DNA from: Basidiobolus meristosporus CBS 931.73
Taxonomy: Eukaryota > Fungi > Basidiobolomycota
Assembly (NCBI GenBank): GCA_002104905.1
Contig: MCFE01000823.1
Coordinates: 1 to 33,173, forward strand
Length of the DNA stretch: 33,173 bases
Reading direction: 5' to 3'
A model generated the notes under the pieces. That model was not told where the DNA came from. It saw nothing but the letters and a program-made list of their open reading frames with translations, and searched no databases. Made by a program: the position numbers and the translations under genes. This document shows positions 1-33,173 of the stretch, in pieces. Positions within the stretch are counted from its first letter, which is position 1; every line of letters begins with the position of its first letter.

Positions 1-194
1 CAAAACACACCAACTCAAACAACAACCAGAACTACTGTTCCAAGCACTGCTGCTGTGGAGAATGCTTGCTACCTTTCCTGGACATAGGACCAGGAAGAAT
101 AGTGATTTCACAAAGCAAGTCAAGGCCGTATTTTGCACGTATGCTAACAGCAGGCTACACACAATGACCAGCCTCTCCTTAAGAGAATTGCTTA

Positions 195-464
195 CAAGCC
201 CAAGAACTGGTACTTGCTGTTGCACATGTGCTTACACAGTGCTGACAAAGCGTAAACTAGCCAAAGTGGTGCTCTACACCCCTTCTAAACGTAGGCCTCA
301 CCAAAGTCCGCAACAATTAGAGCAAATTGCGTCCAAGACAAGCCCAATGTAAGTGCTTGCTGTTGCACATGTGCAAACACAGTGCTGACAATTGTTAGAG
401 CAAAAGCGTCCAAGCTCAATAAAATGCGCTTGTTATTGCACATGTGCAAACACAGTGCTGACAA
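195..464. repeat. Degenerate direct repeats with a palindromic TGCACATGTGCA core, possibly transposon subterminal repeats
   Basis: Three copies of TGCACATGTGC(A)..ACACAGTGCTGACAA, with cores at 221, 364 and 437. Shared submotifs CAAGCCCAA and TAGAGCAAA..GCGTCCAAG. Confidence 0.75.
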
Positions 465-1278
465 ATAATTGTGTAGACCTCAGTGCTAGTCCACGTACTT
501 GAAAGTAGTATGCACACACCGCAAAGTACCCATCTCTCAGAGCTTTTGCTGGAAAGATTCTTGTAATCCATGTGGAAGGCCAAAGGGTAGATTTAGCACG
601 TAGTCACATAATCACGCAGTCACGTGACATGTTTCAGCAGGGGTAGGGATGCAATTTTATTGGCAATATGACAGCTAATTCAGTGCCGTAGTGCCATAAG
701 CATGAAATTAAACAAATGGCAAATCAGAAATGGAGCGCCAACTACACAGTAAAACCAATGCAGATGGTCTTGCAAAATTAGCTTCACATTGCAAAGCTTG
801 AGTACACCCTGCTAACGTGGGCATTACATCATGTACACTGATGGCAAATACAATGCAAATCTTCCCCCCCCCTCATTGCTGCTGAAATTATCTACTAAAG
901 AAATCAGGAAGAAAATACACTGCAGAATGCTAGAGGCAGGGTAGGGTTGTTGAAATACTGCTAACTAGTGTTTGTTTTCCCTCCGGAAGCCAAGAACATT
1001 GTATCAGATATAGCCAGGGGGGGTTATCCAGTCAAATGGTATGTATATACCAGTTTATTTGAGTTTGCATTAAATCCCCACCACTACTTCCACCTCCGCC
1101 TCCACCACCTGATTCCTTGGTGCACTCCTTGCCGGACCCATGTTCCTTGAAACGTTTCTTCCACTTTTTCTTGCTAATCTTGACAACCAATCCACCAACT
1201 GAGGTGCCAGAGTGTTGTTTTCTGTATCACCATAAGCAGCGCTTAATGTTTGCTTAGAACCATCCCCCAAAGTAGTCT

Positions 1279-1921
1279 AAGCATTTTATTACTGCGTGGC
1301 TGATGATTGATGACTCCCGCTAGACACAAGTAAACATAGCAAGTGGGTATCATTAAAACCTGTTGGGGAATGGTTACCGCGCGCTATAAAAGTATGTTAG
1401 GGACTCATGTAAAACTATTGTGATGAAAAATAAAAGCACTTTATTACTGCGCGGCTAATGATTGATGACTCCTGCTAGACACAAGTAAACATAGCAAGTG
1501 AGTATCATTAAAACCTGTTGGGGTACAGTTACCACGTACTATAAAAGTGTGTTAGGGACTCATGTAAAACTAGCATGATGAAGAATAAAAGCACTTTATT
1601 ACCGCGCGGCTTATAATTGATGACTCCCGCTAGACACAAGTAAACATAGCAAGTGAGTATCATTAAAACCTGTTGGGGTATGGTTATCACGCACTATAAA
1701 AGTGTGCTATGAATTCATGCAAAACTAGCATGATGAAAAATAAAAGCATTTCAGTACCACGTGGCTGATGATTGATGGCTCCCACTAGACACAAGTAAGC
1801 ATAGCCAGTGGGCATTCTTAAAACCTGTTGGGGTATGGTTACTGCGTACTTTGGAAGTGCGTTAGGAACTCATGAAAACTAGCATGATGAAAAATAAAAG
1901 CACTTTTGTACTGCATGGCTA
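1279..1921. repeat. Tandem array of a ~155-bp unit, 4 full copies plus a partial one
   Basis: Unit starts (AAGCA...) at 1279, 1434, 1589, 1744 and 1898. Each full unit contains CTAGACACAAGTAA.CATAGC and AAAACCTGTTGGG. Confidence 0.95.
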
Positions 1922-2437
1922 GGTTGTTACAATTCCCGCAGGATACATGTGCACATGGATCACATGTAGTAGTTGCAATGGTGTCAAATGAGGTTTCTAT
2001 TATAGCCATAAAATGTATTGAATTTGGGATACACTTTGAATTTAGTAAAAGCACTTGGGTTACAGAAAATTTGCAATGGCCATAAATTTTTTTATCATAT
2101 TAGGGCCACACAATTTATGGTGCCCAAAGCTTATTAAAATATGAGATTCTGGCCAGATTGGGATGATTCCCATAAGTTATTATTTATAGCATCAAAAGTA
2201 ACATTTTATTAAATAAAAAATCATCAAGATCTATACAGAGCATAGAGAATATGTAGGGAGACAAATATCAGCCTAGACATGCCCACTATTAGAGCAGACA
2301 ATGTGCCAGTTGTAGGGTAAGAATATTTATAGTTAGGGTGATAAGGGTTAGGAGGAGGAATTGTAACCCTAAGGGACCAGAACCAAGAATGAGAGAAAAG
2401 TAATCCAAAGGGAATTTAAAGAGTATGGGAGCAGTAT

Positions 2438-2506
2438 GGGGGATTGCATCCCCCACACCCCCTGCTTTTTTATTCTCTAGGGGACTGCGTCCCCCAGACC
2501 CCCTGC
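2438..2506. repeat. Two tandem GC-rich stem-loops with TGC triloop, each followed by A(C/G)ACCCCCTGC
   Basis: GGGGGAT-TGC-ATCCCCC at 2438-2454 and GGGGAC-TGC-GTCCCC at 2480-2494. Confidence 0.75.
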
Positions 2507-2514
2507 TCTTTTAA

Positions 2515-2676
2515 CCTTTTCCTAGCCCTTACTATAACACCTACACCCTAAGCACTAAGCTTGGCAAGTTTGCAGTATGGTGCATTACCTCCTTGGTGCC
2601 TCATTTGCCTGAATACCCCTACAGACATGCTATTCTTGGTGCTTTTGGGTTTATGCCTTATAAGATCAGACTTCTC
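2515..2676 (+). pseudogene. 5' part of an ORF interrupted by the copia element; resembles the post-RT region of a non-LTR retrotransposon ORF2
   Basis: Open frame ...KLGKFAVWCITSLVPHLPEYPYRHAILGAFGFMPYKIRLL, which continues in frame at 7369 after removing the copia and one TSD copy. The LINE assignment rests on motif resemblance only. Confidence 0.45.
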
Positions 2677-3025
2677 TGTTGTAAAATTCGTAATTTCCAC
2701 CTAAATATTCACCTAACTTAGTCACTTAGATCATTACCCTCAAATCCTAGAGAATACTGACCAAATTCCTTGTCGGGATTTACTTAGAATATTTTCACCA
2801 AAATGCCAGGTACCCAGAACATGAAAATTCTCAAAGTTGTCCAAACAGCCCCAAACTTTGCACACATGTTCTTGGGACCTTCCTTAACCTATTCTACGTG
2901 TTTGTAATGCCAAGACCAGGTAAAAGTATAAATACCACTTTTACATTCAATAAATCATTAAGTGAAAACCACATAATCTACTTGTTCTCCAAATCACTTC
3001 CAATATCTCCAAGACTCTTACAACA
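2677..3025 (+). repeat. Copia 5' LTR (349 bp)
   Basis: Direct repeat of 7013-7363. TATAAA at 2927-2932 and AATAAA at 2949-2954. Confidence 0.97.
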
Positions 3026-3037
3026 GGTTATGAGCCC
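3026..3037 (+). promoter_or_regulatory. Primer binding site complementary to the anticodon arm of initiator tRNA-Met (half-tRNA priming)
   Basis: GGTTATGAGCCC directly abuts the LTR CA and is the reverse complement of GGGCUCAUAACC. This PBS type is known from Drosophila copia and yeast Ty5. Confidence 0.85.
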
Positions 3038-6000
3038 CGAGCTGTCACTCTCTGCAATGTCTACTACTGCTATTACTGGAATTTTTCCCTCTGCTGAAAA
3101 GTTGGATGGATCTAACTACCAAGTGTGGAAGGTGAAGATGAAGATGCTGCTGCAAGAAAGAGGCCTTTGGGATATTGTCATGGGAGAAGAATGCCCTCCT
3201 AAAAACGTGGGAGAGGAAGCCTTAAAGTACCAGAAGAAAGAACAAAGTGCCTTTAACTGCATTTGCCTCAATGTCAAGGACAAATTGCTAATTCAATGCT
3301 CAAGAGCAAAAACGGCAAAGAATGCCTGGAAGGCATTAGAAGACACCTACCAGTCATGTTCAGCTGCCAAGAAAATGTATCTGAGAAGAAAATTCTTTAC
3401 TACAAAGATGCTGCCAGGAGAAGAAATGAAAAATCTAATTAACAGAATTACCCTGCTGGTAGATGAGATGGAATCTGTGGGCGTACCAACTACTGATGAG
3501 GATGTGATAGTTACCATCCTGAATAGCCTGACAGACGAGTTTCAGGGCCTTGTATCAGCCCTAGAGTCCAGAACTGAAGATTTGACCTTAAATTACGTAT
3601 ATGGAAGGCTCCTGGATGAAGAATTAAGAAAATCAAGCACCAATAAGAAGGAAGAAGAAAATGCTTTAATAAGCAATGATAACCAACAAAGGAGGTACCC
3701 AAGACCCTACAAAGGCAACAGCAACCTATTTTGCAACTACTGCAAAAGGAAAGGACACACATCAGACCGGTGTTTCAAAAAGAGAGATTATCAGCAAAAG
3801 AAGCCTGAATATGGAAATGCTGCAACAACCGAAGATAGACTATTCATATCTGCACTAAATATGACCACAAACAAGGATTCTCAGACGTGGTATATTGACT
3901 CTGGAGCTTCTCAACACTTTACACACCAAAAAGAACTTTTTACCCAATATCAAGAAATTCCAATTAAGAAGGTTTTCATGGGTGACGATAGAACACTTGA
4001 TGCAGTGGGAGAAGGAACTATCCAAGTAAACCTTAGAAGCAGCAAAGGAAGCCATACACTGACCTTTAAAGAAGTACTCTATGTACCAGAAATAGCCAAG
4101 AACCTACTCTCTGTAAGCAAGGCCACAGCAGAAGGACTCAGTTTCAGTTTTGACAATTCTGGATGCAGGATCACTGATCAAAATGGTGCTCATATTGCTT
4201 CGGGCATCACAGATCAGAATCTATACAAGTTGACTTATATTCCATCATATCTGGAAGCCAATATAAGTAACTTAAATGAAGAAACACCAATGCTTTGGCA
4301 CAGGAGATTTGGACACATCAATTTTGATTATTTGCGTAAAATGATCAAAGATCAGTTAATTTCTGGAGTGAAAATTGATCCCCCAGCTAATTTGGAGCAC
4401 TGTGAAGCCTGCATATATGGGAAACAAGCCAGACAACCGTTCAAGAGCTCTGGGTTAATCAAAACTAAGAAAAAATTAGATCTAATTCACTCAGATCTGT
4501 GTGGACCTATGCAAAATTTATCCTTAGGCGGGATGAAGTATTTAATCACTTTTATTGATGATTATACAAGATACACATGGGTCTACTTCATGGAGAGAAA
4601 GGAAGAAGCTCTGTCTAAGTTCAGGGAGTTTAAGGCCATGGTGGAGAGAGAAACTGGTGAAAAAATCAAGAAAATACGCTCTGACAATGGTGGAGAATAT
4701 ACCTCAAAACTCTTCATCCACTTCTGCAAAATTCATGGGATAAAGCAAGAGACTACTGTACCATACTCCCCACAGCAAAATGGAGTAGCAGAACGAGCTA
4801 ACAGATCAATAATTGATATGGCAAGATCTATGATCCATGATCAAAAATTATCCTATGATTTTTGGGCGGAATCAGTTGCCACTGCTGTATATCTTAAAAA
4901 TAGGAGTTATAACAGAATACTTCGTGATTCTACTCCATTTGAAGCATGGTATGGATACAGACCAAGTGCAGAACATCTAAGAATATTTGGGTGTACAGCA
5001 TATGCCAAAAAACTGGCCGGAAATCAGTCAAAATTTGAGCCAAAAAGTGTAAAATGCATATTTTTGGGCTACTGCAATGAGAGTAAGGCATACAGACTCT
5101 ACAATACCGAAGCAAAGAAGCTGATCAAGTCCAGGGATGTGTTGTTTGATGAAAATTCAAAATTTTCACAAAAAATGACATCAGATGATGACAAAAATTT
5201 GATCTCAAGTCCACCAATTGTCAGGATTGAATCAGAGCAAAACAATGAAAATTTTTACACTCCAGAGGACTCTACAACCGTGGTTCAGCCAGAATCAGTG
5301 CCCAGGAATATCCCAGAAGTGATCATTCCAGTATCAAATGCCCGGAGATCCAATCGGACAAGAAATAGCCCAAATTACTATATCAATGAGGGTACAAACT
5401 TAGCCTATGCCTATTCAGTCCATGTTGATGAACCCCAGACTGTAAAAGAGGCCCTAAATAGCCCTCAGACGAAGTTTTGGAGATCTGCAATGACTGAGGA
5501 ATATCAGGCACTGATGGAAAATCAAACTTGGGACTTAGTCAAATTACCAACCAACCGAAAATCAATTGGATGCAGATGGGTCTTCAAGACAAAATACAAG
5601 GCTGATGGTACAATTGAAAGATACAAAGCAAGACTTGTAGCCAAAGGATACTCTCAAACAAAAGGACTTGACTATACTGAGACCTTTGCACCGGTAGCCA
5701 AGTTTAATTCCATCAGATTAATATTGGCTATTGCAGCCAAATATAAGTTTTTTATTCATCAAATGGATGTAAAAACTGCATTTTTGAATGGAGAACTTGA
5801 TGAGGACGTGTATATGGACCAGCCTGATGGGTTTGTTGACCAAAATAACCCCCATTTGGTCTGCAAGCTTAAAAAGTCACTATATGGTCTCAAACAATCA
5901 CCGAGAGCCTGGAATTGCAAGATAGATTCTTATTTGGAATCTTTGAGTTTCAAAAGAAGTAATGCTGACTATAGTATATACTATAAGCCAGATAGAGCAA

Positions 6001-7001
6001 ATCCAGTTCTATTAGCTCTATATGTGGATGATCTTATTATAGCCGCCAATAACCTAGAAACATTGGAAGAGACTAAATCCAGCCTATCTAAGGAGTTCAA
6101 GATGTCCGATCTAGGAGAACTTAGTTACTACTTAGGGATTAAGTTCTCCATAGACAGAAGTACCCAGACTATTACCCTAAGCCAATCCAAGTATATTCAA
6201 GATATACTAAAGAAGTACAAAATGGAAGACTGTAAACCGGCAGCCACCCCAATGGAGACAAACCTTAACTTGGTCAAAACTCAACCAAATCAAGAGAGCT
6301 TGGTGCCATCTGAAAGCCCTGACTTTCCTTATCAATCTATGGTCGGCAGTCTGATGTATATCATGCTTGGAACACGTCCAGATATCTCATATTCAGTGGG
6401 AGTTGTCAGCCAACATAATCAGAATTATGGATCTGATCATATTGCAGCAGTTAAGCGGATTTTTAGATACCTAAAAGGAACTGCTGATATCTGCTTAAGA
6501 TACACTTATAAGGACTCAGAACAAGATCTTGTGGGATACTCTGATGCAGATTGGGGACGAAATTTAGAAGACAGAAGATCCACCACAGGATACACCTTTC
6601 TTTACTGTCAAGGAGCAATTTCATGGAATTCAAGAAAGCAACCAACCGTAGCACTTTCTACCACAGAGGCAGAGTATATGGCAGCCTGTGAAGCTACAAA
6701 AGAAGCAATGTGGCTAAGAAAGCTCTTTACAGATTTAGGCCTATGTCAAGAAACGCCTATTACTTTATTTCAAGATAATCAAGGATGTATACAATTAGGT
6801 AGAAATCCAACTTTTCATGCTAGAACCAAGCACATAGATATTAGACATCATTTCATACGTGAAGCTATAGAGAATAACTTAGTTAGCTTAGTTTACTGTC
6901 CTACAGATGAAATGATTGCAGACATATTTACCAAACCATTAGCTAGAGACAAGTTTGAATATCTTAGGTCAAAATTAGGACTAGTCAGTATGAACATTTA
7001 G
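3030..7001 (+). CDS. Copia Gag-Pol polyprotein (start at ATG 3030 or 3057)
   Basis: Gag KLDGSNYQVWKVKM; zinc knuckle CNYCKRKGHTSDRC; protease WYIDSGAS; integrase WHRRFGH..CEAC, HSDLCGP, SDNGGEY, QNGVAER; RT HQMDVKTAFL, LYGLKQ, YVDDL; RNase H SDADW, EAEY, RTKHID, ADIFTK. No stops. Confidence 0.96.
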   Translation: MSPELSLSAMSTTAITGIFPSAEKLDGSNYQVWKVKMKMLLQERGLWDIVMGEECPPKNVGEEALKYQKKEQSAFNCICLNVKDKLLIQCSRAKTAKNAWKALEDTYQSCSAAKKMYLRRKFFTTKMLPGEEMKNLINRITLLVDEMESVGVPTTDEDVIVTILNSLTDEFQGLVSALESRTEDLTLNYVYGRLLDEELRKSSTNKKEEENALISNDNQQRRYPRPYKGNSNLFCNYCKRKGHTSDRCFKKRDYQQKKPEYGNAATTEDRLFISALNMTTNKDSQTWYIDSGASQHFTHQKELFTQYQEIPIKKVFMGDDRTLDAVGEGTIQVNLRSSKGSHTLTFKEVLYVPEIAKNLLSVSKATAEGLSFSFDNSGCRITDQNGAHIASGITDQNLYKLTYIPSYLEANISNLNEETPMLWHRRFGHINFDYLRKMIKDQLISGVKIDPPANLEHCEACIYGKQARQPFKSSGLIKTKKKLDLIHSDLCGPMQNLSLGGMKYLITFIDDYTRYTWVYFMERKEEALSKFREFKAMVERETGEKIKKIRSDNGGEYTSKLFIHFCKIHGIKQETTVPYSPQQNGVAERANRSIIDMARSMIHDQKLSYDFWAESVATAVYLKNRSYNRILRDSTPFEAWYGYRPSAEHLRIFGCTAYAKKLAGNQSKFEPKSVKCIFLGYCNESKAYRLYNTEAKKLIKSRDVLFDENSKFSQKMTSDDDKNLISSPPIVRIESEQNNENFYTPEDSTTVVQPESVPRNIPEVIIPVSNARRSNRTRNSPNYYINEGTNLAYAYSVHVDEPQTVKEALNSPQTKFWRSAMTEEYQALMENQTWDLVKLPTNRKSIGCRWVFKTKYKADGTIERYKARLVAKGYSQTKGLDYTETFAPVAKFNSIRLILAIAAKYKFFIHQMDVKTAFLNGELDEDVYMDQPDGFVDQNNPHLVCKLKKSLYGLKQSPRAWNCKIDSYLESLSFKRSNADYSIYYKPDRANPVLLALYVDDLIIAANNLETLEETKSSLSKEFKMSDLGELSYYLGIKFSIDRSTQTITLSQSKYIQDILKKYKMEDCKPAATPMETNLNLVKTQPNQESLVPSESPDFPYQSMVGSLMYIMLGTRPDISYSVGVVSQHNQNYGSDHIAAVKRIFRYLKGTADICLRYTYKDSEQDLVGYSDADWGRNLEDRRSTTGYTFLYCQGAISWNSRKQPTVALSTTEAEYMAACEATKEAMWLRKLFTDLGLCQETPITLFQDNQGCIQLGRNPTFHARTKHIDIRHHFIREAIENNLVSLVYCPTDEMIADIFTKPLARDKFEYLRSKLGLVSMNI

Positions 7002-7003
7002 CT

Positions 7004-7012
7004 GAGTGGGAG
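7004..7012 (+). promoter_or_regulatory. Copia polypurine tract
   Basis: GAGTGGGAG immediately before the 3' LTR TG. Confidence 0.8.
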
Positions 7013-7363
7013 TGTTGTAAAATTCGTAATTTCCACCTAAATATTCACCTAACTTAGTCACTTAGATCATTCACCCTTCAAATCCTAGAGAATACTGACC
7101 AAATTCCTTGTCGGGATTTACTTAGAATATTTTCACCAAAATGCCAGGTACCCAGAACATGAAAATTCTCAAAGTTGTCCAAACAGCCCCAAACTTTGCA
7201 CACATGTTCTTGGGACCTTCCTTAACCTATTCTACGTGTTTGTAATGCCAAGACCAGGTAAAAGTATAAATACCACTTTTACATTCAATAAATCATTAAG
7301 TGAAAACCACATAATCTACTTGTTCTCCAAATCACTTCCAATATCTCCAAGACTCTTACAACA
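7013..7363 (+). repeat. Copia 3' LTR (351 bp)
   Basis: Identical to the 5' LTR by eye except two extra single bases (C 7072, T ~7077). Confidence 0.97.
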
Positions 7364-7368
7364 TTCTC

Positions 7369-7785
7369 TACCTTAGAACCAGATTATACCTCAGACTTCA
7401 CAACTGCAACAACCCACTGATTAAGGCCTGGAAGAGAACACATCATACTACACCTGGCTCCTGCTGGAGAACTATACTTGGAGATCCTGAAGTCAAGAAG
7501 TTTGCTCACTATATTCTGCAGTCAGAAAAACCCAAGCTGGCCTACCTGAAGTACTTGACACACCTTTGGCAGCAATATCTGCAGCAGCATACACCCTTTA
7601 TGATGAATATCAATCCTTATCACATCCCCCTCATTAATGTTGTTCACAAGTCATTCTTACCTCTCTTGCTACCCCCCTTCCCACTGAACAGTGTCTTGAG
7701 CACTGAAGAACTATCATCACTTCTTATTAACTTACCTACAAATTCCCCTCAGCTACACACTCTTGTATCAAAGCTACAACAGTAG
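7369..7785 (+). pseudogene. 3' part of the copia-interrupted LINE-like ORF
   Basis: YLRTRLYLRLHNCNNPLIKAWKR...LWQQYLQQH..., in frame with 2515-2676 and with track ORF 7555..7785. AATAAA follows at ~7809. Confidence 0.45.
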
Positions 7786-8147
7786 TGCTGGCTTCTTTGT
7801 TTCAACTGAAATAAAGATTTCACGTGTCAGTGACTGTCTCTCCCCCAAAACCTTTATTTTTTGTCCTTGTATTTTCCAACATGACTGATCTGTAAAAGCA
7901 ATTCATTGGGGAGAAATACCAATTCTTGTTTTCTTTCACTCCCTAATCTCCTATGAAGGAAGGTGCTCTCTGATCAAAACAGTGCCTTCCATTGCCCTCT
8001 GCCCACCAAATCCCTCATTTCCAATAGCTCTGGAGAATCCCATGGAATCAGATGCACACTTGTGCATGTTGGGAACAATGTTGGGCAAGTTGTTGCATTG
8101 CTACTAGTTAAGAACAAGATTGTATCCAATTATGGGATCATATGTGA

Positions 8148-8220
8148 GCCCAAATAGCTCAGTTGGTAGAGCATGAGACTTTTAATCTTAGGGTTGGGGG
8201 TTCAAGCCCCCCTTTGGGCA
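8148..8220 (+). tRNA. tRNA-Lys (anticodon TTT), 73 nt, intronless
   Basis: Acceptor stem GCCCAAA/TTTGGGC; D arm GCTC..GAGC with TGG; anticodon arm TGAGA-CTTTTAA-TCTTA; T arm GGGGG-TTCAAGC-CCCCC. T5 run at 8230-8234 as a Pol III terminator. Confidence 0.88.
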
Positions 8221-8758
8221 CATCTATACTTTTTAGCTGCTAAAGGTGCTTTTAAGTGGTGTACTTTACCAAGCTATGGGGATTCCAGAGAGACAGCCCC
8301 AGTTTGCCTTAACCCCCTGGTATGGTCTTTGCTACCTTATACTTGTTTGCTCATCCCAGAGAAGTGCCCTTTAGTGCTTTTTGGAGAGTTTTATGAGATG
8401 GCTGTACTTGGGTAAGGTAAATAGAACACCTCAAATGGGAATTTGACCAAAGTTTTGTATGCTTTGGTATTTTACCCCTGAATATTTGTGTAATGTTCTA
8501 TCTGTTCTCACATTAGGCAATTTTGTTATGGAATATTAAAGGAATTGTATGTACATGTACTTGCATTAATAGTATAGCAGTAGAATTACTGCCTTCCAAG
8601 CAGTTGGCCTGAGTTTGACTCCCAGTTAATGCATTTTGTCTCCCAGCTGTTTAAATGTTTTCTACTATGACTCATTAGTGACCAATGTTTGGATGATGGC
8701 AAAGTGGAGGATACCACTTTTTCTTGTTGCAGCAGTCCCCATGGGTTGTAGGCTTGGC

Positions 8759-8892
8759 AGGATTTGAAGGTAATGATCTAAGTGACTAAGTTAGGTGAAT
8801 ATTTGGGTGGAATTACGGATTTTACAATAGAAAAATCATATAATCTACTTGTTGTCCTAAACACCTCCAATATCTCCAAAACTCTTACAACA
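8759..8892. mobile_element. Rearranged LTR fragments of the same copia family: inverted LTR left end joined to a forward LTR right end
   Basis: 8759-8829 is the reverse complement of the first ~85 nt of the copia LTR. 8830-8892 matches the LTR 3' end and ends in CTCTTACAACA. Confidence 0.85.
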
Positions 8893-9431
8893 ATAACACC
8901 TGCATCAAAAGTAAATGCATGTGCAGATATTTTTAATGGGTTTCAGGATATATATTAGTGACAGATTGAGAATTATGCTGGATACCATTGGAGTACCATG
9001 TGTATCTCACAGGCTACAAGCAATATGCAAGTTTGAGTTACAAGTGGCTAAAAATATCATCATGAACCTGTAGATGCTAAAATACTAGAAAAAAGTAGCC
9101 AGTAATCTTGGGAAGCCAAAGATTATTAGGAATTGAGGATAAAGGCATCTACGGATTGGTTTACTAACATGAAATAGTATAAGAAAGAGAATTCACCAAT
9201 ACATGCAACTTTAGCTCAAGTAGTTGGGAACAGTTGGAAACATCAAACACCCCCCCCCCCAGGATTTTATATCACTCTGAGTCTATAAAACGCTTAGTTG
9301 GTAAATCAAGCTGGAGTAAGGTCAGAAAAGCAGATTACGCCATAATGGCATTTTATTGAAGTGGACTGGCAATAATATCATTCTCTATAATAGAATATAG
9401 ACATGTATGTACCAAAACGGTTTTAATCGTT

Positions 9432-10892
9432 CTACCGGATCTTCACCAAAGTTGCGTATTTGTTCATCAAAGCGTCGGTTTGCATTGCATGCAATCCTTC
9501 TTTTTCGACCGTACTTATAACAGTCACATCCCCGGTTGATTTATTCTGCAGCAAACAAACGTAACCGGCCGGGAGAACACCTTCGCCTCCTGTTGCTTCA
9601 AAAGGCGTTCCCCAACCGAAATCCATATCTTCGCCGAGCAAATCAAACATACACCAGTTGGTAAATACCACATCAGCGGTCCAGAAAATCCGACCAGGAG
9701 GTTGGGTGTTCTCAGGGGCTTCCATATAACGAATTCTATTCTTAATGGCTTCAGGAGAAAGTTGCTCGTTTAAGGAGGATCTGATGGCCAGAGCTACGCG
9801 AGAGGTTGACTTGGCATCGGAAGACATCAGATCGTCACGAGAAACGGTGGTCATAAATAGTAGATTGAAGTTTCCGAGATAACGCCCACCAGACATGTTT
9901 TTGTTTGGTGCACGCTCTCGCCCATCTGCGGCCATTGCAACCGTCTCTGTTCCCGACTCCACGCTGGACCGTCCAAATCCTTGGGTGCGGGGAATTTTCG
10001 CACTTTCACGAGCACGTGTGATGACACTCCACAAGAGAGCAGTTAATGCATCACCCGTTGATATCCATGCATCGGAAGATTCTGTTAAAGCATCCGTAAG
10101 ATCTTTTTTCAAGTTGGCCAAAGCGCTGGCAGATATTCTCCACTTGAGAACTGCTGCCGGTGTGATGACAGGCATTTCTGTTGACACAGAAGGCATCACT
10201 TGGTAGCCTTTTGGAGCTGCTGGTGGTGAGGTCTCTGCTTTTAATGAGTTGCCGTCTTCAGCGAAAAATCGGCCAGGGGTGTGAGCCCAGTCTTCTGGGA
10301 TGGCTTGAAGATCAATAGACTTTCCACGAGCGATTTTAGACCAGACTTCAAGGAAATCGAGAAAGCCTCGTAGATCGGAGATGTAATGATGCAAGGAGGA
10401 GGCTACAGCCACGGTTCCGCAAGAGAACTATGAGAAGGCTTTTAGTTTGCATGGTTTATAGAATTCGCAACACGTTTTATACGTTACCTGTGTGACTTTT
10501 ACCGCTAGTGCGCTAGATGGTGTGGGTAAAAATACAACCGGTCGAGGAGACAAATCCTCGGCATCGCCGGTGAAGGGTGAATCTCTGCGATCGACCTGGA
10601 ATGCTGCACCTTCAGCATCCAAGGCGACATATAGTTCACCCTTTTCATTCGCACGAACAGTACCGGCAACTGGTGGGTATAGCTCCAGCGCCTCGGCAAG
10701 AGAAGATTTGAGAGTATCGACTACATCTTGCTCCTTTAGATGTTCGGGACGATGGAAGAAACGGTGGTTACTGATGTGAACAGGAGCACTGATGAGGTCC
10801 AGCCCATGCAGAGTGATGGTTGACGCGGAGGGAGAGCGATTATATTTGCTAGTAGGCTTAATAGTACAAGTCTCGACAGTACTTGAGGTCAT
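9432..10892 (-). CDS. BAHD/'Transferase'-family acyl-CoA acyltransferase (Tri101-like fold), 2 exons, ~466 aa
   Basis: Exons 10892-10488 and 10427-9432; 60-nt intron GTAACG...CATAG in phase 0. Motifs LELYPPVAG, HxxxD (HYISD) and DFGWG. TATAAA on the minus strand at 10967-10972. Confidence 0.92.
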
Positions 10893-11651
10893 GGTTCGAG
10901 GGATATTGAGAATGCGAATTTGCGGTGTGTGCAAGCAGTGAGCACGGCATAGGTGAGCATCATCCATTTATACTGCATTCCTAACGGTTTGTTGTCGAGG
11001 TCGGCAATGGTTCATTCTGGGGATTTTGGCGAATTGAGGATCTCATCAATTGATCAAGGCTGCGGACGGATTATTTGGAAAACCTGCGGAAATCACGTCC
11101 CTGGCCAAATACTGATCTGGCTAAAGGCCTCTGTTAATTGGCAGAGCTTGTGCTACGAGCCCTTGTTACGTAGTGGCGTTCACTAATTTGATGCGAGTAT
11201 CCCGATTGTTCTAGCCACACCTGCCCTATATACCAACATTTGTTGAATTGGCCCCAACACAACCTTTATCTGGAATAGTCTTTAACCAAAAAGCGGATCA
11301 CCTAAGGTGAAAAAGGGAGTAAGCTTTATGTAACATCTTGAGGATTGCACTTGGTATTTGCTGCTTAATCTTCATCAATGAGAACCCACTCTCTTTCATG
11401 AGAATATATGTGGATTTACCACGCACAAATCGAGATTACGAGTTGTATAAATGATCGAACTGATGTGGAGCTAGTAGATAGTTTGGAATTCCCTACGAAG
11501 AATACGTTGAAAAAAATCTAGAGACAATAGCCTCGACTGTAAGAATTTTAGCCCATGCCGGATCACTATCTTAGCTAGGCCATCTCTCGAAGTGAGGGTA
11601 TTAACGATACTACCCATCAATGGTTTTGGTAGCAATGTCTTTGCCATCAAC

Positions 11652-11687
11652 GGTTAGGGTTAGGGTTAGGGTTAGGGTTAGGGTTAG
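11652..11687 (+). repeat. Interstitial telomeric repeat (GGTTAG)6
   Basis: Perfect GG(TTAGGG)5TTAG. Confidence 0.95.
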
Positions 11688-11889
11688 ACTAATTACCCTG
11701 AATTGTGACATATTCTACTGAGGGGCTATTACTTGGTTACATTTCGTTTGGTTGGTTAGAGATAGATGATGTGGTATGTGCTTGTTCCAAAGCCTTGTAC
11801 TTCGTAGCTTGTTATGGACACATCAAGGCATTCAACCTTGAAAATGATACACTTTAAGCGTATCGGCGGTTGGAAAAACACAACCTCGG

Positions 11890-11912
11890 ATATATATATA
11901 TATACATATATA
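11890..11912. repeat. (AT)n microsatellite
   Basis: ATATATATATATATACATATATA. Confidence 0.8.
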
Positions 11913-12744
11913 ATCAGAAGCAATACAGGTACTAGGATTGTCTAACAGGCGAGGAAAATGGTGAGCTGGTTGATCATCGAAGCTTTCCATCAGTGCACTA
12001 CTTGGATATGATACTCTGGTAGTATCTACGATACGTGCTACCGTCGGCACCCCTATTTAGCATGCTAGTTTAGGCCATTTCATGTGCGGCAATTCTCGGT
12101 ATTAATCCATCCTCACCAAACCTACAGCAGTATAGGCATTCACTCCTCCCTGGTGGGGCTGGAGGAGTAGAAGTGTGAATTCGGAGTGACCGCCATCCCA
12201 AACCGTTTGGTCTGTATGTTGTTCCGCAACAGAGCAAGTTGGATCTATGGTATCTCAAGCAACACCAAGATAAATTGGATCATTCCTCTAAGTTAACAGT
12301 GGATCGATTATTTCCTAAAACGAATACTGGTTCGGAGATTTTCAGCGCTCTTCGTGAGGCCGACCAATCAGGATCCCTATATCCAGGAATACTCAAATCG
12401 CACGAAGGTTCCGCGTTCACCGAAAATAACAAATCTTTAGAAAATAGAGACAAAGTGACGAGATGTAGATGCCAAGTATTTCATTCGCAGCTGATCGAAC
12501 TTCACTCCTTTAAGAACTCACCCTCGTTAAGCATTGTGCGACACACCTTATACACACGGAATTATTGATTGCAGACATCCAAGGTGCTATCAATATAGAA
12601 GGCGACCGACCCAAATGAGTGGTATGAGCCCAGAAACAGTCATGCTCAAGCGCATCGGTGTATCCAGACACGTTTGAAAAAGGTATTTATCATCTCAGTT
12701 TGGCACGGATAACCTCCATCCGGTCCTCCATAGCCGACTACATC

Positions 12745-13341
12745 ATGCAAGTACTCAACAAGCTTTTATTGATCCCCTTTGTTTTCATGGCACTATTCCA
12801 GACAGCAGCCATGGCCAGAAGAGTGAAGATGACTTACTACTGGGTCGCTAAAGAGAGCGAACATTCGGGATCCAAGAACGTCGCCATCAAAACTTGCTGT
12901 GGTAAGACAATTGCTATGGTTTCAAAATCCTTTGCAAATGCCGCCCGAATGGAAGGCACCGCACGTTTGAGTAGCGGAAAAATGATCAACCTTCGTTGCA
13001 GCTGTGGCGGCGGCTATAGCTGCTTCATGGAGCCCGACTCCAAATGGTATCCTTTTGGTCTAGGCACCAGAAGCAACGCCCTCAGGCCATTTATCAGTAT
13101 CTCGGCCAACGATCTTCCTTACGGTAGCAATGTTACGGTTGACCAGTTGAAGGGGTTAAAAATGGCCAACAGAGTTACTCACAATGGACGTGTCCGTGTG
13201 GATGACAAAGGTTGGAGCTTCGGCAGTAACCATATTGATCTGCTGGTTGGTGAAAAGAGGTATTACGAGTATATCTCCCGCAACTTCGGAACTCAACTCA
13301 AATACGTCGACATATGGATCTCCTGCAAGTTGCAACGATAA
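12745..13341 (+). CDS. Secreted 3D-domain (MltA-like double-psi beta-barrel) protein, 198 aa, intronless
   Basis: Hydrophobic signal peptide MQVLNKLLLIPFVFMALFQTAAMA. N-terminal TYYW motif. Three Asp motifs SANDL, VDDKGW and HIDL, spaced as in 3D domains. The family was recognised from motifs, not from a search. Confidence 0.72.
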   Translation: MQVLNKLLLIPFVFMALFQTAAMARRVKMTYYWVAKESEHSGSKNVAIKTCCGKTIAMVSKSFANAARMEGTARLSSGKMINLRCSCGGGYSCFMEPDSKWYPFGLGTRSNALRPFISISANDLPYGSNVTVDQLKGLKMANRVTHNGRVRVDDKGWSFGSNHIDLLVGEKRYYEYISRNFGTQLKYVDIWISCKLQR

Positions 13342-14614
13342 GACTGTACTACACTGGATATCATCTGGCCAGGAAACAGAGCAAATAAATGTCTTGTGAG
13401 CCCATCCTATCTTCATTCAAAGATTTCACCATAATTTCTTTATTCCAATTTGCTATATTTTATGCGATGATTGAATACGCTGACGATCAAATTGGAGTTA
13501 ACTGATTTTCACTACAAGTCATGTCATTCAATTAATCGAACCCCGGAATAGAACAAGCAACTTGGCCGTAACTCTGTTTGGAAGGTGGAGGAGTGTATCG
13601 TGGAGTAATTTGGGGATTACGTTCTTTTCAACCAATCCACGATTTGCAGCGGTGATAAAGGTCACTTCGTGTAATGGCCTCATGGTTTTGACATGCTTAA
13701 TGGAGATCGGGATTATATGGCATTGAGTATTGTTTTTCGTATAAAGCAAGATACTAGGTGGTGAATGAAAGGCATATAAATTGCCTATACTTGTCATTTT
13801 GCAAAACCTACCCGTCAGCTGATGCGGTATTTCATGTGCGTATTGAAAATCAGTATATATTTATGCCCTACGAATTCCAATTATCCAGGCTGGCATCATT
13901 ATTGAATGTTGAAGGCCAGTTTCTGGTGGCAGCCGTAATAGCCACACTTTGCGCAGTGAACTATTTGCTATTTGGCCATCAACCTTTCGGATGCAATAGT
14001 CGACTCCACCATTAACGAGAGAAACTCAGGGACTTTCTGTGAAAAGCACAAGAGAATAATGGCATTTGTTCTCTACTAGAAATCATCCATTCATCAGGGT
14101 TAGCTTCTGTATTCCATTTGCCATTTTGGATCCCTGGATAATTATTCGAACAACGGATAGTGCAAGATGATACGGATCTATGGTGATAGCACTAATATAG
14201 TATAGCTGCGAACACCAGCCACACATCGTGACAGCTCAATTGTCAATAAGCAGTGTTTACATTATACAATAGTCTTATGCCTTACAATTCAAATGTCAGT
14301 TATTGACAACTAGTTTGACTATCCCTAATGCAAACGCTTCCTTGTAATGCTAAAATGACATCCCGTTAGAAGCTTCGAGAACATAGCTTATAGGTCAATC
14401 GATGCTAATTATTACCATGTAATTGCACTAAAAAGTCTGTTTTCGCTTCATCTTAATGGAGAACAGATATCTTTGTACGAATGTGGAAGATTTGCAATGG
14501 CAAATGGTTTGTGCGCGACAAGCTCATTGCCATTTTGGCTGCGATACGCTCCGATAGCCCTTTCTACGCATTACCATTAAGGGTCTCCAGTAACGACATC
14601 TCACCTTCAACAGA

Positions 14615-14621
14615 TATATAA
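14615..14621 (+). promoter_or_regulatory. TATA box of the small secreted protein gene
   Basis: TATATAA ~55 nt upstream of ATG 14674 and too close to ATG 14629, which favours 14674 as the start. Confidence 0.55.
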
Positions 14622-14673
14622 GCACGACATGCGACCATTCGCCACTAACCTCAATTTGCTCCGGCCCACTGCG

Positions 14674-15159
14674 ATGCAATCCCGACTTTCCTGCGCCGCT
14701 GTACTTGCTCTATTGGCCTTGCTTACCCCGCCATCCATGGCTCAAGTAGGGGTGTCTTCCACCATCAACTACGGCCTCTACTGTTATGTCGGCAGCTACT
14801 GCGAGTACATCATGACCGGTACCGTGAACCTCTGCCAAGATGTGAGCAATAACGAGTGCATCTCATTCAACTTTGTGGAGACAAGCCCCAGCACTCCAAA
14901 GTTCATCCTCAATGGACCCATCTACCTGGCCCAGAACTCCACCACCTATGATAACATGGTCGATGTCCAGATCGGCTGGGATCAGACCAGAGTTGACCTC
15001 TACTGCAACAAGGCCTGCTCTACAGGGGCCTGCGATTTGATGTGCACCTACACTTGTGGCGGAAGTGCATCCAATGTAGGCATTCCCAAGTCGGTATCTG
15101 GCACATTCATGACCAAGGAGGAGATCCTCAACGGGATAGTATTCAACTTCGAAGATTAG
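14674..15159 (+). CDS. Small secreted cysteine-rich protein of unknown family, 161 aa, intronless
   Basis: Signal peptide MQSRLSCAAVLALLALLTPPSMA-Q; 9 Cys in the mature part; C-ending codon bias; upstream TATA. Confidence 0.82.
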   Translation: MQSRLSCAAVLALLALLTPPSMAQVGVSSTINYGLYCYVGSYCEYIMTGTVNLCQDVSNNECISFNFVETSPSTPKFILNGPIYLAQNSTTYDNMVDVQIGWDQTRVDLYCNKACSTGACDLMCTYTCGGSASNVGIPKSVSGTFMTKEEILNGIVFNFED

Positions 15160-16030
15160 TCCAGCATATCTTCGGAAGACATAAATCAGCATTAAACAAC
15201 ATTCGTAACCCAATGTGTATCTATTTTAAGTGAATTCTTGATTCTTTTGGATCAGCTGAAAATTTTCCCTGGCATCGTTTTACCAGGATTCGCCCTATAC
15301 AGCCATCTGGATAGAGAATGGTTTGCGTAGTACACTTTGATTATATCTAAATGGAACGACTCTATCGGGAAACTTTGACATAGATGCTTACCACAACTCG
15401 ATGTGTACACTCCGTTGCCCAAATGGACCCGCTATCAATACATCTGAAAGTAGGTCAACTTGGGGATGCCAATGAATACCCTAATGATTGTGTATAGTAT
15501 TCTAATATAGGTTTTTCGTCACTGAATGATCGCAATAGATACTGATCTTTCAGTTGGACCTCCTATCTTCGCCAACCAGTTAATACCTACCAGTGGAGTA
15601 TGTTTCGAGCCAGGTGTTTCTCATCCCACTACGATTATTTCCGAACTTGGTATCCCATTGTAAGAAACATGGAGTGGTGGTGTGTGATCGTGTAAGATAC
15701 CTGCTTGCTGTTGGATTTATCTCTGCATGTGATCGAAGCAACTTATGAAATACCCGACGTTCCACAGGTGGATTCAGTTTTAATTCGTGCGATGTTCCAA
15801 GGTTACCCAGGATGCCAGAGTAGTGAAAATACCAGATATGGTTACTACAACTTATGTAATACACCAAGTGAGATCGATTCCCGTACATCAGAGATTAGGT
15901 TAAAAACCATTTATTCCTGAATCAAATATCAACGTAGCGTAGAGAAAATATAATTAGGTAGTTAATATCATAAATAGTCCTTGGTATGAGGCCCACAGTG
16001 AGCCATTAGAAGAGCATGCGGGCGGCGAAA

Positions 16031-17246
16031 TTATACCCCGGGTGCTGTTGCGTTAAACTGCTTGTAGGTATCTTTGAGCAGAAAGTCTTTGCCTTTGAGC
16101 ATGGTTACCAGTGTGCGACCGATGACGCCAATGCCAGGCATCTGAGCTGCACCATCATGTGCCCCAAGCGTAATCATTGCGGCTTTGATGATCTTGAATT
16201 CATTCAACTTCACTATGGCAGGGCTAGTGGGCGTATACTTCGCTTGAATAAGCTTTATGATGTTCTTCGCTGCCACAGAGCCCTGAAGCCGGGCGGCAAA
16301 TGCGAGTTTGTGGCCTTCGTCATTACAATCTCCAACCGCAAAGATGTGATCATGCGTCTGCAATTGCATTGTTGGGCGAACGCGGATTTCTTGAGTGATT
16401 GGATTGAGAACACCATCACCCAATGTGCTAGCAAATGAAGTGTTGAGGCTAGTATGACCGATGCAGGCAAACTGGTGTGTCAAAAGTTAACCCAATGCTG
16501 AGATCTGCCTACTTGGTGGAGCCACTTACCATCAAATCAGCCTCGATCTTCTCGCCACTAGAAAGGTCCCATCCCCGAGTTTCCGCAACATACCCCACCT
16601 CCCGTTCTTCAGCAGTTAGATTGACCCGCTGGTTATCCACCAACTTTACTCCGCGTTTGGTCATCTTTTCTACCAGTTTACGGCGCAGTTTGTCCGACAC
16701 ATCTGGCATGCCGGTTAAGATTCCATTGGCTACCAAGGTCACCTCTTTGTTCGGCAAATCAGTCAATTCTCCGACCAACTCGATACCAACTGAGCCTCCG
16801 CCTACGACGAGAATACGCCGCGCTTTTTCAACAGCCTCAAGAGCAGTGGTCAACTTTTTCAGGACATCCTGGTACATGTCGCCAGAGGGCTTCCCTGGCG
16901 TACCGTACTGGCTACCGGTGGCCAAAACCAGATAATCGAAGGCGATCTCACGCCCGTCGTCCAACGACACTCGATCAACAAATGTTTTCACCACCCGTGC
17001 GCGCTCGTGAACAACGGTGCCGGATGTGAAGATGGGGGCGTTTTTCAAAGGGATGAAGCACTTCTGGGCAAACCCCTTCTGGGTCACCGCGCGGACGAAT
17101 CCCAGGTTGTGGTGAAAGTGCTCGTGGGGCTCCACCAAGGTCACCTGGAGCTGAAGCTTCTTGCTGGCCTTGGCCAGTGTCTGGACCACCTCGAGACCAG
17201 CAAACGCCCCTCCCACCACCACGATCCGTGTTTCTGTGAATACCAT
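16031..17246 (-). CDS. FAD/NAD(P)H-dependent oxidoreductase of the AIF-like (AMID/AIFM2/FSP1) type, 2 exons, ~385 aa
   Basis: Exons 17246-16530 and 16471-16031; 58-nt intron GTAAGT...CACCAG. Motifs IVVVGGAFAG, FDYLVLATGS, ILVVGGGSVGIE and IFAVGDC. Confidence 0.92.
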
Positions 17247-17681
17247 AATGAGTAAGTGCGAAAGAGTATTCCCCCGATGTTAACCAGTATATGCTCAGCT
17301 CCGATTTGACCCCATTCCCGCTATGGATCCCCCGCTTTTAAGTGTTCTCAATCGCCCTCCGCACCAAGCGCCGGCGTTTCTTGGGCAGATCCTCCGTTTT
17401 CCCGGGGATTCTTACAAATCAGTGGAGACATTAGTAATGTTTCCCTCCCTAGAGGAGTTTATCCGGGGTCATGGTAGCGGCCCATCTGCGACCGACCGAA
17501 ACCTACGGCCGGAACCGAAATCTATGGACCGTTGCTTCTCGATCGCGCCATCGTTTGCTGTTCCGCTCATTTCACTTGGCTTCAATCAGGCAAGTGGCCT
17601 GTGGGGTAAGATTAGTCTGGTGACTGGCGCTTTCGGCTCTGCTCTCGGCTAATTGCTAGTAAATCGCAGTGGAGCCTATTA

Positions 17682-17690
17682 GTCACGTGA
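17682..17690. promoter_or_regulatory. GTCACGTGA E-box (Cbf1/bHLH-ZIP type) upstream of the oxidoreductase
   Basis: Exact motif ~435 nt upstream of ATG 17246. Function is inferred. Confidence 0.35.
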
Positions 17691-17847
17691 TCCTAGTCCT
17701 ACCCGGGCGTTTGAAACAAGTCCGGTACCGGCCGTGCAAAAATCGGGGCAGAAATTCCACTGGAGTTACCCGCGGTGTCAACCATTCAATCAAGCTTACA
17801 AAACTCCACTAGTGAAGGACTTTACTCCAGATCAGTAAGTACAGAGG

Positions 17848-18160
17848 TGCTGTAAAACCCATGTTGACATCCGGACACTCATGTTAACTTGGTCTCTGAG
17901 TTGTATAATTTCCTGACCAAATTCTCTAGCAGCATTTACTTGAAATTTGTTTGCCAGAATGTCAGGTACCCAAAATGCAATAGCCCTCAAGGCCGCAACA
18001 AATCCTGAACTATGCGCGCATGTTTTTGGGACCCCTAAACTCACTTCACAAGTATTAATAGTGTAAATGTCACCTTTGCATTCAGCATATTATTTAGTTG
18101 CGTACATAATATCAATTGACTCTCCCAATCACTCTCAATTACCCCAAAACCTTCATAACA
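17848..18160 (+). mobile_element. Diverged solo LTR related to the copia LTR
   Basis: Begins TGCTGTAAAA and ends CATAACA. Internal blocks CTGACCAAATT, CAGGTACCCA and CATGTT.TTGGGACC are colinear with the copia LTR. No clean TSD. Confidence 0.65.
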
Positions 18161-18615
18161 GATGGCTGTTGCTCCTTGAAGTTTCAATACTGTTATTAAC
18201 AAGGTTTCACCCATTACCAAGTGGTTGAATAGATTCTGCAGCAAAGCCTAGGAACTGAAAATAATTGCAGTGACTGCATTTGCAGTCCCTATGTGAAATT
18301 ATTGCAATGATCCTGTCAAAAGGCCATCCCAGATTCTAAGTCCTGTGACTAAGAGGTATTGATTCCATCAGGACACCATGCAAAGACCATGAAAAAATAA
18401 TTGCACCCCAGATTTCACAAAAAACTTGGTCAAAATTTTCATTTCAACAATACAGAAGTGGCCTTTGATTGGTTCTCTGCCAATTTTCTCACCTTCTGAC
18501 CCTGGAAAGTCTATCACTTCCTACATTTGTGAGCATTGCTTGGCTATTGCCTCTTTTCACAGTCCTTACTACCTGACTTAATCATTTCTCTTATTTTTCA
18601 TGCATACAAATTGAT

Positions 18616-20681
18616 TTATTTCCATTCAAACTTCAGTTGTACCTCAATTGCCATTTGTATTGACCTATACAAGTCCCTATACCCTACACTAACATTAAGC
18701 CCAACCCCACACTCACCAAGTAACTCCATTAAAGTCCAACACTCAATAAGTATTTCTGCTGTAATTCTCTGTTCCCATGACTTTGGCAGGAACCCTACAG
18801 CATTATGCCATTGTTCATTCACAGGTTCCCATATGTCCTGGTCTTCAGCCAGCACTGCAAGGTCTAGCTCCTCATCTACCAGTCTTTGCAATAAGTCCTT
18901 GCAATATTCAAGTGCATTTTCTTTAGCACTGCTCTTGAAGAAGTGCTGCTACCTCTTGGTGTGCCTATTGATGTTCCAAAACTCCACCCAAGGCATTGTG
19001 ATAACCTCTCAAGTTCTTGAAGTTGCTACTTTGTCTGTCAGTAGGATCTCCACTCTGTCAACAATAGAGGAAGTGGAGGCTGTGGTAGACAAATAGTCTT
19101 TCTCTGCAAACTCATCTACTTCACTGGAATGTAGCTCAACAGGCTGCACTTCCAACTCTTGTGACAACAGCTGTTTTCTTGTTGGTAATTCCTCTTGGCT
19201 ATGATGGGATTCAGTTTGTTCTGGGCTTACAGCATCCATTGGCAAGAACTGCAGCTTTTTTCTTTTGCTTCCCTGTCTCTGGCTTGGGTAGACCTTTTCC
19301 TCTTTATCTTTTTCTTTATCACTGCCAGGTCTTTCACTGCTACTTTGTCTGAGTGCTTCTTGTACTGAACTACATTCTCTCCTTGGTAAATGCTGCTCTG
19401 ATGCTTCTGTTTTGGCCTGCTTGTCCCTTGCTGGTACTCTGAGGGCAACCTGACACTTCTTTCCTGCTTGTTTCAAGCTCCCAGCCCATACTGTGATGGG
19501 CTCCTGAGGTAGCTGCTTGTACTTATCACTGCCAGGTCCTTCACTACTACTTTGATTGAGTACTTGTGGCATAGTACTGCACTTTTTCCTTGGTAAATGT
19601 TGTGCTGTTGCATCTGTGTCTGCCTACTTTTCCCTTATTGGCACTCTTCCAGCTACCTGATGCCTCTTTGATGCTTGTTTGAAGCTTTTTGCCCTGCTTG
19701 TAATGGGCTCTTGAGGAGCTGCTGGTTTTTAGCCATTGCACACTTGTTCTTCTGCCTTTGATGGTTTCTGCTATTCTAAAGATACTTTCTTAGCATACCA
19801 ATGCTGGCTCAAAATTTGTTTGCCTGTTTGAATTCAGGATAAAGCTTATGGAGCAAGTCAAGTGCATTCTGCTTGGCCTTGAGTTCCTGATGGTCCCATG
19901 GTATGCAGGCCTTGAGGTGCTGGCATGCTAGACTTCTAATAGCCTATTGAATATTAGCCCACTCTTCATTATTGCACTCAATGGCTTCATAGAACTTCAA
20001 TGTCTTTTGATTTTTAGGCTTTGGTATAAACACTACATTTTCTCCCTCCCATGCTGTGTTAGGCACTTCTGTGGGCTTTATCCTTGGGCACTGTTGTTGT
20101 GCTTCAAGACTGTATGATGTTCCTATATTTGTACATTGGGAAATGGCTCAATTCTTGGCTGTGACATTGAGCTACTTGAGTTCCTTCTTTGCAGCAGAGA
20201 TACTGCTTTCTCTACATGGGATATTGATTCCTATATACCATTTATCTGCTCATCCTGTTTCTGGACTATTTCCTGATTTCTCTGGGCCATTGCATCTATC
20301 CTATCACCACTGCACCTAATTGCCTCATCAATGCTTTGATATGAGCTGACAACATAATTGCTAATATGGGTGGTGGTGATGTTATGACAGCTACTTGCTG
20401 GTCTTTGACTGAATGTACTGCTTTTGCTACATTCTCATCTGCCTCAGTAATATGGTCAGCCTGCAGCTCAGCAGAGATTCCCAATTGCCTATTTGACAGA
20501 GAGCTGGAGGATTCCACATTATGCCCTTCAGTGGGCACACTGTCCACAGGGCCTTTTTTGGTTGTAGCCCTGCTTGTTGTACTGAATGTCAATGCAAGCT
20601 GTTGTCCACCTGCTCTTCTGCTGCTGCCAGTGGTGGGTTTGGTAGGGAACCAGATAGCTTTGCTTTATTTTTTGGCAGCAT
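18616..20681 (-). pseudogene. Accessory ORF of CACTA copy A (~690 codons, disrupted)
   Basis: Starts ATG CTG CCA at 20681 and ends ...QLKFEWK* at 18616. Fragments match track ORFs 20296..20592, 19009..19572 and 18616..18891, and align with copy B. Confidence 0.7.
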
Positions 20682-20768
20682 ATATATGGAGGTAAGTCAA
20701 ACCAAAGGGGAAACGGTGTTGCAAATACATGTGTATGCGGTGCCACAGCTTTATTTATAATGCTTACT

Positions 20769-21379
20769 ATGGCAGGTCATCATTGAATCTTACATTTTTG
20801 TAGGTGTAATGTCTCAAATACAAGACTATCTTAAGTTCACATGAGTATTGACCAAAAAGTGACATAATAGCAATGTGTTGTTGAAGGTCAAACTGTTTGC
20901 TCCATGGACAAGACTGCTTTGATATAATGCCATAACAGAAGAGAAAAAAGACTATGTGGCTATTGTAGCAAGCCTCTCAGCAATGAAGCATGCAGACAGC
21001 ATAGGAAGAATTGCAAGGATCATGGCCAGTGTTTTGCCACACAAGTCATATTTGAGCAATCATCAGTCACTACTGTACTGACATTATCTTGCCAGCCAGT
21101 TGATACTTCTATATCAGCGCCTGGCTGTCTTAGTAACTTTGCACAAACTGAGTCAGGTGAGTTTGTAACACCTTTAGGCTCACCTCAGCCTTCTGAATAT
21201 GGCACACAGAGTAATAGCTCTAATAAAGAAGGCTGATTAATGGATTGTGAGCCTATCTCCCCTAACAACAGTACCACATATGAGCCTGGTCAAATCCCAG
21301 TATGCAATGAGACAGCACCTGTTGAAACAAATGCCAAGGATTCTTTATGGAGCCAAGTGAGCCTAGTGACCCATCTACT
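20769..21379 (+). pseudogene. N-terminal fragment of the CACTA transposase, copy A
   Basis: Aligns with 31000-31610, including the KR(L/P)CGYC.KPLS.EA.RQHRK zinc-finger-like motif. Ends where copy B begins. Confidence 0.72.
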
Positions 21380-21712
21380 ACCCTATGAAAAATTATTGAT
21401 GATGATCCTGTCAAATGGCCGTCACAAAGTTAATGTCCCGTGACTGAGAGGTACTGATCTTGTCAGGGCACCATCCAGTGGCTGTTGAAAAATAATTACA
21501 CCCCAGATTTCACAAAAAACTTTGTCAAAATTTTTCATCACAACAATGTATAAGTGGCTTTTGATTGGTTCCCTGCCAATTTGCTCACTTTCTGATCCCA
21601 GACACTCTATTGCCTCCTATGTTTGTGTGAATTGATTGGCTATTGCCTCTTTTTCACACTCCTTACTTCCTGACTCAACTGTTTCTCTTACTTTTCATGC
21701 GTACAAATTGAT

Positions 21713-23769
21713 TTATTTCCATTGAAGCTTCAGTTGTACCTCAATTGCCAATTGTATTGACCTATACTGGTCTCTATACCCTACACTAACATTAAGCGCA
21801 ACCCCACACTCAACAAGTAACTCCACTAAAATCCACCACTCAATAAGTATTTCTGCTGTAATACTCTGGTTCCACAACTTTGGCAGGAACCCAATGGCTT
21901 TATGCCACTGTTCATTCAATGGTTCCCACATGTCCTGGCCTTCAGCCAGCACTGCAAGGTCTAGCTCCTCATCTGCCAGTCTTTGCAATAAATCCTTGCA
22001 ATATTCCAGTTCATTTTCTTGAGCACTGCTCTTGAAGAAGTGCTGCAACCTCTTGGTGTGCCTATTAATGTTCCAAAACTCCACTTAAGGCATTGTGATA
22101 GTCTTTCAAGCTCTTGACATTGTAGCCTTGTCTGTCAGTGGGATCTACACTCAGTCAACAATGGAGGCTGTGGTGGACAAATTGCCTTTTTCAGCAAACT
22201 CATCTACCTTGCTGGAGTGTAGCTCAACTGGCTGTGCTTCCAACTCTTGTGAAAACAGCTGTTTTCTTGTTGGTAATTCTTCTTGGCTATGATGGGATTC
22301 AGTCTGTTCTGGGCTTACAGCATCCATTGGCAAGAACTGCAGTTTTTTTTGCATGCCTCCCTGTCTCAGGCTTGGGTAAACATTTTTCCCTTTACCTTTT
22401 CCTTTATCACTGCCAGGTCTTTCACTGCTACTTGTCTGAGTGCTTCTTGTAAAGAACTACGTTTTCTCCTGGATAAATTCTGCTCTGACGCATCTGTTTT
22501 GGCCTGCTTGTCCCTTGCTGGCACTCTGAGGGCAACCTGACATTTCTTTTCAGCTTGTTTTGAGCTCTCAACCGTAGTTGTGATGGGCTCCTGCAAAAGC
22601 AGCTGGTTTTTATCACTGCCAGGTCCTTCACTGCTACTGTGACTGGGTACTTCTTGAGTGGTACTATGCTTTATCCTTGATAAATGTTGTGCTGGTGCAT
22701 CCATGTCTGCCTGCTTGTCCTTAATTGGCACTCTTCCAGCTGCCTGACATCTCTTTGACGCTTGTCTGGAGCTTTCAGCCCTGCTTGTAACAGGCTCTTG
22801 AGGAAGCCGCTGGTTTTTAGCCATTGCACACTTGTTCTTCTGCCTTTGATAGTTTCTGCTACTCTTAAGATACTTTCTTAGCATACCAATGCTGGCCCAA
22901 AATCTGTTTGCCTGTTTGAATCCAGGATAATGCACATGGAACAAGTCAAGTGCATTCTGCTTAGCCTTAAGTTCCTGATGGTCCCAAGGTATGCTGGCCT
23001 TAAGGTGATGGAGTGCTAGACTTCTGATGGCCTCTTGTATATTAGCCCACTCTTCATTATTGCACTCAATGGCTTCACGGATCTTCAATGTCTTTTGATT
23101 TTTAGGCTTTGGTATAAACACCACATTGTCTCCCTCCCATGCTGTGATAGGTTTTTCTGTGGGCTTTATCTTTGGGCACTGTTGTTGTGCTTCAAAGACT
23201 GTATGGTGTTCCTCTGCTGTTACATTGGGAAATGGCTCAATTCTTGGCTGTGACATTGAGCTACTTGAGTTCCTTCTTTGCAGCAAAGATACTGCTTTCT
23301 CTACCTGGGATATTGATTGCGCTACACGTATTATCTGCTCATCCTGCTTCTGGACTACTTCCTGATTTCTCTAGGCCATTGCATCTATCCTAGCAGCCAC
23401 TGCACTTAATTGCTTCATTAATGCTTTGGTATGAGCTGACAACATACTTGCAAATGTGGGTGGTGGTGATGTTATCATGGCCACTTGCTGATCTTCAACA
23501 GAGGGTACTGCGTTTGCTACATTCTCATCTGCCTGAGCATAATAGTCAGCTTGTGGCTCCACAGAGGTTCTCAATTGTCTACTTGACTGAGAGCCTGAGG
23601 TGTCCGCATTATTACCTTGAATGGGCACACTGTCCACAGGGCCTTTTTTGGATGTAGCCCTACTTGTTGCACTAAATGTCAAAGCAAGCTGTTGTCCAAC
23701 TGTTCTTCTGTTGCCATTAGCGGTGGGATTTGGTTGAGAACCAGACAACTTTGCATTATTTTTTGGCAG
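21713..23769 (-). pseudogene. Accessory ORF of CACTA copy B (its ATG is displaced to 30910-30912 by the gypsy insertion)
   Basis: The frames of track ORFs 23371..23811 and 22366..23286 join through a TAG where copy A has CAG. There is a 1-nt deletion near 22430. The C-terminus ...QLKLQWK* is at 21713. Confidence 0.72.
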
Positions 23770-24840
23770 TGTAGTGGGGTGACAGTGACACCCACTGACA
23801 GATGTGCTCATTCCCTTATTTTCTACTTCCCTATATCTCTACTACACTTATTTTAGTTTTATCCCATTTGTCTTACCCAATCAGTACTATCCCATAAGCC
23901 GGTTGACTATCACACCTGCTTACCTTATTGCATAAGTTACCCCTCACTTTATGTAAGATTACTAGCTATAAGTACTTCTATATTAGGCAAGTACCCGTAC
24001 CAGTACCCGTGACACATGATCAGCCCGTGTCACCATCCCTACCATTTCCATACCATATATGGTATCCCCATGTTACACAGGTTTCAGTATACTGATTCCT
24101 GATTGGTTGGATGTGCTGTGCCTCTTAGAACCTTCTGGCACCTACTTAGAACATTCTTAGGTCATTCTGATGTCATTAAGATTTCTATTGATCTCTGGAA
24201 CCTTCTGGAACACCATGATTAGTAATCACTTAGCCAGTGAGAAAAGTATATAAGGGAGGCTATCCCTCAACAATAAATCATCATCCCTTTTATCAATATA
24301 CCGGCTTGTTGATTAGTGTGATCACTGCTACCTGCTGCTACCTGAACTTCCAACCCTAGACCGCAGGACACTCCCAGGAAACCGCGCTGACAGCCAACTG
24401 ACCTTGGAGGCACTACTTGTGAGGAATACTCAGAGTAGGTATCTTTTATTATATTTGATTCTTTCCCAAGTTTGTTCTTGTACAGGCAAAGATACTTTTC
24501 TGTCTTTGTAACTATTGACCACAGCTGCATTCTTATCAAGTCCCTGCTGGTGGAGTTTACAGTTGTTTTGACTTTGGAAGCTTTAGTACATTGTCATCTC
24601 AAAGGACGCTGAACCCAGCACATACTTTTGTTAAGATGCCAACTAAGTTGGGGATTGTAGCTCAATAGTTTTCCCTTGACAAGCTTGTGGCTTTATTCCC
24701 CTTCACATTAGATTAGAGACAGAACCCAAGTATTCCTAGCAAGCTTTTGCCAGAGGTTATTGCACCCAGTGAACACCCCACACACAAAACACTTGAGAAG
24801 TGTTGGACGTATCTCTCCCTTGGACCTATACACCATCACA
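23770..24840 (+). repeat. Gypsy 5' LTR
   Basis: Direct repeat of 29835-30905. TATATAA at 24247-24253 and AATAAA at 24272-24277. Confidence 0.97.
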
Positions 24841-24844
24841 TATT

Positions 24845-24862
24845 TGGCACCCAACGTGGGGG
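24845..24862 (+). promoter_or_regulatory. Gypsy primer binding site, tRNA-Lys(CUU) type
   Basis: TGGCACCCAACGTGGGG compared with TGGCGCCCAACGTGGGG, the complement of the conserved eukaryotic tRNA-Lys(CUU) 3' end; one CG>CA difference. Confidence 0.8.
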
Positions 24863-24981
24863 GTTCATACAAGCTCCCTAGGACCCAACAAGATTTACCT
24901 GAAGATTTGAGCTGTTATCCACCTATTGAAAAGAAACTACCAATATTACCAAGATTACAACACCAACATACCTACCCAAAA

Positions 24982-27900
24982 ATGAACTCTATGCCATTAC
25001 CACTCTCACATGGAGCCCCACAGTTTGATGGAAAGAATGTGGAGAACTTCATATTCAAATGGGAGAAGCTCTGCAAGATGTGCAGCCTATCTGAACAAGA
25101 AATGGCTGAAGACTTCCCCTACTACTGCACCGATGATATTACCACTAAGCTTCTCAGACAAGGAGACATTCTCACTGACTGGGCCTTAATGAAGACCTAC
25201 CTACAGACCGAGTATGGTAGACCCCAGATATACTATGGAATTGAAGACCTCAGGCACTTTGGAAGAACTGGACTTTCCAAGCTACCACTTGAAGAGTTCA
25301 TTTAACAGTATGAAGATATGGCCAAGCCACTCCTAGAGTACCAGGCTAAAACTGAGTTTACCATGACACTTTACCTTGCACAAGGGCTTCCCCAGGACTT
25401 GGCAAGGAAAGTTGACTTACATGCAGCCAAGGATGACAAGTCTGGCATTCCTTGCTTTGCAGAGATGAAACGTGTTCTCCTAGAGGCAAAGCAAACTTCT
25501 ACCTTTATGAGACTCCTGACATCTAATCTGCCAGACCAGTCAACCAAGGAGCCAAGGAGTGCTGCTGCTGACAATCAGACCTACACTACCGACAGAATTG
25601 ACCAACTTGCTGAACAGCTACAAAAGCTAGCCCTCAAGATTAATGGCTCAGCTGAGGTTGCTACTGAGGGACAAAGACCTTTGCCCAGGCACTGCATCTG
25701 GTGTGACTCTACTCAGCATGCCATATGAGAATGCTCAGAACTTAGCCAGCTACTCAGAGAAGGAGCAGTACAGTTTGATGCTGATGGAATGCTTGCTGAC
25801 AAGGAAGGCAGAAAGATTCCCACTAATTTCCGAAGAGGAGGGATGAGAGCCCTTTTCCAGAAATCTGACTCAGCAACCAGAAAGATTACTGTTGATGCCC
25901 CTATTGGGACTCATAAAGCAAATCCAAGCAGCCCTGACAACAGACAATGTGAAGTTGATGCCTTTGCTACCAAAAGACACCTCCCTGAAGAACCTGAAGT
26001 TGTTATTGACAAGAAGCCTAGTATGCTGCCCACCCAAAATCCATTGCCTCACTTTCAGATGACCTCAAAGATAGCAAGCTACTCAAGCCCTCAACTGATT
26101 ACTGAGAAGCTGCTGAAGCAGAACCTCACTTTGTCGGTTGGAGAAATCATGAGTGTATCCCCATCTGTTAGGAAGACCTTTGATGAGCAGCTTAGAACAA
26201 GACGACAAGCTGTTGAACATATGGACACTCATATAATTCAGACAAACCATGAAGACCACCAAAAGGATGACAACACCACTGAATATAAGACCTTTTACTC
26301 AGTTGCAACTGCTGTGGTTAAAGTGTATATATATGATGACCCTATTGACTGCCATATTGACAGTGGCTCAGAGATTTGTGTTGTGCCGCTAGACTTCTGG
26401 AAGACACTTAAAAGCAAGGAGCTACTGCCTGTTGATAGAGATATTGGATGGAACATGACCGATGCAAACTCAGGATCTAGTCCACTCTACGGTGTAGTAC
26501 ACAAGTTTCCTATTGAGGTACAAGGAATCAAGGTCTGGCTTCCCCTCTTCATCTGCCAGAAGGCAAACTTTGACCTTCTGCTAGGTAGACCATGGGAAAC
26601 CAGTACTAAGGCTACAACTACCAACTATTCCGATGGGTCAGTATGGTACACCATACAAGGATCCAATCCAGGACTACAGTCAACCTTCTGTGGTGTGACA
26701 CCCAACAATAAGAGGACACATACTGCTTGCCAGAAGGCACATCTTGTTATGGAAGAAGATGAAGAGCCTGACAATATACTCCCCAACATTTGGAGCTGCT
26801 CATTAGGTATACAGGAGCAAACAGCTATGGTTTGAACAAAATACAAGACAGTAGAACAAAAGATTAGACCATCACTTACCCCACTGACTGATGGATCTTG
26901 ACCTGCTGATTACATTAGACCACCAGAAGAAACACCAGATGATATACGGCTTACACCTGAGAGACTTAAGCAACTTATCATCGGTGATGGAAACCTAACA
27001 CCAGAGGAGATACTATTATTCAAGGAGACCTTGAAAAGGCATGATAAGGTCTTCTCATATAATGACAAGGAGATGGGACTCTTAAAGACATTGGTTGAAA
27101 AACCCATCAAGATTCATACAGTGCCCCACACACCTTGGTCATTTAAGCCTTACCCACTGCCCAGAGGACTCCAAGCTGATGTGCATGACCTACTTAAGAA
27201 GAAGATAGAAGCTGGTATCCTAGAACCTTGCCATGGACCCTATGCTAACAGATGGTTTGTGACCAAAAAGAAGAATGGAAAGCTCCAATTCATTCAAGAC
27301 ATGCAACCTGCAAATGCTGTCACTATCAGATATGCTGCTATACCTCCATCTATTGATGACTTTGCAGAAAGCTTTAGTGGCCACTCCATCTACTCAACAT
27401 ATGATCTCTACTCAGGATATGACCAGATCCCCCTTGATGAGACATCAAGAGATATGTTTGCACTACAGACACCATTTGGACTGCTAAGGATGACAAGACT
27501 CAGCCAAGGGGCTACAAACTCTGTGGCTCAGTTCCAGAGATGCATGGTGAATGTGCTGTACCAGTTTATACCTGAGAAACTTGCTGTCTTTGTGGATGAC
27601 ATAGGCATCAAAGGATCAAAATTCCGGGACACCACTGAAGTTATGCCTGGAGTAAGAAAGTTTGTCTATGACCATATTGCAGACAATGATGCCATATTAG
27701 GAGCCATTGAAGAAGCTGGACTCACCATCAGTGGTGAGAAAAGCAGCTTTGGTGTATCAGAGATATCCATTGTTGGTCAAAAATGCAACACCTTTGGTTG
27801 TTCACCTGGAGACTCCAAGACACAAAAGATATGCAACTGGCCTACCCCCACAAATCTCACACAAGCTCAAGGCTTTGTGGCTGCTTGTGGGTTCTTTAGG

Positions 27901-29795
27901 ATCTGGATCCCAAGATTTTCTGAGATAGCAGAACCAATTTACCAACTACAGAGAAAGAACACCCCATTTATCTGGGGAGAAGAGCAAGAAGAAGCCATGC
28001 AATTACTGAAAGAGGCCTTAGTATCTCCACCAGTTCTAAGACCTCTTGACTATCAAATGCTGAATGCCCACCTATTTTGACAGTGGATGCAAGCCCTATA
28101 GGAGCTGGAGCACTACTTGGGCAAGATGATGAAGATGGCAACCGCTATGCCTGCAGATATGAGAACTGCCTATTCTCTCCTAGAGAGCAAAGGTACTCAC
28201 AGATTAAGAGAGAACTACTAGGAGTTGTGAAGATGCTGAGGAAACTAAAGTCACAACTCTACATGACACATTTTATCCTGGAGACAGATGCCAAGCCACT
28301 TATAGGAATGATCAACAAGCCTGACCTACCTGATGATGCCACAAACCAATGGATGGCATGGCTGAAAATGTTTGACTTTGAGGTCAGACATATCCCTGGC
28401 AAGACAAATGTTGTGGCTGATGCACTCTCCAGGAAGGGACCACAATTATTTGAAGACTTGGACCCTCACTTTGATGATATTATTGATGCAGAGATCCAAC
28501 AGATTGCCATCAAAGACCAAGAGAGAACTACCTGGGGTCTGATCAAGGAATATCTAAGGACACTTAAGAAACCTAGTTGGATGGATATTCAGGAGTTTAG
28601 AAAACTCAGGAAGAAGGCACACCACTACTATCTTAAAGATGATCTTCTCTTTAAGCGAGTGAAGCCTGGACTTATGCCAAGAAGAGTAGTCACTACCCCT
28701 CAAGAGCAACTGAACATCATGACAAGTATCCACCAAGGAGAACCAGGAGGACATAGAGGACAAGAAGCCACCTACTATACCACAGCTCAGAGGTACTACT
28801 GGGAAAACATGTACTATGATATTCAACACTTTGTTGAGTCATGTGTAGCCTGCCAGAAGGGATCCTCCAAGCGTTATGAAGAACCACTGCATCCTACTTA
28901 CACAATCTGTCTATGGCAAAAGGTTGGTATTGACCTTGTCCACATGCCAACAGCTGGATCAAAAAAGTACCTGATTGTTGCTAGAGATGACGTTAGTGGA
29001 TGGGCAGAGGCTTGAGCCTTGCCCAACAACAAGAGCCATACCATATGGAGATTTATACTTGAAGACATCATCTGCAGATTTGGCTGCATCCGACAGTTTG
29101 TTGCTGACAGAGGAGAGATGACATCCCAAATGATCCAGGAGTTGTGCTCAAAGTACAAGATACACATTGCTTTTACAACCGCCTACCACCCTCAAGCCAA
29201 TGGAATGATAGAGAGAGGACATGGACCATTGGTGAACTCTCTTGTCAAGGCCTGTGAGAATAACACAACACTGTGGCCACAGCAATTACATCTTGCACTC
29301 TGGGCAGATAGAATTACTACCAAGAGAACAACTGGATTATTGCCATTCAAACTACTCTATGGACATGACTGCATACTACCAGTTGAGTTAAACACAGTCA
29401 CTTGGAACTCATTGAATTGGAGATCCAATATGCAGACTGAAGACCTCCTTGCAACTCGCATACAGCAACTTGATCACCATGACTTGAATATCAGCAGAGC
29501 TGCTGAACAACTTAAGGATACATGACTAAAGAACAAGGTGCCCTTTGACAAATCACACCCAACAAGACCAAAACCACTATCACTAGGAGACCCAGTATTA
29601 CTCTACAATTCTACCTTGGATAAGCAATGGAGTTGGAAGCTTGACAACAAATGCACTGGCCCCTACCTCATCTCCAAAGTGATTGGAAATGGAAGTTATT
29701 ACATATCTGAGCTTGACAACACCCAGTTGAGAGCACCAGTTGCTGGAAATTGACTTAAGTTATTCAAGCATAGGAATTTCGCACATCAAGATTAG
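24982..29795 (+). pseudogene. Gypsy single-frame gag-pol, disrupted by 7 stops and 1 frameshift
   Basis: Gag APQFDGKNV; protease IDSGSE; RT DLYSGYDQI, QGATNS, FVDD; RNase H TVDAS, ETDAKPL, VADALSR; integrase GGH..CVAC, GIDLVHM, ADRG, PQANGMIER. Stops at 25303 (TAA) and at 25726, 26833, 26899, 29013, 29523, 29751 (all TGA). Frameshift near 28055. Confidence 0.93.
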
Positions 29796-29820
29796 TTTGC
29801 TTTGACCCAAGTTCAAAGCT

Positions 29821-29834
29821 GAGAGGGGGGTGGA
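29821..29834 (+). promoter_or_regulatory. Gypsy polypurine tract
   Basis: GAGAGGGGGGTGGA immediately before the 3' LTR. Confidence 0.85.
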
Positions 29835-30905
29835 TGTAGTGGGGTGACAGTGACACCCACTGACAGATGTGCTCATTCCCTTATTTTCTACTTCCCTATA
29901 TCTCTACTACACTTATTTTAGTTTTATCCCATTTGTCTTACCCAATCAGTACTATCCCATAAGCCGGTTGACTATCACACCTGCTTACCTTATTGCATAA
30001 GTTACCCCTCACTTTATGTAAGATTACTAGCTATAAGTACTTCTATATTAGGCAAGTACCCGTACCAGTACCCGTGACACATGATCAGCCCGTGTCACCA
30101 TCCCTACCATTTCCATACCATATATGGTATCCCCATGTTACACAGGTTTCAGTATACTGATTCCTGATTGGTTGGATGTGCTGTGCCTCTTAGAACCTTC
30201 TGGCACCTACTTAGAACATTCTTAGGTCATTCTGATGTCATTAAGATTTCTATTGATCTCTGGAACCTTCTGGAACACCATGATTAGTAATCACTTAGCC
30301 AGTGAGAAAAGTATATAAGGGAGGCTATCCCTCAACAATAAATCATCATCCCTTTTATCAATATACCGGCTTGTTGATTAGTGTGATCACTGCTACCTGC
30401 TGCTACCTGAACTTCCAACCCTAGACCGCAGGACACTCCCAGGAAACCGCGCTGACAGCCAACTGACCTTGGAGGCACTACTTGTGAGGAATACTCAGAG
30501 TAGGTATCTTTTATTATATTTGATTCTTTCCCAAGTTTGTTCTTGTACAGGCAAAGATACTTTTCTGTCTTTGTAACTATTGACCACAGCTGCATTCTTA
30601 TCAAGTCCCTGCTGGTGGAGTTTACAGTTGTTTTGACTTTGGAAGCTTTAGTACATTGTCATCTCAAAGGACGCTGAACCCAGCACATACTTTTGTTAAG
30701 ATGCCAACTAAGTTGGGGATTGTAGCTCAATAGTTTTCCCTTGACAAGCTTGTGGCTTTATTCCCCTTCACATTAGATTAGAGACAGAACCCAAGTATTC
30801 CTAGCAAGCTTTTGCCAGAGGTTATTGCACCCAGTGAACACCCCACACACAAAACACTTGAGAAGTGTTGGATGTATCTCTCCCTTGGACCTATACACCA
30901 CCACA
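29835..30905 (+). repeat. Gypsy 3' LTR
   Basis: Same length as the 5' LTR; only 2 substitutions seen by eye. Confidence 0.97.
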
Positions 30906-30999
30906 GCGGCATATATTTTGAAGTGCGTCAAACCAAAGGGGTAATAGTGTTACATATACGTGTGTATGTGGTGCCACAACTTTATTTATAATGCTTACT

Positions 31000-33173
31000 A
31001 TGGCAGGTCATCATTGAATCTTACATTCATGTAGGTGCAATGTCTCAAATACAAGACTGTCTTAAGTTCACATGAGTATTGACCAAAAAGTGATATAATA
31101 GCGTTACATTGTTGACGGTCAAACTGTTTGCCCCATGGACAAGACTACTTTGACTCAACGCCATAAGTGAAGAGAAAAAAGACCATGTGGCTATTGTGGC
31201 AAGCCTCTCAGCCATGAAGCACTCAGACAGCATAGGAAGTATTACAAGGATCACGGCCAGTATTTTGCCACCCAAGTCATATTTGACCATTCATTGGTCA
31301 CTACTGTACCAACATTATCTTGCCAGCCAGTTGATACTTCTATATTGGCACCTGGCTGTCTTTGTCACCTTGGGCAAACTGAGTCAGGTGAGTTTGTGAC
31401 ACCTTTAGGCTCACCTCAGCCTTCTGAATATGGCACACAGAGTGATAGCTCTGACAAGGAAGGTTCACTGATGGATTTTGAGCCTATCTCCCCTAACAAC
31501 TGCACCATGTAGGAGCCCGGTCAAATCCCTATATGCATTGAGACAACACCCGTTGAAACAAATGCCAAGGATACTTTATGGAGCCAAGTGAGCCCAGTAA
31601 TCCATCTACTGGTGAATGATGTAATGTTGTGGCTAGAGAAGTGGCGCATTTCCACTAATATCAGTAATGGGGGCTTTAAGGATTCATTACTACTTCTTGC
31701 CAAAATCATACTGGGATGCAACTTACCATGTACATGGTAAAAGTAGACAACCATCATGCAGCTGGCAACATATGATCCAGAGACTGTCCTGATTCCAGCA
31801 TGTGTTAACAGTTGCATGGCATTCACATCCAAAAATGCTACCATTGCAATGTGCCTCAATTGTCAGGGATCCACCACCATTGAGAGAAAGCATTGTTCAC
31901 ACTCCAGATATATTCCCATCATACCCTGTCTGAGGAAGCTGATGTAGTCCAACAAATATTGCAAAGCTATACAGTACTGCACTCAGTATCAATCAAGTGC
32001 AAACATATCTGATATATTTGATGGCAAACATTACAAACAGCTAAGAAGCAAGGGCTACTTTGAAGGTATGTATGACCATGCCTTTGCTTTAGCACTTGAT
32101 GGATTCTCATTAAACAAGTACTCTACCAGCAAATCCTGCTGGCCACTGATTCTCATCAATCTGAATCTGCCACCCATCTTATGGTATCAGAGCAGTAATC
32201 TGATGGTAGTCTCACTGGTATCTGGGCCTAAATCACTGTCCAACCTGGCTAGCTACTTGTATCCATTGCTGAATGAATTTTGTTTGCTTTCCAGTGGGAT
32301 AACGGTAAATGGCCATCATGTAAAAGCGCATATTATTATCTGCATTGGAGATACCCCAGCAATCAGCAAGATAGCAGGTTTTTCTGGGCACAATGGATGG
32401 TATTGCTGTCAAATGTGTGAGATCCAGGGTAATTTCTCCATAACTCACACACATTATTATTACCCAAACACCAGCACTAAGAACATCATCTTTCCACAGA
32501 GAGAACATACAGAAGTAAGCATGCAATTGCAGCAAAGTTGGCAAGCTATAAGCCATTGGCCAGAATATGGAATCAATTGGAAACCAGAGATACTTAAAAT
32601 AGAGGGTATCTGTTGGAGCAAAAGCTTTCCACTGGGAGCAATGCATTTGCTTTTCAACAATATCCCTATACTGATGACCAAGTTGTACATGGGGCATTTC
32701 AAGCTAAATGAGCCCTTTGAGATACTGGAGAAATTTGAGAGAATTGGTAAGATATTACAGAGTATCTGCTACCCTAAGTACTTCTCATAGGCTCCAACTA
32801 ATAATTATAAGCATATGCGACAATACAAATGTAAAGACTGGATGAACTGGATGTGTATTTATTCAAGTGGTATTCTGAAGCCATTCCTACCAAGAGTACA
32901 TTGGAAGCATTGGGAGTCATATGTGGACATTGTAGGAATATTTACCCAGAAGCAGATCACCAATGTCAACTTGACACATCTACAGCTGTTGCGTGAGGAG
33001 TTTGTGACAGGATTTGAGTGGCTATACTACAAACATACAGCTGAATGTGTAGATCTCTGCCACTACTGTATCTATTCTCTACTCCATCTTGCACATTGTG
33101 TGGAGAATATTGGGCCTTGCTTCACCTTTTGGAGTTTCCTATGAGCAGATGTGTGGGGAGTTAGGAAGACAAG
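31000..33173 (+). pseudogene. CACTA/En-Spm (Tnp2/Transposase_21-type) transposase pseudogene
   Basis: One frame from 31000 contains RPCGYC..LS...RQHRKYY, CVNSCMAF..CLNC..YIPIIP, DIFDGKHY, ALDGF..WPLILINLNLPP..GPK, GDTPA, CQMC, AMH, YK..DW..W..YS and WSF. It has 11 stops; the one at 33142 follows an apparent small deletion. Confidence 0.9.

Follow-up and report, generated by a model that had tools for sequence, protein, structure and literature searches.

How does a fungus come to carry a small secreted protein with the fold of a bacterial cell-wall enzyme, and what might that protein do? The question is raised by a gene of Basidiobolus meristosporus CBS 931.73 lying in a 33,173-nucleotide stretch of DNA, hereafter the window (contig MCFE01000823.1, assembly GCA_002104905.1). 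The evidence points to a secreted protein of MltA/3D identity and fold, of ancient origin and encoded by a paralog that has diverged yet remains constrained. Choice of substrate excluded, this reading, built on sequence comparison and a structure model, is given a probability of roughly 0.72. The gene and its immediate surroundings comprise:

12745-13341, + strand: complete intronless coding sequence (198 aa plus stop) of a compact MltA-like/3D-type protein, called from the ORF and its sequence; 77% identity to the B. meristosporus paralog P0002
12745-12816, + strand: predicted signal peptide, residues 1-24 (AMA then RR), from the hydrophobicity profile, the -3/-1 Ala rule and an N-terminus kept in paralogs
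12299-12338, + strand: 40-bp conserved non-coding element, ~400-450 bp upstream of the ATG, common to the loci of paralogs P0002 and P0004 at 90-92% identity
13384-13389, + strand: AATAAA hexamer, read from the sequence as a possible polyadenylation signal, 43 nt past the stop codon

The open reading frame runs from an ATG at 12745 to a stop at 13339-13341 with no internal stops. It is collinear with all homologues, the sole gap being one codon close to the C-terminus, and is therefore intronless, as originally predicted. The signal peptide claimed for it is likewise supported by a rule-based call (hydrophobicity plus the -3/-1 Ala rule). Here, residues 7-17, just after Lys6, form a hydrophobic core whose Kyte-Doolittle mean over 11-mers reaches 2.87, and Ala-Met-Ala follows at 22-24 before RRVKM. 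This region is kept in the paralogs, and also stands upstream of the truncated P0004 model. The model deposited for the gene on this contig (P0001, 176 aa) begins at Met23 (12811), without the signal peptide. DNA similarity to the paralogs starts at 12737, 8 nt before the ATG, which argues that the true start is probably absent from the deposited model; further upstream, only the 40-bp element is shared.

The gene is solitary: tblastn found no second family copy or fragment inside the window. Around it lie a copia element, a PF02458 transferase gene split by an intron, and a tnp2 transposase, with copia, gypsy-type and tnp2 elements on its flanks, and its GC content resembles that of the surroundings. 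Paralogs occur on at least five further contigs and orthologs in B. ranarum, with minimum family sizes of nine copies in B. meristosporus and ten in B. ranarum. The 40-bp element has kept its identity within flanks that are not otherwise alignable, while the coding sequences show a dS above 1. A segmental duplication, with flanks common to the window and the P0002/P0003 locus, was considered and rejected, since only the coding sequence and this one element align.

To which family does the protein belong? Used alone as a Pfam query, it gave no match at E<=1, the PF06725 3D model (gathering score 23.8 bits) included; the Pfam search also returned no PF03562 match, no DPBB_1 match and no second domain, and as a single query the protein matched nothing in NCBIfam or among PDB sequences. 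With E-values from 1e-70 to 1e-32, a family profile (A1) picks up about 100 proteins of bacterial or metagenomic origin that bear PF06725. PF06725 is passed or matched by 27 of 32 bacterial relatives (set A3; best E 5e-12), and among eukaryotic members Rhizophagus P0061 scores 17.4 bits and Geosiphon P0149 24.1 bits against the 23.8-bit cut-off. The A3 profile also reaches E. coli MltA at E 0.005, with D261, D297 and D308 aligned and D308A chains included. As far as sequence goes, homology of the window protein to PF06725 is transitive, through a profile at E 1e-70. Profile and structure evidence carries the 3D/MltA assignment; the originally predicted 3D domain stands as an MltA/3D fold but not as a hit to the Pfam model. 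UniProt already labels the paralogs '3D domain-containing protein'. The nearest non-eukaryotic kin are bacterial PF06725 lipoproteins at 36-45% identity, the named ones from Myxococcota. A scan of bacterial genome contigs with Basidiobolus-specific patterns found no relatives, and a second scan did find them.

The structural part of the assignment concerns one domain:

12817-13338, + strand: mature MltA-like double-psi beta-barrel domain with reduced insert, residues 25-198, from the AF2 model and structure searches

The AF2 model, built from a 115-sequence alignment, reaches a pLDDT of 90.6, with low values before residue 22. It supersedes an earlier model from a 12-sequence alignment (pLDDT 76.5, best Foldseek E 0.025). 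PDB ranks 1-6 are all MltA family structures (VIA Z 8.6-11.5, 157-171 residues aligned), led by E. coli MltA 2pi8 with Z 11.5 over 168 residues, and Foldseek against MltA structures gives E 1.7e-5 at probability 1.00. The AlphaFold and Foldseek comparison proposed at the outset thus came out in favour of MltA. In the Atlas, TM values of 0.75-0.90 link the model to 3D and MltA clusters, that of 0.90 being to a Myxococcota 3D cluster, and YuiC aligns with Z 8.3 and rmsd 2.3 over 92 residues. Expansins, loosenin, barwin, cerato-platanin and GH45 score Z 5.6-7.6 over about 80-97 residues. Membership of the expansin/loosenin group was rejected: expansins reach Z ~7 over ~85 residues, below MltA, and the window protein has neither a second domain nor a DPBB_1 match.

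The candidate active site is formed by four motifs, for which residues were counted in 248 relatives (143 bacterial-type and 105 eukaryote-type rows):

12832-12843, + strand: TYYW motif; T30 probably corresponds to MltA T99 and YuiC T91 (T in 232/248 relatives; YuiC register inferred)
13102-13113, + strand: SAND motif; N122 in the first-'3D'-Asp column (MltA D261) with D123 adjoining, from column counts and the profile-to-MltA alignment
13198-13212, + strand: VDDKG motif; D154 equivalent to MltA D297 and YuiC D151 by profile alignment to MltA (D in 246/248 relatives)
13231-13242, + strand: HIDL motif; D165 equivalent to the catalytic Asp, MltA D308 and YuiC D162, by profile alignment (D in 241/248 relatives)

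In MltA and YuiC, D308/D162 is catalytic, D297 binds the N-acetyl group and T99/T91 orients the catalytic Asp (PMC4499186). D154 and D165 lie 11 residues apart, as in both enzymes. The T30/T91 register would follow from the YuiC alignment, which places model residue 22 at chain residue 83, if that stretch is ungapped. H146 (246/248) and G148 (247/248) are also kept in the window protein. The three Asp motifs originally proposed are indeed present (SAND at residues 120-123, VDDKG at 152-156, HIDL at 163-166), but the canonical first-Asp column is occupied by N122, and D123 sits one residue downstream. Column 122 holds Asp in 136/143 bacterial-type rows and Asn in 99/105 eukaryote-type rows; column 123 holds Asp in 88/105 of the latter. 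With Asn in the first-Asp column of the fungal clade, the active site differs in this respect from those of MltA and YuiC.

This substitution, together with a fold common to expansins, loosenin, barwin and cerato-platanin at Z 5.7-7.6, could suggest a non-catalytic glycan-binding or wall-loosening protein resembling expansins, loosenins or cerato-platanins, whose groove binds chitin or another wall polymer. Fungal double-psi beta-barrel proteins are, moreover, often non-hydrolytic. Such a protein is nonetheless improbable here. The match to MltA is stronger and covers about twice the length of that to expansins (~168 versus ~85 residues), and the catalytic Asp, its partner Asp and the Thr each occur in more than 93% of the 248 relatives, a conservation that binding alone would not require. 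The preferred reading is instead a predicted small secreted enzyme of the MltA/3D lytic-transglycosylase superfamily. It would combine a double-psi beta-barrel, a much reduced insert domain and a putative staple of three disulfides with the retained D165, D154 and orienting T30. By analogy with MltA and YuiC, the Asp would protonate the glycosidic oxygen of a beta-1,4-linked N-acetyl-hexosamine polymer and then activate the sugar's own O6, leaving a 1,6-anhydro end without the use of water.

The cysteines set the window copy apart from its family:

13180-13191, + strand: HNGR; Arg149 (CGT at 13189-13191) where a near-invariant Cys stands (Cys in 246/248 relatives)
12895-12900, + strand: Cys51-Cys52; Cys51 is conserved and Cys52 unique to the window copy (Cys at position 52 in 0/114 other A5 sequences and 0/247 other sequences of the wider set)
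13324-13326, + strand: Cys194, invariant in A5 and, from co-retention, the likely former partner of Cys149, which would leave it free in the window copy or perhaps bonded to Cys52

The suspicion that HNGRVRVD is a Cys-to-Arg variant of an HNGC motif proved correct. Cys149 and Cys194 are the only conserved-Cys columns that are still Cys in 19 rows lacking the other four. This co-retention, the sole basis on which disulfide pairs were assigned, implies a C149-C194 disulfide in the family. The window copy keeps five of the six conserved cysteines, and its gain of Cys52 leaves the cysteine number even.

Is this copy then on its way to being lost? Against its sister P0002 it shows dN 0.12, dS 1.29 and omega 0.09, with branch omegas of 0.16-0.20 for the window copy and 0.02-0.03 for P0002. 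Tajima's relative-rate test counts 34 unique changes in the window copy against 4 in its sister (p = 1e-6), and at columns at least 90% conserved the window copy departs at 3 of 24, other paralogs at 0-1. The copy has lost Cys149 and carries P141A, at a site that is ~96% Pro, and G143R. Together with the solitary position among copia, gypsy-type and tnp2 elements, these changes could describe a decaying or already non-functional duplicate, entering pseudogenisation in surroundings rich in transposons. That outcome is quite unlikely, as the 198-codon frame has stayed intact after a dS above 1 with branch omega far under 1. Retention of T30, D154, D165, H146, G148 and five conserved cysteines, conservation of the 40-bp upstream element and the even cysteine count also speak against it. 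Incipient decay, as originally raised, is too strong a term, even if protein evolution has accelerated; an omega of about 0.1-0.2 suggests a copy that is relaxed or diverging, not dead. Since omega is a long-branch average, the C149 loss, P141A and G143R could still have inactivated or destabilised the protein recently. The copy is best pictured as an old solitary paralog among transposons, at dS above 1 from its nearest sister. Purifying selection would persist there while the protein evolves about five times faster, one cysteine of the putative C149-C194 disulfide having been lost and Cys52 gained.

The origin of the family was addressed by phylogeny. In a careful tree, eukaryotic and bacterial sequences split with 100/100 support and Basidiobolus is monophyletic at 100/97. 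Its copies are nested within a eukaryote-type clade spanning Kickxellomycotina, Dimargaritales, Mucorales, Endogonales, Glomeromycotina and a chytrid. Named members are Dimargaris, Tieghemiomyces, Absidia, Mucor, Radiomyces, Phascolomyces, Lichtheimia, Circinella, Endogone, Jimgerdemannia, Calcarisporiella, Rhizophagus, Funneliformis, Glomus, Geosiphon and Geranomyces; no Dikarya were found among about 30 named family members. The EukProt entry P0124 and several metagenomic members also fall within this clade. When the tree is rooted on bacteria, the chytrid pair is first-branching among the named fungal members, with P0246 branching earlier. Support for the eukaryote/bacteria split is 65-67 after unnamed intermediate sequences are added. 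Two bacterial-type sequences, P0063 and P0073, group with the eukaryote clade at 100/100, in a grouping that joins two long branches. The midpoint root is unstable, nesting the eukaryotes in one tree and falling on the eukaryote stem in a 77-row tree, and the direction of transfer depends on rooting.

With at least nine paralogs and relatives across fungal groups, the transfer from bacteria appears ancient, and the fungal 3D/MltA family is best read as having been acquired early in fungal evolution. A bacterial source, with Myxococcota lipoproteins as nearest named kin, would have been followed by inheritance and duplication in non-Dikarya fungi. The gene had been described as horizontally acquired. 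This stands insofar as its nearest non-eukaryotic kin are bacterial, but the acquisition is neither recent nor specific to Basidiobolus, whose copies sit inside a multi-phylum fungal clade. It had also been envisaged that the homologues might prove a vertically inherited, expansin-like eukaryotic clade. A eukaryote-type clade was indeed found, close to that outcome, but it is MltA-like and not expansin-like.

An intronless gene whose bacterial relatives reach 36-45% identity could also point to a recent horizontal transfer into the Basidiobolus lineage or to an assembly contaminated with bacterial DNA, and many bacterial genes are reported to have been acquired by Basidiobolus (PMC7466969). 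Yet the contig bears eukaryotic retrotransposons and an intron-containing gene, its GC content matches that of the gene, paralogs are spread over many contigs and into B. ranarum, and monophyletic Basidiobolus lies in the multi-phylum clade on a long stem. The chance of either event is very slight, and on these data the contig context and the nesting refute this reading.

What the enzyme would cut is less settled than what it is. Fungal-wall chitin or chitosan, the fungus's own or foreign, is tentatively favoured, at somewhat less than even odds. In the eukaryote-type clade the domain is fused to LysM, to a CE4 deacetylase, to CBM19 (19.7 bits; cut-off 20.1) and to GH18 (below cut-off); the chitin-specific partners, CBM19 and GH18, are those that score below the Pfam cut-offs. 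LysM and CE4 act on peptidoglycan too, not on chitin alone. YuiC converts chitopentaose (penta-NAG) to a 1,6-anhydro disaccharide (PMC4499186), and MltA binds chitohexaose (PMC4499186; PDB 2pi8). Together, the fusions and the action of YuiC on chitopentaose make chitin at least as plausible a substrate as peptidoglycan.

Bacterial peptidoglycan is the other serious candidate, a real possibility though short of probable. The protein would then be a secreted antibacterial or symbiont-controlling lytic transglycosylase, used against bacteria in herptile guts. All solved relatives (MltA, LtgG, YuiC) act on peptidoglycan, and the nearest bacterial kin are wall-associated lipoproteins. The copy numbers in the two Basidiobolus species fit as well, multi-copy families with fast-evolving members being typical of offence and defence genes, and Basidiobolus is described as a gut associate amid bacterial communities. 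On the other side, the family occurs in fungi that live in very different ways, as obligate plant symbionts, mycoparasites or saprobes, and in a chytrid, and some of the modules fused to it lean towards chitin. In Gram-negative bacteria, moreover, the outer membrane would keep an external enzyme away from the peptidoglycan. Binding without catalysis, or some other role, is taken as unlikely. A bolder composite is doubtful: that the fungal family acts on chitin or chitosan as a lytic transglycosylase lost from Dikarya, and that the window copy has been neofunctionalised, its Cys194 now pairing with Cys52 in place of Cys149.

The literature searched held no characterised eukaryotic MltA/3D-type lytic transglycosylase and no description of a fungal 3D/MltA family. 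A report on GH104 in Umbelopsis, considered as such a description, was rejected because it deals with a different family. Taken by itself, the window gene adds a further paralog to a family already called '3D domain-containing' in databases. Across chytrids, Zoopagomycota and Mucoromycota, though, that family has been conserved and duplicated, with fusions to LysM and CE4 modules. Should peptidoglycan be what it cuts, the family would be an ancient and widely kept antibacterial or bacterium-managing tool, of relevance to gut-dwelling Basidiobolus and to fungi hosting endobacteria. If it cuts chitin, it would constitute a new class of fungal wall-remodelling enzyme, whose water-free cut would leave 1,6-anhydro-GlcNAc ends and open a new wall-remodelling route in early-diverging fungi. 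The window copy offers a natural experiment, with catalytic residues kept and a near-universal disulfide cysteine lost.

Among known systems, E. coli MltA, the membrane-bound lytic murein transglycosylase A, and its relatives (CAZy GH102; PDB 2ae0, 2pi8, 2pnw, 7esj, 3czb, 6qk4) are the best structural matches. By profile, MltA D297 and D308 correspond to D154 and D165 with the same 11-residue spacing, and the TYYW motif probably resembles the Thr99 strand. MltA is larger, at ~345 aa versus 198. While 168 residues of its 78-335 span align, about 90 residues inside the aligned span and the first ~77 have no counterpart, so the insert domain of the window protein is reduced: the full insert domain B and the N-terminal region are absent, as is PF03562. 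MltA also differs in having no cysteines at the sites of the window protein's six, in its first Asp, which is Asn in the fungal clade, and in its lipoprotein anchor, where the window protein has a predicted eukaryotic signal peptide.

The B. subtilis YuiC/Sps proteins (YocH, YabE, YorM; PDB 4wjt, 4wli, 4wlk) are minimal 3D-domain lytic transglycosylases. YuiC is likewise a stripped-down secreted MltA-like enzyme, and its D151, D162 and T91 match D154, D165 and, in the likely register, T30; LysM is carried by YocH-type and Mucorales members alike. YuiC, however, covers only about half of the fungal domain, lacks the ARMEGT region and the disulfide-rich insert kept by the fungal family, forms a domain-swapped dimer (PMC4499186) and shows no similarity to the window protein detectable with single sequences. 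Closer by sequence are the compact PF06725 lipoproteins of Myxococcota and 'Deltaproteobacteria' MAGs (P0040, P0063, loci L001-L008), which share the full-length architecture and six-Cys pattern at the 36-45% identity given above. A lipobox and an Asp/Glu-rich linker mark these bacterial forms. Their motifs differ as well: HDGC against HNGC in the fungal proteins, Asp against N-D in the first-Asp column, and GG against GW following the DD motif. The bacterial forms pass the Pfam 3D threshold, whereas the fungal ones mostly do not.

Expansins, loosenins, cerato-platanins, barwin and GH45 are secreted, wall-acting proteins built on the same double-psi beta-barrel core. Their catalytic or binding motifs are different, and profiles revealed no sequence link to them. 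GH25 lysozymes and tick Dae2 are eukaryotic genes of bacterial wall-enzyme origin whose folds and families are unrelated to the window protein. GH104 lytic transglycosylase genes in Umbelopsidales have been attributed to horizontal transfer (PMC7928374). In fold and family the Umbelopsis enzymes are unrelated to the protein described here, but they, like GH25 and Dae2, embody the same concept: a bacterial glycan-cleaving enzyme domesticated by a eukaryote.

The window gene spans 198 codons on the + strand (ATG at 12745, stop codon at 13339-13341); it is collinear with every homologue and therefore contains no intron. Its deposited model (176 aa) begins instead at Met23 (12811), and that of the paralog P0004 (177 aa) likewise starts at an internal Met (1101 versus 1035 in its locus, L011), with the same signal peptide encoded 5′ of it. 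We think that ATG 12745 is the true start, because the stretch of DNA shared with the paralogs starts 8 nt ahead of it and because of this P0004 upstream sequence; omission of the conserved signal peptide from both models looks like an annotation error. Farther upstream, similarity to the paralogs was not found except for one short element. Judged by its sequence, the N-terminus is built like a signal peptide in all three respects: Lys6 as the basic residue, a hydrophobic stretch of 11 residues (mean Kyte-Doolittle hydropathy up to 2.87) and Ala-Met-Ala at residues 22-24, followed by RRVKM.

The setting of the gene is fungal, not that of a contaminant, and GC content is even throughout the window. 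The features are as follows.

2898-7001, + strand: copia-type LTR retrotransposon with one unbroken 1367-aa gag-pol ORF (gag, protease-region barrel, integrase, RVT_2)
9432-10967, - strand: PF02458 (BAHD-type) acyltransferase gene in two ORFs (10428-10967 and 9432-10412)
12299-12338: 40-bp non-coding element, also at 5607-5646 of L009 (the MCFE01000813.1 locus of the tandem paralogs P0002 and P0003) and 642-680 of L011, lying ~400-450 bp ahead of three mini-MltA paralogs
16509-17246, - strand: Pyr_redox_2 family (pyridine-nucleotide-disulphide oxidoreductase) fragment, a 245-aa ORF
32068-32790, + strand: tnp2/Transposase_21 fragment of a tnp2-type transposase

The copia-type element may still be active, and the 245-aa ORF is probably one exon of a bigger oxidoreductase gene. 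The PF02458 ORFs, deposited as a 466-aa model, are separated by 15 nt that hold a stop; this would fit a tiny intron, apparently the cause of the split, or a disrupted gene. At L009 752-2936, two PF11958 genes adjoin the P0002/P0003 pair. PF11958 (BPSS1860) is named for a Burkholderia protein and represents a second bacterial-type family in B. meristosporus.

Searched alone against Pfam, NCBIfam and PDB sequences, the window protein has no match, so its family assignment rests on indirect evidence. A word search returned eleven Basidiobolus paralogs or orthologs (59-77% identity), named "3D domain-containing protein" in UniRef, and one metagenomic PF06725 protein (40% identity). A profile built from these sequences recovered ~100 PF06725-bearing bacterial or metagenomic proteins (E 1e-70 to 1e-32), and relatives occur in named bacterial genomes of Myxococcota, Myxococcales, Haliangiales, Nannocystaceae and "Deltaproteobacteria" MAGs. 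Pfam 3D matches 27 of the 32 members of a mixed alignment, while fungal members mostly fall under its cut-off. Against PDB sequences, the top match of the family profile is E. coli MltA (E 0.005), with D261, D297 and D308 opposite the three motifs of the family.

The window gene and its paralogs are already public under the same automatic name, and no paper describing this 3D/MltA family in fungi was found in the literature searched. This family, taken as a whole, is understudied and forms a moderately surprising part of early-fungal biology. At least nine copies are present in B. meristosporus: besides the window copy there are tandem pairs on MCFE01000813.1 and on MCFE01000281.1, a 141-kb contig holding a cluster, and several others. 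B. ranarum has at least ten. Other named fungal relatives are listed below.

Kickxellomycotina: Dimargaris, Tieghemiomyces
Mucorales: Lichtheimia, Circinella, Absidia, Mucor, Radiomyces, Phascolomyces
Endogonales: Endogone, Jimgerdemannia
Glomeromycotina: Rhizophagus, Funneliformis, Glomus, Geosiphon
Chytrids: Geranomyces
Calcarisporiellales: Calcarisporiella

No Dikarya appear among the named members, a small sample that is no proof of absence. One Funneliformis geosporum protein (P0121, 306 aa) shows partial internal domain duplication, an N-terminal half-copy preceding a full copy.

An exhaustive profile search gave 1264 matches at E<=1e-3, and ~105 of the 50%-identity representatives form a eukaryote-type clade. 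In a careful IQ-TREE run of 77 rows, eukaryotes split from bacteria with 100/100 support, and a 100/100 branch also has the eukaryotes together with two "Deltaproteobacteria" MAG proteins on one side; Basidiobolus is monophyletic (100/97), and Mucorales and Glomeromycotina group together (98/90). A wider tree of 140 rows, including unnamed intermediates, keeps the split at 65-67 support; rooted on bacteria, the unnamed P0246 branches first and a chytrid pair next. The midpoint root shifts between analyses, and rooting is not secure. The direction from bacteria to fungi rests mainly on the bacterial nature of the wider superfamily and the narrow eukaryotic range. The simplest reading of these sequences would be a single ancient transfer, after which the family was inherited vertically, duplicated, and lost in Dikarya. 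The horizontal acquisition of the original prediction would on that reading be ancient; it is not specific to Basidiobolus, which nests within a multi-group fungal clade. Two metagenomic proteins with traits that look bacterial, P0158 (lipobox-like LASC, HDGC) and P0246 (DUF11, CBM2), sit within the eukaryote-type clade or at its base. They reduce support for a clean split and may mark the donor lineage or reverse-direction transfers.

Within the family, the window gene is an unusually divergent new member. Alignment to the nearest paralog locus is limited to the coding sequence (77.8% nt identity) and the 40-bp element. Pairwise comparison with P0002 gives dN 0.12, dS 1.29 and omega 0.09, with branch dN (three-point) of ~0.10 for the window copy and ~0.02 for P0002, and branch omega of 0.16-0.20 and 0.02-0.03, respectively. 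Unique substitutions number 34 versus 4 (Tajima test, p = 1e-6), an asymmetry also seen with B. ranarum outgroups. At 24 columns conserved at >=90%, the window copy departs at three, including P141A and C149R, versus none or one for other Basidiobolus copies. The Cys>Arg change suspected in HNGR, with CGT as its codon, is borne out, position 149 being Cys in 246 of 248 relatives. Incipient decay, also suspected, would fit these two departures, but an ORF intact across dS >1, omega well below 1, retained catalytic residues and the conserved upstream element argue against a dead gene; recent inactivation is conceivable. The 40-bp element is 90-92% identical while other flanking DNA is unalignable; absent upstream of P0003, it may be a cis-regulatory element that the three genes share, or a 5′ exon.

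Co-loss patterns of cysteines point to three disulfides in the family, C149-C194, C85-C93 and C51-C87. In 19 rows lacking four of the six conserved Cys columns, only 149 and 194 remain Cys; C85 and C93 are lost jointly, as are C51 and C87 in six rows. With C149R, the window copy would therefore lack one half of the putative C149-C194 pair. It has gained Cys52, found in no other member.

Active-site residues of MltA and YuiC (PMC4499186) and their window counterparts
MltA D308 / YuiC D162, catalytic carboxylate: D165 (D in 241/248 relatives)
MltA D297 / YuiC D151, binds the -2 sugar at its N-acetyl nitrogen: D154 (D in 246/248)
MltA D261 / YuiC D129, third conserved Asp: N122, with D123 adjacent
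MltA T99 / YuiC T91, sets the orientation of the catalytic Asp: T30, by inferred register (T in 232/248)

The spacing of D154 and D165 (11 residues) is identical in MltA and YuiC, and T30 would lie opposite YuiC T91 if the first strand is ungapped. Three Asp motifs had been proposed; the latter two hold, but the Asp of SAND (D123) sits one residue off the canonical column. In that column, 136/143 bacterial-type sequences have D and 99/105 eukaryote-type ones have N; in the latter group the next position is D in 88/105. N-D at this site, HNGC (vs HDGC) and GW (vs GG) mark the eukaryote-type clade.

The predicted chemistry is that of a lytic transglycosylase. YuiC converts chitopentaose to a 1,6-anhydro disaccharide, and chitohexaose has been bound in the MltA groove (PMC4499186). 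Eukaryote-type members include at least six Mucorales LysM fusions, two CE4 polysaccharide deacetylase fusions (one of 687 aa, the other of 1644 aa and sister to a 1365-aa Geranomyces protein), a CBM19 fusion match (19.7 bits, cut-off 20.1) and a 1212-aa protein with metallophosphoesterase, EGF repeats and sub-threshold GH18; the CE4 fusions and the 1212-aa protein are among P0168, P0243, P0207 and P0175. LysM, CE4, CBM19 and GH18 are all chitin-compatible. Given these partners, the chito-oligomer behavior and retention by fungi of widely differing ecologies, we lean toward a GlcNAc polymer such as chitin or chitosan (probability about 0.45), and only lean, because LysM and CE4 serve peptidoglycan too. 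Peptidoglycan itself, the target of all solved relatives, is a tentative alternative, set against the activity of YuiC on chitopentaose and the chitin-compatible partners; a non-catalytic or other role is unlikely.

The structure model was built from a 115-sequence alignment and has pLDDT 90.6. In VIA-align, the best six PDB representatives are all MltA-family lytic transglycosylases (Z 8.6-11.5, 157-171 residues aligned), followed by YuiC (Z 8.3) and expansins (~7). Foldseek also matched MltA (E 1.7e-5, probability 1.0), and an Atlas model resembles a 3D cluster from Myxococcota at TM 0.90. As modeled, the window protein is a compact MltA, in which the first ~77 residues and roughly 90 insert-domain residues of MltA itself have no counterpart.
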